Positions 1 through 64,000 of a stretch of 64,000 nucleotides of DNA are shown one piece after another. Made by a program: the position numbers and the translations under genes. The stretch covers positions 32,001 to 96,000 of the forward strand of contig BTVJ01000009.1 of assembly GCA_045863395.1 (NCBI GenBank), read 5' to 3'. How positions within the stretch are numbered: position 1 is the stretch's first letter; every line of letters begins with the position of its first letter. Below the pieces are notes generated by a model. The model was given only the letters and a program-made list of their open reading frames with translations, had not been told where the DNA came from and made no database searches. Source of the DNA: Myxococcales bacterium (GTDB lineage: Bacteria; Myxococcota_A; UBA9042; JABWCM01; BTVJ01).

Positions 1-761
1 GGAAACGTGGTGACCCGGTACACCCGCTCGTCCCGCCCGGAGCGGACCTCGGTGACGCCCATCTGCCCCGTCGCCAGCGTCTTCTCCAGCGGGCAGCCGG
101 CGCACCGCTCCGGAGCGTCGAACAGCGCCTCGTGGCAGGTGCGGCCCGTCACGCGGCGGACGTCCTTGCCGGCGGTCGCCGCCCACGCCAGGTTGGTGCG
201 GACGACGCGGCGGCTCGGATCCACGATGGACAGGGGGTCGCTGATCGCGTCGAAGGTCTGCTCCCATGCGCGCTTGGCGCGGATCAGGAGCTCCGTGCGC
301 TCGTTGACCTTCTCTTCGAGGCTCTGGGCCAGCTCCCGCAGCTCGTCGGTGCGCTGGTCGGCGACCTCCATGGCGCGCGCGGACTCGGAGAGCTCGTGGT
401 GGCGGGCGGCGGCGTGGCGGACGGCGTCAACGAGGGGCTGCGAACCGGCGGAGGCGTCGACGATGCGGAGCACCTCGGCCTCGTTGACGAAGCGCAGGAC
501 CACGTCCACGGGCGCGCCATCGGAGACCAGCACCGGCTGCACCAGGGGGCGCCTGCGCCGCACCTCGAGGAGGGTCCCGAGGCCGTCGGCGCTCTGCCCT
601 GCCACGCAGACGGCGACCGCCGGGCTGAGGCCGCCCATGACCACGCCGAGCTGCGACGCGCGCTGGACGACCATGGGCGACAGGCCGGCGGCCCGGAGGG
701 GCTCGTCCAGCGAGCTCGCCGCGCCGAGCAAGAGCACCGTCGTCCTGATCTCGTCCGCCAT
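1..761 (-). CDS. PAS-domain sensor protein with degenerate N-terminal receiver-like domain, probably a histidine kinase (partial, runs off window)
   Basis: My translation from ATG 761 (RBS-like AGGACGGAG): MADEIRTTVLLLG...LEEKVNERTELLIRAKRAWEQTFDAISDPLSIVDPSRRVVRTN...CHEALF...CAGCP, a coiled coil plus PAS typical of deltaproteobacterial kinases. Not in the ORF track because it is open at the edge. Confidence 0.75.
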   Translation of the reverse strand, partial: MADEIRTTVLLLGAASSLDEPLRAAGLSPMVVQRASQLGVVMGGLSPAVAVCVAGQSADGLGTLLEVRRRRPLVQPVLVSDGAPVDVVLRFVNEAEVLRIVDASAGSQPLVDAVRHAAARHHELSESARAMEVADQRTDELRELAQSLEEKVNERTELLIRAKRAWEQTFDAISDPLSIVDPSRRVVRTNLAWAATAGKDVRRVTGRTCHEALFDAPERCAGCPLEKTLATGQMGVTEVRSGRDERVYRVTTF

Positions 762-864
762 CTCCGTCCTCCGCGCCCAGAACCATGGGACGGAGCACAG
801 ATCGGCGTTTGCCTGGCGGACCTTTAGGGCTGATTACCCAGGTGGGTAGAAAGTGACCCGGGGG

Positions 865-1320
865 TCAGGACGCGAGGAGCGGCTCCAAGACCGCCCAGAG
901 CGCCTCAGGCGTCCGGGCCTCCATGGCGGTGGCGAGAAACGTATCGTCGGTGCAGCGACGGGCGATGGCGGAGAGCGCGCGCAAGTGGGAACCCGGGCGG
1001 TCGCCAGGCCCGAGCAGCATGAAGACGAGCCACACCTTCGGGTCGTCCGGATCGCCATAGGTGAGGGGATCGGCCAGCGTCGCGACGCAGAGCAGCTCCC
1101 GCTGCAGGCCGGGGACCAGGGCGTGGGGGAACGCGACGCCGCGGCCCACCACGGTCGGAGACTGCGCCTCGCGCTGCTGGAGCCGGTAGTACGCCGTGTG
1201 CGGATCCAGCCCCGGCACCTCGGCCGCCAGGGAGTCCACCATCTTCTGGAGCAGCTCGTCCTTGGAGTCCACCTGGACGCGGGCGAGGATCTGGGAGCGG
1301 GAGACGGTCAGGTCGTTCAT
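865..1320 (-). CDS. ptsN: PTS EIIA domain protein (Ntr/Fru type)
   Basis: RE...PTVVGRGVAFPHA phospho-His motif; HLRALSAIAR C-terminal motif; 151 aa. Confidence 0.85.
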   Translation of the reverse strand: MNDLTVSRSQILARVQVDSKDELLQKMVDSLAAEVPGLDPHTAYYRLQQREAQSPTVVGRGVAFPHALVPGLQRELLCVATLADPLTYGDPDDPKVWLVFMLLGPGDRPGSHLRALSAIARRCTDDTFLATAMEARTPEALWAVLEPLLAS

Positions 1321-1359
1321 CGGATCCCCTCTGAATCGCCGGGGCCGCCCTGCGGCGCC

Positions 1360-2901
1360 CTACAGCGGGAAGCACACCTTCTGGGGCACGCCCGTCACCA
1401 CGGGCTTGGCCGCGCAATCGAAGCCGTCCGGGCAGTCCGTCTTGGCCTTGCACCGGCGCAGGCACTGCTCGAAGGCCCCTGCGCTGCCGCAGATCGTGGT
1501 CCACGGGCAGTAGTCCTTGGCGCCGCACCCGGTCGTGCAGTAACCGGCCGAGGCCTTGCCCTGGTAGCACATCAGATCGGTGGCGCAGCCCGGCCCCCCC
1601 GGCGCCGTATCACAGTGGGCCCCTACCTGCCCCGGGGGCTGAGAGAAGCACGCGTAGGTGTCCTCGGAGGGCGCAGGGCCCAGCGGGTCACCGATGACGC
1701 ACACCTCGCCGAGGTTCTCGTCGCAGGTGAAGACGTCTGCGAGGCTCTTGCATGTGAGCGAACACTCGCCCGCCGTGGCGCTGGTCGGGATGCACGTCGC
1801 GCCCTCGGGGCACGGCACGTCGAGGGAGCACGCCTGGCCGCAGGAGCCGACCAGGTACTCGCCCTTGATGTCACAGGTCCCACCGGTCGCGCCGCAGTCC
1901 TTGTCGCTGGAGCAGAGCTGCTCGCCGGGCGCGCACCGCCCGGTCGCGTGGATGGTGCAGTGCTTCGACGAGCACTCCAGGTCCGTGGTGCAGAACTCGC
2001 CGATGTCCTTGCCGGCCTCGCCGGTCATGCACACGGTCACGGGCTGTCCCTGGATGTCCGTCTCCTCCATGCAGCTCTGGATCTTCGCAGCGGAGCCGGG
2101 GCACGGGTGCGCACCGTCGCAGTCCGCGAGGCAGGCGTTGATCTGGCCCAAGGAAACACACTTCGTCTTGGACGGGCACGGGATGCCCTCGCCGCAGCCC
2201 ACGACGGCGCAGTAGCCCTTCGGCAGGAAGGTGAGGCACGTCGCCTGGCCCGCGCAGTCCTTGGCCTGCGAGCAGATCGCGGCCGGGCCGCCCGCCCCTG
2301 GCGCCGTCGAAAAACACACCTGCGAGAAGGTCCCGTCCTGGCGGATGAGCCGCTTGCAGTCGTACCCAGCCCGGCAGTCCGACTGGGTGGCGCAGGTCTT
2401 GAGGCAGCCGGTGATGCCCTCGTCGACGGGGTGGCACTCGGAGCCGCCGGGGCAGCCCCCGCCCCCCTGGAGGCACTCGAGGACCGTGCAGTAGCCGCCG
2501 GGCCAGTCGAGACAGACCCCGTCGGTGTCCTTGCAGTCCGCCTCCAGCTTGCAGGCGGATCCGACCTTGCCATCGGAGGGCGTGACGCTTCCGCCGTCGG
2601 GCTTGCCCCCAGCGTCAGTCGAGGTCGCGGCGTCGCCGGTCACCTGCCCGTCCGGGCCCTCGGCGGCATCCGGGCCACCGGCCCCGTCCGGGACATCCGG
2701 GCCCACGACCACGTCGCCGCCCGGTGTGCCATCGTCGCCCGGGAGCGCGTCCTGCCCGCCGCCCGCGTCGTCGCCCACCTTGTCGGGGCCGGCGCTGTAT
2801 CCATACAGGGGCTTGCTGCGCCGGGACGCCTCGTCCCCCTCGCACGCGGCGAGCACGGCGAGTGTGGTGAGGGTCACGGCGATGGCTGCGCCAGTTCGCA
2901 T
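1360..2901 (-). CDS. Cys-rich repeat lipoprotein
   Basis: Signal peptide MRTGAAIAVTLTTLAVLAAC (lipobox), Asp/Gly linker, repeated GxxC...DC...C...GYC...C...CP modules. Confidence 0.8.
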   Translation of the reverse strand: MRTGAAIAVTLTTLAVLAACEGDEASRRSKPLYGYSAGPDKVGDDAGGGQDALPGDDGTPGGDVVVGPDVPDGAGGPDAAEGPDGQVTGDAATSTDAGGKPDGGSVTPSDGKVGSACKLEADCKDTDGVCLDWPGGYCTVLECLQGGGGCPGGSECHPVDEGITGCLKTCATQSDCRAGYDCKRLIRQDGTFSQVCFSTAPGAGGPAAICSQAKDCAGQATCLTFLPKGYCAVVGCGEGIPCPSKTKCVSLGQINACLADCDGAHPCPGSAAKIQSCMEETDIQGQPVTVCMTGEAGKDIGEFCTTDLECSSKHCTIHATGRCAPGEQLCSSDKDCGATGGTCDIKGEYLVGSCGQACSLDVPCPEGATCIPTSATAGECSLTCKSLADVFTCDENLGEVCVIGDPLGPAPSEDTYACFSQPPGQVGAHCDTAPGGPGCATDLMCYQGKASAGYCTTGCGAKDYCPWTTICGSAGAFEQCLRRCKAKTDCPDGFDCAAKPVVTGVPQKVCFPL

Positions 2902-3055
2902 GGGCGGGAGTATACGTGGGCTGGGCCCTCCCGCAAGTCGGCGGCGTGGGGGTGTGAGGATGGGCGAGCGCAAGGTGCTCGACGTCACGCCCTGCGGCTG
3001 CTGCGCCGTTGCGCCCACCGCGGCCCGTGACCTATGATGGCGCCGCGGTGCAACG

Positions 3056-4765
3056 ATGAGCGACAGGATCTGCCCGGAGTGCCTTCGAGAGACCACGGAG
3101 CCCATGTGCCCGCACGACGGCTGGGGCACGGTCCTCGCTGCCCGCTACCGGAGCAAGTCATCTCTCATCGGCCACGTCTTTGACGGGCGCTTCCGGGTCG
3201 AGGGTCTGATCGGCAGCGGTGGCATGGGCACGGTGTACCGGGCGACCCAGCTCACCGTTGATCGGCCGGTCGCCCTCAAGGTCCTGCGCCAGGAGCTTGC
3301 CGGCAACCTCGAGCAGGTCCGCCGCTTTCAGAACGAGGCGCGGGCCGCTTCGCGGCTGTCCCACCCCAACGCGATCCGCCTCTTCGACTTCGGTCAGACC
3401 GACACAGGTGAGCTCTTCCTCGTGATGGAGCTGCTGGAAGGGGAGCCCCTCTCCACGCTCCTGCGACGCGAGGCGCCCATCCCGGCGGGCCGCGCGGTGA
3501 GGATCACCGCGCAGGTGCTCAAGGCGCTGGCGGAGGCGCACGACCACGGGATCGTCCACCGTGACCTGAAGCCGGACAACATCTTCCTGACGCGCGTGCG
3601 GGGCGAGGAGGACTTCGTCAAGGTCCTCGACTTCGGCATCGCCAAGGTGGCCCACGGGGACGCCGGTGGCGATCTCGAGACCTTGACCCGCACCGGCATG
3701 GTCATGGGGACGCCGACCTACATGGCACCCGAGCAGGCTGCCGGCCGCGGAGTCGATGCGCGGAGCGACCTCTACGCCATGGGGGTCATCCTGTTCGAGC
3801 TTCTGAGCGGCCGCCCGCCGTTCCGAGACTCGACGCCCCTCGGCGTGCTGCTTCACCATCTGAAGACGCCGGCGCCGCGGCTGTCCGACTTGAACCCGCG
3901 CACGGACCGCCGGCTGTGTGCGGTGGTCTCCGCCTGCCTCGAGAAGGATCCGGAGCGCCGACCCGCTTCGGCGGACGCGCTCCGCAGGTCGCTGGAGGAC
4001 CTGGACTCGTCGCCCGGTGCCGAGGCCGCCCCGACCCGCGTGATCCCCGTGAGCCCTCCGAGCGGGGGAAGGCCCGTTCCGGCGCGATCCGCTCGCCCGG
4101 CCCACTCGTCGGCCGTCGGGCATACCGCGGCCCCGTCGTGGGCGACACCTACCGCACGACACGCGGATGGAGGGGCGCCCACCCCGTCGACCATCGGGCT
4201 GCATCCAGGAAGCGTCGTCGTGGGCCCCAGCGCCAATGCCCCCACGCGGCTGGTCGAGCGGACGCCAGACGCCCCGACCGACGCCACGGTACCCGGCGCG
4301 GATGAGACCGGACCGCGCATCGCCCAACGCCCCCGCCGCTGGCCATGGATGGCTGCGACGGGCGTCGGCCTTGGGCTCGCGGTCGCGGTCACCCTCAGCC
4401 TGGCCCCCTCGCAGAGCGCCACAGTGCCAGAAGAAGCTCCCCGCCAGGCAGCACCGCCCCCCCGCTCCGAGCGAGACGAGCGAGCACCGGAGCCCGAGAG
4501 CTCCCCACCGGCCCTGACCAAGGTGGTCGCCGCGACGACGGCGGTCGCGCCCCCCGTGTCCCACGCGTCGACACGAGCAGGCGCCTCTGCCACGCCGCCA
4601 CCCGCCCGCCGGGGCCCCGACCTCGCAGAGGTAGACGGTTCCCTCCGACGCGCTCCGGTGGAACCGTCGGAGGGCACCCGGTCGGGCGTCGGGCCGAAGC
4701 CGCGCCGCAAGGCGAAGGCGACCCCGGCGCCCTCGCCACCTGTCATTCGAATCAAGAAGATGTGA
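3056..4765 (+). CDS. Eukaryotic-like Ser/Thr protein kinase with N-terminal Zn-ribbon-like motif and C-terminal TM segment
   Basis: IGSGGMGTVY, VALK, HRDLKPDN, DFGIAK, GTPTYMAPEQ motifs; CPEC...CPHD N-terminus; hydrophobic segment WMAATGVGLGLAVAVTLSL. Confidence 0.95.
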   Translation: MSDRICPECLRETTEPMCPHDGWGTVLAARYRSKSSLIGHVFDGRFRVEGLIGSGGMGTVYRATQLTVDRPVALKVLRQELAGNLEQVRRFQNEARAASRLSHPNAIRLFDFGQTDTGELFLVMELLEGEPLSTLLRREAPIPAGRAVRITAQVLKALAEAHDHGIVHRDLKPDNIFLTRVRGEEDFVKVLDFGIAKVAHGDAGGDLETLTRTGMVMGTPTYMAPEQAAGRGVDARSDLYAMGVILFELLSGRPPFRDSTPLGVLLHHLKTPAPRLSDLNPRTDRRLCAVVSACLEKDPERRPASADALRRSLEDLDSSPGAEAAPTRVIPVSPPSGGRPVPARSARPAHSSAVGHTAAPSWATPTARHADGGAPTPSTIGLHPGSVVVGPSANAPTRLVERTPDAPTDATVPGADETGPRIAQRPRRWPWMAATGVGLGLAVAVTLSLAPSQSATVPEEAPRQAAPPPRSERDERAPEPESSPPALTKVVAATTAVAPPVSHASTRAGASATPPPARRGPDLAEVDGSLRRAPVEPSEGTRSGVGPKPRRKAKATPAPSPPVIRIKKM

Positions 4766-4768
4766 GAG

Positions 4769-5872
4769 ATGACGTACCCGCACCGGTGGCCACCGCCTCG
4801 CTGGGCCCTGTCCCTGCTTCTGGTGCTGGTGGCCGATACCCTGGCGTCCCCCCCTGCCTTGACCCCCGAGCGCGCCGCAGCCCTCCAGGAGCATGTTGAC
4901 GCGGGTGGGCTGGCGTTCGAAGCCCGTCGCTACGAAGAGGCCCTCGCCCGGTATGCGACCGCCCTGGAGATTGCCCCGGTGCCCGACCTCCTGTGGAACA
5001 TCGCCCGCTGTCACGAAGAGCTCGGCCATCTGGACGAGGCGGTGGCCACCTTCGAGCAGTACCGGGCACAGGATGTGTCGCCCGCCGACCGGACCGCAGC
5101 GACGGAGAAGCTGGCGCTGCTCTCCCACCGCATGGCAGAGCGCGACAAGGGGACTCTCGTTCTGCGGACGGGACGCGCCGACGCCCAGGTCACCGTGAAC
5201 GGGAGGCCGATGGGGCGCGGGACCGAGGTGGAGGCTCGGCTGGATCCGGGCACACACGGCGTGCGCGTCGAGGCGCCGGGGCTGGCCCCGTGGGAGGCTC
5301 AGATCGCGCTGGGCAAGGGCGAGCGCGTCGAGCGACAGGTGGAGCTCCGGCCATCACCACCGGAGCCTCCAGTCGCGGGGTCGGTGGTCGTCGTGTGTGA
5401 GGCCCCAGGCGCCGTTGTGGACCTGCCGGACGGGGGCGTGGCGAGGCCTGGGCTGCCCATCGAGCTCCCGGCGGGTGAGGTCGATCTGGTCGTGCGTGCC
5501 CCGGGGTACGCCTCGGTTCGCCTGAAGGCCACGGTGGTGGCGGGTCGCCGCGAGGCCCTCCGCGTGGAGCTCGCGGCGGTGGCCCAGCCTCCACCGGAGG
5601 CTCCAGCGGCGGGCCTTTGGCGCTGGGTCACCCTCGGGACGGGGTTGGCCGCCGTCGCCGCTGCCGGAGTGCTCCACGGGCTTGCCGCATCGGACTACGA
5701 GCGGGTCTCCGGCGCAGCCACGGTGGACGGCATCACCGTGGGGATCACCCAGGCGGAGGCTGCTGCGGCTCAAGACGCCGGCGACACCAAGCTGATCGCC
5801 GCGCAGAGCCTGTATGGAGCGGGTGGCGCGGTGCTGGCGACCTCGGTCGTGCTGTTCATCCTCGGCGAGTGA
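4769..5872 (+). CDS. TPR + PEGA domain membrane protein
   Basis: Signal peptide, TPR (LLWNIARCHEELG..EAVATFEQY), PEGA-like GTLVL..ADAQVTVNG..LDPGTHGVRVEAPG, C-terminal hydrophobic helices; follows the kinase by 3 nt. Confidence 0.85.
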   Translation: MTYPHRWPPPRWALSLLLVLVADTLASPPALTPERAAALQEHVDAGGLAFEARRYEEALARYATALEIAPVPDLLWNIARCHEELGHLDEAVATFEQYRAQDVSPADRTAATEKLALLSHRMAERDKGTLVLRTGRADAQVTVNGRPMGRGTEVEARLDPGTHGVRVEAPGLAPWEAQIALGKGERVERQVELRPSPPEPPVAGSVVVVCEAPGAVVDLPDGGVARPGLPIELPAGEVDLVVRAPGYASVRLKATVVAGRREALRVELAAVAQPPPEAPAAGLWRWVTLGTGLAAVAAAGVLHGLAASDYERVSGAATVDGITVGITQAEAAAAQDAGDTKLIAAQSLYGAGGAVLATSVVLFILGE

Positions 5873-5888
5873 TCGACGGTCGCGGTGG

Positions 5889-7136
5889 CTACCCGCGGGT
5901 CCGGACCAGGCGAAAGCCGATGTCGACGTCGCGGGTGTCTGGCGCCTCCGGCCCGCGGTTCGCTGAGCGAGCGGCGCCGGCAGAGTGCTTCCATGAGCCG
6001 CCCCGGACACACCGCATCGAGCCCACCGAGGCTCCCAGCGGGTCGACCTCAGTCGCCACGTGCGGGTAGCTCCCGTAGAGGTCCCAGACCCACTCGTAGA
6101 CGTTCCCGTGAGTGTCGTAGAGACCCCACGCGTTGGGCAGCTTCACGCCGCAGGGGTGAGCGGCCCCCTTGGCGTTCGTGCAGTACCAGCCGTAGGGCGC
6201 CAGGTTGGCCTCCCCGGTGCTGCACGAGCCGCAGGAGGGGGCCACGGCGCCCCCGCCTGGATACTCATCCTCCACGCCGGCCCTCGCCACGTACTCCCAC
6301 TCCGCTTCCGTCGGGAGCCGGAACCCCGAGCAGTCGAGCCCATAGAATCCTGCGGCCTGGCAGGTGAAGTCGACCCCTACGGTCCCCTCGCACCCCACGA
6401 GGGAGTAGCAGGCCTGGAGGCCGGCCGACGCCGACTCCGCGTTGGCGTATGCGAGGGCGTCCCAGAAGCTCACGCCGATCACGGGGCACTCCAGGCAGTC
6501 ATTGGTCTCGGTCGCCGGCAACGGATAGGCCTTGGACCACGCAGCCCGTGACACCTCGGTCTCAGCGACCCACAGCGACCGCTTCAGGGTCACGGTGCGA
6601 ACGGTCTCGTCGGTGTGTCGGCAGGGCTCGTCCTCCGGGGATCCCATCACGAAGGAGCCCGGGGGCGCATAGCACCACCCCTCGGAGCACTGGGGCAGGG
6701 AGTCCACCAACGCACAGAACCCTCCGTTGCAGCTCTCCGGCGCCAGGCACGCCCCGCAGGCCCCTCCGCAGCCGTCCGGACCGCAGACGCGGCCCGCACA
6801 GTCCGGAGCGCAGTAGCACTGGCCGGTGGACGTACACGAGGCCCCGGACGTACAGGCGCCGCATGAGCCTCCGCAGCCATCTGGACCGCACTCGCGGGCC
6901 TCGCATGACGGCGAGCACGGTGCGATGCCATCAGCGACGATCACGTCGGGAGAGGGCGCCGCCCCCACGGCGAGACACACGTTCATCGCTCCACTGCCGT
7001 GGAGAGCGCAGACGAACCCCGGGAGGCAATCGGTGTGGTCGGCACACGCAAAGGTCCCGGACCGGATCTCCAGGTCCGGTGAACACGACGCCACCAGGAG
7101 GAGAGGTCCTGCCACGGTCCAAGGCTTCGGTCTCAC
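5889..7136 (-). CDS. FGE-sulfatase (SUMF1/EgtB/PvdO)-like domain lipoprotein with Cys-rich repeats
   Basis: GSFVMGS, RLPTEAEWEYVARAG, PNAWGLYDTHGNVYEWVWD, RGGSW, GFRLVR; two CGPDGCGG(S/A)CGAC repeats; probable GTG start 7136 before LLLVASC. Confidence 0.85.
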   Translation of the reverse strand: MRPKPWTVAGPLLLVASCSPDLEIRSGTFACADHTDCLPGFVCALHGSGAMNVCLAVGAAPSPDVIVADGIAPCSPSCEARECGPDGCGGSCGACTSGASCTSTGQCYCAPDCAGRVCGPDGCGGACGACLAPESCNGGFCALVDSLPQCSEGWCYAPPGSFVMGSPEDEPCRHTDETVRTVTLKRSLWVAETEVSRAAWSKAYPLPATETNDCLECPVIGVSFWDALAYANAESASAGLQACYSLVGCEGTVGVDFTCQAAGFYGLDCSGFRLPTEAEWEYVARAGVEDEYPGGGAVAPSCGSCSTGEANLAPYGWYCTNAKGAAHPCGVKLPNAWGLYDTHGNVYEWVWDLYGSYPHVATEVDPLGASVGSMRCVRGGSWKHSAGAARSANRGPEAPDTRDVDIGFRLVRTRG

Positions 7137-7229
7137 GCACACACCCCCGGACGACGGAGAGGGGGCGCCCACGTTACGACATGGCTCACCGCCGGCGCAA
7201 CCCAGGATCCGGTGGCGCCTGCGCTCACC

Positions 7230-7257
7230 TTGACCGCCCGGGAGGCGCCTATACAAT
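7230..7257 (+). promoter_or_regulatory. sigma70-like promoter
   Basis: TTGACC-N16-TACAAT about 50 nt upstream of the 7309 ORF. Confidence 0.5.
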
Positions 7258-7308
7258 GGGACCGTCGAGCGACCCGCGACCGCTCCGGCCTGTGGGGCTG
7301 GGCAGAGG

Positions 7309-8331
7309 ATGGACACCATGAAGATGCGGAACTGCGCAGCGGCTGCGGCCGCGGCGCTCCTGATCGCGGCGGGCTGTGGTGACGACACCAATCCGTCGGG
7401 CGGGTCCGACGCCCAGGGGGACACGGGCGCGACGACGGACGTCGGGGGGATCGGGGGCGATGACGTGGCGGACGCGGCCGGCGACGCCAGCACGGACACG
7501 GGAACCGAAGACACGGGCACGCCGGACGCGGCGACCGACACGGGCTCGGACGTGGGCGCTCCCGACACGGGGCCCACGGACGTCGCAGTGGACACCGGGG
7601 GGCCCGAGGACGTCTCGACGGACACCGGCTCCGACGCGGAGGACGTCCTGCCCCCGCCGGCAGAGGATCAAGCGTTCCGGGTCAACAAGCTGGTGCTCCT
7701 CGCGCCGGAGATGTGCATCGACCTGGACGGCGACGGCACCTGTGACCCGGTCAACATCTTCGTCAACGCGATCATCGACGGGGAGCTGACCGCCGAGGAG
7801 GAGCCCCTGGACGTCATGGGCGTCATCTCGCCCTTCGAGGTGCCGACGTCCACGGCGACCCTGACCCTCGGGGAGGCCGACTGCGTGCGCCCGCCGGGAG
7901 GCGGCGCGCAGGACGTGACCTCCTGCACGTTCCCCGCAGACCCGACGGCAACCGGCGCCGTGTTCGAGCAGGTGCTGACGAAGGACGTGGGCGGGTGCTC
8001 GGCCAACCCGGTGATCCTGGCGCCGTGCTTCGCGACCAGCAACCAGCAGACCCTGTCGCTGACGCTGCTGGAGATCCCGTTCACCTTCCTGCAGGCCAAG
8101 GTCGCGGGCAAGTTCCTGAACCCGGGCAGCTTCAACGGCATCACCGACGGGTACATCCGCGGCTTCATGCCGGTGACCACGGCGGCCGGCGTGCAGGTGG
8201 ACGTGCCGGGCCAGGGCTACGTGAAGCTCTCGGACCTCCTCAAGCAGGCGCCGAAGACCACCGTCGACGACAAGAACGGGTGGGTCTTCGAGTTCTCCTT
8301 CGAGGCGGATCGCATCGACATCGGGGAGTAG
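7309..8331 (+). CDS. Lipoprotein of unknown function
   Basis: AAAALLIAAGC lipobox, D/T/G-rich linker, globular C-terminal domain; GC3-biased codons. Confidence 0.8.
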   Translation: MDTMKMRNCAAAAAAALLIAAGCGDDTNPSGGSDAQGDTGATTDVGGIGGDDVADAAGDASTDTGTEDTGTPDAATDTGSDVGAPDTGPTDVAVDTGGPEDVSTDTGSDAEDVLPPPAEDQAFRVNKLVLLAPEMCIDLDGDGTCDPVNIFVNAIIDGELTAEEEPLDVMGVISPFEVPTSTATLTLGEADCVRPPGGGAQDVTSCTFPADPTATGAVFEQVLTKDVGGCSANPVILAPCFATSNQQTLSLTLLEIPFTFLQAKVAGKFLNPGSFNGITDGYIRGFMPVTTAAGVQVDVPGQGYVKLSDLLKQAPKTTVDDKNGWVFEFSFEADRIDIGE

Positions 8332-8333
8332 GG

Positions 8334-9182
8334 ATGCGCACCGCCCTGGCCGCGGCGCTGCTCGTCGCCGGCTGCGCCTCGTCGAGTGACGACGGCGCGG
8401 TCGCCACGGGTGACACCCAGTCCACTGCCGACACCGCCCTCGAAGCCGACTCAGGCCCTGCCCCGGTGTGCGGCCTCGGCTTCGGCGAGCCCTGCTACGT
8501 AGACGAGCAGTGCGACAGCGGCGTGTGCCTGATCTCCGAGTTCGCCCCCTTCGGCGTGTGCACGGTGGCCTGCAAGGCGGCTCCAGGCCCCTGCGAGACG
8601 TCGCCCGGCACGTATCTGGACGGCGCGTGGTGCGTCCAGTACCCGGAGGACGACTTCCGGTACTTCAACCACCCGGAGCTCGTCCGCTTCTGCATCCCGA
8701 CCTGCAAGGACCTGGACGCCTGCCACGCCATCGACCCCGCCTACGAGGTCTGTGACGACGTGCTCTACAAGGGCAACCCCCTGTTCCCATCCGATCCCAT
8801 GGACGTGTGCCAGGCGCCGAGCGCCACGGGCAAGGTGCCGGTCGATCCGTTCACCTGCGAGGGCTGGGACGCGAAGAACCCGGGGCTGGCCAGCGAGAAG
8901 CTCCTGTGCCGCGACTACTGCGAGTTCCTGGACAAGTGCCAGGTCTACGAGCCCTCCCACAACCTGGAGTGCTGCGCCTGGTACTGCTTCAACAAGCTGA
9001 CGGGGACGGCGCTCAGCAAGTCTGAGCGCGAGAGCTACAAGGACGAGCTGACCAACTACGTGCTGGCGTACAAGAGCGCGCCGGGCACGGCCATCCAGTG
9101 CACCCAACCCATCCAGGACTTCGGCCCGCCCGAGAAGCCCGACGCAAACGCGCCAGCCCCCGTGGCGGGGAAGTGTCGCTGA
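8334..9182 (+). CDS. Cys-rich lipoprotein
   Basis: ATG 8334 MRTALAAALLVAGC; many Cys (CDSGVC, CRDYC, ECCAWYC). Confidence 0.8.
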   Translation: MRTALAAALLVAGCASSSDDGAVATGDTQSTADTALEADSGPAPVCGLGFGEPCYVDEQCDSGVCLISEFAPFGVCTVACKAAPGPCETSPGTYLDGAWCVQYPEDDFRYFNHPELVRFCIPTCKDLDACHAIDPAYEVCDDVLYKGNPLFPSDPMDVCQAPSATGKVPVDPFTCEGWDAKNPGLASEKLLCRDYCEFLDKCQVYEPSHNLECCAWYCFNKLTGTALSKSERESYKDELTNYVLAYKSAPGTAIQCTQPIQDFGPPEKPDANAPAPVAGKCR

Positions 9183-9186
9183 ATCC

Positions 9187-10188
9187 ATGCCCACCCTCAG
9201 GCGCCTCCTCTCGCGGCTCAGAGACCTGCTCCACCGTCTCATCGTGCTGCTGCTTCCCCTCGTCCCCAAGGCCATCGTCGGCCGGGTGGCCTCGCGGTAC
9301 ATCGCCGGCGAGACCCTTGATGACGCGGTCCGCGTCGTGCGCGAGCTGAACCAGCGGGGCTTTGCGGGGACCATCGACGTCCTTGGCGAGGACGTCACGG
9401 CGCCCGAGCAGGCCGACGCCGCCGTCGCCACCTACCTGGAGGTCCTCGACCGCATCCATGCCGAGGGGCTGCGCACCGGCGTCTCCCTGAAGCTCACCCA
9501 GCTCGGGCTGCGCCTCGACCAGGACAGGTGCCTCGGGAACCTGATGCGCATCGTCCACGCGGCGGCGGAGCGGGGCATCTTCGTGCGGGTCGACATGGAA
9601 GACAGCTCGCTCACCGACCGCACCCTGCGCATCGTGGAGGCGGCCCGCCGGGAGTCGCCCAAGGTCGGCGCCGTGCTCCAGGCCTATCTCCACCGGACGC
9701 CGGACGACGCCGAGCGGCTGATCGCGGAGGGCTGCACCATCCGGCTGTGCAAGGGCATCTACAGAGAGCCGCCGGAGATCGCCTGGCAGGACCGGCAGAA
9801 GGTCCGCGACGTGTTCGTGGGCGTGGCGCGCAGGTTCTTGCAGTCCGAGGTCTACATCGGGCTGGCCACCCACGACATCGCGCTCCTGGAGACGCTGCGC
9901 GCCGAGATCCGCACGCAAGGAGTCCCGAACGACCGCTACGAGTTCCAGGCGCTCCTCGGCGTGCCGATCACGGCCACCCTCGACCAGCTCGTCGCGGAGG
10001 GGCACCGGGTCCGGCTCTACGTCCCGTTCGGGAGCCACTGGTACCCCTACAGCGTGCGGCGCCTCAAGGAGAACCCGCAGATGGCGGGCCATGTGCTGTC
10101 CGCACTCTTCCGGCGGGATCGGGGCTTGCTCCGCCCCCACGAACCTGCTACCACCGAACCGGCGAGCGACTCCCCAACCCGATGGTGA
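9187..10188 (+). CDS. Monofunctional proline dehydrogenase
   Basis: RYIAGET, SLKLTQLG, VDMEDS, VLQAYL, RLCKGIY, ATHD, YVPFG..WYPY..RRL.ENP motifs. Confidence 0.93.
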   Translation: MPTLRRLLSRLRDLLHRLIVLLLPLVPKAIVGRVASRYIAGETLDDAVRVVRELNQRGFAGTIDVLGEDVTAPEQADAAVATYLEVLDRIHAEGLRTGVSLKLTQLGLRLDQDRCLGNLMRIVHAAAERGIFVRVDMEDSSLTDRTLRIVEAARRESPKVGAVLQAYLHRTPDDAERLIAEGCTIRLCKGIYREPPEIAWQDRQKVRDVFVGVARRFLQSEVYIGLATHDIALLETLRAEIRTQGVPNDRYEFQALLGVPITATLDQLVAEGHRVRLYVPFGSHWYPYSVRRLKENPQMAGHVLSALFRRDRGLLRPHEPATTEPASDSPTRW

Positions 10189-10192
10189 CGCC

Positions 10193-10600
10193 ATGAGTCG
10201 GATGGACGGCCTCGAGCTGATGGTCATCGGCCGGAAGAGGCACTTCGAGCTGCGCTGGGAGGACGGCGCCTACGTGGACGGGCGCGGCCGCCCGGTCAAG
10301 GGCCTCCTCGACATGACGTGCTACTCCTGCGGCGCCGGCTACTACACGCTGGAGGAGGAGGCCATCGGCTTCTGTCCCGCGTGCGGCTTCATCGAGCGGG
10401 ACGCCCCCAAGAGCTGGGCGGAGTTCGTCGAGTGGGCCCGGACGCAGGACTGGTCGTACCTGGAGGCGGTCGGCAAGTGGCCCTTCGGCGTGAACGGCGC
10501 GCGCGGGTGGTCGCTGCGCTTCGCCAAGGACGCCAACGAGCTCTTGCGCACGGGGCAGTTCGGCGAGGTCAGGCGGCTCTGGCCGCCGAGCGGGAGGTGA
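10193..10600 (+). CDS. Hypothetical protein with CxxC...CxxC Zn-ribbon-like motif
   Basis: ATG 10193; CYSC and CPAC; tightly packed between neighbours (4-nt gap, GTGA overlap). Confidence 0.7.
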   Translation: MSRMDGLELMVIGRKRHFELRWEDGAYVDGRGRPVKGLLDMTCYSCGAGYYTLEEEAIGFCPACGFIERDAPKSWAEFVEWARTQDWSYLEAVGKWPFGVNGARGWSLRFAKDANELLRTGQFGEVRRLWPPSGR

Positions 10601-11394
10601 CCGTGGGGTCTCATGTGAGGAGCACGGCCGGCGCGGTGATCATCGGCAACGAGATCCTCAGCGGCAAGGTGCGCGACGAGAACACGCCCTTCCTGGTGGA
10701 CCAGCTCCGGGAGCTGGGGGTCGCGCTGCGGCGCATCTCCGTCATCCCGGACGTGCTCGGCGAGATCGCCTCCACGGTTCGCCACTTCTCCGAGACCTAC
10801 GACTGGGTCTTCACGTCAGGCGGGGTCGGGCCCACCCACGACGACATCACCATGGCGGGCATCGCGCAGGGCTTCGGCGTGCCGCTGGTGGAGCACCCGG
10901 AGCTCATCGAGACCCTGCGAGAGAAGCACCCGCTGGGCCTGACCGACGCCACGCGGCGCATGGCGCTGATCCCGCAGGGGGCGACCGTGACCTGGGGTGG
11001 GCGCTTCCGGTGGCCGTCGGTGCAGCTCGGCAACGTCCACATCCTGCCCGGCGTGCCGTTCCTGTTCCGCGCGAAGGTGGAGGCGCTGCGGGACATGCTT
11101 CGCGCCAGCCCGTTCCTCTGCCACAGCGTGTGGACCGGGCTCGACGAGGGCGTGCTTGCCGCCATGCTGGAGGCAGTGCTCGCGGCGCACGAGGGCGTCG
11201 AGATCGGGTCGTATCCCCAGTTCGAGCAGCAGGGGTGGCGGGTCCGCCTGACCCTGGAGGCCGCCGACGCCGCGGTCCTGGAGGCGGCGACGGCCCACCT
11301 CGTCGGCCTGATCCCGGCGGAGCAGCTCCACCGGGTGGACCGGGGCGACGCGGCGGGCCCCCCGCAGAGCACGGGCTCCGGCGCTTCGGGTTGA
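10597..11394 (+). CDS. CinA-like / molybdopterin-binding (MoCF_biosynth) domain protein
   Basis: IIGNEILSGKVRDEN, SGGVGPTHDDIT, LPGVP, IGSYP motifs. Confidence 0.9.
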   Translation: MTVGSHVRSTAGAVIIGNEILSGKVRDENTPFLVDQLRELGVALRRISVIPDVLGEIASTVRHFSETYDWVFTSGGVGPTHDDITMAGIAQGFGVPLVEHPELIETLREKHPLGLTDATRRMALIPQGATVTWGGRFRWPSVQLGNVHILPGVPFLFRAKVEALRDMLRASPFLCHSVWTGLDEGVLAAMLEAVLAAHEGVEIGSYPQFEQQGWRVRLTLEAADAAVLEAATAHLVGLIPAEQLHRVDRGDAAGPPQSTGSGASG

Positions 11395-11461
11395 CCCCGC
11401 TCTGCCGAGAGTGCTAGGAGTCCCGGCGCCTTTTTTCATCCACACCTCACAGGAGCGCGCC

Positions 11462-12328
11462 ATGGCAGAGCCGTGCATCGGGGTCATCGGGGGGAGCGGC
11501 CTCTACGACATCGAGGGGCTGACCGACATCGACGAGGTGGCGGTGGAGACCCCCTTCGGCGCGCCGTCGGACGTGATCGTGGTCGGGCGGCTGCACGGCA
11601 CGCGCATGGCGTTTCTGCCGCGCCACGGCCGGGGCCACCGCTTCTCGCCCTCTGAGGTCAACTACCGCGCCAACCTGTGGGCGCTGCGGTCCCTCGGCGC
11701 CCGCCACGTCGTGTCGGTCAGCGCGGTGGGCAGCATGAAGGAGGGCATCGAGCCCGGCCACCTGGTGATGGTCGACCAGTTCGTCGACCGGACCGTGGGG
11801 AGGGCGCGCACCTTCTTCGAGGATGGCGTCGTCGCCCACGTGGGCTTCGGCCACCCGATCTGCGGGGCGCTCTCGCGGAGCCTCTACGATGCGGCCACAG
11901 GCAAGGGCTACGACGCCCACCTGGGCGGCACCTACGTGTGCATCGAGGGCCCCCAGTTCTCCACGCGCGCCGAGTCCATGCTCTTCCGCACGTGGGGCGT
12001 GGACGTCATCGGCATGACGGGGCTCCCCGAGGCGCGCCTCGCCCGGGAAGCCGAGATGTGCTACGCCACGATCGCCCTGGCGACGGACTACGACTGCTGG
12101 CACGAGGAGGAGGCCCACGTCTCCGTGGAGGCGGTCATGCAGATCATGTCGCAGAACGTGGCCAAGGCGAAGAGCGTCATCGCATCCATCGCCGCGGCGG
12201 GCATCCCGAGCGGCGACTGCGCCTGCCACCACGCCCTGCGCTACGCCGTGATGACGGATCCCAAGCGAATCCCGCCAGCCGTGCGCAGCAGGCTCGGCAT
12301 GTTCCTAGACCCCACCCTCCCCGCGTGA
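11462..12328 (+). CDS. mtnP: S-methyl-5'-thioadenosine phosphorylase
   Basis: IGVIGGSGLY, TPFGAPS, FLPRHGRGH, VNYRAN, EGPQFSTRAES, IGMT, TDYDCW. Confidence 0.93.
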   Translation: MAEPCIGVIGGSGLYDIEGLTDIDEVAVETPFGAPSDVIVVGRLHGTRMAFLPRHGRGHRFSPSEVNYRANLWALRSLGARHVVSVSAVGSMKEGIEPGHLVMVDQFVDRTVGRARTFFEDGVVAHVGFGHPICGALSRSLYDAATGKGYDAHLGGTYVCIEGPQFSTRAESMLFRTWGVDVIGMTGLPEARLAREAEMCYATIALATDYDCWHEEEAHVSVEAVMQIMSQNVAKAKSVIASIAAAGIPSGDCACHHALRYAVMTDPKRIPPAVRSRLGMFLDPTLPA

Positions 12329-12335
12329 GGCACCC

Positions 12336-13253
12336 ATGAGCATCCTCGTCGTCGGCTCCGTGGCCTATGACACCGTCGAGACCCCCGCGGGCCGCGCCGA
12401 CGACGCCCTCGGCGGCAGCGCGACCTTCTTCACCACCGCCGCGTCCCTGTTCACGGACACGCGCCTCGTCGCCGTCGTCGGCGAGGACTTCCGCGAGCAG
12501 GACGTGGAGTTCCTGAAGAGCCGTCGGGCGGATCTCAGCGGGCTCCAGCGCGCCGCGGGACGCACCTTCCGCTGGGGCGGGCGCTACCACGCGTCCATGA
12601 ACACGCGGGACACGCTGTTCACCGAGCTCAACGTCTTCGAGTCCTTCGCGCCGGACATCCCGGAGCCCTTTCGCGACTGTCGCTACGTCTTCCTCGGGAA
12701 CATCGCGCCGGAGCTCCAGCTCCGGGTCCTGGAGCAGGTCCACGAGCCGCGCTTCGTGGCGTGCGACACCATGAACTTCTGGATCCAGGGGCGCCGGGAG
12801 GCCCTGGAGCGGCTGCTGCCCCGGGTCCACGCGCTGATCATCAACGACGAGGAGGCGCTGATGCTCTCGGGGGCGACCTCGGTGCTCCGCGCAGCCGCTC
12901 GCATCCAGGCGATGGGCCCCAAGACCGTGATCGTCAAGCGGGGGGAGCACGGCGCGCTGATGTTCAACAACGGCGACACCTTCTACACCCCGGCGTACCC
13001 GCTGGAGGTCGTCGTGGATCCGACGGGCGCCGGCGACACCTTTGCGGGCGGGTTCATGGGGTGGATCGCGTCGCAGGACGACCTGTCCGACGCCACGCTC
13101 CGGCGCGCCGTGGTCGCGGGCACGCTGATGGCCTCGTTCAGCGTCGAGGGCTTCAGCGTCGACCGGCTCAAGACCGTGGACCGGGATCAGCTCCTGGCCC
13201 GCTACCGGGAGCTGGCCTCCCTCACCCGCTTCGGAACCCTCGAGATCGGATGA
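12336..13253 (+). CDS. PfkB/ribokinase-family kinase
   Basis: VVGSVAYD, GGSA, DTMNFWI, INDEE, VKRGEHG, DPTGAGDTFAGG. Confidence 0.92.
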   Translation: MSILVVGSVAYDTVETPAGRADDALGGSATFFTTAASLFTDTRLVAVVGEDFREQDVEFLKSRRADLSGLQRAAGRTFRWGGRYHASMNTRDTLFTELNVFESFAPDIPEPFRDCRYVFLGNIAPELQLRVLEQVHEPRFVACDTMNFWIQGRREALERLLPRVHALIINDEEALMLSGATSVLRAAARIQAMGPKTVIVKRGEHGALMFNNGDTFYTPAYPLEVVVDPTGAGDTFAGGFMGWIASQDDLSDATLRRAVVAGTLMASFSVEGFSVDRLKTVDRDQLLARYRELASLTRFGTLEIG

Positions 13254-14107
13254 TGAACCCCCGCGACATGGTCCTGGACGCGTTCCTCGGCGCCGTCTCC
13301 GGTGAGCGGTGGAGCCGCACGGTCGGCGCGCTGGCTGCGAGAGAGGTGCCACAGCCGCTGCTCCAGGCAGCGATCTCCGCCTATGTGAAGGCATATGGCG
13401 TGGACCTGAGCGAGGCGGCGGAGCCCGTCGAGTCCTTTCGGTCCTTCAACGCCTTCTTCACCCGCGCGCTCCGCGAGGGGGCGCGCCCCGTCTGCGAAGG
13501 CGAGGCCACCGTCGCGTCGCCCGCCGACGGCGCGCTGCTCAACCACGGCACCCTCGCCGACGGCCGCCTGAGGCAGATCAAGGGGCGGGACTACGGCCTG
13601 GACGAACTCTTGGGAAGCGCCGAGGAGGCCGAGGCCCTGCGATGCGGCCGCTACGCGACCATCTACCTCAGCCCCCGGGACTACCACCGGGTCCACTGCC
13701 CGCTGGACGGGCACATCGTGGGCTGGCGGTACATCCCCGGCGCGCTCTACCCGGTCAACCGCTTGGGCCTGGACCGGGTGGACCGGCTGTTCGCGACCAA
13801 CGAGCGCCTCGTCACGCTCCTCGACACGCCCGCCGCGGGCCGGGTGGCCGTGATCATGGTGGGGGCCACCTCCGTCGGGAACATCTCGGTCACCTACGAC
13901 GGCATCCACACCAACACCCCCCCGCGGGTCGCCCGCGAGGAGCGCCTGGCCACGCCAATCCCCGTGCGGAAGGGCGACGAGCTTGGCCGCTTCAACCTGG
14001 GGTCGACGGTGGTGCTGCTGGTCCAGGGGGCGCACATGCGCTTCGTGGGGCTGGCCGAGGGGCAGCGCCTGCGCATGGGCGAGGCGCTGATGTCGCCGGA
14101 GAGTTGA
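13250..14107 (+). CDS. psd: Phosphatidylserine decarboxylase proenzyme
   Basis: SFNAFFTR, SPADG, QIKG, YLSPRDYHRVH, NER, GRFNLGST autocleavage motif; ATGA overlap. Confidence 0.93.
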   Translation: MMNPRDMVLDAFLGAVSGERWSRTVGALAAREVPQPLLQAAISAYVKAYGVDLSEAAEPVESFRSFNAFFTRALREGARPVCEGEATVASPADGALLNHGTLADGRLRQIKGRDYGLDELLGSAEEAEALRCGRYATIYLSPRDYHRVHCPLDGHIVGWRYIPGALYPVNRLGLDRVDRLFATNERLVTLLDTPAAGRVAVIMVGATSVGNISVTYDGIHTNTPPRVAREERLATPIPVRKGDELGRFNLGSTVVLLVQGAHMRFVGLAEGQRLRMGEALMSPES

Positions 14108-14113
14108 GCCCGA

Positions 14114-14713
14114 TCAGGGCTCGCCAGCGGGGGCAGGGGCGCCCGCGTCCGCGGGAGCCGGGGGTGGTGGCGGAGGCGGAGGGGCCTCGTCGGGGATCTC
14201 GAGCTGCAGCATCCCCTCGGTGCGCACGAAGACCTTGTCCGCGCTCCACTGGACGAGCCGCCCCTCGAGGCGCACGGGCTGGGCGATGGACACGGCCGCG
14301 ATCTGGATGGCCGTGCCGGTCACCAGGAGCTGCTGCGTCGGCCGCGCCAGATCGTCCGTGAGGAAGACGTGCGGTGGCGGGTGGCAGCCGGACACGATCT
14401 GCGGCTCAGGGGGCGCCCCGGCATCGGACTCGGGCACCTCCTCCACCGGGCACTCCACCTTGTCCACCACGATTCCACGGACCGCGATGGCCTTGCCCAT
14501 GAGCTCCGGCGCCCCTGCGAGCACCCCGGCGACCGTGTAGCTGCCGTCGTCGGCCCTGAGCCGCACCTCCTTCTTCTGAAGTGGCGGCGTGTCGGGGAGG
14601 TTGACCTTGCGCCGATCCGACTTCGGGCGCTCGGGCTCGTCCTCGAAGCTGCGGCAGGCGGGCGTCGCGAGGGAGAGGCTCACCGCGAGCGCGAAGAGGC
14701 TTGGTGCGCGCAT
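14114..14713 (-). CDS. Lipoprotein, possibly OB-fold-like
   Basis: ATG 14713 MRAPSLFALAVSLSLATPAC; GKAIAVRGIVV and VRLEGRL strands; Pro-rich tail. Confidence 0.7.
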   Translation of the reverse strand: MRAPSLFALAVSLSLATPACRSFEDEPERPKSDRRKVNLPDTPPLQKKEVRLRADDGSYTVAGVLAGAPELMGKAIAVRGIVVDKVECPVEEVPESDAGAPPEPQIVSGCHPPPHVFLTDDLARPTQQLLVTGTAIQIAAVSIAQPVRLEGRLVQWSADKVFVRTEGMLQLEIPDEAPPPPPPPPAPADAGAPAPAGEP

Positions 14714-14718
14714 GGGGC

Positions 14719-15978
14719 CTACTCGTGTGTGACGGGCGGCACGACGCCCGGGAAGCTGACGACCGAGAGGCTGCTCGGCAGCACGTACACCGGGTGCCCA
14801 CCGAGGGAGACGGCCGCCCCGCCCTGCAGGATGGTCGCGGTGACGAAGTTGGGCCCCGGTGCCACGTCCAGACCGACGTAGCGGCCCAGGATGTTGGTGG
14901 AGCTGCGCTCCGGGACGGGGAGGGTGTCCTCCTCCAGGGCGTTGAAGTACCCGGTCTTCGACGGGGGCGTGCCGAAGCCCACCGTGGCCTCGGCGATGTG
15001 CCAGGAGGGGCGGCCAGAAGCCCCCTCGATGGCGCAGTCGCGGATGCGCCCGCCGATGGCGCCGTTGCCCGTGGCGATCTGGGTGCCAAAGGGGTTGGGG
15101 ACGGTCTTCCACTGGCCGTCGCTCACGATGGTCGGGTCGTAGCGGTAGGTCCCGTCCTTGGCGAAGGCGTCCAGGAAGATCACGTTGTAGAGGAACGTGC
15201 GGTGCCACGAGTCCTTCTCGTCGTCGGGCGGCGCCGTCATGATCACGAGCGGGGTGTTCGTCGGGATCCCGTCGATCTCATAGAGACCGTACTGCTCGCG
15301 GCAGGCGAAGAAGCCCTGGGCGTCGTTGCACTCGAAGCCAAGCGGACACTCGGGCGTCTCGTCGCAGTCGGTCCCCTCCGCCTTGAGGTCGGGGACGCGC
15401 GTGGAGATCGTCTGGCCCAGGATGGCGGCCGTGTCCGCGATGACCTCCTCGTAGCAGGCCAGCGCCTCGGCAGGCCCCATGGAGGCGCAGCGCCCCGGGT
15501 TGAACTTGGAGGCGTCGAAGATGCGGATGGTCATGCCCTCGGTGACCCCGCCGGAGCCGAACCGATCCAGGAAACCGTGGACCTTGACCTTGGCGCCCGT
15601 CGGGGCTGGCCACGCCTGGTCCACACACGCCAGGTTGGGCTTCTGGGACGTGTTCTCCTCGGTGAAGGGGTCGCTGATGGTGGACTCGACGGACGGCTTG
15701 CGCAGGCACAGGCCGCCGGGCTGCCCCCCGACAAGGCCGCACACCTGACTCGCCGCGCAGTCCGCGTCCTTCGTGCAGTGGTTCGAGAAGTCCTCGAAGG
15801 GCGTCGCCACGATGGGCCCCGTATCGCCCGTCGCCACCGTGTCGCCGCCCCCCGTGTCCTTGCCGGCGCTCGACCCTGCGTCTGCCGCCGCCCCCTCGCT
15901 CGTGTCACATGCGCCTGCCAGCGCGAGGGCCGCGCCCAGGGCAAGCGCCGCAAGCGCGCTCTCCAGTCTCGTCCGCAT
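14719..15978 (-). CDS. Lipoprotein of unknown function (Cys-rich plus beta-sandwich-like)
   Basis: ATG 15978 with lipobox ALALAGAC; strong GC3 bias. Confidence 0.8.
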   Translation of the reverse strand: MRTRLESALAALALGAALALAGACDTSEGAAADAGSSAGKDTGGGDTVATGDTGPIVATPFEDFSNHCTKDADCAASQVCGLVGGQPGGLCLRKPSVESTISDPFTEENTSQKPNLACVDQAWPAPTGAKVKVHGFLDRFGSGGVTEGMTIRIFDASKFNPGRCASMGPAEALACYEEVIADTAAILGQTISTRVPDLKAEGTDCDETPECPLGFECNDAQGFFACREQYGLYEIDGIPTNTPLVIMTAPPDDEKDSWHRTFLYNVIFLDAFAKDGTYRYDPTIVSDGQWKTVPNPFGTQIATGNGAIGGRIRDCAIEGASGRPSWHIAEATVGFGTPPSKTGYFNALEEDTLPVPERSSTNILGRYVGLDVAPGPNFVTATILQGGAAVSLGGHPVYVLPSSLSVVSFPGVVPPVTHE

Positions 15979-16016
15979 GGTACTCCCTCGTGTCACGGCG
16001 CCCCGGCGGGCGCCCC

Positions 16017-16508
16017 TCATTGCGACCGCTCGCCCCGGCCAGACGCCGCGTGGCGGCTCATCCACGACTCGAACACCGCCCGGAGCTCCGGGTCCGGAAT
16101 GACCTCGGCCACCCGACGGCACGCCTCACGCTCCCCTGGCGCCAGCTCCCGCGGGCGCGGCAGCGGAGGCAGCACCTCCTCTCGCCGAGCCGGCACCTCG
16201 CCGACCCTCACCGACAGCCGCCGGACCACGGGCCGCCCCAGGAGCAGGTTGGCCCCCGCGACCACGTGGTCCGCGAGGAGCGCCAGCTCTCGCGCCGCCA
16301 CCTCGGACGCCGCCACGGCGATGAGCTGCCCGCCCCGGAGGTCCGCGACCCCGGTGTCCGCCGCGTGGAGGCGCCCCACGATGCGCTCCCAGCCCCCTTG
16401 CAGGGCTCCAAGCTCCGCGCGGGAACCGCTCGGAACCCCTTGGCGCAGCGTTGCCAGCAGATCCCGAAGAGCCATCGGAGAGTCCTTGCGTGGGGCGGGG
16501 CGCGACAT
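16017..16508 (-). CDS. DUF721 / DciA-family protein
   Basis: WERIVG...GQLIAVAASEVAARELALL...VVRRLSVRVG resembles the DUF721 pattern. Confidence 0.65.
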   Translation of the reverse strand: MSRPAPRKDSPMALRDLLATLRQGVPSGSRAELGALQGGWERIVGRLHAADTGVADLRGGQLIAVAASEVAARELALLADHVVAGANLLLGRPVVRRLSVRVGEVPARREEVLPPLPRPRELAPGEREACRRVAEVIPDPELRAVFESWMSRHAASGRGERSQ

Positions 16509-16636
16509 GCTCTCCTGCGTGGGACAGTCCAGAGACCCTCTAACATCGGATTGCCCTTGCGTCAACGATGGCGGTGACCGGACCGGGGGAGGCACGCGCA
16601 GGTTGGGCGCGCCCAGCAACCCAGCGAAGTTTCCCG

Positions 16637-16665
16637 TTGACAGCCCCCAGGTGGTGGGGTAAGGT
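16637..16665 (+). promoter_or_regulatory. sigma70 promoter for the tRNA-Val/rpmI operon
   Basis: TTGACA-N17-TAAGGT. Confidence 0.7.
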
Positions 16666-16812
16666 ACATCCCGCCTTGCCGCCGGATGAGGCGTAAGCCC
16701 ATGAAATCCAGCGCAAATTGCAGCTTCGAGGGCGCCGCCTGGGTCGAAGTGAACGGCGCAGGACGTGGAGTGAGCGCGGACTCGGTGACGAGGTGCCCCA
16801 GTTCTGGAACAT

Positions 16813-16884
<72 letters not shown>

Positions 16885-16964
16885 CTGAACCTTTTTCACA
16901 CCGAAGCAGGTCCAATCCCAGTCGGTAACGGGGTGGGCCAGGTCGTCCGATTCGGAGAGGGCAC

Positions 16965-17162
16965 ATGCCGAAGATCAGAACCAATCGCGCCGCTGCCAAG
17001 CGGTTCCGCCTCACCGCGTCGGGCAAGGTCCGCCGCAACAAGGCATACAAGAGCCACATCCTCACGAAGAAGTCGCGCACGCGCAAGCGCAACCTGCGCC
17101 AGAGCACGATCCTCGAGAAGGTGGATACGCATCTCATCAAGAAGCTGATCCCCTACGGCTAG
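16965..17162 (+). CDS. rpmI: 50S ribosomal protein L35
   Basis: [22 protein letters not shown]...HILTKKS...IPY. Confidence 0.97.
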
Positions 17163-17253
17163 GCAGCCCGGGCTCGGAACAGCACCTTGAGATGGCGCCC
17201 CCAGCGGGGTGCGCGTGGGACGCGAAGGCACAGCAGGTCAGGAGTAGAGCTTC

Positions 17254-17613
17254 ATGTCACGGGTAAAGGGTGGTTTCGTCACGCGCCGCCGCCGCAAGAA
17301 GGTCCTCAAGCTCGCCTCGGGCTACCGGGAGCGCAGGGGCAACACGTTCGCGGCGGCTCACGAGCAGGTCATGCGGTCCCTGCGGTACGCCTACGTTCAC
17401 CGGCGCCTCCGCAAGCGCGACTTCCGCCGCCTCTGGAACGCGCGCATCAACGCCGCCGCGCGCATGAATGGCACGCGCTACAACCAGCTCATGGACTGGC
17501 TCAAGAAGGCCGGCATCCAGCTTGATCGCAAGGTCCTGGCGGACCTGGCGGTGTTCGACCCGGCGGGCTTCGCTCGCGTGGTGGACACCGCGCGACAGGC
17601 CTCCGCCGCTTGA
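17254..17613 (+). CDS. rplT: 50S ribosomal protein L20
   Basis: MSRVKGG...RRKKVLKLASGY...YAY..RR.RKRDFRRLW..RINAAAR...LDRKVLADLAV. Confidence 0.97.
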   Translation: MSRVKGGFVTRRRRKKVLKLASGYRERRGNTFAAAHEQVMRSLRYAYVHRRLRKRDFRRLWNARINAAARMNGTRYNQLMDWLKKAGIQLDRKVLADLAVFDPAGFARVVDTARQASAA

Positions 17614-17888
17614 TCCGACGTGGCGCTTCCCGCCCCGGCTGAAGTCGGCTAGGATGCGCCGCTACGAGTCGAGGGCTCGTCCGCGCCTGCCCAAGAGGCG
17701 ACGGACGTGCGCTCTCCGTGGATCCGCAGCGCCGGGAGCACCGCGCAGTTGTCATCTCCGTTGTGGGGTGTCATGGCGGTCAGCTCGAGGGCTCGCCCAG
17801 AGCTCGAGAGGCTTCATGTCGAGGCGGCGCGGACGACGGTGCACCTGAGCGAGCGACGCAGCAGGACCGCAATGGAGGTCGAGGCACC

Positions 17889-18167
17889 ATGACGAAGGCG
17901 GACATCGTCGAGAGCGTGTACGAGAAGCTCGGTGGGTTCTCCAAGAAGGAGTCCGCCGAGATCGTCGAGATGGTCTTCGAGACGATGAAGGAGACCCTGG
18001 GACAGGGCGAGAAGATCAAGATCAGCGGCTTCGGCAACTTCGTCGTCCGCAAGAAGCGCGAGCGCATCGGTCGCAACCCGCAGACCGGCGAGGAGATCAA
18101 GATCTCCGCGCGTCGCGTGCTCACCTTCAAGCCGAGTCAGGTCCTCAAGAACGCCCTCAACGGGTAG
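17889..18167 (+). CDS. ihfA: Integration host factor subunit alpha
   Basis: MTKADIVE..., KISGFGNF, RIGRNPQTGEEI.ISARRVLTFKPSQVLK. Confidence 0.93.
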   Translation: MTKADIVESVYEKLGGFSKKESAEIVEMVFETMKETLGQGEKIKISGFGNFVVRKKRERIGRNPQTGEEIKISARRVLTFKPSQVLKNALNG

Positions 18168-18227
18168 GCGAGCGACCCCGGGCCTCCCCGCGCTCGGTGC
18201 CTCCTCGCCGCCAAGCCTGAGGCGTCG

Positions 18228-18698
18228 ATGGACCTCCAGCTCCCCGACAAGCACTTCTTCAAGATCGGCGAGGTCTCCGACCTCCTCGGCGTGAAGCCCT
18301 ACGTGCTTCGCTACTGGGAGAAGGAGTTCCACCTCGTCCGCCCCCAGAAGTCCCGCACCAACCAGCGCGTGTACTCCCGCAAGGACGTGGAGCTGATCGC
18401 CCACATCAAGCACCTGCTCTACGACGAGAAGTTCACCATCGCAGGCGCCAAGATGCAGCTCCGGGAGTCGGGGCTCCGCACCGCAGCGCCCGAGGCCCCC
18501 GAGGGCAGCGGGCCGCGCAGCTTCCTGGAGGAGCGGGACGCCCTCGTCACGGAGCGCGACGAGCTCGCCCAGGAGGCGGACCTCCTGCGCGCGCGGGTGG
18601 ACGAGCTGGAGGAGGAGCTGCGGTGGCTCCGCGCCCTGGCGCTGGACGGCGTGCGCGGAATGCTCCAGGTCATCGACGCGGATGACAGACGGCGTTGA
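18228..18698 (+). CDS. MerR-family transcriptional regulator (ihfA-linked)
   Basis: FKIGEVS..LGVKPYVLRYWEKEF...RVYSRKD...EKFTIAGAK plus coiled coil; conserved position after ihfA. Confidence 0.9.
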   Translation: MDLQLPDKHFFKIGEVSDLLGVKPYVLRYWEKEFHLVRPQKSRTNQRVYSRKDVELIAHIKHLLYDEKFTIAGAKMQLRESGLRTAAPEAPEGSGPRSFLEERDALVTERDELAQEADLLRARVDELEEELRWLRALALDGVRGMLQVIDADDRRR

Positions 18699-18764
18699 CC
18701 GGGCTCCAGCGTTGCCTCCTCCGCCGGTCGCCCCCGAACAGAGTCTCGGGTGAACACAACGAGG

Positions 18765-18794
18765 TTGACAACCTGGACGGCCGTGGGCTATAGA
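18765..18794 (+). promoter_or_regulatory. Promoter for tRNA-Pro
   Basis: TTGACA-N18-TATAGA about 55 nt upstream of the tRNA. Confidence 0.5.
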
Positions 18795-18849
18795 TGCGCC
18801 CCGACTCGCGGGGCCCTCGGGCACTGCGAGCCGCTCTCTTTGCACTGAC

Positions 18850-18926
18850 CGGGGCGTAGCGCAGTCTGGTAGCGCACTAGACTGGGGGTCTAGGTGTCGC
18901 AGGTTCAAATCCTGTCGCCCCGACCA
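18850..18926 (+). tRNA. tRNA-Pro(GGG)
   Basis: CGGGGCG/CGCCCCG acceptor, anticodon arm CTAGA-CTGGGGG-TCTAG, GGTTCAAATCC, 3' ACCA. Confidence 0.96.
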
Positions 18927-18944
18927 TTATCGAGCATCGAAGCT

Positions 18945-18978
18945 CCGCGGCGGGCCGTCCCGCCGCGGGGGTTTCTCT
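18945..18978 (+). terminator. Hairpin terminator after tRNA-Pro
   Basis: CCGCGGCGGG-ccgt-CCCGCCGCGG followed by gggtttctct. Confidence 0.55.
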
Positions 18979-19023
18979 CCTCTTCCAGCCGCGGAACTTC
19001 AGCGTCACACGCGAGGCACTCCC

Positions 19024-19521
19024 ATGCGCATCGTAGGGATCGCCGGCTGGAGCAACAGCGGCAAGACGACCCTCATCGAGCGGATCATCCCCCTGCTGGT
19101 CCGTGATGGCCTCCGCGTCTCCACGTTCAAACACGCCCACCATGGCTTCGACATGGACAGCCCGGGCAAGGACAGCTTCCGGCATCGGGCCGCCGGGGCC
19201 ACGGAGGTGCTGGTCGCCAGCGCCACCCGGTGGGCGCTGCTCCACGAGGGGCGCGAGGAGCCGGAGCCGGACCTGGACGCACTGCTGCCGCGCATGACCC
19301 CGGTCGACCTGCTGATCGTCGAGGGCTACAAGCGGCACAGGCACCCCAAGATCGAGGTGCATCGGCCATCTCTGGGCAAGAGCCTGATCCAGCCCGAGGA
19401 GCCGACGATCATCGCCGTGGCGAGCGACGGCGCGCTCCCCGCCCTGCCCGTACCTGTGCTGGACCTCGATGACCCGAAGCAGGTCGCCGACTTCCTCGTG
19501 AGCTTCGTGGGCCTCCGCTGA
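19024..19521 (+). CDS. mobB: Molybdopterin-guanine dinucleotide biosynthesis protein B
   Basis: GWSNSGKTTLIE, KHAHHGFDMDSPGKDSFRH, DLLIVEGYK, PKIEV. Confidence 0.93.
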   Translation: MRIVGIAGWSNSGKTTLIERIIPLLVRDGLRVSTFKHAHHGFDMDSPGKDSFRHRAAGATEVLVASATRWALLHEGREEPEPDLDALLPRMTPVDLLIVEGYKRHRHPKIEVHRPSLGKSLIQPEEPTIIAVASDGALPALPVPVLDLDDPKQVADFLVSFVGLR

Positions 19522-19537
19522 ACACTCGCCAGGGCTC

Positions 19538-19703
19538 ACAGGGTCGGCAACAAATCGCTGCACGCCCCTCATGGCCGCCTTCGGGCGCCTCGGCCCCGGC
19601 CAACCCCGGGAGGTACCCGAAGTACATCCACGGGGTTGGCCGAGGCCGATCCGCCGCGTGCTCCGCGCATGAGGGCCGCGCCCACGGTTGTTGCTGACCC
19701 TGT
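19538..19703. repeat. ~166-bp nested palindromic element (REP/MITE-like)
   Basis: Terminal IR ACAGGGTCGGCAACAA / TTGTTGCTGACCCTGT (1 mismatch); inner IRs CCCTCATG/CATGAGGG and CGGCCAACCCCG/CGGGGTTGGCCG; GTAC..GTAC core. Confidence 0.7.
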
Positions 19704-19842
19704 CAGGGACCCCGGGACGGCACGACCGCGCTCACGGGGGCCAGCCGTTGCGCTGCCGCCCTCGTTTTAAGGGGCCTTAAGGTGTGCGCCGTCGAGGGGC
19801 CGCTATCGTGACCCACCGGAGCACTCGAACCCGGAGGTCACC

Positions 19843-21981
19843 GTGAGCTGGTCCAGCACTCTCCTATTGGAGCGCGCCGTCGCCCTCCCCTCTCGCCCCC
19901 TGTCGTGGAGGCTCTTCGTGGTCGCCCTGGCGGCCGTTCCCCACCTCGCGTGTCCCGGCGTGCCCGGGGAGTCGGCGACCGTGGAAGACGCGGCGCCCGG
20001 GGGCGACCCGGTCGCGGCGGGCGGCCCGGACGCGGCCGCCGGCGGGGCTCCCGACGCCCTCGGTGGATCACCCGACGGCGGCCCAGGGGGCGCCCCGGAC
20101 GCAGCCGCGCTCGGTGCCGGGTGTGACGGCCTCGCCTGCCCGCCTGGTGCCGCGTGCATCGGAGGTTTCTGCGCTCCGGCTGATGAGCCACCGTGCCTCG
20201 GCGGCGCCACCAACGCGCTGGTCCCGGCGTTCGCCCGCCAGTCGCGGGACGTGCTGCTCCACCGGGGCCACGCGTGGGTCGCGACCGCGCTTGGCCTGGA
20301 GGTGTACGACGGCTCCGGGACCGTCGCCCCAGTCTCACCCGTTGCGTGGGTGGCTACCCCCGGGGCCGCCCGCGGCCTCGCTCTGGACGGGGACCGCCTG
20401 GCCGTCGCCCACGCCGCGGGGGTGACGCTCTTCGACGCCACCGTGCCACAGGAGCCGGCGGTCCTCTGGACGGTCGCCACGCCGCCGGCGTCCGGGGTGG
20501 CGCTCGCTGGGTCGCTGCTCCTCGTCGCCACCGAGGGCGGTCTGGTCGTCGTTGACGCCGCCAACACCGTCGTCGCCACGCTGCCCCTGCCAGGCGACGG
20601 CCGCTCCGTGGTCTCGCGCGGCACCATCGCCTGGGTCGCCGCCGGCGCGGCAGGGCTCGCCGTCGTCGACGTGACCACCCCGGAGGCCCCCGCCATCCTC
20701 GCCACCCTGGACACCGGCGGAGACGCCGTCGCGGTGGCGGCATCTGGCGACCTGATGCTCGTCGCGGCCACCTACGGCGGTCTGCGCCTGTTCGACGTAA
20801 GCGCGCCGTCGTCACCGGTACCGCTCGGCTTCTGGGTCTCTCCTGGCAACGGGCTCGTGGCCCGCGACGTGGTCCTGGGTGCGGACGGGCTCGCCTACGT
20901 GGCAGCGTCCTACTTCCACTCGCTGCAGATCCTCGACGTGTCCGACCCATCGGCGCCAGTCCCCATCGGCACCGTCGACACCGCCAGCGGCGCGGACGGC
21001 ATCGCCATCGCCGGTGACCTCGTGTGGCTGGCCGCGGGGGGCATCGAGCGCGTCGATGTATCCGACCCCGCCGCCCCGGTCGTCCTCGAAGGGGCGCCGC
21101 CCGCGCTCTCGGGACAGTTCGCCTCCGCGGCCGGCGACGGATCCAGGGTCGCCGTCGCCGGCACCGCGGGGCTGCTGCTGCTCGACGCCCCAGCGGGCGA
21201 GCAGCCCACGGTCATCGCGACGCTCCCGACGGAGCACCCGGCGCTCGCCGTGGACCTGGCGGGGAACGTCGCGTGGGTCGCCCTGGATCTGACCTACCCG
21301 TTCGTGCTCGCGGGCAGCCTCGTCGCCGTGGACGTCTCCAACCCTGGCGCGCCGCCCCCGCTCGGGACCGTAAAGCTCCAGGGTCGGCCGGCGCGGGTCC
21401 GGGCCGCAGGCGACGTCGTCTACGTGACCGACGGCGCCCTGCACGCCGTGGACGCCGCGGACCCGGCCGCCCCGGTCATCGCCGCGACGATCCCGCTCGG
21501 CTCCGGGGCAGAGGGGCTCGCCCACGACGGGGACCTGCTGCTCGTGGCCCGGCGCTATCACGGAGTCCACGTCTTCGACGTGTCGGAGCGGCTCGCCCCG
21601 GCGCTCCGCGCCGAGATCGCAACGCCAGGAAGCGCCCTCGACGTGGCGCTCCAGGGCACCGTGGCCTGCATCGCCGACGGCATCGGCGGCTTGCGCGTCC
21701 TCGACCTGGCCGATCCGGCCACGCCCATCGAGGTCGCCGTCGTCGATCTGCCGACCTCCGCGTCGAGCGTCGCCCTCGACGGCCCGACCGCCTGGCTCGT
21801 CGCCGGCGCGGACGTCCGGGCCTTCGACCTCCAGGACCCGCGCCGCCCTACGCCGATCCTGACGACCCCGACCGTCACCGGCGCGCCTGCGGCGCTGGTC
21901 GCGGTGCCCGGCGGCGCCCTCCTGACCGAGCTCGATCTGCCCGTGAGCCGCTTCACCCTGACCTGCGAGGCACTGCCATGA
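19843..21981 (+). CDS. LVIVD-repeat beta-propeller protein, probably a lipoprotein
   Basis: Repeated GLAVVDVTTPEAP / GLRLFDVSAPSSP / LQILDVSDPSAP / GLRVLDLADPATP; GGAGG RBS before GTG. Confidence 0.85.
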   Translation: MSWSSTLLLERAVALPSRPLSWRLFVVALAAVPHLACPGVPGESATVEDAAPGGDPVAAGGPDAAAGGAPDALGGSPDGGPGGAPDAAALGAGCDGLACPPGAACIGGFCAPADEPPCLGGATNALVPAFARQSRDVLLHRGHAWVATALGLEVYDGSGTVAPVSPVAWVATPGAARGLALDGDRLAVAHAAGVTLFDATVPQEPAVLWTVATPPASGVALAGSLLLVATEGGLVVVDAANTVVATLPLPGDGRSVVSRGTIAWVAAGAAGLAVVDVTTPEAPAILATLDTGGDAVAVAASGDLMLVAATYGGLRLFDVSAPSSPVPLGFWVSPGNGLVARDVVLGADGLAYVAASYFHSLQILDVSDPSAPVPIGTVDTASGADGIAIAGDLVWLAAGGIERVDVSDPAAPVVLEGAPPALSGQFASAAGDGSRVAVAGTAGLLLLDAPAGEQPTVIATLPTEHPALAVDLAGNVAWVALDLTYPFVLAGSLVAVDVSNPGAPPPLGTVKLQGRPARVRAAGDVVYVTDGALHAVDAADPAAPVIAATIPLGSGAEGLAHDGDLLLVARRYHGVHVFDVSERLAPALRAEIATPGSALDVALQGTVACIADGIGGLRVLDLADPATPIEVAVVDLPTSASSVALDGPTAWLVAGADVRAFDLQDPRRPTPILTTPTVTGAPAALVAVPGGALLTELDLPVSRFTLTCEALP

Positions 21982-24464
21982 GACCAGCACCGTTCGTCCT
22001 CGCCCTCCTCGTGGTGGCTTGCGCCCCTCCGGCGGAGACCACCAGCCTCGGGCCCGCCGAGACCTCCGGGTCGAGCACGGGCGCAGGCCCCGTCTCCTGG
22101 GTGAACCTGGTCGCGGGCCCGGCCAGCCTCGACGTGGTCGGCACCGCCCTCGTGGCCACGGTGCCCTTCGCGCAGGGGACGCCGCCGCTCGAGGCCCCGG
22201 ACGGCCCCGTGACGTGGGCGCTGCCCGGCGGGGAGGCGCTCCTGACCGCCGCCCCGGCAGGCCCCTCGACCGTCATCGCGTGCGGCACCACCACCGACCC
22301 TGCGGTCGTCGTGGTCCCGGCCCTCCCCACCGGCGCCCGCCGTATCCGCGTCGTGCACGCCGCGGCGGGCGTGGGCCCCATCGCCGCGTTCCTACGCCAA
22401 GGCGGGCCGACGGTCCCCCTCGGGGCGCCGACCTTCGGCCAGCGCACGCAGGCGTTCGACGTCACTGGGCCCATGGCGGAGCTGACGCTCGTTCGAGACG
22501 GGGGCGCTGTCGTCATGACGCTCCCGCCGCAGGAGCCCGGACACGCCGTGGACGCCATCGCGGCGCTGACCCCGGAAGGAGCGCTCTTCGTGCTGCTCCA
22601 GCGCGACGACGGGCTGACGCTCCAGGCGGGCGCCCAGACCCACGTCGCCCGGTGGCGCCTTGCTAACATGACGGGCCACCCGCTCGACGCCACGCTGGAG
22701 GAGGCGACCATCGCGGGGGTCCCCCCACGCGACCAGAGTCCCCTCGTGACCCTGTGGCCGGGGACGAAGTCGGTCACCCTGGTCGCCGAGACGGGTGAGG
22801 CCGCTGAGCTCCCCCCGTTCCCCCTCGCCACCGGGTCCCTCGTGACCACCTTCGTCTTCCCCGACGGCCCCGCAGGCCCCGTCGCGCCGCTGACCCTCGC
22901 CGCCCTCGACGGCGACGTCGACGCCAGCATGACCCGGCTCCGGTTCGTCCACGGGGCCCCGGAGCTCGGGACCGTCACGTTCGGCCACGGGGGCAACGGG
23001 AGTGGTGGGGGGGCGCCGCCGGGCTCGCTGCCGCTCGCACCCGGAGAGGTGAGCGCCCCGGTGGTGCGGCCGTCGGGACAGGTGGACATCTCCGTCACCG
23101 CGGGCGGCGCCCTCGACCGGACCTACGCCGCGACGTACCTCCCGACCGACGACGTGACGCTGATCCTCGGCACCGACGCGGCGGGGCTGCCGCGCCTCGG
23201 CATGCAGACGAGCGCGGACACGCCGATCTGGTGGCGGTACGCGGACGAGGATCTGAGCCGGATCCGGGTCCTCAACCTGACCTCGCGCTTCCTGACCGCG
23301 GACATCCCCACGTGGTTCAAGCAGGACCCGCAGAACCTCTTCCCTCGCTCGGGGACGAGCGCCTATCAGATCGTCGCCGGTCCGGCGACGGTGACGGCGA
23401 CCGACCCGAAGACCGCCGAGACGTGGTCCTGGGAGGGGGAGGTAGAGGCGGGGCGTCACCTGACGCTCGCGCTGTGGGAGGACGGCGGGAAGCCGCGGGT
23501 GACGCTCACCGACGACACGCCGACGCCGGAGCTGGGCGTGCGGCTCGTCAACGTGGCGCCCGGACTCGGCCCGGTGGGGGCCACCTGGGAGGCGCCCGGG
23601 GGCCAGGCGACGCCCCTCGGAGTGGTGGAGCCCGGGGCAGGCACAGAGGTCGCGACCGCGGGCTTCGTCAACGGCCTGGGGGGTGCGTTGCGGCTGGACA
23701 CGGATCAGGACGGCGCCGCGGACCTGACGTTCCTCCTGAGCTACCCGGCCTACACGACCCTCACGAACGCCTGGCTCTTCGACGACCCCGCGTGGCCGAC
23801 GATCCTCCTGCAGAGCGAGTCGAGCGAGATCCAGCTCGTCAACCCGGAGGAGCTCCACGCGCGCCTGCGCGTGGTGTACCTGCCAACAGGCGCGTCGCAG
23901 CTCGCCGTCATGCTGGACGGTGAGCCGATCACCAAGGTCAACTCGAAGCCGAGCTTCGGGGCCGGCCCCAAGGCCTTCTACGGTGTCGGCGAGGCCATCG
24001 CCCTGCCCGTGGGGGATCATGAGCTCACCCTCAGCACGGGCAGCCACGAGGCGAGCCTGTCCGTGACGCTGGAAGGGGCTTCCCGCTACACCCTCGCCGT
24101 CACCGGGGCTGGCGGGCTCGTGCCCACCTTGCTCGACGACGCGCCGGGAGGCCCGACCGTCGCGGTCTTCCACGGGGCTCCAGGGGCGGGGCCGGCGACG
24201 GTGGAGGCGCTCGGCCCGGGCGGGACGGTGGTGGTCGCCTACGCGCTCCCGCCGGGCGCGGCGACCGACGCCGTATCGCTGCCCTGGACCCCAACGGGCT
24301 TCACCCTGGACCGGGACGGGGACGGCACCCCCGACTGGCTGGCCAAACAGCCCGGCGACCCCGCCTTCGCGCGGGTGTTCGTGACAGGGCCGACCGAGTC
24401 GCCGATGCTCCTCGTCGTGCGCGACACGGGGTGGCCCGTCCTGCTCGGCGATGCCCTCGACTGA
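21978..24464 (+). CDS. Lipoprotein with DUF4397-like repeats
   Basis: ATGA overlap; MRPAPFVLALLVVAC; repeated RIRVVHAA / RLRFVHGAP / VRLVNVAP / VAVFHGAP. Confidence 0.75.
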   Translation: MRPAPFVLALLVVACAPPAETTSLGPAETSGSSTGAGPVSWVNLVAGPASLDVVGTALVATVPFAQGTPPLEAPDGPVTWALPGGEALLTAAPAGPSTVIACGTTTDPAVVVVPALPTGARRIRVVHAAAGVGPIAAFLRQGGPTVPLGAPTFGQRTQAFDVTGPMAELTLVRDGGAVVMTLPPQEPGHAVDAIAALTPEGALFVLLQRDDGLTLQAGAQTHVARWRLANMTGHPLDATLEEATIAGVPPRDQSPLVTLWPGTKSVTLVAETGEAAELPPFPLATGSLVTTFVFPDGPAGPVAPLTLAALDGDVDASMTRLRFVHGAPELGTVTFGHGGNGSGGGAPPGSLPLAPGEVSAPVVRPSGQVDISVTAGGALDRTYAATYLPTDDVTLILGTDAAGLPRLGMQTSADTPIWWRYADEDLSRIRVLNLTSRFLTADIPTWFKQDPQNLFPRSGTSAYQIVAGPATVTATDPKTAETWSWEGEVEAGRHLTLALWEDGGKPRVTLTDDTPTPELGVRLVNVAPGLGPVGATWEAPGGQATPLGVVEPGAGTEVATAGFVNGLGGALRLDTDQDGAADLTFLLSYPAYTTLTNAWLFDDPAWPTILLQSESSEIQLVNPEELHARLRVVYLPTGASQLAVMLDGEPITKVNSKPSFGAGPKAFYGVGEAIALPVGDHELTLSTGSHEASLSVTLEGASRYTLAVTGAGGLVPTLLDDAPGGPTVAVFHGAPGAGPATVEALGPGGTVVVAYALPPGAATDAVSLPWTPTGFTLDRDGDGTPDWLAKQPGDPAFARVFVTGPTESPMLLVVRDTGWPVLLGDALD

Positions 24465-24599
24465 GGCGGATCGAGTCGGCAGGATGGCGTCCCGGGGGAT
24501 GTGGAGCTGCGGCTCGGGGCCCGCGAGCGCCCAGGCGCCCGGAGACCCTCAGGATGGGGCGCCGGTGGCACGTCGCCACCTGCCCGCCAGACCCACCTT

Positions 24600-25163
24600 T
24601 CACTCCAGGCGAAGCTCCACCCGGTTGTTCTGCGAGGCCGCCTCGTTCCACTGCCCCGCGGTGGCCGCGTCGACCTCCGGATAGGAGACGCGCGGGCGCT
24701 CCTGACCGTAGGAGATGCTCTTCACCCGCACCTTCCCGCCCGTCGCCTCCGTGACGAGCTGCGCGAGCGAGCGCGCCATCCTCTCCCCGAGCGCCAGCGC
24801 GTACTCTTCGGTCATGAAGCTGCACTTCCGGGCGTGGAGCTCGTCTGGAGCCAGCGCGGGCCCGCGCTTCCCCGCGCGCGTGCAGAAGTTCCCCGTGTGA
24901 CCGGTGGCGATCACCTGCGTGACTCCGAGCTGCGGGAGCGTTCGGGCGAGCGTCCGTACAGTCTGGTCGCGGTCTCCATGCAGCCGCGACTCGTCGAAGG
25001 CGACTCCGCCCAGGTCGTTGATCAGGGTGATCACCATCTGAGCCATGCTGGCCTTGCACTCTGCGCTGCACTCGGCCAGCTCCGGCGGTGAGGGCTCGTC
25101 CGCTGCCGTGACCTGCGAGGTTGCGGCCAGAAGCACGAGGACGGTCGCCAAACCAATCTTCAT
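24600..25163 (-). CDS. Secreted OmpA/Pal-like peptidoglycan-binding domain protein
   Basis: Signal peptide; TGHT...EYALALGERMA...ISYGQERP...NNRVEL. Confidence 0.8.
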   Translation of the reverse strand: MKIGLATVLVLLAATSQVTAADEPSPPELAECSAECKASMAQMVITLINDLGGVAFDESRLHGDRDQTVRTLARTLPQLGVTQVIATGHTGNFCTRAGKRGPALAPDELHARKCSFMTEEYALALGERMARSLAQLVTEATGGKVRVKSISYGQERPRVSYPEVDAATAGQWNEAASQNNRVELRLE

Positions 25164-25362
25164 GGTTCACTCCCGATGACGATGCCGTCACGCATGGCGC
25201 CTCCACAGAGCCCAAGGGAGCCGGGGCCATCCATGCGGCCCGTGAGACCGAGGGCGCGGCCCTGCGCCCGCCCGGGCATTCTGCCACGTCTCGGCGGGCT
25301 GCGCACTCCCCTGAAGCGGTGCGGAGCAACTCACCCGCCCCCTCGACCGGGCGCTCGACCCC

Positions 25363-25743
25363 CGACCGGTCGTCGCGCACCCTGTCGGCCGCCGCCCTGT
25401 TCAGCAATCTCCTCGCTACCCAGTGATAGTGCGCCGCCATGGCGGACGGGTCCGTCGGGTCGCTGGTCGCCATCGTCCTCACGTCGTAGCCCCGGCCCTC
25501 GAGCGCCGTGCGGATCCACGTGTCCAGCCTGCCCTTCTCCGGGTCACCGTGGAGCTGGTGGCTCATGCCGTCGAGGTAGATGCAGAGGGCGTCCGAGCGG
25601 CCGGTCGGGTCTTCGCAAAAGACGTCCGGCACCGTGACACCCACGGGACGCCCCAGGTCGATGCACCGGTGAATCTCATGGCCCGAGAGAGCGGCTCGCC
25701 GCAGCATGGCCTGAAAGATCGGCTCTCCCGGAGTGTCCAGGTC
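25363..25743 (-). pseudogene. Orphan fragment resembling the DUF559/Vsr-like C-terminal domain of large helicases
   Basis: TVPDVF...CIYLDGMSHQLHGD...DTWIRTALEGRGYDV motif with no convincing start or N-terminal partner. Confidence 0.45.
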
Positions 25744-26461
25744 GCCCGAACGCGCTGCAGACGGCAGGCGCGGGACCGAGTGCGTCAGCGCGATGGCCCC
25801 TCCCTGCGACACGGTGTCTGTCGGCACCCTGACCCGCGTCACCTACGGCGACCACGTGACCACCGCGTTCGGGATGAGCCCCGGGCTCGACGGTCACGCG
25901 GCGGGTCTCGGCACGATGAGCGACGGCATGTTCGAGAAGTACATCAGTCTGATTCGGCACCAGCGGTCTCTCGCCGCAATCCGGGCGGAGGTCGCCATCT
26001 GCGAGGTGGCGGTGGAGTCGACCATCCGCAGGTGCTGGAACGACGCCAAGAGCGCCGACGGCGGGAAGCCGGGCGCCATCACGAAGGAGCTGTTCCCGGA
26101 CGGTGTCTCACCGGAGATCGGCGCGAAGGGGACCGGGCAAGGCGCGCAGACGACCAGCCTCATCGAGCGCCTGGGCCGTGCGACTCTCTCCGGCGCCAAG
26201 GCGGTGGCCGCCACGTGGACCGCTCCGCTGACCGAAGCGCACGGGAAGCTCGCCGACACCCTGGGCCGGCGCACGACCGCGGAGAAGGCCGAGGCCGCGC
26301 TCTACGCCGACCTGGACGCGGCGGGCCGAGAGCACCGCCGCGAGGTGGACCGCCTGATGGGAGTCGCGCGGACCACGTTCCCGCAGGAGCCCGACCGCCA
26401 GAATGCGCTGTTCCCGCGGCCGGTGCGCCGCAAGAAGAAGGCCGGCGGCGAGACGATTTGA
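25733..26461 (+). CDS. Hypothetical helical protein (start uncertain)
   Basis: GC3-biased C-terminal part, ELFPDGV...ALFP..RKKK; no recognised domain. Confidence 0.5.
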   Translation: MSRSPERAADGRRGTECVSAMAPPCDTVSVGTLTRVTYGDHVTTAFGMSPGLDGHAAGLGTMSDGMFEKYISLIRHQRSLAAIRAEVAICEVAVESTIRRCWNDAKSADGGKPGAITKELFPDGVSPEIGAKGTGQGAQTTSLIERLGRATLSGAKAVAATWTAPLTEAHGKLADTLGRRTTAEKAEAALYADLDAAGREHRREVDRLMGVARTTFPQEPDRQNALFPRPVRRKKKAGGETI

Positions 26462-26475
26462 CGCGATTGCCCTGC

Positions 26476-26544
26476 GCGTCCCTCCGGGGCGCGATCCTGG
26501 TCGAGCTGACCGCGATCCTGCGCCCCGGTCCAGTCGAGGGACGC
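26476..26544. terminator. Stem-loop between convergent genes
   Basis: GCGTCCCTC/GAGGGACGC and CCGGGGCGC/GCGCCCCGG arms. Confidence 0.4.
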
Positions 26545-26564
26545 CATGCCGCCGGAGCATCCGG

Positions 26565-26981
26565 CTACTCTGGCGCGATGATTCGCAGCTCCGGGAAGTA
26601 CGTCCTGAAACGACTCGAATCCCGCGTCAGGAGTGGGATCTCGGCGACTGCCGCGTGGGCTCCTATATAGAAGTCGAGCAGGGGAGCCGTTCGGGACCCG
26701 CCGCGGCGCCGATATGTCGCGAACGCCTGACCGGCGAGGAAAGCGGCACGCCACGGGAGCGCCAGGCGCCGGTAGATCGAGCGCGGCAGGGCGGCCTCCG
26801 TCTGCTCGATGGTCGTAAAGCCCACCGACACCTCGGCGAAGATCAGTGGATTGATGGCCGCGCGCCCTGACTCCACCACCTGGACCAATTGGTCCGCGGA
26901 CCACTCGAAGTGGGCGGGGTCGCCCGTGATCACGTCGATGAGCACGTTGCTGTCGATGAGGACGTGGTCAATCGCGGCCAC
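26565..26981 (-). CDS. vapC: PIN-domain VapC toxin
   Basis: LIDSNVLID, FAEV, DFYIGAHA, LLTRD..RFRTYFP. Confidence 0.9.
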   Translation of the reverse strand: MAAIDHVLIDSNVLIDVITGDPAHFEWSADQLVQVVESGRAAINPLIFAEVSVGFTTIEQTEAALPRSIYRRLALPWRAAFLAGQAFATYRRRGGSRTAPLLDFYIGAHAAVAEIPLLTRDSSRFRTYFPELRIIAPE

Positions 26982-27201
26982 GGGTAAGCTCCATGACCTC
27001 GTCGGCCGTCGGTCCGGTCCACGCCAGGCGGCCGAGCTCCCTCAGGCGGCTGACGGCGTCCCGGCCTTGGGACGGAGCAACGATGCGCAGCAACACGCCC
27101 TCCGCGCACAGCTCGAACTCCAGCTCGGTCTCGGGGTCGATACCGAGCTGGTCGCGGATCGGCTTCGGGATGGTCACCTGGCCCTTGGATGTGACGCGCA
27201 C
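26968..27201 (-). CDS. AbrB/MazE/SpoVT-family antitoxin
   Basis: VRVTSKGQVTIPKPIRDQLGI...; overlaps the VapC start by 14 nt. Confidence 0.88.
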   Translation of the reverse strand: MRVTSKGQVTIPKPIRDQLGIDPETELEFELCAEGVLLRIVAPSQGRDAVSRLRELGRLAWTGPTADEVMELTRGRD

Positions 27202-27341
27202 GGTGTGCCCCTGGTGCGAAGTCTTACCTGATGGCATTACCTCGCTCGTGCGGGTGTCAACTGCGCCGTGCCGCGCGACGGCGAGTGGGCCGCCGAGCCC
27301 GGCGCGGACCAACTGGACGGAGCACCTGCCGACCGAGCCCG

Positions 27342-27667
27342 GCCATGCCCTCGGCGAGGCCCCCCCGGATCGGCAAGATGGCGCCATGTGGAGCCGCTCG
27401 GAGAGCCCCGTCATGATTGGGCGTCGTCGCCGTGAGGCAGGCGACGCGCGGACCGGTGGCGGCGCTGCACCGGGCACTGGACGGGAACCCGCTGGCCATC
27501 GAGCTCGCCACCGCACGCCTCGACGTCCTCAGGCTCGACGGCCTGCTGGAGGGGGGCCTCCTCGACCTGGGCGGGGGGCTGCCCGACCGGCAGCGCACGG
27601 TGCGGCGCACCCTGAAGTCGTCCTGGGACCTGCTCGGCGACCCGGAGCGGAGCGCGCGGGGTGTGGC
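27342..27667 (+). pseudogene. Mosaic remnant: copy of 28775-28848 joined to a decayed copy of 29923-30165
   Basis: 74-bp near-identical repeat (4 mismatches) followed by a ~240-bp paralog of the ATPase gene (LDGNPLAIELA...[10 protein letters not shown]). Confidence 0.8.
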
Positions 27668-27676
27668 GGGCCCGTC

Positions 27677-28666
27677 TCAGTCTGCGAAGACATCCTCGAT
27701 GGTGGGAGCGTCGAGGACCCGATCTCCCCAACGCTCCAGGAGCGGGCGGTCGGCCTCGAAGAGCCGCGCGGTCGCCCAGTCCGGGAGGGGGCCAAAGCGG
27801 CGCGCCAGCTGCCGGCGCAGCAGCGCGAGCTCGCCCTTCTCGATGCCCTTCTCGATGCCCTGCTCGATGCCCTGCTCGATGCCCTGCGCCATGCCCTTCT
27901 CGATGCCCAATCGCTCGATGCTGGTGACGTACTGCACTCTCCTCTCCTCCTCGAGACGCTCGATCTCGTCGCGAAACTTCGACTCCAGACCCGCGGGCAG
28001 CACCATGACCCAGTCTATGAACCGGAACAGGTGGAGCACGTCTTCCCGCGAGTAGCCCCGCGCGTACAGGCTTGCGGTCAGCTCGCGCTTCCAGTGGAAC
28101 CGCTGCTCTGGATCCTTGCGCGTCTCGATGGCGCGCAGGTGGGTGAGCGCCACCACCGCAAACGGATTGTCCGTCTCCTCCAGGGCGTCCAGCCGCTGCC
28201 GATAGTCGAGCAGCTTGACGGTCGGAAACCGGAGGCTCGCGCAGCTCCCCCACAGGTCGTACTCGAAGCGGTCGGGGCGCCAGCCGTCCCGGTCGTCCGC
28301 CAGGATCGCCAGGCTGGCCACCGGGCGGTCGTACCGGTCGAACAGCCGGTAGTTGTACGTGTACATGCGCTTCGCAAACTCGCTCTCCGGGTCGGACTGC
28401 ACCTCCACGTGGATGAGCACCCACGTCTCCTGCCCCGTGAGGCGGAATACGCGGACCAGCTTGTCGGCGTACCGGCGGCCCAGCTCCGCATCGCGCACCA
28501 CCTGCTGAAGCTCCTTGTCGAGGAACTCGTGGGGCCGGCTCCAGTCGATCTCCGAGGCCGCTTCGGGAAAGAACTGCCCCATGAACTGCTCGAAGTACGC
28601 CTCGAGCATCTCCTTCCACGGGCTGTCGTAGTCGGCCGCTTCGCGTGAGGTCGCCGTGTCGGTCAT
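27677..28666 (-). CDS. Rpn-family (YhgA-like / DUF4351) PD-(D/E)XK protein
   Basis: DYDSPWK, FLDKEL, ADKLV, LIHVEVQ, RMYTYNYRLFD, GIEQG/GIEKG repeats, RQLARRFG C-terminus. Confidence 0.88.
   Translation of the reverse strand: MTDTATSREAADYDSPWKEMLEAYFEQFMGQFFPEAASEIDWSRPHEFLDKELQQVVRDAELGRRYADKLVRVFRLTGQETWVLIHVEVQSDPESEFAKRMYTYNYRLFDRYDRPVASLAILADDRDGWRPDRFEYDLWGSCASLRFPTVKLLDYRQRLDALEETDNPFAVVALTHLRAIETRKDPEQRFHWKRELTASLYARGYSREDVLHLFRFIDWVMVLPAGLESKFRDEIERLEEERRVQYVTSIERLGIEKGMAQGIEQGIEQGIEKGIEKGELALLRRQLARRFGPLPDWATARLFEADRPLLERWGDRVLDAPTIEDVFAD
27833..27908 (-). repeat. 12-bp tandem repeat (about 6 units) encoding GIE(Q/K)
   Basis: GCCCT(T/G)CTCGAT units on the + strand. Confidence 0.85.
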
Positions 28667-28845
28667 GGTGTGCGGCCTCCAGGCATGTGGGCACGTCGAG
28701 GATAGGGTCCCGCGCTCGGGGAGGTCAAGGAGCGCGTGCCGGTCGGGGTGCGCTGCCCGGCGTGGGGCTGCTCCGCCATGCCCTCGACGAGGACCGCCCG
28801 GATCGGCAAGATGGCGCCATGTGGAGCCGCTCGAAGAGCCCCGTC

Positions 28846-29403
28846 ATGGTCCGCCGTGGCCTCGCCGCGCTCGCGCTGGTCGCCGCGTGCGGCCCCCCCG
28901 CGCTGCCGCCCCTGGACAGGACCTGGGTCGGGCGCGTGGACGGGACGGACGTCGTCGTGGCGATCACGGTGGCGGGCGACGAGGCCCGCGCCTACCTGTG
29001 CGGCGGCGACACGACGCGCGCGACATGGACGCGCTGGCTCTCGGGCGACGCCGGCGAAGGCGAGGTCGCCACCACCGCGGGCGAGTGGACGGTGTCCGCC
29101 GCGCTCCTGGGGGCTGCTTCCCTTGGCGGGACGGTCTCGGGCCCGGAGGGGGTCAGGACCTTCAGCGCCACCGCCACGACCGGCGTCGGCGGCCTGTACC
29201 GCGGCCCCGAGCCCTGCCCCACCGGCCTCGTCGTGTGGATGACCGACACCGGACCCGCCGCCCAGGGCGCCTGGTGCGAGGGCGGCATCTACGGCCAGGT
29301 CGAGCCCGTCATGCCCATCGCAGTCACTTGGCAGGGGATTGGCGTCCACCGGGTGGGGGCGGCCGACGCCGCCCTGCTGTGGCTCACCCCCGTGACCCCG
29401 TGA
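28846..29403 (+). CDS. Small lipoprotein
   Basis: MVRRGLAALALVAAC lipobox; GTGA overlap with the next gene. Confidence 0.7.
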   Translation: MVRRGLAALALVAACGPPALPPLDRTWVGRVDGTDVVVAITVAGDEARAYLCGGDTTRATWTRWLSGDAGEGEVATTAGEWTVSAALLGAASLGGTVSGPEGVRTFSATATTGVGGLYRGPEPCPTGLVVWMTDTGPAAQGAWCEGGIYGQVEPVMPIAVTWQGIGVHRVGAADAALLWLTPVTP

Positions 29404-31874
29404 CCCTGGTGGCGCCGGGCCCCCGCTTCGTGGGGAGGGCGCGCGAGCTCGCCGCGCTGCGTGACGACCCCTCCCGCCTCGTCACCCTGTGGGGCCCCGG
29501 CGGCATCGGGAAGACGCGCCTCGCCCTCGAGCATGCGCGGCGGGAGGCGGGGGCGGCGCTGGTCGCGGACGCCGTCGAGGCGCGGGACACGGACGGGCTC
29601 GCCGCCGCGGTCGCGCGGGCGCTCGACGCTCACCTGGGCGCGGGGGACCCGGTGGCGCGCGTCGGCGCCCTGCTCGCCGCCCGCGGGGACGCGCTGCTGG
29701 TCGTCGACAACGCGGAGCAGGCGACCGCGGCCATCGGGCAGGCGGTCGCCGCGTGGCTGGAGGCCGCCCCGGCGCTGCGGGTGCTCGTCACGACGCGGGA
29801 GCGCCTCCGCCTGCCTGCGGAGCACGTCATCGAGGTCGGCCCGCTGCCGCTGCCCGACGCCGACGAGGACACGGACGCGACGGCCCTGCTCGTGGACCGG
29901 GTCCAGCGGGTCGCCCCGGGCTTCGCCGTGACGCCGGCGACCCGCGCCCGGGTGGCGGCGCTGCTCCGGGCCCTGGACGGGATCCCGCTCGCCATCGAGC
30001 TCGCCGCCGCGCGCTTCGACGTCCTCGGGCTCGACGGCCTGCTGGAGGGGGGGCTCCTCGACCTGGGCGCCCGGGGGCTGCCCGACCGGCAGAGCACGGT
30101 GCGGCGCGCCCTGGAGTGGTCCTGGGACCTGCTCGGCGACCCGGAGCGCCGCGCGCTGGCGTGGCTGTCGGTGTTCCGGGGCGGCTTCCATCCGTCCGCC
30201 GCCCTCGCCGTGCTGGGGGCCGGCGCCCTCGCCCCGCTCGGGGGGCTGCGCGACCGCTCGCTCCTGTGGTCCCGGGTGGACGACGAGGGGCGGGTGCGCC
30301 TCGGGCTGCTCGACGCGGTGCGTGCGTTCGCCGCCGAGCGCCTGGAGGCGAGCGGGGATGCAGCCGAGGCCGAGGCCCGGCACGCGACCTGGGTGCTCGG
30401 CGCGGCGGAGGGCTGGGTCGCGTTGGGGACGGCTGGTGTCCCGCGCCTCGAGGAGGAGCAGGCAAACCTGGTGGCCGTCCTCGAGCGGGCGGGCGGCACC
30501 GTCTCCGCTGGGGACGCGCTGCGGGCGGCCCTGGCGCTGGAGCCCGTGATGACGTCGCGCGGCCCCCTGGAGTCCTACCGTTCCTTCCTGTGCCGGGCGC
30601 TGGCGCTGGCGCCGGACCACGCCCTCGCGGGCCAGGGACGCCGGGCGCGGGGGCGGGCGGCGCACCTCCAGGGCCGGGCGGCGGAGGGGCACGCCGATCT
30701 GGAGGCGGCGATCACCGCGGCCCAGCGCGCAGGAGACCCGCCGGCAGAGGCAGACGCCCTCGCGGACCTGGGGGTCCTGTGCCAGAAGGAGCGGCGCCTG
30801 GACGAGGCGCGCGCCTGCTACGAGCGGGCCCTGGCGCTCCTCGGCCGCGAGCCCGCCGCCGTCGGCCAGGCCCGCGAGGGGCGCCTCCTCGGCAACCTGG
30901 CGGCGGTCCACCACGACGAGGGCCACCTGGATCAGGCGCGCGCCGCCTACGGCACGGCGCTGGAGCGCATCCGGGCGGCAGACGACCCGCGCCTGGAGGG
31001 AGTGTTCCTCGGGAACCTGGCGCTCCTCGACCAGGAGGCCGGCGACCTCGGCGCCGCGGAGGCCCGCCTGGACGCAGCCGTCCGCCTGCTCGCCGGGCGC
31101 GACCGCCGCCTGCAGGGCGTGGCCCGGGGCAACCTGGGCGCCGTGCTCTTGGAAGGGGGCCGCCTCGACGACGCGGAGGCAGCGCTCGTGGAGGCGGCGG
31201 CGACGCTGGCGTCCGTCGGCGACCAGCGCTCCCTCGGGCTGTGTGAGGCGCGCCTGGCGGCCCTCGACGCGGTGCGGGGGCGGACGCGGGACGCCCGGCA
31301 GCGGGCGGACGCGGCGCGCCTGCGCCTCGGCGCCATCGGGGATGCGGTGGCCCAGGGCGCGGCGCAGGTCGCCGAGGCGTGCGCGGAGGTGGCCGAGGCC
31401 GCCCGCGCGGTGGCGGAGGGCAAGGACGCGGGGGCGCTGCTGGCGCGGGCGCGGGCGAGGGTCACTGCGGTGGAGGCGGAGCGCTCCGACGACGTGCGGA
31501 CGCTGGTCCGCGTGCTGCGGCACATCGAGGCGCGCATCGGGGGCGCCTCGGAGTCCGCGCTGGAGGTGGGCCCCGAGGCGCAGTTCCTCTGCACCCCGGC
31601 GGGCCAGCGCGTGGACCTGGGCCGGCGCCACGCCCTGCGCGGCATGGTGCAGCGCCTGCTCCTGCACCGCACGGAGCAGCCCGGCGCGGGCCTGCCCCTC
31701 GAAGCGCTCCGCGAGGCCGGGTGGCCGGGCGAGCGCATGGCGCCGGAGTCGGGGGCGAACCGCGTGTACGTCGCCATCGCGACCCTGCGCAAGCTGGGCC
31801 TGGACGCGCTGCTGCTGCACGGCGAGGACGGCTACCGGCTGGACGAGCGCGTCCCGCTGCGGAGCGCCGACTGA
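29400..31874 (+). CDS. STAND-like (NB-ARC/AfsR-type) ATPase with TPR repeats and C-terminal wHTH-like domain
   Basis: [45 protein letters not shown] repeats, GWPGE...[15 protein letters not shown]...GYRLD. Confidence 0.88.
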
Positions 31875-31984
31875 CGGCGCGTGGGGCCGCTCGGGGGGGC
31901 TGCGCCCGGCGCTCCTCGCCCCCCTCGGGACGCCGCCCGCGCCGCGGTTCCGCCCGGATTCCGCGCACCCCCGCGCCCGTCCCT

Positions 31985-32013
31985 TTGACCGGACGACCAC
32001 CCCACCCTACCCT
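31985..32013 (+). promoter_or_regulatory. Possible sigma70 promoter for frmA
   Basis: TTGACC-N17-TACCCT upstream of an AGGAGG RBS. Confidence 0.4.
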
Positions 32014-32035
32014 CGCCACCAACCAGGAGGCTCCC

Positions 32036-33145
32036 ATGGACGTCCGCGCAGCAGTCGCCTTCGAGGCAGGCAAGCCACTGAGCATCGAGACGGTGCAGCT
32101 CGAGGGCCCGCGTGAGGGCGAGGTCCTCGTAGAGATGAAGGCCACGGGCGTCTGCCATACGGACGCATATACCCTGTCCGGCGACGACCCCGAGGGCTTG
32201 TTCCCCGCCATCCTGGGGCACGAGGGCGCCGGCGTGGTCGTCGAGGTGGGGCCCGGCGTGCGGACCCTGAAGCGGGGCGACCACGTCATCCCGCTCTACG
32301 TGCCCGAGTGCCGCGAGTGCGAGTACTGCCTGAACCCCAAGACGAACCTGTGCCAGGCGATCCGGGCGACCCAGGGCCGGGGCCTCATGGCGGACGGGTC
32401 GAGCCGGTTCTCGTTCCAGGGCAAGCCGCTGCTGCACTACATGGGCTGCTCCACGTTCGCCAGCCACACGGTGGTGCCCGAGATTGCCCTCGCCCGCATC
32501 CGCGAGGACGCGCCCTTCGACAAGGCGTGCACCATCGGCTGCGGCGTGACGACGGGGCTCGGCGCGGTGATCAACACGGCGAAGGTGGAGCCGGGCGCGC
32601 GGGTGGTCGTGTTCGGGCTCGGCGGCATCGGGCTGAATGTCATCCAGGCCGCGCGCATGGTGGGCGCGCGCCAGATCGTCGGTGTGGACCTGAACCCCGG
32701 AAAGCAGGCGATGGCGCGGGCGTTCGGAATGACCGACTTCGTGAACCCGCGCGAGGTGAAGGGCGACCTGGTCGGGCACCTGGTGGAGCTGACCGGTGGG
32801 GGCGCGGACTACTCCTTCGAGTGCATCGGCAGCACGGCGACCATGCGCCAGGCCCTCGAGTGCTGCCACAAGGGCTGGGGGGTCTCGGTGATCATCGGGG
32901 TGGCGGGGGCGGGGCAGGAGATCTCCACCCGCCCGTTCCAGCTCGTCACGGGGCGCACCTGGAAGGGCACGGCCTTCGGTGGCGCGCGGGGGCGCACGGA
33001 CGTGCCGCGCATCGTCGACTGGTACATGGAGGGGCGCATCGACATCGACTCGCTGGTCACGCACACGATGCCGCTCGAGCGCATCAACGAGGCCTTCACC
33101 TTGATGCACGAGGGCACGTCCATCCGCAGCGTGGTGGTGTTCTGA
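32036..33145 (+). CDS. frmA: S-(hydroxymethyl)glutathione dehydrogenase / class III alcohol dehydrogenase
   Basis: [62 protein letters not shown]. Confidence 0.95.
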
Positions 33146-33205
33146 GGGTCGCGGTGTCATCGGTTCGACCAACTGCCGCGCCGCGACGGCGCTCGTGAGG
33201 GACGG

Positions 33206-33985
33206 ATGAGACGAATCGTAGTGGTGGCGCTCCTGGCCGCCATGATCCCGGCGGGAGCGAGGGCAGAGGTGAAGACGAGGACGGTGGAGTACGAGCACGA
33301 CGGGGTCACGCTCGAGGGCCTCGTCGCGTGGGACGACGCGAGGCAGGGCAAGCGGCCCGGGGTGCTCATCGTTCACGACTGGATGGGCGTCGGCCCGTTC
33401 GTCGCGGAGCAGGCCGAGCGGCTTGCGCGAGACGGCTACGTCGCGTTCGCCGCCGACATCTACGGCAAGGGAGTGCGCCCCAAAGACACGAAGGAGGCCG
33501 CGGCGCAGGCGGGCAAGTACCGCGGTGACCGGGCGCTGCTGCGGGCGCGCGCCGCCGCGGGGTTGGCGGAGCTCCGCAAGAGCGAGCTCACGGGCAGCAA
33601 GGTGGCGGCCATCGGCTACTGCTTCGGCGGCGGCACGGTGCTGGAGCTGGCCCGGAGCGGCGCGGACGTGGCGGGCGTCGTCAGCTTCCACGGCAACCTC
33701 GACACCCCGAACGCAGCGGATGCCAAGAGCATCACGGGGAAGGTGCTGGTGCTGCACGGCGCGGACGACCCCTACGTGCCCGCCGATCAGGTCGCGGCCT
33801 TCGAGAAGGAGATGCGCGACGCGAAGGTGGACTGGCAGATGGTCCACTTCGGGGGCGCCGTGCACTCGTTCACGAACCCGCGGGCGGGCGACGACCCCTC
33901 GAAGGGCGCGGCGTATGACGAACGTGCGGCCCGGCGTGCCTGGGCGCACATGCAGCAGCTCTTCGCGGAGCTGTTCCCGCGGTAG
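33206..33985 (+). CDS. Dienelactone hydrolase family protein with signal peptide
   Basis: GYCFGG nucleophile motif, HGADDP, AVHSFTNP; N-terminal signal peptide. Confidence 0.92.
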   Translation: MRRIVVVALLAAMIPAGARAEVKTRTVEYEHDGVTLEGLVAWDDARQGKRPGVLIVHDWMGVGPFVAEQAERLARDGYVAFAADIYGKGVRPKDTKEAAAQAGKYRGDRALLRARAAAGLAELRKSELTGSKVAAIGYCFGGGTVLELARSGADVAGVVSFHGNLDTPNAADAKSITGKVLVLHGADDPYVPADQVAAFEKEMRDAKVDWQMVHFGGAVHSFTNPRAGDDPSKGAAYDERAARRAWAHMQQLFAELFPR

Positions 33986-34097
33986 CGGCGCGGGGGGCGC
34001 TGAGGCACTGGGAGTTCGGCACCGGGGCGGCTGACCACGAAGTGCTCACGCCCGCGCGCCGACGGCGAACGCGCTCGCTGGTCGACGGTTCCGCGTC

Positions 34098-34580
34098 TCA
34101 GGCTGTCACGCCGTCGAGGAATGACGCAAAAGCCTCCAGGTCGTCACGGAGCGCCGGCCAGGCCGCTTCGGCTGCATCGAGGACCTCGACGATTCGATCC
34201 GGGTCCCAGCTCACAGCGTAGGCGTGGCGCACGAAGTGGCGGAAGCGCAGCAGGCCGGCGAGTGACTGCGCCGTCTCGACGCGCAGCACGGGCGGGCGCA
34301 GGCCCGGCAGATCGAGGGCCATGTCGGACAGAAGCGCCTGGTGGCTGTCGCGTCCGGCAGGTAGCGATCCCTCCAGGGTGCGGCAGACGCGCTCGAAGGC
34401 AGACTCCAGCGCCGTATACGCGCGGTGCAGAGTGATCGCCGCGTAGCCGAGCACGACCGGATCCCCCGTAGCCATGACGGCCCTGCGAGAGGACAGGTCG
34501 TCGAGCAGCGACCGGAAGGTCGCCACGTCGCGGCCGACCTCGACGCGCAAGCGCAGCAGGGCGGCGCGGTCAGTCGACAT
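34098..34580 (-). CDS. HEPN-domain (HepT-like) RNase toxin
   Basis: LHRAYTALE, SHQALL, FRHFVRHAY (RX4HXY). Confidence 0.85.
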   Translation of the reverse strand: MSTDRAALLRLRVEVGRDVATFRSLLDDLSSRRAVMATGDPVVLGYAAITLHRAYTALESAFERVCRTLEGSLPAGRDSHQALLSDMALDLPGLRPPVLRVETAQSLAGLLRFRHFVRHAYAVSWDPDRIVEVLDAAEAAWPALRDDLEAFASFLDGVTA

Positions 34581-34932
34581 CCTGGCCCTCCGCGGCGATC
34601 AGGTCGCGGAGACTTGCCGGGGCGCGGTCCAACTCCACCAGGTCCACGTCCGCGTCGAGCAGCGCGGCCAGGCTCGCGACTGCCTCGAAGTACCGGCCGG
34701 GAGCGACGTGATCGACATAGAGATCCACGTCCGAGCCCTCGGCGAACCGCCCGCGCGCGAGCGACCCGAACACGCCGACGCGGGTCGCGCCGAAGCGTGC
34801 CCGCAGCAGGGCGGCCGCCTCGGGCAGCCGCGCGCACAGCGCCGAGGCCCGACGCGCCAGGGCGTCCCGGCGCTCCTCCTCCCTCTGGCGGTAGATGGCT
34901 GCATAACGGGCGATGGTCTCTCGGGCCTCCAT
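34570..34932 (-). CDS. Minimal nucleotidyltransferase (MntA-like antitoxin)
   Basis: VFGSLARGRFAEGSDVDL (GSX10DXD), VDLV; overlaps the HEPN start. Confidence 0.87.
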   Translation of the reverse strand: MEARETIARYAAIYRQREEERRDALARRASALCARLPEAAALLRARFGATRVGVFGSLARGRFAEGSDVDLYVDHVAPGRYFEAVASLAALLDADVDLVELDRAPASLRDLIAAEGQDVD

Positions 34933-35629
34933 GGCATCACCATACCCAGCGCGCAGGCGAACGGTCAACCGGCCGAGCACCCGTGACTCCTCTCGTGAGA
35001 CGAGCATCCGCCTCACACGTGCAGCATCTCGCCCTCGACCCCTTGGGCCGCCCCGGGCTGGATCGACTCCTGCCGGACGCTCCCCCGATGGGAGCTGGAG
35101 GCGCAACCCCAGCCCAGTCGAAGCCACCGGTTGTCACGGCAGACCACCTGCCGGGCTTCGGCACGCTCCGCTACAAGCTGCGCCGGCGAGCCGTCCAAGG
35201 TCACAGAGCGCCCGCGTCGCCGTCGCTCACCCGGGAGTGCGACCTGGTCGCCGAGGCGCTCCTGCTTCAGCAAGCCGCGGGCGAACGGGGACATGACCTG
35301 GTCGCCGTCTCTGCGTTCGTCACGCGCGCCGGCACCCGCTCCGACGTGCTCGCCCGCGACCGTAGAGCCCCCGGTCTGCTCTGCACCCCCGTGAGTGGCC
35401 CCTCGTTCCGCCTCGACCGCACCTGCATCGACCCATTGAAGGTCGTCCGCGGTGCGCCGCTGGTGATCCCGGCATGGGATGACGCGCGCGGGCGCTCGAT
35501 CCTCGCCCGCTGCACGAGCGTCGTAGAGACCGTGGAGCTGCGCTGAGTCCCGCGAGATTCGTCGGGCCGTGTCCTGTCTTCGCCCCAGGTGAAGGGTCTC
35601 CGTCATCGCCCGACCAGGACGGCGCTCGA

Positions 35630-37126
35630 TCACGCGGCAGGGCGACGTGGGACTCCCAGGAGTGCGGAGACCACGGCTTCCGGCAGCTTTCGGCGGTTCT
35701 GGAGCTGCCGGACGGCGAGCTCCCAGCCGACACCGAAGGTTTCGCAGAGGCCGGCCACCTCCGACGCGGCCTCATCGAGGCGGGTCCAGTAGTGTGAGAT
35801 CGCACGAGGGAGCGCAGTCTCCGGCAACAGCAGCTCCGCGGCGAACGCGTTGGCGACCCGCTCGGTCGGCGCCGGTGACCAGTCGCTCGTGCACTCGCCG
35901 AACATCCTGCGGTCGCTCGCATCGTAGAGCAGGTGGTAGAGTTCGTGCGCGAGCATGGCCCTCCGTCCCCAGGGGGTGGCTGTGCGAGGGCTGGCCCGGT
36001 TGGCGGCCACTACGCAGCCGCCCCCAGGATGCCAGAGGGCCACGCCGTCTGTACCCCGATCATCGAAGGTCACGTCGCACACCTCGCAGCCGAGCGTCCG
36101 CAACAGCGCCTCGATGTCCAGGCGCCCGGTCGGCCTCTTTCGGCATCGTCTCACATCGCCCGCCCGACAGTACCCGAGCGCTGAATCTCCGAGGAACGAG
36201 TCTACGCTGTCGGCCTTCAGGCGAGCGCGGAGCTTGGTCAGGCCGACCGCAGGAGAAGCCCCGCGGAGTCTCTTGCCGAGTTCAACCAGTGCTCGGTGGT
36301 CTGTCTCGGACCAGGTCGGGTTCGAAGATCGCGCAGCCATCGCGAGAGGGGAGTCCTCCCGATGGTCCGCGGTGCAACCGTCCAGCAGATAGTCCTGCAA
36401 CAGGTCCGTCGTGCTGCTGTTTCCCTCTGAACGGAGGGCGTTGACCACGGACGTCACAGACCGGCCAATCCTCGGGGCCAGCGCCTCGGGGCGCGAGGTC
36501 CATGGTGCTTCCATGGCGTCCGCCAGTTTCTCGATCACGATCCGCGACTCGGCGGACGGGCGCGCGCCGGCGATCCTGGAGGCGACCCTGCGGACGAAGT
36601 CCCTCATGGGACCGGCCACCGCTGATACGGGGAGGCGTGCCGTAGCGTGAGCGATGAATTGGAGGCCGAGTCCGGGGCGAGGTCGCTCATCGGGTCTCAC
36701 GCTGACGACCATGTGCTCGTCGCGTCACCAGAATATGGCATTGGGCAGAGCAATACCGTCGCCAACCGACAACAAGGACCGGCAGGAGAGCCACGCTTCG
36801 ATCTGCTCTTCGTGGTGGTCCCACTCGTCGTTGGAGAGACTCGCGAGCAAGGCGTGGGCATCCCGTGCCTCGCCAGCCCTGAGAGCCCCCTCCGACCAGC
36901 TCATCCGGTCCAGGCTTCGGGCCATCCAGATAGCCAACGAGGAGGCCGGCAGAAGCACACTATCGTGGATGTTGCCGTGCGAGGAGACGTGGCGCGTGAT
37001 GATCGAACTCTCTCACACGAGCGTGACGCTGGCCCAGGTGATGCGCTGCCCGTCGTCGGCAAGATCGGGACAGTCCTCCCACTCCCAGAGGATTGCGAAG
37101 TGCTCTTGGTCGCCCACCATCATCAT
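35630..37126 (-). pseudogene. Long ImmA/IrrE-family (M78) metallopeptidase interrupted by two in-frame TGA codons; the C-terminal 360 aa (35630-36712) remain open
   Basis: One frame from ATG 37126 to stop 35630 with TGA at 37013-37015 and 36725-36727; AHELYH and ERVANAFAAELLLP motifs. Confidence 0.75.
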
Positions 37127-37146
37127 GGCTTCGCACCGTGACGCGC

Positions 37147-37566
37147 TCACCTGGCGCGCTTGAGTCGGAGGGCGACCTCCTCATCGATCATCCCTGCGCT
37201 CTGCATCGCGTCGGCCACGGACCTGGGCACGTCGCCATCGTGAACCGGATAGCCCTTGTAGGTGTACGAAGCGGTGGCGATGTGGGGGCGCTCGGTCCGC
37301 TGCGCCGTGTAGAACTGCTGGCGCCCTGGCTCCCACCAATAGACATGGGGCGGATGGTCGGGGTGTGCCTCCTGATCGTCTGCGCTCCGCTCCACCCAGC
37401 ACGCGGTGCACGCAAGCGCCTGATGGAGCCATCGTGCCGGTTCGTCCGCGGCGATGTCCACGGGGCATGGGGTGAGCGCCGGCACCCGCTTTCGCCACTG
37501 CGCCGGTCCCCACGGACCCGGGTGCTGTTTGTGCTCGGAGCTGGGTCGATACACCGCTGGCGCCAT
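37147..37566 (-). CDS. Small toxin-like hypothetical protein upstream of ImmA/IrrE
   Basis: MAPAVYRPSSEHKQHP...TPCP...VYWW...YKGYP; ends 20 nt before the peptidase start. Confidence 0.5.
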   Translation of the reverse strand: MAPAVYRPSSEHKQHPGPWGPAQWRKRVPALTPCPVDIAADEPARWLHQALACTACWVERSADDQEAHPDHPPHVYWWEPGRQQFYTAQRTERPHIATASYTYKGYPVHDGDVPRSVADAMQSAGMIDEEVALRLKRAR

Positions 37567-37974
37567 CGTGCCCCTCGTGCAGCCAGGCGCGATCATGCCG
37601 GGCCGGACGCACGACCATACCGCAAGGCACCCAGGCGGGGCAATCGCCTCGCAAGGAGACGACGGGGGGCCTGCGCTGCGCCGACTCGGCAGGCTCCGCC
37701 CGCGCACCGCTGCTCCGCGGATACCGCTCGTCGAGGGTGCGCCACAGCTCATCGAAGTCCTGCGCTGCGGTCACCTTTCGCGGCGGCTCGGAGCACGCTC
37801 ATGACCTGAGCGCCAGTGGTGTCGCGAGCACAGCGGCGCGGAAGGTGCGGCGTGTCGTGCTGCTGACGGGGCGACCCTGTCTGGGTTCAAGCGCTACGTC
37901 GACGTGCGCCCTCCCATCCCTTGACCCGGGGAGCGCTCCGGCCCACAGTGGGGCGAACGCAGGAGGTTCCATCC

Positions 37975-40900
37975 ATGGTGGCGAGCATTGGGCGAAGGAT
38001 CGGTGTTGCTGTCCTCCTGCTGGCCCAGGCGGTCGCAGGCTCCTCCTGCGGCCCCAGCGATGACGCGGGCCGGGGCGCGGGGGCCGGCGCGGACGGAGGG
38101 GGCGACGCAAGCGACGGTGCGCTGTCCGACGCGAGCGGAGGTCCCGCGGTGGACGGGGTCTCCAGCGGAAGCGACTCCGGCGCGGGCGGCGCGGACGGCG
38201 GCGGCGCGGACGCAAGCGCGGGCACGGTCACCCCTCCCGCTGGCCTGGCTCGGCGTGTAGCCGCCATCGCCGCCGCGCACCCGACGGCCCGCCTGCGGTT
38301 CAGCCAGCGCTCCGGGACCCTGGTGTCCGTCGTGACGGAGCCCCCCGTGGTTCCGGAGACCCTCGCGCCCCTCGACGAGCCCCTCCCGCCGCTCCAGGCG
38401 ACGCTCGGCACGTCGCGGGCCGCCATGGCGAGCGCGGTGCTCGCCTTCCTGCGCGACAACGCGGGCGCGTGGGCGGGCGGCGAGGACGGCGCGCTGCGGT
38501 ACGCCTTTGCCCCCGACGCGCCGGAGACCAACATCAGGCTGCCCGTCGACGCGGCCAACCCGGACCTGGAGGGCTACGACCTGGCCGTGGACGACGACGG
38601 CCTCCGCTCGGTGCGCCTGGTCCAGACCTTCGAGGGCCGCCGGGTCCTCGACCGCTACGCCATCGGATGGCACGACGCGGAGGGCAACCTCCTCGGCCTG
38701 CTGACCCGCCTCTATCCGCTGCCCGAGGGGGGGACGGGCGCCCACGTCCTCGACGAGGCCGCCGCCCTGGCTGCCGTCGCGGCGGCGGACACCCTCGCGG
38801 CCCACGACGAGCGGCTCACGTGGGTCGCCGGCGCCCTGGAAGAGCCCGAGGTCGAGCAAGTCGCCGAGGCGGTCTGGGAGCCCGAGGCGCCCCACGCGCC
38901 CGACAGCCCGCTCATAGCCGTCTGGCAGGTACACGTGCGTTTGTTTGGGCGCGTGGCGCTCATCCGCCTCGATGCCGCAAGCGGCGCGGTCCGGCGCGCC
39001 ATGGACGTCTCGCCCTCGGACTGGGCCTCGGACGGCACCGCCGCGACGGTCGAGGCCGTAGACGAGATCGGCGCGCTTCACACCATCGCCTCCACGCTCC
39101 ACGAGGGCCGCTACACCATGGGCGTCAACGCGGCGTGGAAGGGCGGCGCCCCGCACTCACCGTTCGTCTCGCCGCGCTTCCTCGCCATCACCGACTCCCA
39201 GGAGGTGCCGAGCCGCGACCCAGCGATCATCACCGCCGACCCGCTCGACATCCCCGCGACAATCCTCGATGCGCCCAACACCTGGGCCATCGACCCGGTG
39301 TTTGCGGCCGGCGGCGCCCGCGAGGCGACCTCGCTCCTGCGGCACTTGGTGTTCGCGCTCGACTGGTGGGCGGCGGAGCCGCGCTCGTGGCGCGGCTGGG
39401 ACGGGCGCGGCGGCACCCTCTGGGCCGCGGTCAACGCGAACTTCAATGACCCGCACCCCGTCACGGGACTCCGCCCGCCGGACGTCAACGCCTACGGCGC
39501 CGGCGGCGGGATCTACATCGGAGACGGCAAGGACCCGGCCGGCAAGACCACCGCCTACTCCCGGGAGATTGTCGGGCACGAGCTCCTGCACAACGTGGTC
39601 GAGGCGATGGTCGGCCTCGCGTATCACGACGAGCCGGGCGCTCTGAACGAGGCCCTCGCCGACTTCTACGGCCAGGCGCTGACGGTCGCCGGCAACGACT
39701 TCGCCGACGATCTCATGGGAAATGACGACTACAGCTTCGGGCGAGACACGGTCAACCCGGGCGCTTCGGGACGCCCCGACCGGTACGCGAAGTATGTCCT
39801 GAAATCGGGGGACAGCGGCGGGGTGCATACGAACAGCGGCATCGTCAGCAAAGCCCTCGGCCTCCTGGTGCGAGACCAGCCGGCCTTCAACGGCGTCGAT
39901 GTCGCGCACAAGGGGTTCCTGGCGACGGAGGAGCTCGTGCGTAATGCCTGCCGCATGCGCGCCTTCGACTCCGAGACGGACCTCGAGGGCTTCGCCGTGG
40001 CGGTGACGGGAATCTGTCACCTCAAGGCGGCGCTCAAGGCCATCGCGCTCGGCCCCGGCCACCCGGCGATCTCGGGGGGCACCTACGAGGACCTGTGCCG
40101 TCAGGTCGAGAGGGCGTTTCAGGCCACGGACCTGCTCCCCGGGTCCTTCGATGCGGATCTTGCCGTGGTCCGGACGAACCTTGCCTCGATCAACAACTCC
40201 GGGGCACCCAATGGGCTGAGCGTGACGGTGGAGAACGCGGGCGCCACCGACCCGATGAACCTCGCCGCCTTCCAGGTCGCCGCCACGGGCGAGGGAGGCG
40301 CGGCGATGGAGCTTCCAAGCCCCGTGGTCTGGCCGACGAGTCTGGCCTCCACCAAGACCGTTTCGCCCGGGTCGCAGGCGACATTTGCGTTCGAGTTCGC
40401 CACCGGGTTCCTCGGGGCGACTCCGCTCGTAGCCCCCGTCGACCTCTGGTTCACGGTGCTCCCCGTCTCGAACCCCAACGCCGACGTGGACGTCTCGAAC
40501 AACGCCCGGCCGCTCCGTGTGCAGTCGGACTATATGGTCGGCGCGGCCCGGTGGAAGCCGGGCGGCGCCCAGAAGGGCTACACCGCGCAGCTCCTGAATC
40601 TGACGAGAGTCGGCACACCGGCCGGGCTCACGGGCGTCTACCTCGAGCGGTCGACTGCGCACGGGCCGCTGGTCCCCGTGACGGGGGCTCCCAGCGCGGA
40701 GGTCACGCTCCCGGCAGACTCTTGGGGCGGTCCAAGTTTCCCGTCGATCCCGCTGACCGGGGACGGCTGGTCGGAGCCGCCCGCCCCGATCCTGCTCCCC
40801 GCGGCGACCCCCTACCCGGCCTACCCGTCGTGGACCCACGGCCGCCCAGGGGTCATCGACTTCGACTCCCAGGGAGGCCTCGCCATGCTGGAGGGCGTGC

Positions 40901-41715
40901 GCCAGATCTACCTCCTGACGGACGCGACGGACCTGGCCGAGGAGTCCGTCGAGTGGAACAACCTGCTGTGCGTCAACTGCGTCCGCGAGGGGCTCCGCGA
41001 TGACGCAGAGGCCGGCGTCCTCGTGAGGCTCGCGCCCAAGACGGACACCGACGCCCTGTTCCCCGAGCCCTACCGGGCAGCGGCCCGCCGCCTGCCACCG
41101 CTTCCTCCCGTCGTCCTCGACGAGGCGGCCATCGCCCATCCGCTCGTGAAGCTGCCGCTGCGCATGCCGCCCCCCCGTGCCCCGGGTGTTCCGGTGGATC
41201 CGCCCACGGGTCCGCCGACAGTCATGGAGATATCGCCAAGTGGCGGAGGCCCGACGACCGAGGTGACGCTCTTCGGAAAGAACCTGGGAGGCACGACCCA
41301 GGTCTGGGTGGACGACAAGGTGGGCAACACCTGGCCTGTCGCGGCCATCCTCGAGGTCACGAGCACCACCGTCCGGATCCTCATGGGCGACGAGCCGGAG
41401 TGCGGCTTCGTCGTCCTGGAGACCCCACTGGGCACCGCCGAGGCCCCCTGGCCGTGGATCCCGGCCCCGATCATCACGGGCTTCAGCCCCGAGTCTGGCA
41501 AGAAGGGTACGCAGGTGCTCGTCACCGGGCGCCACCTCTGCGACATCTTCGAAGTCACCGTCGGCGGCGGCGACGCGGCGACGGGCAGCACGCCGGTGAT
41601 GTACGACACGCTGGGAGTCACCATCACAAGCCAGTCGCTGACGGGCCTGATCGCGGCGAAGAATGGCGGTGGCACAGGCACGAGCAAGGGCACGTTCACG
41701 GTGCTGAAGCCCTGA
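37975..41715 (+). CDS. M4 (thermolysin-like) metallopeptidase lipoprotein with propeptide, CARDB-like and IPT/TIG domains
   Basis: AGGAGG RBS; NAY, GHELLH, GALNEALAD, DSGGVHTNSG; D.SNN / EESVEWNN; ISPSGG..EVTLFG and FSPESGKKGTQVLVTG. Confidence 0.88.
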   Translation: MVASIGRRIGVAVLLLAQAVAGSSCGPSDDAGRGAGAGADGGGDASDGALSDASGGPAVDGVSSGSDSGAGGADGGGADASAGTVTPPAGLARRVAAIAAAHPTARLRFSQRSGTLVSVVTEPPVVPETLAPLDEPLPPLQATLGTSRAAMASAVLAFLRDNAGAWAGGEDGALRYAFAPDAPETNIRLPVDAANPDLEGYDLAVDDDGLRSVRLVQTFEGRRVLDRYAIGWHDAEGNLLGLLTRLYPLPEGGTGAHVLDEAAALAAVAAADTLAAHDERLTWVAGALEEPEVEQVAEAVWEPEAPHAPDSPLIAVWQVHVRLFGRVALIRLDAASGAVRRAMDVSPSDWASDGTAATVEAVDEIGALHTIASTLHEGRYTMGVNAAWKGGAPHSPFVSPRFLAITDSQEVPSRDPAIITADPLDIPATILDAPNTWAIDPVFAAGGAREATSLLRHLVFALDWWAAEPRSWRGWDGRGGTLWAAVNANFNDPHPVTGLRPPDVNAYGAGGGIYIGDGKDPAGKTTAYSREIVGHELLHNVVEAMVGLAYHDEPGALNEALADFYGQALTVAGNDFADDLMGNDDYSFGRDTVNPGASGRPDRYAKYVLKSGDSGGVHTNSGIVSKALGLLVRDQPAFNGVDVAHKGFLATEELVRNACRMRAFDSETDLEGFAVAVTGICHLKAALKAIALGPGHPAISGGTYEDLCRQVERAFQATDLLPGSFDADLAVVRTNLASINNSGAPNGLSVTVENAGATDPMNLAAFQVAATGEGGAAMELPSPVVWPTSLASTKTVSPGSQATFAFEFATGFLGATPLVAPVDLWFTVLPVSNPNADVDVSNNARPLRVQSDYMVGAARWKPGGAQKGYTAQLLNLTRVGTPAGLTGVYLERSTAHGPLVPVTGAPSAEVTLPADSWGGPSFPSIPLTGDGWSEPPAPILLPAATPYPAYPSWTHGRPGVIDFDSQGGLAMLEGVRQIYLLTDATDLAEESVEWNNLLCVNCVREGLRDDAEAGVLVRLAPKTDTDALFPEPYRAAARRLPPLPPVVLDEAAIAHPLVKLPLRMPPPRAPGVPVDPPTGPPTVMEISPSGGGPTTEVTLFGKNLGGTTQVWVDDKVGNTWPVAAILEVTSTTVRILMGDEPECGFVVLETPLGTAEAPWPWIPAPIITGFSPESGKKGTQVLVTGRHLCDIFEVTVGGGDAATGSTPVMYDTLGVTITSQSLTGLIAAKNGGGTGTSKGTFTVLKP

Positions 41716-41904
41716 GGGCCACGCCGCGACAGCCTGGGCCGAGCCCCGGTCAACACGCGGCGCCCGGGGAACGCGCCGAGAGAGCGGTGAGGAGCTCACC
41801 ACGGTCCCGGGAGCGCGAACGTGTACGGACTTGAGTGTGGGGTCGAGGCGGGCGGATCTGCCGAAGCGGGCGGCCCGCTCGGGCTCGACGTGGGGCACGA
41901 CCTG

Positions 41905-44157
41905 TCAGGGCCCGCCGAGGAAGATGGAGTAGTCGTAGTTGACGTTGTTCTTGGCCGACCAGTTGGAGTTGCCGCAGCTCGAGTCGCTGCACGTCTGCGA
42001 CGGGGGCTGGCACGCGTCGTTGCCAAACATTCCTGTCCCGCCGTAGCAGGGCGCCCAGCCGGACTGCGCCTCGGCGCAGGTGCGGACCGTGCCTCCGCCG
42101 CAGTTCGTGCCACCATACGGGCCGGAGCAACACAGGTGCATGTCGTGCCAGTTGCCGAGCCCGCCGCCGTTGTTGTCGGATGGGGTGCCCTGGTGGGACC
42201 CGATGCGGTCGCCGTCCGGCGAGCCCGTCGTGCCGCTCGTACACCCGCCGCCCGTCTGCACGCAGTGGTTCGCGTAGAGGGTGGTGGAGGTGCGCACCAG
42301 CCGCTCGCTCGTCCACACGCTCCCCGTCGAGGAGTTGATCACCGCCGAGCCGATCAGCGTGTTGTCGCCACCCTGCAGGTGCTGGAACATGCTGTCCCCA
42401 TTGGCCTTCGTGAAGCTCTTCCAGCCGCGATAGCTCCCCTGCTCGTGCACGACAACCAGGATCTTCGTCGCGCCGGTGTAGCTGTTCCACGCAGGGCTCT
42501 TCAGATCCGCGCCGAACGGGGCGCTGGCGTTCCCGAACGTCGCGCTGTTGGTCCACGCCGGGTTGCCCCACCACATGGCGTGCCCATCGGACGTGTCCAG
42601 GTTCAGCACGAGCGTCCAGCCGCCGCCGTCGGTGGTCATGTCACACCACACCTGGTAGGCGTCGGTGGTCGGCGCGCCGTTCGGGTCGATCCAGTACGTC
42701 GCATCCCCGTGGGAGTAGCCCCCCGCCTTGATCCCGGCGCACGACGCGCCAGCCTGCGCCTGGGTCCCCCCGTTCGGCGGCGGAGAGTAGATGGCCGCCC
42801 AGGCGGCCCCGTCGCACACCTCGATCTGGGAGCCCGTCCACCGCAGCGCCCCGGCGTTCCCGCTGGTGCAGGGGCCGTTGTCCCCGCCGATGCGGAACGA
42901 CCCGGCCACGTCGAGCTTCGCCGCCGGGGTCGTCGTGCCGATGCCCAGGTTCCCCGACGTCTCCAGGAGCATGAGCGGGCTCGACACGCCGTTCGCCGTC
43001 CACACGAAGGGGCGCCCGTTGGCGACGGTGTTGAACACGAAGGAGTCGTTGTCCACCCACGGCGTGTCTGCCGCCGCCACGACCCCCAACCACCAGCTCG
43101 GGTCCCGCAGGAAGACGGTCGCGTTCGGGTGGTAGCCGTTTCCACCGATGGAGAAGAAGCCGACCTTCAGCGCGCTGGTCGTGTCGATGGACCCGCGCAC
43201 GTCCAGGGCGTTGACCGGCGCCGTCGTGCCGATGCCCACGCTGGTGGTCACCGACAGGATCCCCTGCACGGCGAGGTTGCCGTAGGAGGTCCCCCCGCCG
43301 AACTCCAGCGCGGTGTGGCTCACGCTGGCCGGGTCCGCCGCGCGCACCCGCAGCCCGTTCGACGTATGCAGGGTGACCCACCCGTCCTTGTGGTCGTAGA
43401 GCCCGGCGGCTCCGATGCCGACCGCGCACAGGGTGCCGGTGGCGTTCGTGCAGGCCGCCACGCCGCCCGTGGCCGACACGTTGCCGGCCAGCGCCACGTT
43501 CGCCGCGATGTCGCTGCCCGCGACGCACCCCGTGCAGGCGACGTCCGACGCCGGACCGCCGGCGGTCGCCGCGCCGGCATAGGGGAAGGACACCTTCTCC
43601 GCCGTGACCGCGCCGGCCTGCAGGTGGGGCGTCGCGACGGCACCCGCTGCGAGATCCGTGGGCTCGACGCAGCCCGGGCAGTCCAGGTCGAGGGCAGCGC
43701 CACCCTTGCTCGACGCGCCCGCGTAGAGGAAGCCCACGTCGGCGCTGCCTACGCAGCCCGAGCAGGCCAGGTCCGTCGCGACCAGGGCGGTGTTCGCCCG
43801 CTCTGCGGCCATGGCGTAGGGGACGACGCTCAGGGGGCGCCGCGGCAGCACGTCTCCATCGACGACCGGCTCGAGCCAGAGCGTCGGATCGCCGTTCAGC
43901 AGAGACATGGGCACGGGCGGCAGCGTCACGTCGAAGACGCCACCATCCACCGAGACCCCGGGCACGTTCGCCACGTGCAGGGGCGCGCCGCCGGTCTGCT
44001 GCCCGTAGAACCGGAGCTCCATGCCGAACGTGCCGCTCACGGGCACCCCGGAGCTCGTGAGCAGCGTTCCCTGCACGGACAGCGACGTCGGAACGGCCGC
44101 CAGGGCAGGCGCGGCGGCCACCAGCCACCCTGCCAGGAGCACGGTGATCTTCTTCAT
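41905..44157 (-). CDS. Secreted adhesin-like protein with fibrinogen-like C-terminal domain
   Basis: Signal MKKITVLLAGWLVAAAPALA; DLACSGCV-type repeats; VGIGTTAP / LGIGTTTP repeats; SCAGIK...YWIDP...VWCDMTTDGGGWTLV. Confidence 0.85.
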   Translation of the reverse strand: MKKITVLLAGWLVAAAPALAAVPTSLSVQGTLLTSSGVPVSGTFGMELRFYGQQTGGAPLHVANVPGVSVDGGVFDVTLPPVPMSLLNGDPTLWLEPVVDGDVLPRRPLSVVPYAMAAERANTALVATDLACSGCVGSADVGFLYAGASSKGGAALDLDCPGCVEPTDLAAGAVATPHLQAGAVTAEKVSFPYAGAATAGGPASDVACTGCVAGSDIAANVALAGNVSATGGVAACTNATGTLCAVGIGAAGLYDHKDGWVTLHTSNGLRVRAADPASVSHTALEFGGGTSYGNLAVQGILSVTTSVGIGTTAPVNALDVRGSIDTTSALKVGFFSIGGNGYHPNATVFLRDPSWWLGVVAAADTPWVDNDSFVFNTVANGRPFVWTANGVSSPLMLLETSGNLGIGTTTPAAKLDVAGSFRIGGDNGPCTSGNAGALRWTGSQIEVCDGAAWAAIYSPPPNGGTQAQAGASCAGIKAGGYSHGDATYWIDPNGAPTTDAYQVWCDMTTDGGGWTLVLNLDTSDGHAMWWGNPAWTNSATFGNASAPFGADLKSPAWNSYTGATKILVVVHEQGSYRGWKSFTKANGDSMFQHLQGGDNTLIGSAVINSSTGSVWTSERLVRTSTTLYANHCVQTGGGCTSGTTGSPDGDRIGSHQGTPSDNNGGGLGNWHDMHLCCSGPYGGTNCGGGTVRTCAEAQSGWAPCYGGTGMFGNDACQPPSQTCSDSSCGNSNWSAKNNVNYDYSIFLGGP

Positions 44158-44472
44158 GCGGCCCTCCTTTGGGATCGCGTGTCCTGGGCGAATGACGCAG
44201 CGCACCCATGTTTGCGCTTGTGGCGTGCAAGAGCAAGGCATATTCGCCGAGTCGTGGGAGAGCAGCCTGGTCGACTCCAAGCTCCAGGCCCGGCGGTGAG
44301 CGCCCTGCCACGGCACCGCAGGCACGGTCAGCCACACCCAACGCGCCGAGGCAGAAGGTGGTGCCCCGGTCGACGTGGCGGGTCCTCCTCCAGCCGCCAC
44401 ACCTCATGCCCCCCTACCGCGAGGCTGGCAAATGGTGGAGAATCCTCGCCGGACGTGCGAACGGGAGCCTCT

Positions 44473-46722
44473 ATGAAGACGGTGCGCTGGATGGTGGCCT
44501 GGGCGGCTTGGACGCTGGCAGCAGCCTGCGGGTCTGCGGGCGACGGTCAGGACGGGGTGGGCGACGTAGACGGGGGAACGGCTGGGTCCCTGGACGGCTC
44601 GGAGTCTGTGGATGGACTGGATGGGGCAGGCGGCCCCGCGAACAGCGATGCCACCGCCGACACCCCGGACGTGGCAGGAGACGCGGGGAGCGCCCCGGAC
44701 ACGTCGCAACCAGGCGACGCGACGGACGCGACGAGCCCGGGCGACGCAGCCGCGGACGCAGTCGCGGACAGCACCGCGGACACCATGGACGCGACGGCCG
44801 ACGACGCGAGCGCCGAGGTGACGGACGCCGGGCCCGATGCGAGCGACGCCGCGACGCTCCCGCCCGTGTGCAGCGCTCCCCCCGCGGTGGCCCCGGCCGC
44901 GTCCACCGTCACCTACGACGTGCCGGCGCCCCAGGTCGGCGTGGACCCGCTGGAGCGGTCGCTGTACGAGGCGGTGCGCGCGGCGGCCCTCGCCGACCCG
45001 GACCTGCACTTCGTCGCGACGTGGGACCACGACGCCCAGGTCTACCGGGTCGACGCGGAAGGAGGCTTCGTCGCCTTCGAGCGCACCCCCGCGGGCATCG
45101 CCTTCGTCGAGGGGGACGCGACGAGTGTGTTCCCGAACACGACGGCGGAGGTGCTCGGCGACTACGCGAGCACCCTCGCCGCCTTCGAGAACCCGAGCGG
45201 CTACACGGGCGCCGACCTCGGGTATGCGCCCGGCGACCCCCGCGTAGGCTTCCTGCCGCCGGAGCTGGAGAGCTTTCCGGCCGCCTTCGAGCGGATCGCG
45301 GCCCTCTTCGACTCGCCGGACGCGCCCGACGTGGTCGTCGGCCACCGGAGCTGGTCGGCCGGGCCTGGAGGCTCCCACGGCGCGCTGAGCGCCGTCCAGT
45401 CTCGGGCGACCCTCGTGATCTCGGGGCGTGGCGCAAAGAAGGGGGTGGTCCTGGAGGCCGCGGCGGCGCTCCCCGACGTGGCCCCGACCATCCTCGCGGC
45501 GCTGGGGGCCGGCACGACGTCCGGGCGCGGGCCGGACGGCGCCTACGACGACGGCCTCTACATGGAGCGCCAGGACGGCCGCGTGCTGTGGGAGGCGCTC
45601 GCGGACGACCCGTGCGACCGCCCGCGGCACGCCATCCTGCTGCTGTTCGACGGGCTCTCGCAGACGGAGCTCCTGCACCAGGCGCTGGCGGGGGACGCCG
45701 CCATCCCCACCCTGAAGGCGCTGGTCGACGACGGGGTCGCCTGGCGCTACGGGGCCACGGTGAACTACCCGTCGGTCTCGGCGCCGGGCCACATGACCGC
45801 GGGCTCCGGCGTGTGGTCCGGGCACCACGGCATCATCTCCAACGCCTTCTACCGGCGCAGCGCCAAGAAGGACATCAACCCGTTCGCGCTGCTCGACGAC
45901 GTGCAGGCCACCCTCGCGGACCCGCTGAAGGCCGTCGCCCTTTATGAAGAGGCCCTGATGGACGGGTTCCAGACGCTGGCCCAGGCAGCGCACGCCCGGT
46001 TCGGGGACTTCGACCCGGTGACGGGCGAAGGAGCCTTCGTCGCCGTGGTGAACGAGCTGCCCATCGGCGGAGCGGACTGGACGACCGTGCACCTGCTGCT
46101 CGGCGCGGGCCCCGGCCCGCTGGCGCTGTCGCTCCAGGAGTACGAGATGGCGGACAACCTGGCCGTGACGCAGGTCGCGAACCTGCTGGGGGACACGGCC
46201 CTGCCGGCGCCTCTGATCCTCCAGATGTCACTGGTCAAGACGGACGGGGCGGGAGAGACGGACGGCCCCCACGGGGACGGGCTGCGGCAGACGCTGGAGG
46301 AGACCGACGCGCGGGTCGCGGCCATCTTGAAGGCCTACGCGGACAGGGGCGTGCTGGAGGACACGCTGGTCGTCCTCGTGTCGGACCACGGGATGGAGCT
46401 CCAGGACCCGCTTCGGACGACCAGCGTGGGGAAGGCGGTCTCCGCGGCCGGCGTGAAGGCGCGCATCCATTCGCCAGGGCTCGTGTGGTTCCCCGTGCTC
46501 GAGCTGCACCAGGCGGCGACGGACGGCGGCCTGGTCGTCACCGTGCGCGACCACGACAACGGCGCACCGGTGAGCGGCGCGACCGTGTCTTGCGATGACT
46601 GCGCTCCAGCCGTGACGGACGCGGGCGGGGTCGCCACCCTGTCCCCGGGCCCCGGGGCGACGATGGTCACGGCGACGCACCCGAGCTTCAACCCGCAGCA
46701 GGCCCCCCTCGCGGGACCGTAG
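44473..46722 (+). CDS. Alkaline-phosphatase-superfamily (NPP/phosphodiesterase-like) lipoprotein with permuted motif order
   Basis: Lipobox LAAAC; GSHG and DVAPTIL precede LLFDGL, YPSVSAPGH, HHGIISN, DGAGE and VSDHGM; C-terminal VTVRD..GAPVSGATV. Confidence 0.85.
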   Translation: MKTVRWMVAWAAWTLAAACGSAGDGQDGVGDVDGGTAGSLDGSESVDGLDGAGGPANSDATADTPDVAGDAGSAPDTSQPGDATDATSPGDAAADAVADSTADTMDATADDASAEVTDAGPDASDAATLPPVCSAPPAVAPAASTVTYDVPAPQVGVDPLERSLYEAVRAAALADPDLHFVATWDHDAQVYRVDAEGGFVAFERTPAGIAFVEGDATSVFPNTTAEVLGDYASTLAAFENPSGYTGADLGYAPGDPRVGFLPPELESFPAAFERIAALFDSPDAPDVVVGHRSWSAGPGGSHGALSAVQSRATLVISGRGAKKGVVLEAAAALPDVAPTILAALGAGTTSGRGPDGAYDDGLYMERQDGRVLWEALADDPCDRPRHAILLLFDGLSQTELLHQALAGDAAIPTLKALVDDGVAWRYGATVNYPSVSAPGHMTAGSGVWSGHHGIISNAFYRRSAKKDINPFALLDDVQATLADPLKAVALYEEALMDGFQTLAQAAHARFGDFDPVTGEGAFVAVVNELPIGGADWTTVHLLLGAGPGPLALSLQEYEMADNLAVTQVANLLGDTALPAPLILQMSLVKTDGAGETDGPHGDGLRQTLEETDARVAAILKAYADRGVLEDTLVVLVSDHGMELQDPLRTTSVGKAVSAAGVKARIHSPGLVWFPVLELHQAATDGGLVVTVRDHDNGAPVSGATVSCDDCAPAVTDAGGVATLSPGPGATMVTATHPSFNPQQAPLAGP

Positions 46723-46891
46723 AGTCGCGGGAGAGGCGCCCAGCGCGGAGCGTGGGGGCCGCGGTCTCCCGGAGACCCCGCGTCACGGTGGGAAGCGCTC
46801 TGGAGCAACCCGGCGACTTGTGGGCGCTCAGAGGGATCCCGTGAGCCTTCGTGCGTTCAGCGGGACCAGGTGGCAGGCGCCTCGGGCCGAG

Positions 46892-47548
46892 CTACTTCGA
46901 CGCGCAGCAGTAGCCGCCGCCCGGGTCCTGTACGCAGTCCTTCGACTCGTCGGGGGTCGCCTCGCAGCAAGCCAGGTAGTAGGGGCGATTCGGGTCGAGG
47001 CTCGCGCAGCTCTCGCTGAAGAACTCGTCGTAGATGCAGCCGGCCCCCAGGCCAAAGCAGGGCTCGGCCGTGCCTGGACCCGCGTCCTTGTCGCCACCCG
47101 GGCTGCCCCCGCCGCCAGGGTCGCCGGTGCCCGAGCCCGCATCCTTGTCGCCGCCCGGGCTGCCGCCGCCGGACGGGCCGCCGGAGCCACTGCTCGTCGT
47201 TGTGGTGCACTTCTGGAGCGCGGCGAGGTCGCAGCCGGCCCCCTCGATGCACACGAGCTGAGGCTCGGTCAGGGAGGGGCAGTACTGGTCGCACATCGAC
47301 GGGGGCAGGCCGCACTTGGACGCTGCTGTTCCGCAGCGGGCCGGACAGTCGGTCGCAGGCGCCGCGCCAGCCCCGCCGCCGGTCCCGCCGCCAGCACCGC
47401 CAGCAACGCCAGCACCGCCAGCACCGCCAGCACCGCCGCCAGCACCGCCAGCACCGACCGCATCGGCGCTCCCGCTGCCCTTGTCGCTCTCACACGCGCC
47501 GGCGGCCGCCGCCAGGGCGAGCACCGCGATGAACGTGACCCTCTTCAT
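46892..47548 (-). CDS. Gly-rich, Cys-rich lipoprotein
   Basis: MKRVTFIAVLALAAAAGAC; GAG repeats; duplicated GGGSPGGDKDAG; Cys modules. Confidence 0.75.
   Translation of the reverse strand: MKRVTFIAVLALAAAAGACESDKGSGSADAVGAGGAGGGAGGAGGAGVAGGAGGGTGGGAGAAPATDCPARCGTAASKCGLPPSMCDQYCPSLTEPQLVCIEGAGCDLAALQKCTTTTSSGSGGPSGGGSPGGDKDAGSGTGDPGGGGSPGGDKDAGPGTAEPCFGLGAGCIYDEFFSESCASLDPNRPYYLACCEATPDESKDCVQDPGGGYCCASK
47388..47456. repeat. 9-bp tandem repeat CCGCCAGCA (about 7 units) encoding a Gly/Ala linker
   Basis: Visible directly in the sequence. Confidence 0.8.
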
Positions 47549-47664
47549 CTCCACAACCTCCAAGAATCTGGCGCCGCCCAGGGGGTCGAATCGACCTTGG
47601 ACCCGAGGCGGATCGGACGGAGTGTGGCGAGCGCGTGCGCAGGACGCAAGGACCCACTCGCGGG

Positions 47665-50600
47665 TCACCGGAATTGGGGGCGTCGAGCCCAGGCGGACGA
47701 TGCTGGCCCACGCCGTCGCCGTTCAGGTCGCCCCACGTTGGCGACCGGCGTGCCCGCGCCTGTCAGGCCCGGATCGAGGATGCACTGCCCCCCGTCACCC
47801 TCCGAGGCGTCCAGATCGATGTCCGGCAGGGGCGCGCCGCCGCCGTCGCGCCCGAACGCCAGGCAGAAGCCGCTCAAGTCGCCGCCGCCGAGCGCCAGGT
47901 CCGGCAGGCCGTCGCCGTTGACGTCCCCGACCGCGACCACGACGCTGTCGAGGCGCTCCGGGAAGCCGGCGGGCGGGCTGAAGGAGTGGGTGATGCGCGC
48001 CACGCGCAGCCTCACCAGGTCGGTGCCCACGGTGCCCCCGCCGCTGACCGGCGAGGCGTTGCCCGCGCCGTCCGTCGCCCGCACGGCGAACCACCACATG
48101 CCGTCCGGCAACGCCGACCACCTGCAGGCGGTCGCGTTGACGGAGCGTGTGTCCGGCCCGCGCAGGGTCAGCACGTCGAGGCTGCCCAGGGGATCACCCG
48201 GCGCGGGCATGTCCGGGGCGAGCGGCAGGTCTGTCGCCAGGCAGGCGGCGTCCCAGTCCTCCTCGCTGGTGATGGGCTCGCGGGCATAGCGCACCACGTA
48301 GGACGCGGCCGGGCCGCCGGGGACGCCCGTGTTCGACGCGGGGGGCTGCCACCGGAGCGTGACGGCGGGCAGCCGTGGCATGACGTCCAGCGCCGAGATG
48401 GGCTCGAGCACGGCCTCCTCGGGGGGAGACAGGTCGACGGTCGCCGTGAAGCTGGCGCTGGTCGTGTTTCCGACCGTGTCCTCGGCCGTGACCGTCACCG
48501 TGTGGGTCGCCTGGTCGGGGAGCGAGATCCAGAGGAAGTCGTGGCTCCCGGGGAGGGCGGGGAGCGAGACGGGGGCCGCCAGCGGGAGCCCACCTGCGCT
48601 CAGCGAGAGGCGCCCCGCACCGCCGTCGTTCATCGTGACGCGCAGGTGGCCCTCCAGCGAGGTCGTGGACGCGGGCGCCCGGTCGGACGCTGCACCCCAC
48701 ACGACGACGGCGCCGGACTCCGGGGTCGCAAAGCCGCCAACGTCTCCCGCCACGAAGTCCACGTCCGGCGGCACCAGGTCGACGCGCACCTCGAAGGGAG
48801 CAGTCTCTGCGGCGGGAGCGCCCTCGATGGTCGCCTCGGCCCACAGGGACGTCACGGCGCCGTGGGCGAAGACCACGGAGAGCTCCGCCTCGTGGTCTGC
48901 GGGCACCGCCTGGTCGATGGGCGCTCCGTCCGCGAGCAGGGTCACCAGATCCACGTCTCCGCAGGGGCCCACCCACTCGGCGAGCAATGTGCGGGCGACG
49001 GTCGCGCAGCCGGGCTCGGCGCAGTCGGCCATGCGAATGGCGCCGTCCGCCGGCAGGCCCGCCAGGGCGAGCACGCAGGCGCTCAGCCTCAGGTGCACGT
49101 CCCGGGTCGCGGTGCTCACGTTGCCGGCGGCGTCCCGAGCGCGGGCCTCGATGCGGCGCCACGACTCGGCCGCCGGCGCAACCAGAGTCAAGGCCACCGG
49201 AGCCTCGGGGCCGCCCGACGCCATGCCCGAGGCGCCGAGAATCGCTCCGCCACAGCCCGACCAATCCGGGGCGCAGCCACTCTGCACCAGCAGCTCCCAC
49301 GAGTCTGCGCCCGCCGTCGAGATTGCAGCCGCAGCCTGGAAGCCACCCTTGGACGTCTGCGCGTCGTCTGCGTCGACCAGGTCTGCGCCGGGCGCCAGGA
49401 TCGTGACCTCCGGCGGAGTCGCGTCCACGACGATGGACGCGGGCAGCGTGGCTGCGGTGGCCGTGTTTCCGGCGAAGTCCTCCAGCTCGGCCGCCAGCAC
49501 GTGAACGCCGTCGCTCAGCGCGCCCCACGTCGCGTGGGGGAAGACGGCCTGGTGGTCTGCTCCAGTGACCGTGTCGCCGATCAACGCCTCTCCGTCGCGG
49601 AGCCGCACCGTGGCTCCAGCCTCCGACGCCAGCAGGCGCACGTCCAGCGGCGCGCCGGCCAGCGCGGGGCTGCCTGCGGGCGACAGGAAGGTCAGCGAGA
49701 GTGGCTCGACCTTGACCAGCCACAGGCTCGGGAGGGACAGGGGGCTGCTCGGAGCGAGGCTCGCGTTGCCGACCGCGTCGAAGACGACGGCGCGCACGTC
49801 CTTGAGCCCGTCGGTCGCAAAGTCCAGCGCCGACGTCCCGGCGCCTCCGGTGATCGGGAAGCTCTGCCGGATCTGCCCGTTCACCCAGAGCTGCCCTCCC
49901 CCATTCAAAGGAACGCCGCCGTCCGTGGCGGACACGGCAAAGGCGAAGGTCCCTGGCGCTGCCTGATCGGCCTGGCTCAGCACCCCCGCGGGAGGCAGAG
50001 AGTCCGAAGGGCACGTGATGCCCTGGACAACCGGCGCCACGGTGTCGAGGACAACACGGCGCGACTGGAAGGTGGATCCAGCGTCCGTGGAGGCGGCCCA
50101 CACGTCTGCGCCCGGCACGACCTGCGCCTCTGCGACGAAGGTCTGCGCCCCGTCCGGCGCCCCGGAGGCGCCCACGAGGATCGCCGTCGCGGCCAGTGCC
50201 CCGACTCCCACCTGCACAGTGCCCGGAGTGGCGCAGGCTGGCCCCGCGACCCCGGGCAGGTTCGTGCAGAGACGCACCAGAGAGCCCACCGGCACACCCG
50301 TGGTCTGCACCTGGATCTGCTTGGGCGACGCGATTCCCCATGGGATGTGGCAGACTCCAAGCCAGCAGACACCGGCGCCGCAGTCTGCCGAGCTCCCACA
50401 GGAGCCCCCGGGTGGAGGTGCATTCAGGATGGAGACCACCTGGCCGGACGGGTTCGCCGAGATCACACGCAGGTGGGAGTCTCCGTTGCCGGCCGCGTCC
50501 GCCACGCGGGCCTCCACCGTCCGGGAGCCGGCCTCGGAGATGGTCCAGACCCCGAGAACGACCGTGGTGGGCGCGCCGTCGGGCGCCGTGACTCCCAGGG

Positions 50601-51678
50601 CGGCGCTCAGGGTCGGCGAGCCGTCGAGGGGTGAGCCGGCTGGGACGATTCGCACCTCGACGGTCTGCCCCGCCTGCACGCCAGACACAGAGACGGACAC
50701 GGTCTTCTGGAGTCCTGGGAGCACCGGGTTCTCGTCGTCGGTCGGCCCCAGCACGTCTCCGGATGGGCGCGCGATGGCGTGTATGATCGGCGCGACCCGG
50801 TCCACGAGCACGGTGACGGGGGCCGCCCCGGCCGTGCCGCCAGCCGTCGAGACCCGCGCGTCCAAGGTGCAGACTGCCTGATCGAGCAGACCTACGCCGG
50901 CCCAGGTAACGGACTGTCCGGTGACTGCCGCAGGGAGCTCCGTCACACCCGCGCCGCAGTCTACCGTGATGGTCGCCGTGGCTCCGTCTGCATCCGTAGC
51001 CGCCCCCGCGACGGCGAGGACACAGGGCCCCGGCCCCGGCGCGCAGGCGGCGGACGCGAGATTGAGCACGGCCCCGTCCGCGGGAGACAGCAGGCTGATG
51101 GCGGGCGCGGGCGGGCCACAGGAGAGCCCCTCGTCGGCGAGACCGTCGCAGTCGTCGTCCGCGCCATTGCACACCTCCGGCGGCGGCCCGCCGAGGCTGA
51201 GGCCCAGCGACCGCAGCCAGAACCGATCACGCGCGGCGCAGTGGCCAGCGCCCGCGTGCCGCACCACGACGCGGTCACACCCGGGCGCCGCCACCACCGG
51301 GAACGGCCCGGCAGTCGCCCCCGTGATCTTGAATCCGCAGCCGTTCCAGTCCGGGACCGTGCCGAGGAGCACGTCTCCGGTGGGGCACCGGAGCAGCACG
51401 TCTGCCGACTCGTTGCACTGCGGCTGTGTGAACGGGAGCTGCCCGGTGGCTGTAGTCTGGACGGTCACCTGGTGGAGCGACCCGGGACACGCGCGCGCGA
51501 GCGCCGCGGCCACGAAGACCACCTCCTCCGAGCACGGGAGCCCGCCACCGCAGCACAGGATCTTCGCGCCGTTCCAGCCCTCGCTGCCAAGCTGGAGGTC
51601 CGCGCGGGCGCTGGACCCCTGGGTGGCGCAAACGACGAGGAGCAGCCCTGTCCCGAGACGCACCGATGCAGACATCAT
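47665..51678 (-). CDS. Large secreted Ig-like repeat protein with MopE-like metal-binding motif and truncated FG-GAP region (C-terminal frameshift)
   Basis: GGAGG RBS before ATG 51678; EVCNGADDDCDGLADEG; repeated D.AGN...VD..PP Ig-like units; VGDVNGDGLPDLALG; a second GDLNGDG is out of frame. Confidence 0.8.
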   Translation of the reverse strand: MMSASVRLGTGLLLVVCATQGSSARADLQLGSEGWNGAKILCCGGGLPCSEEVVFVAAALARACPGSLHQVTVQTTATGQLPFTQPQCNESADVLLRCPTGDVLLGTVPDWNGCGFKITGATAGPFPVVAAPGCDRVVVRHAGAGHCAARDRFWLRSLGLSLGGPPPEVCNGADDDCDGLADEGLSCGPPAPAISLLSPADGAVLNLASAACAPGPGPCVLAVAGAATDADGATATITVDCGAGVTELPAAVTGQSVTWAGVGLLDQAVCTLDARVSTAGGTAGAAPVTVLVDRVAPIIHAIARPSGDVLGPTDDENPVLPGLQKTVSVSVSGVQAGQTVEVRIVPAGSPLDGSPTLSAALGVTAPDGAPTTVVLGVWTISEAGSRTVEARVADAAGNGDSHLRVISANPSGQVVSILNAPPPGGSCGSSADCGAGVCWLGVCHIPWGIASPKQIQVQTTGVPVGSLVRLCTNLPGVAGPACATPGTVQVGVGALAATAILVGASGAPDGAQTFVAEAQVVPGADVWAASTDAGSTFQSRRVVLDTVAPVVQGITCPSDSLPPAGVLSQADQAAPGTFAFAVSATDGGVPLNGGGQLWVNGQIRQSFPITGGAGTSALDFATDGLKDVRAVVFDAVGNASLAPSSPLSLPSLWLVKVEPLSLTFLSPAGSPALAGAPLDVRLLASEAGATVRLRDGEALIGDTVTGADHQAVFPHATWGALSDGVHVLAAELEDFAGNTATAATLPASIVVDATPPEVTILAPGADLVDADDAQTSKGGFQAAAAISTAGADSWELLVQSGCAPDWSGCGGAILGASGMASGGPEAPVALTLVAPAAESWRRIEARARDAAGNVSTATRDVHLRLSACVLALAGLPADGAIRMADCAEPGCATVARTLLAEWVGPCGDVDLVTLLADGAPIDQAVPADHEAELSVVFAHGAVTSLWAEATIEGAPAAETAPFEVRVDLVPPDVDFVAGDVGGFATPESGAVVVWGAASDRAPASTTSLEGHLRVTMNDGGAGRLSLSAGGLPLAAPVSLPALPGSHDFLWISLPDQATHTVTVTAEDTVGNTTSASFTATVDLSPPEEAVLEPISALDVMPRLPAVTLRWQPPASNTGVPGGPAASYVVRYAREPITSEEDWDAACLATDLPLAPDMPAPGDPLGSLDVLTLRGPDTRSVNATACRWSALPDGMWWFAVRATDGAGNASPVSGGGTVGTDLVRLRVARITHSFSPPAGFPERLDSVVVAVGDVNGDGLPDLALGGGDLSGFCLAFGRDGGGAPLPDIDLDASEGDGGQCILDPGLTGAGTPVANVGRPERRRRGPASSAWARRPQFR

Positions 51679-51804
51679 GGACACATCCTCCATGGAAGTT
51701 GCCGACGTGTGCGAAGCCCCGGGACAGGCGAGGGAGAGGCCCACGCGAGAGAGCCTCCCCCTCCCGAGGGGGATCGGTCTCTGTCCGCGGGGCATGCTGA
51801 GCCA

Positions 51805-51966
51805 AGGCGCCGGTGCACGACAACCTGTGCCATTCGGCCCCCGCTGCATCCCCGCTGGCAGCCTGGCGAGACCTTGGAAGGACAAGGCCCTGCCTGCGGC
51901 CTCGCCAGACTGCCAGCGGGGCGCATCGGGACCCTCGATGGATCAGGTTGTTATGCACCGGCGCCT
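51805..51966. repeat. ~162-bp nested palindromic element (MITE-like)
   Basis: Terminal IR AGGCGCCGGTGCACGACAACCTG / CAGGTTGTTATGCACCGGCGCCT (21/23); inner IR CCCCGCTGGCAGCCTGGCGAG / CTCGCCAGACTGCCAGCGGGG. Confidence 0.75.
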
Positions 51967-52177
51967 GACATGGAGCGCGGAGAGGGCGCGTCAAGTGAGG
52001 TCTGCGCAGAGCGCGCACATTCGACCGGCGGGGAGCGGTGCAGCGCCCTCGTCGGTGTCCCGTGCCGCGTGTCCGAGTCCGCATGGCGTGCGGCCTTTGC
52101 GACACATCCCCGAGGGCGCACCTCCGGCTGAGGGAGACGCGGGCGTCGATCCCGGTGCGCCTCGCCCGATCACACCG

Positions 52178-53521
52178 TCACTCGGGGCAGCTCAGGGGCT
52201 CCTGGGCCGGGGCGCCGGGGAGCACCCGCGAGGCGGCGTGGCGAGCGGCGCTGAGGGCGAGGCGGCCGGCGTCGACGAGGTCGGTCGGCTTCATCTCCCA
52301 GAAGCTGCCGCCGTGCATGTCGTCGAAGAGGCTCCGGTACTGGGCCAGCACCTCCTCGCGCCACGCCGGGTCGATGGTCAGCGCCTTGTCCGCGAACTTG
52401 TGGCACCAGCGGCAGCTCTCGCAGTCCTGGTCGATACAGGAGCGCTCACGGAAGCGGTCGACGAAGCCGTCCATCTTGCGGTTGTCGAGCACGAGCGGGG
52501 ACTCGCCGCGCCGGGGGTAGAGCAGCCCCATGGTGCGCCCGAGCTTCGAGAGCTTCGGCACCTTGGTCACGTTCACCTGGCTCGGCTTGAAGAAGTACTT
52601 CACGGCGCGGCGGAGACTGTAGGCGTCGCGGGACGCCTTGCTCGTGTAGGACCGCTCCGGGTAGTTGAACGGGAGCACCAGGTCGAGCAGGTTGCCGTCA
52701 TAGCGGCGGTTGGCGTAGGCGTGGACCCGGCGCAGCAGCTCCGGCGTCGGTGTGTTGCGCTCCACGATCTTGAAGTTGGTGTAGCCCATCTCCTCGTAGA
52801 TGCGCAGATCCTCGGGGCGGATCCAGTTGGCGCGCACGTAGTTGACCGGCTCGCGCAGGCGATAGTCCAGGCAGAACAGCATGTGGTAGTCGAGGGGGAG
52901 ACTCCCCTTCCGGCCCTTCTGGTGCTGGGAGCCGTGGCTGAGGCTCGACGCGTGAGTCCCGGCGATGGCGCAGTCCTGGCGGCAGGAATTGTTCACGATG
53001 AGAGAGAGGTCGCAGGTGACCGCCTCACGGATGGCGCGGAGCGCCGCGAACTCCCGGGCGAAGGCCACCTCGTTGAGCACGATGCAGTCTGCCCCGTGGT
53101 CTTGCCAGAAGCGGGCTTTGCGGGGACTGTCCGTGAAGCGGTGGGCGCTGATTCGCACCTTGAAGTGCGGGTAGCTCTTCTTGATGAGCTGGAGCAGGTA
53201 GATCTGCCCCACGGTGATCGAGTCGACGCCGATGCCGCTCGCCCAGTCGAGGGTGTCGCGGATCTGGCGGTTGCCCTCGCGGGTGTACTCCGCGTTGCCC
53301 ATGCACGAGGCGTTGAGCAGGTAGTTGAACTGGATCCCCTTGGCGTGGACCTTCTTCACGAAGCGCTCCACGGTGCCGCGGTCGGCCTGGGGCAGGTAGA
53401 ACGAGGGGCGTCCGCCGCCAGCGTAGTCGCGGGTGACCTTGCCGTAGACCTCGTAGACGGGGTAGCCGGACAGGCCCTCGATGAGGGCCTCGTCGAAGTT
53501 GCACGCAACGCTCAGTCGCAC
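52178..53521 (-). CDS. U32 'peptidase' family Fe-S protein (putative hydroxylase)
   Basis: FNYLLNASC, VDSITV, VNNSCRQDC, ..LFC, WIRPED, FKIVER, C-terminal CIDQDCESCRWC. Confidence 0.8.
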   Translation of the reverse strand: MRLSVACNFDEALIEGLSGYPVYEVYGKVTRDYAGGGRPSFYLPQADRGTVERFVKKVHAKGIQFNYLLNASCMGNAEYTREGNRQIRDTLDWASGIGVDSITVGQIYLLQLIKKSYPHFKVRISAHRFTDSPRKARFWQDHGADCIVLNEVAFAREFAALRAIREAVTCDLSLIVNNSCRQDCAIAGTHASSLSHGSQHQKGRKGSLPLDYHMLFCLDYRLREPVNYVRANWIRPEDLRIYEEMGYTNFKIVERNTPTPELLRRVHAYANRRYDGNLLDLVLPFNYPERSYTSKASRDAYSLRRAVKYFFKPSQVNVTKVPKLSKLGRTMGLLYPRRGESPLVLDNRKMDGFVDRFRERSCIDQDCESCRWCHKFADKALTIDPAWREEVLAQYRSLFDDMHGGSFWEMKPTDLVDAGRLALSAARHAASRVLPGAPAQEPLSCPE

Positions 53522-53522
53522 G

Positions 53523-54665
53523 TCAGGCCTCCAGGTGGGGAGTGGGGCATTGGGGGACGACGCGGACCGGGGCGTCCGCCGCGTCGAGGAGCGTGGTCGC
53601 CCGCCGCGTGAGAGTCTCGACGACCTCCCGCTGGAGCGCCGCGAGCTGCGCCACCGTGATCTGCTGCTCGGCGTCGGAGAGCGCCATGTCCGGGTCCGGG
53701 TGGACCTCGATCATCACCGCCTGGGCGCCGGACGCGAACGCCGCGGCGGCCAGCGGGGCCAGGATGTCCCGCCGTCCGGCGGCGTGGCTGACGTCCACCG
53801 CGACGGGCAGTCGGGTGCGACCCAGCGCCAGCGGGACCGCCGAGAGATCGAGCGTGCTGCGGGTGTCCGGCGAGAAGGTGCGGATGCCGCGCTCGCAGAG
53901 GATGATGTCGTCGGAGCCCGACAGGGCCACGTACTCGGCGGCGTTCACCCACTCGTCGATGGTGGCGCCGAAGCCGCGCTTGAGCAGCACGGGCTTGCCG
54001 GTCTGGCCCGCCGCGCGCAGCAGGTCGAAGCTCGCCATGTTGCGGGCGCCAATCTGGATGATGTCGGCGTAGCGGGCGACCAGGTCTACGTTCTGCGGGC
54101 TCGTCGCCTCCGTGATGGTCGCCATGCCGTGCTCCTCGGCGGCCGCGGCGAGGAGCGCGAGGCCGCGCTCGCCGAGGCCCTGGAAGGCGTAGGGCGACGT
54201 GCGCGGCTTGAAGGCGCCGCCGCGCAGGAAGCGCACGCCGAGCTTGTGCAGGCCCGCCGTCACGCGCGCCATCTGCTCCTCGCTCTCGACGGAGCACGGG
54301 CCAGCCACGTAGCAGGCGGTGCCGGCGCCGATGGTGTGGCCCTTCACGGTGACCACGACGGGGGGGCCTCCCAAAGAGGAGACACGCAGGGTGCGGCGGC
54401 GACCGCCCTCGGCGAGGGCGACGCAGGCGTCGATGATGCCGCGAAACAGGCTGCGGACGGTGGCGTCGTCGAAGGGGCCGTGGTTGTGCTGGAGGAGCCG
54501 CGCCAGGAGCAGGTCCTCCCGCTGGGGGTCCCGCACCGGCATGCCGCGGCGCTGCTTCTCGTGGGCGATGGCGAGGGCCGTGCGGGCGCGCTCGCTCAGG
54601 GTGTCCAGGATCTCCAGGGACAGCGCCTCGATGGTGTCCCGGAGCTCTTCGAGGGGTTCGTTCAT
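53523..54665 (-). CDS. aroF: Bifunctional chorismate mutase (AroQ) - DAHP synthase (class I-beta)
   Basis: N-terminal LEELRDTI..LSER..EK...RDPQRE; AGPCSVES, RGGAFKPRTSPYAFQGLG, QIGARNM, LKRG, CERGIRTF, DVSHAAG, IEVHPDP..ALSD. Confidence 0.93.
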   Translation of the reverse strand: MNEPLEELRDTIEALSLEILDTLSERARTALAIAHEKQRRGMPVRDPQREDLLLARLLQHNHGPFDDATVRSLFRGIIDACVALAEGGRRRTLRVSSLGGPPVVVTVKGHTIGAGTACYVAGPCSVESEEQMARVTAGLHKLGVRFLRGGAFKPRTSPYAFQGLGERGLALLAAAAEEHGMATITEATSPQNVDLVARYADIIQIGARNMASFDLLRAAGQTGKPVLLKRGFGATIDEWVNAAEYVALSGSDDIILCERGIRTFSPDTRSTLDLSAVPLALGRTRLPVAVDVSHAAGRRDILAPLAAAAFASGAQAVMIEVHPDPDMALSDAEQQITVAQLAALQREVVETLTRRATTLLDAADAPVRVVPQCPTPHLEA

Positions 54666-54730
54666 CGTCGGTCCTCGTGGTAGAAGGCTGGTGGCGCACC
54701 AGCGGACGTCTATATACTCAAGACGATTTT

Positions 54731-54749
54731 TGTATGAAAGAAAAATACA
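54731..54749. promoter_or_regulatory. Dyad TGTAT-N9-ATACA in AT-rich divergent promoter region (candidate operator)
   Basis: AT-rich island (~54708-54752) between the divergent aroF and MerR genes. Confidence 0.35.
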
Positions 54750-54766
54750 CATCGTGCGAGCTGGGA

Positions 54767-56248
54767 ATGAAGGAGCTGGTGGAGGCATCCGGCGTGCACC
54801 GGCAGACCATCCACTCGTACCTGCGGGAGGGGCTCCTGCCCGAGCCCTGCGCCGGGGCCGGCACGCGCAACGCCCGCTATGGCATGAGGCACGTGGAGCT
54901 GCTGCGGCTGCTGCGAGAGCTGCGCGACGAGCGGGGCCTGTCGCTGGACGCCATCCGCCGCGCCTTCGAGCGGGCGGCCTTCGACCCGGACACGGCGCGG
55001 CGCGCCCTCGAAGGCGGGCTCCCGCCGTCGCCGCTCTTGCGCCTGGACCCGCCGGAGCGCCTGTCCATGGCGGAGGTCGCCGAGCGCGCGGAGTCCCCGG
55101 TGGAGACCGTCGAGGCGCTCATCGAGGCGGCCGTGCTCGCCCCCGAGGAGGCGAGCGGGCGGACGTGGCTCGACGACGAGGCGGTGGCGGTGGTCGCGGC
55201 GGCACACGCGCTGCACACCCTCGGCGTGCCCGAGGATCGCGTCGTGCGCCTTGCGCAGATCGCCAGGCGCGTCGCCTCCCTGGAGACCCGGGCCCTGGTC
55301 GAGGACGCCACCGGCGCCGCAGAGGGCCACGGGGCGATCCTGGCGCGGGCCGAGGCACGGCACGAGGCGGTGGGGACGCTGATCGACGCCGTGCGCCTCG
55401 CCGCGCTGCACGACGTCGGGCGCCGGCTGGCGGAGGTGCAACCGCGGACGGTCCAGTTCGCCCTCGACGCCATCTACGTGCCGAGCCCGCTGTTCGTGCG
55501 CAGGCACCGCCTCGACCGGGTCGTCGCCAGCGTGGAGGCGGCGGCGGGGGACGGCGCGAGCGCGGCCGACCTGGAGCGCCTCGGGCGTCTGCTGCTCGGC
55601 CTCGGACGCTACGCCGAAGCCGAGCACTGGCTGGAGCGGGCGGCCCAGCTCGACCCGGAGCTGGCGGACATCTGGTCCTACCTGGGCCTGGCGCGCGCCT
55701 TGGCGGGGCGCATCGCCCACGGCCTCGCGTCCTGCCGCCGCGCCGTGGAGCTTGCGCCGCAGTCAGCGCGCGCCTCGGCCTTCCTCGCGGTGGCGCTCGC
55801 CCTCTACGCCGCGACCACGACGGGCATGGGGGAGGCGACGGAGGTGCTCCGGGGCGCCTTGCAGGAGGCCCGCCGCAGCCGCGAGCTCACCCCCCGCGAC
55901 ATGCCGGAGCGCATGGAGGTCATGCTGTCCCGGGGGCGCATGTTCACGGTGCTCCCGAGACCGCTCGGCGACGGCGCCGCAGGCGAGGCGGAGCTCCAGG
56001 AGGTGCTCGCGCGCACGGAGGGCACCACCGACGCGGACAACGGCTTCGACCTCCCGGGCACCAACGAGCTCTACCGGGTGCACGCCCTCTACTACCTGGG
56101 CGTGGCGGCGCGGGACGCGGGCCAGCGAGACGAGGCGAGCCGCCTGCTGCGCGAGTGCATCGTCATCGACCCGGGCAGCCGCTTCGCCGAGCGGGCCTAC
56201 GAGGCCCTCGGGGCGCTGGGGTCGCTTACGTACTCAGCGACGCGTTGA
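54767..56248 (+). CDS. Transcriptional regulator with two MerR-like HTH domains and C-terminal TPRs (alternative start 54734)
   Basis: MKELVEASGVHRQTIHSYLREGLL...ARY...GLSLDAIR; second LSMAEVAERA..VETVEALIEAAVL; TPR motifs LGRYAEAEHWLERAAQLDP and ALYYLG. Confidence 0.8.
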   Translation: MKELVEASGVHRQTIHSYLREGLLPEPCAGAGTRNARYGMRHVELLRLLRELRDERGLSLDAIRRAFERAAFDPDTARRALEGGLPPSPLLRLDPPERLSMAEVAERAESPVETVEALIEAAVLAPEEASGRTWLDDEAVAVVAAAHALHTLGVPEDRVVRLAQIARRVASLETRALVEDATGAAEGHGAILARAEARHEAVGTLIDAVRLAALHDVGRRLAEVQPRTVQFALDAIYVPSPLFVRRHRLDRVVASVEAAAGDGASAADLERLGRLLLGLGRYAEAEHWLERAAQLDPELADIWSYLGLARALAGRIAHGLASCRRAVELAPQSARASAFLAVALALYAATTTGMGEATEVLRGALQEARRSRELTPRDMPERMEVMLSRGRMFTVLPRPLGDGAAGEAELQEVLARTEGTTDADNGFDLPGTNELYRVHALYYLGVAARDAGQRDEASRLLRECIVIDPGSRFAERAYEALGALGSLTYSATR

Positions 56249-56273
56249 CGCAGCCCCCCCGTACCCGGATACT
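56245..56273 (+). promoter_or_regulatory. Possible promoter for the radical SAM gene
   Basis: TTGACG-N17-GATACT with an overlapping CCGGA-N4-TCCGG dyad. Confidence 0.4.
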
Positions 56274-56310
56274 TCCGGACGTTCGTGTCCGATTCCACTG
56301 CGAGGCCCCC

Positions 56311-57237
56311 ATGACCGACATCGCGCCCCGGCTCGACCTCAAGGTCGGGTTCTCCTGCAACAACCGCTGCATCTTCTGCGTGCAGGGGGACAAGCGGCAC
56401 CACATCGGGGACCGCACGACGGACGAGGTGCGGGCCATCCTCGACGAGCGGCGGGGGGCGGCCGAGGGGGTCGTGTTCACCGGGGGCGAGGCGACCATCC
56501 GGGAGGATCTCGTCGAGCTGGTCGCCCACGCCCGCGCCTTGGGCTACCGGACCATCCAGGTGCAGACCAACGGGCGGCGCCTCGCGTACCTGCCCTACGC
56601 CCGGGCGCTGGTGGAGGCGGGAGCGACCGAGTTCTCACCGGCGCTGCACGGCTCGACGCCGGCGATCCACGACCTGCTGACCCGCGCCAAGGGCGCCTTC
56701 CGCCAGGTGGTGCAGGGGATCCAGAACGTGAAGGGCCTCGGGGTGCCCGTGATCACGAACAGCGTCATCGTGAAGCAGAACGTGCAGGATCTGCCGGAGC
56801 TGGCGCGGCTGCTGGTGCGCCTCGGGGTGGACCAGCTCCAGCTCGCGTTCGTCCACCCGGCGGGAACGGCGGAGCACAACTTCGCGGACGTGGTGCCGCG
56901 GTTCACCGACGCCCTGCCCTTCATCCGTCGCGCCCTGGACATCGCCCGGGCCGCGGGTGCGCGCGCCTTCACCGAGGCGGTCCCGTACTGCTTCATGCAG
57001 GGCTACGAGGCGCACGTCGTGGAGGGGCGCATCCCGGACACCTGCGTCGTCGACGCCCCGATGGTCATCGACGACTACACCGAGTACCGCTGGAGCGAGG
57101 GCAAGGCCCACGGGGAGCCGTGCGGGCGGTGCACCTGGGCGCGGGTGTGCGAGGGGCCGTGGCACGAGTATCCGCGGGAGTATGGCTGGAGCGAGGTGGT
57201 CCCCCGCACCGACGATCCGCGGGGCTTCGGCGTGTGA
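56311..57237 (+). CDS. Radical SAM enzyme with C-terminal auxiliary Cys cluster (HxsC-like)
   Basis: CNNRCIFC, FTGGEAT, QTNGR, PYC, CGRCTWARVCEG. Confidence 0.9.
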   Translation: MTDIAPRLDLKVGFSCNNRCIFCVQGDKRHHIGDRTTDEVRAILDERRGAAEGVVFTGGEATIREDLVELVAHARALGYRTIQVQTNGRRLAYLPYARALVEAGATEFSPALHGSTPAIHDLLTRAKGAFRQVVQGIQNVKGLGVPVITNSVIVKQNVQDLPELARLLVRLGVDQLQLAFVHPAGTAEHNFADVVPRFTDALPFIRRALDIARAAGARAFTEAVPYCFMQGYEAHVVEGRIPDTCVVDAPMVIDDYTEYRWSEGKAHGEPCGRCTWARVCEGPWHEYPREYGWSEVVPRTDDPRGFGV

Positions 57238-57239
57238 CC

Positions 57240-58613
57240 TCAGCTCAGCGGCTCGAACCGCGAGGTGAAGTGGCGGAGCCGGGGCGCCTCCCAGGTGAAG
57301 CGGTAGCCGCGGAGCGCCCCGCGGGCCTCGTTGACCTCCTCCAGCGCCTCGGCGACGTACTCGATGTGGCTCTGGGTGTAGACCCGCCGGGGCAGCGCCA
57401 GGCGCACCAGATCCACCGGAGGCTCCACGTACTCGCCGGTCGTCTTGTCCGTCCGCCCGAACATCACACCGCCCACCTCCACCGCCCGCACGCCGGCGTG
57501 GACGTAGAGCGCGTTGACCAGCGCGAGGCCGGGGAACTCGCGGAGCGGGATGTGGGGCAACATGCGCCGCGCGTCCACGTAGACGGCGTGGCCGCCCGGC
57601 GGGAGCACCGTCGGTACGCCCACGGACTCCAGGTGCTCCGACAGGAAGGCCGCCGTGCGCACCCGGTAGCGCATGTAGTCCTCGTCGACCACCTCCTCCA
57701 GGCCCTGGGCGATGGCGTCCAGGTCGCGCCCGGAGAGGCCCCCGTAGGTGGGGAAGCCCTCGGTGAGGATCAGCGGTCCGCGGGCGCTCTCTGACAGGGC
57801 CTTGTCCCGGAGCGCCAGGAAGCCGCCCATGTTCACGAGGCCGTCCTTCTTGGCGCTCATGGTGCAGCCGTCCACGTGGTCGAACATCTCGCGCGCGACG
57901 TCGGCGAGCGGGCGGTCGGCATGACCGGGCTCGCGCGTCTTGATGAACCAGGCGTTCTCTGCGAAGCGGCACGCGTCGAGGAACATGGGCACCTTGTGCC
58001 GGTCGCAGACGGCGCGCGCCCCTCGCAGGTTGGCCATGCTGACCGGCTGCCCCCCCGCGGCGTTGTTGGTCACCGTCATGATCACGAGGGCCACCTTGGA
58101 GCCGAGGCGGCCGAGCGTGGCGTCCAGGCGGTCGAGGTCCATGTCGCCCTTGAACGGGGCCGGCTCGTGCAGGTCGGCCGCGGCCGCACAGGGGAGGTCG
58201 ATGGCCTCGGCGCCCCGGGCCTCCACGTTGGCGCGGGTCGTGTCGAAGTGGGTGTTGGAGATCACCACCTGCCCGGGCTCCACCATGAGCTCGAAGAGCA
58301 GGTGCTCCGCGGCGCGCCCCTGGTGGGTCGGGATCACGTAGGGCATGCCCGTCCTGCGCTGCACTGCGGCCTCGAAGCGGTAGAAGCTCTCGCTCCCTGC
58401 GTATGCCTCGTCGCCACGCATCATGGCGGCCCACTGCTCGCTGGACATGGCCGACGTGCCGCTGTCGGTGAGCAGGTCGATCATCACGTCGCGGGCGTGC
58501 AGCAGGAACACGTTGTAGCCGGCCTCCCGGATCCGCGCGCGGCGCTCGTCCTCCGTCGTCATGCGGATGGGCTCGACCATCTTGATCTTGAAAGGCTCGA
58601 TGAGGCTGCGCAT
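57240..58613 (-). CDS. tnaA: Tryptophanase (beta-eliminating lyase)
   Basis: EPFKIKMVEPI, DLLTDSGT, HQGRAAE, FDTTR, TMSAKKD PLP-Lys, EGFPTYGGL. LRHFT (His) and EVG (no Arg) favour tryptophanase over tyrosine phenol-lyase. Confidence 0.88.
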   Translation of the reverse strand: MRSLIEPFKIKMVEPIRMTTEDERRARIREAGYNVFLLHARDVMIDLLTDSGTSAMSSEQWAAMMRGDEAYAGSESFYRFEAAVQRRTGMPYVIPTHQGRAAEHLLFELMVEPGQVVISNTHFDTTRANVEARGAEAIDLPCAAAADLHEPAPFKGDMDLDRLDATLGRLGSKVALVIMTVTNNAAGGQPVSMANLRGARAVCDRHKVPMFLDACRFAENAWFIKTREPGHADRPLADVAREMFDHVDGCTMSAKKDGLVNMGGFLALRDKALSESARGPLILTEGFPTYGGLSGRDLDAIAQGLEEVVDEDYMRYRVRTAAFLSEHLESVGVPTVLPPGGHAVYVDARRMLPHIPLREFPGLALVNALYVHAGVRAVEVGGVMFGRTDKTTGEYVEPPVDLVRLALPRRVYTQSHIEYVAEALEEVNEARGALRGYRFTWEAPRLRHFTSRFEPLS

Positions 58614-58808
58614 GGATCCTCCTTCAGCGTGGCGGGCGATCCCTATCACGAACGGGACAAGCGGGTCCATTTGGGCGAGGCGCTGGTGGTGACAACGACC
58701 TCCGGGCTGGAAGCGCTCCGGGATCGTCACGAACACCTCACCGGGGAGCCTCGAGGTCCGCTACACTGCCCGTCCAGAACCCAGCTCCACTGTGGGAGGC
58801 GAGAGCTC

Positions 58809-60578
58809 ATGACCAAGCAGGACCCCGTCGACACGCTTGGACGTTTCGCGGTTCCACCAGAGGCCGAGTGGCCCGCGCTCTACGAGCAGGCCATAGCGGA
58901 GGGCTGGCTCCCGTACCCCCTCTCCGAGCTGCTCCGGGGCGTCGTGGAGCAGAGGGCGGTCCCGAGCACGCTCCTCGCCTGCGGGCGCGGGCTGTTCGAA
59001 GCCACCTACTGGTTGCTCTCGGCCCTGGTGCTGCCATCCGTGGTCGAGCGAGCGCACGTGGGCACCGAGCTCACGAGGCTGACGGCGCTGGTCACGGGCG
59101 CCAGCGCAGGCGGCGCCAAGCCCGGCGCGCTCTCCATGGGCGACTGGCAGACCCTCGCGCTCTCGGGTCTGGAGGTCGCGACCGCGGCGCGCGAAGCTGC
59201 TGGCAAGGTGCCGCCCGTCCTGCGCGACCTGGCCCTCCGGCTCCCGGAGCTTCGCTCATTCCACACAGCGGTGGTCGCGCTGCGGAACGTGTCCTCGGTG
59301 GGCCACGGCACCATCGACGGAACGGACATGGCGTCCGTCGAGGCCGACGCCGCCGCCATGGAGCGCGCGGTGGTCAAGCTGGTGCGCGACCTCGCTCCGC
59401 TGAGGGACTACGAGCTGCTGATCCGCGACCCGCTCAACATCGTGGCCTCCGACGGCACGCTGGCGCCGGTGCCCAAGTGGAGCGAGCACCACGCGCGCCG
59501 TCACCTGTTGGGCTTGGCGCTGCTCGACCCCACGGGCGCGCTCATCCAAAGCTGGCCCTTGTTTCCGCTGATACGCGCCCAAGTGGAGGGTGGGCTGGCG
59601 CGGGTGTGGTTTCTGTCCCCCCAGCGGAGTGGCGGCCTTGCGTACATCCCTGCGCGCGGCCCCCGAGAGGACACCGAGGTCCCCGATGCCACGGCGGAGG
59701 CCGCGCTCGAGTCTCTGGCGCTGGTGCTGGAGAGGCGCAGCGAGCCCCACCGCAGGCGGTCCATTGGGCCGTGGCTCCCTGCGCTCGACGCACACTTCGA
59801 GGGACACGCAAAGGTTCTGGGTGTCCTCGCGAGCCCCCCACTGCTCCAGCAGGACTTCGAGTTCCAGGCTCCACCCGAGATCGAGACGGCCGCCGCCCGG
59901 AAGCGCCAGGCCCTGGAGACAAATGACATGCACGCGCTCCTCGATGGGGCGCCGGCGCTGGACGCCGAGCCTGTCTCACTCTTCTACGAGACCCTCGACT
60001 TCGCGACGGTCCAGGCGCTGCGAGAGTCGGGCGTCAGACCGCGCCTGCTCAGTGCCAGCGCAGTGGTGCTCCACCCGAGCGAGCCGGCGCTCCTGCTCCA
60101 TGAGCGCTCCCTTGAGTCTGCCACCTACCCACGCGCCTTCCACACGATGGGTGGCGCCTTCCAGCCCGAGACAGGGCGACGCTCCGGGGATCGATCCCTC
60201 GAGGACACCATCCTGCGCGAGCTCCACGAGGAGAGCCGTCTCTGGCCGGTCCGCGAGGCGTGGCCCGTCGTCATGACCGAAGAGATCCCGACCGGATTCG
60301 TGCAGTACGTCGCGCTTGGAGTCCGCGCGACCACCTGTACGCCGGTCGAGAACTGGGAGGGCAAGGGGCGCTGGATTCCCTTCGACGCTCTCGAGCCATG
60401 GCTCCTGAGGGCCAAGAAGTGGGTCCCGTCGGGAAAGCTCCACGTCCTTCTGTGGCTCGCCGCAGGCGCCCCGGGAGCCCGAGACGCGCGCTTCGGCGGC
60501 CGCGATGCGCATGGCCTCCTGGCACACGTCCTCGAGAGATCTGCACGCGACTATGACCTCCCGGCAATCCAGACATAG
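58809..60578 (+). CDS. Protein with N-terminal HEPN-like helical domain and C-terminal NUDIX hydrolase
   Basis: LSMGDW...LRNVSSVGHG; GGAFQP...DTILRELHEES NUDIX box. Confidence 0.7.
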   Translation: MTKQDPVDTLGRFAVPPEAEWPALYEQAIAEGWLPYPLSELLRGVVEQRAVPSTLLACGRGLFEATYWLLSALVLPSVVERAHVGTELTRLTALVTGASAGGAKPGALSMGDWQTLALSGLEVATAAREAAGKVPPVLRDLALRLPELRSFHTAVVALRNVSSVGHGTIDGTDMASVEADAAAMERAVVKLVRDLAPLRDYELLIRDPLNIVASDGTLAPVPKWSEHHARRHLLGLALLDPTGALIQSWPLFPLIRAQVEGGLARVWFLSPQRSGGLAYIPARGPREDTEVPDATAEAALESLALVLERRSEPHRRRSIGPWLPALDAHFEGHAKVLGVLASPPLLQQDFEFQAPPEIETAAARKRQALETNDMHALLDGAPALDAEPVSLFYETLDFATVQALRESGVRPRLLSASAVVLHPSEPALLLHERSLESATYPRAFHTMGGAFQPETGRRSGDRSLEDTILRELHEESRLWPVREAWPVVMTEEIPTGFVQYVALGVRATTCTPVENWEGKGRWIPFDALEPWLLRAKKWVPSGKLHVLLWLAAGAPGARDARFGGRDAHGLLAHVLERSARDYDLPAIQT

Positions 60579-60695
60579 TTCAGTCCCGGCGCAGCCCAAG
60601 CGACGACCCACGCTCGCGATTGGAGGAGACCCCCGGTGTGCCCTCAATGACCCGACGGTTGACGGACCGGGCCACGGGCGGCGACACTCCGGCGC

Positions 60696-61307
60696 ATGAA
60701 GCGCTTCGACGAGCAGGTGGCGGAGAGGTTGCGGGCGGCGGTGGCGGCCGCCGAGGGGCGGAGCGACCTGGAGATCGTGTGCCGGGTCGTGCCTCGCTCC
60801 GGCGGGTGGCGGTCCTTGCCATGGGTCGTGGGGTGTGGCGTGGGGGTCGCGCTGCTTGCGCTTGTCCTGTTCGCGCCCTTCTCGGTGGATCCAGCGTGGG
60901 TGCTGCCGGAGGTGGTTCTCCCGGCGGCGGCCCTCGGGTGGGGTGTGTCGCGGTGGCCCTTGGCGCTGCGTGCCTTGGCGGGCGCCGGGCGCCTTGATGC
61001 GCGCGTGCTGGAGCGTGCGCAGGCGGAGATGGTGCGCGAGGCCGTCACCGCAACGCGCCGCGGCACGGGGGTGCTGGTCATGGCGTCCGTGCTGGAGGAC
61101 CGGGTCGTCACGCTGTTCGACCACCCGCTGCTCGGGCGCGCGCCGCGGGCGGAGTGGGAGGCGGCCGCGCTCAAGGGGCGAGGGCCCGGCGATCTGGTCG
61201 GGCGGATGCTGGCGGTCGTCGAGGCCGTCGGGGCCGTCGGGGCCCGCCACGTCCCCGCGCTCGACGACAACCCCAACGAGCTGCCCGACGAGCCGCGCAT
61301 CGGCTGA
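60696..61307 (+). CDS. TPM-domain-like membrane protein
   Basis: AVAAAEGRSDLEIV, two TM helices, TRRGTGVLV, DNPNELPDEP. Confidence 0.8.
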   Translation: MKRFDEQVAERLRAAVAAAEGRSDLEIVCRVVPRSGGWRSLPWVVGCGVGVALLALVLFAPFSVDPAWVLPEVVLPAAALGWGVSRWPLALRALAGAGRLDARVLERAQAEMVREAVTATRRGTGVLVMASVLEDRVVTLFDHPLLGRAPRAEWEAAALKGRGPGDLVGRMLAVVEAVGAVGARHVPALDDNPNELPDEPRIG

Positions 61308-61380
61308 GGGGCGGGACGTCCGACGAACGACACAGGAGCCCAGCGGGGGAACGGCCGCCGGAGCACAGGAGGGGTTGCCC

Positions 61381-62559
61381 ATGGTCCGCTTCGTCCACGC
61401 CGCCGACCTGCACCTGGACACGCCCTTCGAGGGGCTCAGCCGCGTCGCCCCGGAGCTTCGCGAGCGGCTGGTCGATGCGAGCCTGCTCGCTCTCGACCGG
61501 CTGGTGGAGCTGACGTTGGCCGAGCGAGCCGAAGCGCTGCTGCTCGCGGGGGACGTCTACGACGGGGCGGAGCGGGGGCTGCGCGCCCAGCTCCGGCTGC
61601 TCGACGCGACGCGGCGCCTCTCTCGGGCAGGCGTGCGCGTGTTCATCGCCCACGGCAACCACGATCCCGTCGAGGAGGGCTGGTCGGCCGTGCGGCAGTG
61701 GCCGGACGGGGTCACGATCTTTCCGAGCGACCGCGTCGAGGTCCACCGGCTGGTCGCGCGGGACGGCACTCCGTTCACCGTGTCCGGCATCAGCTACCCG
61801 CGGCGGGACGTGCGTGAGAACCTGGCGGCGCTATTCCCCAGGGCGCAAGGCCCTGGCGTCCACATCGCCGTCCTGCACGCCAACGTGGGGTCCCAAGGGA
61901 ACCACGCCCCCTACAGCCCGTGCACCGTCGACGACCTGGCCCGCACGGGGCACCACTATTGGGCGCTCGGGCACATCCACCGGCACGCCTTGCTCCGGGC
62001 GGAGCCGGCCATCGTCTACCCCGGCGTCCTCCAGGGGCGGAGCTTCAAGCCGTCGGAGCTGGGCCCGAAAGGGGCCGTGGTCGTCGACGCGGGCCGGCGG
62101 TGCACCGTGCGCTTCGTGGAGCTGGCCCCGGTCCGCTTCGAGGTCGTGGAGGTGGACGCGGCTGCGTGCGACGACGTGGGGCAGGTGGCTGAGGCCCTGG
62201 CGGCTGCCGCGGAGGGGGGGCGGGTCCTGCGCGCCGTGGTGCGCGGCGCCACGCCAGCCTACGACGCCCTGAGCCGCCCGGAGGCAGGCGACGCGCTCCT
62301 GCGCGCCGTCTCGGACGCCACCCCCGGCGCATCTTGGGCGGACCTGCGCCTCGACGTGCGGCCACCCGTGGACCTGGACGGCCTCGCGGACCGGGGCGAC
62401 CTGCTCGGGGAGCTGGCGGCCCAGGCAGCCGGGCTGAGCGCCGACGACGTGCGCGCCCTGCTGGGCGCCGAGGCGGGGCTCCTCGGGCATGACGTGGGCG
62501 ACCACGCGGAGCTGGTGCGGCGCGCGGCCTGCCTCGCGATCACGCTGCTGGAGGAGTGA
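61381..62559 (+). CDS. DNA repair exonuclease, SbcD/Mre11 (YhaO-like)
   Basis: HAADLHLD, AGDVYD, GNHD, LHAN, YWALGHIH, YPG..QGR. Confidence 0.92.
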   Translation: MVRFVHAADLHLDTPFEGLSRVAPELRERLVDASLLALDRLVELTLAERAEALLLAGDVYDGAERGLRAQLRLLDATRRLSRAGVRVFIAHGNHDPVEEGWSAVRQWPDGVTIFPSDRVEVHRLVARDGTPFTVSGISYPRRDVRENLAALFPRAQGPGVHIAVLHANVGSQGNHAPYSPCTVDDLARTGHHYWALGHIHRHALLRAEPAIVYPGVLQGRSFKPSELGPKGAVVVDAGRRCTVRFVELAPVRFEVVEVDAAACDDVGQVAEALAAAAEGGRVLRAVVRGATPAYDALSRPEAGDALLRAVSDATPGASWADLRLDVRPPVDLDGLADRGDLLGELAAQAAGLSADDVRALLGAEAGLLGHDVGDHAELVRRAACLAITLLEE

Positions 62560-62560
62560 C

Positions 62561-64000
62561 GTGCGGATCCTCGGGTGGCACATCGACGGCTTCGGTCACT
62601 TCCAGGGCCACACGCAGCGGGACCTGGGCGCTGGCCTGACGGTCCTCTACGGCCCCAACGAGGCCGGCAAGTCCACGCTGCTGGAGTTCTTCCTCTACGT
62701 GCTGTTCGGCCCGGGGAGGCCGCGGCCCACGCCTCTCGCCGGGGGGAGGCTCGGGGGGCGCCTGTTCCTGGAGGACGGAGGACAACGCCTGGAGCTGGAG
62801 CGCCTGGACGCGCCGCCGGTGCTGCGCGGCGGGGGCGCCGTCCTCACGGGGGACGACGCCGTCCGGGATCGCCTCGGCGGCACGGACCGGGCCCTGTTCC
62901 GCGCGGTGTTCGCGTTCTCGTTGGCCGACCTGACGGGCCTCGACGGCCTCGGCGACGACCAGCTCCGGGACCGGCTCTGGAGCGGCGCCATCGCGGGGGC
63001 CGGCCGCAGCGTGCGCAACGCGAGGAGGGACCTCGACGCCCGCCAGGAGCGCCTGTGGCGGCCGCGGTCCGGGTGCATCATCAAGGACCTCCAGGCCGAG
63101 CTGCGTGCCCTGGACGAGCGCCTCGGCCGGGCGCGAGACCAGGCCCGGCGCGTGCGGGAGCTCCGAGACGAGGTCGGGCGCCTGGAGGACGAGGCGGCCG
63201 GGAGGCGCAGGGGCGCGGACGCCGCGCGGCGCGCCACGCAGCGCTGGGAGGGGCTCGAGCGCGCGTTCCCGCACCACGCCTCGGCCGTGGAGGCGCTGCG
63301 CGCCATGGAGGCCCTCCCGGCGCGGGTGCTGCCCCCGGGGCTGCGCGACGAGCTCGGGCGCCTGCGCCTCGACGAGGCTCGGGCCCGCGCTGCCCTGGCG
63401 GACGCCGAGCGGCGGGCGGAGCAGGCCCGCACCGACCTGGCGGCGCTGGGGGACGACCCGCCCATCCTTGCGCTCGCGGAGCGGGTCCAGAGCGCCGCGG
63501 AGCATCGCCCTCACCTCGGGCTCGGCGACGCAGCGCCCGTGCAGGCCGAGCTCGCCGCGGCGAGGGGGCGGCTCCGCGAGGCGCTGGCCGCGGCGGGGCT
63601 CTCCGACGCGGCGGCGCTGGTGCCCCTGAGCCCAGCACAGGTGGAGCGCCTCCGGGACGCGGCCCGCCGCGCCATGGACGCGGAGGCGGCCCGCGTGCGC
63701 CTCGCTGACGCCGACGCCCGCGTCACGGCGGCGGAGCGGGAGCTCGCGCGGCGCGCGGAGCGCCGCGACGCCCTCCCCCTGGACCCCGACACGGAGGCGG
63801 CGGCCCCCTCCGTCCATGCGCTGCTGGCCGACGAGCCTCGGGCGCAGCGGGCCGCGGCGCGGGTCCGGGAGCTGGACGGGACGCTGGCGAGGGCACGAGC
63901 GGAGCGGGAGGAGGCGATGCGTGCCTTTGGCGGGTGGGCGCCCGCCGGCGGCGAACGCGTCGACCTGACGAGCGTGGACGCCGTGCGCGCCGCGGCCTCG
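62561..64000 (+). CDS. YhaN/SbcC-like coiled-coil ATPase (partial, runs off window)
   Basis: My translation from GTG 62561: VRILGWHIDGFGHF...GLTVLYGPNEAGKSTLLEF..VLFG, then coiled coil. Confidence 0.88.
   Translation, partial: MRILGWHIDGFGHFQGHTQRDLGAGLTVLYGPNEAGKSTLLEFFLYVLFGPGRPRPTPLAGGRLGGRLFLEDGGQRLELERLDAPPVLRGGGAVLTGDDAVRDRLGGTDRALFRAVFAFSLADLTGLDGLGDDQLRDRLWSGAIAGAGRSVRNARRDLDARQERLWRPRSGCIIKDLQAELRALDERLGRARDQARRVRELRDEVGRLEDEAAGRRRGADAARRATQRWEGLERAFPHHASAVEALRAMEALPARVLPPGLRDELGRLRLDEARARAALADAERRAEQARTDLAALGDDPPILALAERVQSAAEHRPHLGLGDAAPVQAELAAARGRLREALAAAGLSDAAALVPLSPAQVERLRDAARRAMDAEAARVRLADADARVTAAERELARRAERRDALPLDPDTEAAAPSVHALLADEPRAQRAAARVRELDGTLARARAEREEAMRAFGGWAPAGGERVDLTSVDAVRAAAS

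Follow-up and report, generated by a model that had tools for sequence, protein, structure and literature searches.

A U32-family Fe-S protein encoded beside a chorismate mutase-DAHP synthase as a candidate O2-independent squalene epoxidase in bacteria with oxidosqualene cyclases

Introduction

The characterised reactions of U32 proteins hydroxylate aromatic or pyrimidine rings, and direct activity in vitro had been reported for none of them as of PMC10990095. UbiU/UbiV act in the O2-independent hydroxylation of ubiquinone with prephenate as oxygen donor (PMC10990095), and the hydroxylation of rRNA by RlhA and of tRNA by TrhP is likewise prephenate- and Fe-S-dependent (PMC5727448, PMC6599085). 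The U32 proteins of Methanopyrus kandleri, which include the structurally determined Mk0906 (5d88), are entered as PepU32#6 in the table of Kimura 2017. In sterol synthesis, the step before the oxidosqualene cyclase (OSC) is carried out by squalene monooxygenase (SQMO, PF08491) or AltSQE, both of which need O2; SQMO is the usual occupant of the gene slot next to OSC (PMC8237579 SI). PMC8237579, PMC7306690 and PMC12414744 describe sterol synthesis as O2-dependent and limited to aerobes, and uncultured OSC-bearing bacteria have been inferred to be aerobic from that premise (PMC8237579 SI Text 1).

The U32 protein described here has in common with UbiU/UbiV the family, Cys-rich motifs that may bind Fe-S clusters, and a probable place in a lipid pathway where flavin monooxygenases that depend on O2 also exist and serve under aerobic conditions; prephenate would be the oxygen donor here as well. 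Unlike UbiU/UbiV, it is a single 447-aa gene product whose cysteines are spaced differently and whose C-terminal domain bears CX4CX2CX2C, its clade is tied to OSC instead of ubi genes and has its own DAHPS, and the reaction proposed for it is alkene epoxidation instead of arene hydroxylation. It matches UbiU with only 10.7 bits (phmmer), does not match UbiV and belongs to a separate clade. With RlhA and TrhP it shares the U32 barrel, but it falls outside both clades, and its patchy distribution, tied to sterol genes, differs from that of these housekeeping enzymes. Mk0906 is its best match by both sequence (E 7e-9) and fold, with 21-22% identity over 247-254 aa, and spans only residues 1-259. 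The protein contains neither the SQMO nor the AltSQE domain and is proposed as their non-homologous substitute, a barrel protein of the Fe-S type that has no relation to them and is tied to shikimate metabolism; pathway position, gene slot and kind of cyclase are common to bacterial sqmo-osc operons and to U32-OSC. U32 enzymes and sterol synthesis have each been described before. Neither the two combined nor the proposed reaction, nor any other link between U32 and sterols, appeared in the literature searched, mostly outside subscription journals, and the supplementary files of PMC8237579 and PMC7306690 contain no mention of "U32".

Gene organization of the cassette

The cassette (Table 1) lies in a 64-kb window, the whole stretch of DNA that was analysed, of genome G000. 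The 1-nt gap from which a sequence-only reading had suggested translational coupling is real, since the junction reads as a stop codon, one base and a start codon. The same reading had seen no other shikimate genes nearby; indeed, aroA, aroB, aroC and aroE/K searches found no match in the window, and these genes of G000 are located on contigs C1 and C33. The pairing itself is conserved. A DAHPS gene is directly adjacent to U32 in 57/80 genome loci and 46/80 metagenome loci of the U32 clade, which argues against chance, and is absent from that position in 23/80 genome loci. The two genes overlap in 15 of the 53 loci with an upstream DAHPS, as estimated from alignment ends.

Table 1. Features of the cassette and its surroundings (window positions)
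Feature	Position	Strand	Remarks
CM-DAHPS	53523..54665	-	380 aa from ATG at 54665; AroQ-type N-terminal CM and type I-beta DAHP synthase
U32-family Fe-S protein, sterol-linked clade	52178..53521	-	447 aa, GTG start; candidate O2-independent squalene epoxidase
MerR-HTH and TPR regulator, divergent	54734..56248	+	Pfam MerR_1 and TPR; possible cassette regulator, own sub-clade only
Putative active-site cluster ligands C180, C184, H190, C217 (CX3C-X5-H-X26-C)	52871..52984	-	predicted Fe-S binding
C-terminal CX4CX2CX2C: C362, C367, C370, C373	52403..52438	-	possible second Fe-S or zinc site; metal and role putative
Basic amphipathic helix, ~residues 301-311	52589..52621	-	insertion outside barrel; possible membrane anchor

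A single contig across both genes (~51939-54693) was found in four assemblies of sludge metatranscriptomes from two studies, with 8 substitutions and zero indels relative to the window. These contigs are compatible with co-transcription of CM-DAHPS and U32 and fall short of proving it, because DNA can be present in RNA libraries; neither expression rank nor strand is readable from them. Scans of positions 51800-55000 gave no sigma-70 promoter and one terminator match, at chance level. Upstream of the window cassette there is no sigma-54 box, and a scan of 300 bp that allowed up to 2 mismatches gave no FNR-like box. Among the relatives, an FNR-like box precedes 14/33 stand-alone cassettes (8 exact) versus 0/42 operon-type ones, in which U32 lies in a sterol/isoprenoid operon, and 40/1340 background windows. 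The divergent MerR/TPR gene occurs in the equivalent place in 3/160 loci (L014, L072 and L158).

The CM-DAHPS protein

The upstream gene product matches PRK12595 with 437 bits (cut-off 279), with CM_2 at residues 8-84, DAHP_synth_1 at residues 109-351 and the DAHPS motifs present. It shares its architecture with the AroA(Q)-type CM-DAHPS of Bacillus, Geobacillus and Listeria, from which it differs as an extra copy beside U32. Whether separate housekeeping enzymes exist, a question raised by the sequence-only reading, is answered by G000: besides the cassette copy, it carries three DAHPS genes and a chorismate mutase of the TyrA type.

That reading had further credited the cassette with its own chorismate mutase. 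The domain is there, and its AroQ sites matching E. coli R11, R28, K39, D48, R51 and E52 are retained, with S84 replaced by Cys and Q88 by Ala. Of 48 sequences compared, 37 carry Met at the Gln88-equivalent. According to PMC5526877, N-terminal CM domains in DAHPS of this type are low in activity and mediate prephenate inhibition. Considering this precedent and the Ala at the Gln88-equivalent, the CM domain may be a weak catalyst and chiefly a prephenate sensor. We infer a role for CM-DAHPS in both the supply and the sensing of prephenate. The prephenate link is strengthened by the Bacteroidota clade members, where U32 is paired with a different DAHPS-CM on its downstream side, and by genomes G012 and G024, where shikimate genes adjoin the operon. 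It is this linkage to DAHPS/CM and aro genes that suggests a prephenate-dependent, O2-independent oxygenation by the U32 clade.

Fold, motifs and phylogeny of the U32 protein

PF01136 is the sole Pfam domain of the U32 protein, with 38.2 bits (cut-off 22.4) over residues 86-174 only; DUF3656 or another extra domain is absent, and the NCBIfam search gave no family match. No other U32 was found in G000. The structure model (pLDDT 95.4) was matched by Foldseek first to Mk0906, with an E value of 4.5e-13, and alignment to 5d88 with VIA-align yields Z 20.4 and rmsd 2.7 for 227 aligned residues, the next-best Z being 12.3. The predicted fold is thus that of the U32 TIM barrel. Sequence and fold searches of the PDB returned only Mk0906 and generic barrels, the RlhA, TrhP and UbiU/V structures not being among the matches, and the ESM Atlas matches were all unnamed U32 clusters.

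C180, C184, H190 and C217 are invariant in 70/70 clade sequences and at least 90% conserved among 143 sequences of the wider family. In a profile alignment they map to the region of the RlhA cysteines, with a CX3C spacing that differs from that of the RlhA C169/C176 pair. The same 70/70 invariance and at least 90% conservation in the wider family apply to C362, C367, C370 and C373, so that the clade has seven invariant Cys and H190. The helix at about residues 301-311, modelled at residues 303-310, has the highest hydrophobic moment of the whole protein, and residues 296-340 contain 11 K/R versus 2 D/E.

The earlier impression that this protein is unlike the characterised U32 clades was correct. 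In a quick tree of 92 rows (every third genome-locus row, chosen rows and every fourth of the thinned distant representatives), which has long branches among the reference sequences, the query clade comprises 43 rows (SH-aLRT 99) and is split from all 26 canonical rows, RlhA, TrhP and UbiU/V included, by a branch with SH-aLRT 99. One function for the clade is argued from its identity of at least 53% and 37 clade-specific conserved residues. In every member of the query's own sub-clade the cassette is stand-alone.

Co-occurrence with oxidosqualene cyclases

OSC is present in 78/80 genomes with this U32 clade versus 48/401 in a phylum sample (12% background), the genomes being mutually related MAGs and the samples overlapping. 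Of the positive genomes, 41 have OSC within the U32 locus; 37 of the other 39 have it elsewhere in the genome, in two cases as a fragmented or incomplete gene, and the OSC search gave no match in the remaining 2 of the 80. Within the phylum sample, OSC was found in 13/17 genomes of the close clade and in 0/7 with only distant (28-43%) U32 homologs. It is the immediate downstream gene of U32 in 27/80 genome loci and 39/80 metagenome loci. The co-occurrence covers records of Myxococcota, Spirochaetota, Bacteroidota and Pseudomonadota. In one spirochaete order with OSC in 11/121 genomes, the close U32 occurs in 10/121, every one an OSC genome and 9 with U32 directly upstream of OSC; SQMO was found in 0/11 of these OSC genomes.

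The nearest group consists of G000 and eight relatives (69-79% identity). All nine have OSC, and all eight relatives have SQMO. The gene set of G000 includes OSC, CYP51-like, ERG4/24, SdmA/B-like, SQMO, mevalonate genes, oxidases and NrfHA. The window cassette has no isoprenoid genes in its vicinity. Because the OSC of G000 lies on a different contig, only its clade and the co-occurrence pattern tie the window U32 to OSC. G032, G267 and G197 (96-100% complete, 55-61% identical), three members of the clade, gave no match for a triterpene cyclase or a squalene/phytoene synthase, which indicates that endogenous squalene is not the substrate throughout the clade.

The partner cyclases are true OSCs by their sequences. 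The acid motif of the 41 locus cyclases is DCTAE in 34, DCTSE in 5 and DCTGE in 1, with 1 truncated and DXDD in none; G000 has the variant DTTAE (744 bits). The best model for the partner cyclases is TIGR03463, with 685-739 bits, below its cut-off of 851 and above the TIGR01787 cut-off. The G012 cyclase matches human lanosterol synthase with E 2e-157 versus 1e-45 for SHC. The Y/H/I residues, which we take to be the cycloartenol-type signature, are clear in 27 and partial in 5 of 37. In the cyclase tree, OSCs that occur with U32 alone do not separate from those partnered with SQMO; the two kinds are intermixed and require at least 5 changes.

Squalene monooxygenase in the host genomes

Based on family searches (PF08491), SQMO is present in 5/46 operon-type genomes versus 31/34 stand-alone ones, so three genomes with a stand-alone cassette are without it. 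An SQMO protein query against five SQMO-less genomes gave 0/5 matches in a run without positive control. In the phylum sample, SQMO occurs in 32/35 OSC genomes without U32, and U32 in 6/9 OSC genomes without SQMO. Neither was found in the OSC genomes G224, G103 and G191 of that sample or in the spirochaete G599; G224 does give a U32 match, but to an unrelated protein of that family, and the OSC of this genome is near a contig end. A search seeded with OSC, covering only 10 loci and too small to carry weight, gave SQMO at 6, U32 at 2 (one in the seed genome), neither at 2 and both at 0.

Two well-assembled genomes, G012 (one contig, 93% complete) and G024 (5 contigs, 94%), have hpnC/D/E, FPPS, CM-DAHPS, U32 and OSC together, and searches for SQMO, P450, fatty-acid hydroxylase (the AltSQE family) and haem-copper oxidase found no match in either. 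The SQMO-less hosts are not in every case strict anaerobes: a strong COX1 match is present in 8/41 of them, and cytochrome bd in 4/5 genomes tested, including 3 of 4 SQMO-less ones. NrdD, taken as an anaerobe marker, was found in 0/5 genomes and was uninformative.

Proposed function and alternative explanations

The sequence-only reading had proposed O2-independent oxygenation of RNA, a quinone or lipid, or a secondary metabolite. We keep the oxygenation and narrow the substrate, probably to squalene, because the clade tracks OSCs and replaces SQMO. From the genes, motifs, neighbourhoods and patterns of presence and absence, we consider the protein to be probably a prephenate-fed, O2-independent squalene 2,3-epoxidase, serving in G000 as an anoxic back-up to its own SQMO. 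The substrate, product, cluster chemistry and regulation that follow are conditional on this reading, and two elements, prephenate as oxygen donor in the UbiU/V pathway and the inactivity of OSCs on squalene, come from the literature. CM-DAHPS would tune shikimate-pathway flux to the prephenate pool and not to aromatic amino acids. The terminal double bond of squalene would lose two electrons to the Fe-S site in the barrel, from which they would pass onward via the C-terminal four-Cys site, while the epoxide oxygen would be taken from prephenate, whose decarboxylative aromatisation would provide both oxygen delivery and driving force. The oxidosqualene would then be converted to a protosterol by the OSC of the genome. 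In G000, with its SQMO and oxidases, the cassette would stand to SQMO as UbiU/V stand to UbiH/I/F; in many relatives it would be the only candidate epoxidation route.

Alkene epoxidation by a U32 protein is without precedent. With oxygen at the level of water, alkene epoxidation is more uphill.

The absence of isoprenoid genes near the window cassette and the invariably stand-alone state of its sub-clade would fit a different substrate, with the window copy or the whole clade using prephenate to hydroxylate RNA, a quinone, a phenolic lipid or a secondary metabolite and the sterol link reflecting ancestry or hitch-hiking. The three members without cyclase and squalene synthase, two of which have U32 near B12 radical-SAM-like genes, point the same way, as do the distant relatives beside type III PKS or B12 radical-SAM genes. 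We nevertheless regard this explanation as unlikely, given OSC in 78/80 genomes across four phyla and in 9/9 of the nearest group against the 12% background, the replacement of SQMO, and the coherence of a single clade in identity and conserved residues. An action at another sterol step, either hydroxylation of a cyclised sterol in place of CYP51 or SdmA or attack on squalene elsewhere than at 2,3, is somewhat more doubtful still. It would agree with hydroxylation as the known U32 outcome and with the further oxygenation gaps implied by four tested operon-type genomes that also lack P450s and fatty-acid hydroxylases. However, oxidosqualene is the obligatory gap, as OSC would otherwise be left with no substrate: in PMC12414744, early-branching bacterial OSCs use oxidosqualene and do not act on squalene. 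The order U32 to OSC also mirrors sqmo-osc.

It is quite improbable that U32 is an accessory protein, with the epoxide made by a GGR-like flavoprotein or an unrecognised trace-O2 oxygenase, or with cyclases that protonate squalene. A GGR-family gene does follow U32 in some operons, some hosts have oxidases, and gene absence in MAGs is never proof. Yet the GGR-like gene is present in just 14/80 loci, is missing from G012, G024, the spirochaete and most fen-type stretches, and encodes a protein that scores as GG-red-SF and not SE; no other conserved gene of unknown function recurs across the operons. The DCTAE-type motifs, the lack of DXDD and the interleaving with SQMO-partnered OSCs also argue against squalene-protonating cyclases.

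Implications

With a chance that we put slightly better than even, diverse uncultured bacteria, some with no haem-copper oxidase or oxygenases found, make protosterols without O2 through U32 and prephenate, by way of 2,3-oxidosqualene. The premise of O2-dependence, which is the basis for dating OSC evolution and for using steranes as oxygen markers, would then be broken at the first step of the sterol pathway. Lipids derived from oxidosqualene, whether recovered from present-day anoxic settings or from the geological record, would not alone prove that oxygen was available or that metabolism was aerobic, and OSC could have arisen before the rise of O2. The reaction would be a new type for U32/prephenate chemistry, and sterol and triterpenoid skeletons would become producible in anoxic fermentations.

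The cassette and its U32 protein

The sequence-only reading described a chorismate mutase-DAHP synthase gene (CM-DAHPS) separated by a 1-nt gap from a gene for a U32 Fe-S protein, and the gene limits confirm both the pair and the one-base gap. In each of four sludge metatranscriptome assemblies (two studies), one contig spans both genes, with ends close to the cassette gene limits and with 8 substitutions and no indels relative to the window. This fits a transcribed operon, short of proof.

Features of the window, of its source genome (G000) and of related loci
Feature	Position	Strand	Remarks
CM-DAHPS	window 54665..53523	minus	380 aa; passes PRK12595
U32 gene	window 53521..52178	minus	447 aa; sole family match passed, PF01136
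Large secreted-type protein	window 47665-51885	minus	downstream of U32; Ig-like (Big_13) repeats; unrelated to cassette
Inverted repeat	window 54684-54700		7 bp, 3-nt loop; between CM-DAHPS start and divergent MerR-TPR gene; may act as operator or hairpin; absent from the upstream stretches compared in related loci L014 and L072
ORF	window 56316-57237	plus	CX3CX2C radical-SAM-like motif, spotted by eye; no match in Pfam + NCBIfam search; true start probably slightly downstream
Tryptophanase / tyrosine phenol-lyase family gene	window 57240-58736	minus	PRK13238; not conserved beside the cassette in relatives
Type I-alpha DAHPS	G000:C26:82711-83595 (L004, L298)		directly downstream of CYP51-like + ERG4/24 genes, same strand
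Oxidosqualene cyclase	G000:C26:86464-88557 (L298:4465-6555)		DTTAE for DCTAE; without usual GYN segment
GGR-family flavoprotein	L050:12915-14099, L051:8349-9449, L053:1908-3089		in 14/80 loci, mostly between U32 and oxidosqualene cyclase
fen-type operons	L091:13543-17144 and 5315-6523, similar loci		DUF3419 gene before the operon; archaeal-type thiolase / ChsH2 (DUF35) / HMG-CoA synthase set + DUF116 gene after it

The best 120 homologs listed of the window U32 share 53-100% identity with it, and the taxon-named entries among them are Myxococcota or Deltaproteobacteria. Around these close homologs lies a wider family at ~32-45% identity (440 cluster representatives at E<=1e-30). The structure model (pLDDT 95.4) comprises a TIM barrel, whose residues 1-259 match the U32 protein Mk0906 with a Z of 20.4, and a helical C-terminal part; residues ~301-311 form a basic amphipathic helix. 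C180, C184, H190 and C217, as well as C362, C367, C370 and C373, are unchanged in 70/70 clade sequences. The protein had been judged unlike the characterised U32 clades, and this holds: phmmer gives 13, 11, 2 and -3 bits against E. coli TrhP, UbiU, RlhA and UbiV, and in a 92-row quick tree, whose long reference branches restrict reading of the deeper order, none of the 26 canonical U32 rows falls within the family, whose close homologs group as a 43-row clade (SH-aLRT 99). Most U32 subfamilies are uncharacterised according to excerpts of PMC10990095.

Co-occurrence with oxidosqualene cyclase

In a phylum sample of 401 genomes, six carry the U32 gene amid mevalonate, FPPS, hpnC/D/E or cyclase genes, in five of these together with CM-DAHPS and a cyclase. 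The cyclases at U32 loci are oxidosqualene cyclases (OSCs) by their motifs, the acid motif of 41 being DCTAE in 34, DCTSE in 5, DCTGE in 1 and truncated in 1, with DXDD in none. The cyclase of operon genome G012 gives E 2e-157 against human lanosterol synthase versus 1e-45 against the comparison cyclase SHC, and the Y/H/I residues that we take as a cycloartenol-type signature are clear in 27 and partial in 5 of 37 OSCs.

Among the best 80 of 127 genome loci, the OSC lies within the fetched stretch in 41; it directly follows the U32 in 27, and in 36 it starts no more than 1.8 kb downstream. It is located elsewhere in 37 of the remaining 39 genomes, two of these in pieces. An OSC is thus present in 78 of these 80 clade genomes versus 48/401 in the phylum sample. 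Within that sample it occurs in 13/17 close-clade genomes versus 0/7 with distant homologs only, and one of the four OSC-less close-clade genomes (G149) corresponds to a genome with its OSC in two pieces. Among 121 genomes of a spirochaete order, 11 have an OSC, probably as one lineage; a close U32 is found in 10 of these 11 versus 0/110 others, directly upstream of the OSC in 9 genomes.

Three clade members of family f24 (L057, L060 and L061 in G267, G032 and G197; 96-100% complete) show no cyclase and no squalene/phytoene synthase match, and a substrate change within the clade is possible there. In L060, a single nucleotide separates the U32 gene from the B12 radical-SAM gene upstream of it. 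Distant homologs at 33-43% identity (L016; L062-L066) neighbour a type III PKS with a methyltransferase-like gene, B12 radical-SAM-like genes or a stand-alone chorismate mutase-like gene; in G231, a distant U32 accompanies a divergent stand-alone CM-like gene. The GGR-family flavoprotein is a candidate O2-independent sterol side-chain reductase.

Apparent replacement of squalene monooxygenase

Ahead of the search for squalene monooxygenase (SQMO, PF08491), genomes were grouped as 46 operon-type (41 with an OSC and 5 with other isoprenoid-type genes in the locus) and 34 stand-alone. SQMO was found in 5/46 and 31/34, respectively. In the phylum sample it is present in 32/35 OSC genomes without the U32 versus 7/13 with it, and it was found in 0/11 spirochaete OSC genomes. 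It should be mentioned that Fisher values on these co-occurrence counts overstate the association, because kin are not independent and the samples share several genomes. According to excerpts of PMC8237579, an OSC almost always flanks SQMO. In a 37-row OSC tree, U32-only and SQMO-partnered OSCs interleave with at least five forced changes, so the SQMO/U32 swap was not a single event.

The operon genomes G012 (single contig) and G024 gave no match to SQMO, P450, fatty-acid hydroxylase or COX1, and both have cytochrome bd. Across the 41 SQMO-less operon genomes, COX1-family matches are absent in 19, weak only in 14 and strong in 8 (E below 1e-100); strong matches occur in 29/34 stand-alone genomes. 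Some SQMO-less hosts are probably able to use O2, and NrdD was not found in 5/5 genomes. SQMO and a clade U32 are both missing from four OSC genomes. Of these, one is 82% complete, two have the OSC at a contig end (partial in one of them), and one encodes a divergent cyclase.

Proposed link to prephenate, and regulation

The cassette had been proposed to boost prephenate supply. The source genome (8.77 Mb, 97% complete) holds three further DAHPS genes (type I-beta on contigs C26 and C43, the latter in a menaquinone cluster, and type I-alpha on C26) and a TyrA-type CM on C107, while its aro genes map to C1 and C33; the window U32 is its only U32 match. The pairing is conserved, DAHPS adjoining the U32 in 57 of the best 80 of 127 genome loci: directly upstream in 53, and directly downstream in 4 as a different, Bacteroidota-type DAHPS-CM. 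The corresponding counts are 44 and 2 in the best 80 of 133 metagenome loci. Since two unrelated fusions lie on opposite sides of the U32, the pairing appears to have been selected more than once. In G012, aroE-aroK, aroA, aroC and aroB adjoin the operon, aroC being parted from aroB by two mevalonate genes, and in G024 hpnC/D/E are followed by aroD, aroE-aroK, aroA and aroB; these may at the same time be the housekeeping aro genes of those genomes.

Of 48 CM domains compared, 47-48 keep the arginines, lysine and glutamate; at the Gln88 position most have Met, and the window protein has Ala. Such CM domains are described in excerpts of PMC5526877 as weakly catalytic and the site of prephenate inhibition, which makes prephenate-tuned supply a safer wording than boosted mutase activity.

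An FNR-like palindrome lies 57-178 bp upstream of 14/33 stand-alone cassettes (8 exact), versus 0/42 operon-type loci and 40/1340 background windows (12 exact). A Crp/Fnr gene adjoins the cassette in three loci (L071, L090, L104). A sigma-54-like element occurs in 16/42 operon-type and 2/33 stand-alone loci and in 10/1883 background windows. Neither element was found upstream of the window cassette, beside which lies a divergent MerR-TPR gene, as in 3/160 loci.

Sterol genes of the source genome

The window U32 gene does not adjoin sterol genes. The OSC of its genome (744 bits) groups with the G394 cyclase, apart from U32-adjacent OSCs, and neighbours ERG4/24, SdmB-like and SdmA-like genes and a P450 that we take from its motifs to be CYP51-like. 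The type I-alpha DAHPS in this sterol cluster is a second DAHPS-sterol link. SQMO is on C65, and mevalonate genes, three COX1-family genes, cytochrome bd and NrfHA are present. The eight relatives in the nearest group (L014, L070-L076; 69-79% identity) are all stand-alone, all with OSC and SQMO. This pattern fits a facultative organism with aerobic and anoxic entries to sterols. As the later steps (CYP51, SdmA) require O2, anoxic products would be unmodified protosterols.

Proposed reaction

Prephenate is the oxygen donor of anaerobic ubiquinone synthesis in excerpts of PMC10990095, which propose that the substrate loses two electrons and is quenched by hydroxide from decarboxylating prephenate; they also point out that neither RlhA nor TrhP had been shown to act directly and that in vitro assays are still to come. 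By analogy, the same net transfer on the terminal trisubstituted alkene of squalene would turn squalene into the 2,3-epoxide and release phenylpyruvate, CO2 and two electrons. The electrons could plausibly leave through the second Cys4 site, and the amphipathic helix could plausibly contact the membrane.

The two-gene cassette is real and conserved; its substrate had been left open, and the sterol link, from OSC co-occurrence and apparent SQMO replacement, is more specific. On this genomic evidence, the window U32 is somewhat more likely than not an O2-independent squalene epoxidase. Against this reading stand the three clade members lacking cyclase and squalene/phytoene synthase matches, the four OSC genomes with no SQMO and no clade U32, the position of the window gene away from sterol genes, the probable O2 use of some SQMO-less hosts and the missing NrdD match. 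A literature search, with subscription journals largely outside its coverage, returned no paper in which squalene or sterols are connected with U32 proteins or with prephenate. Sterol and epoxide synthesis require O2 according to excerpts of PMC8237579, PMC7306690 and PMC12414744; an O2-independent squalene epoxidase, if true, would contradict this long-held rule.
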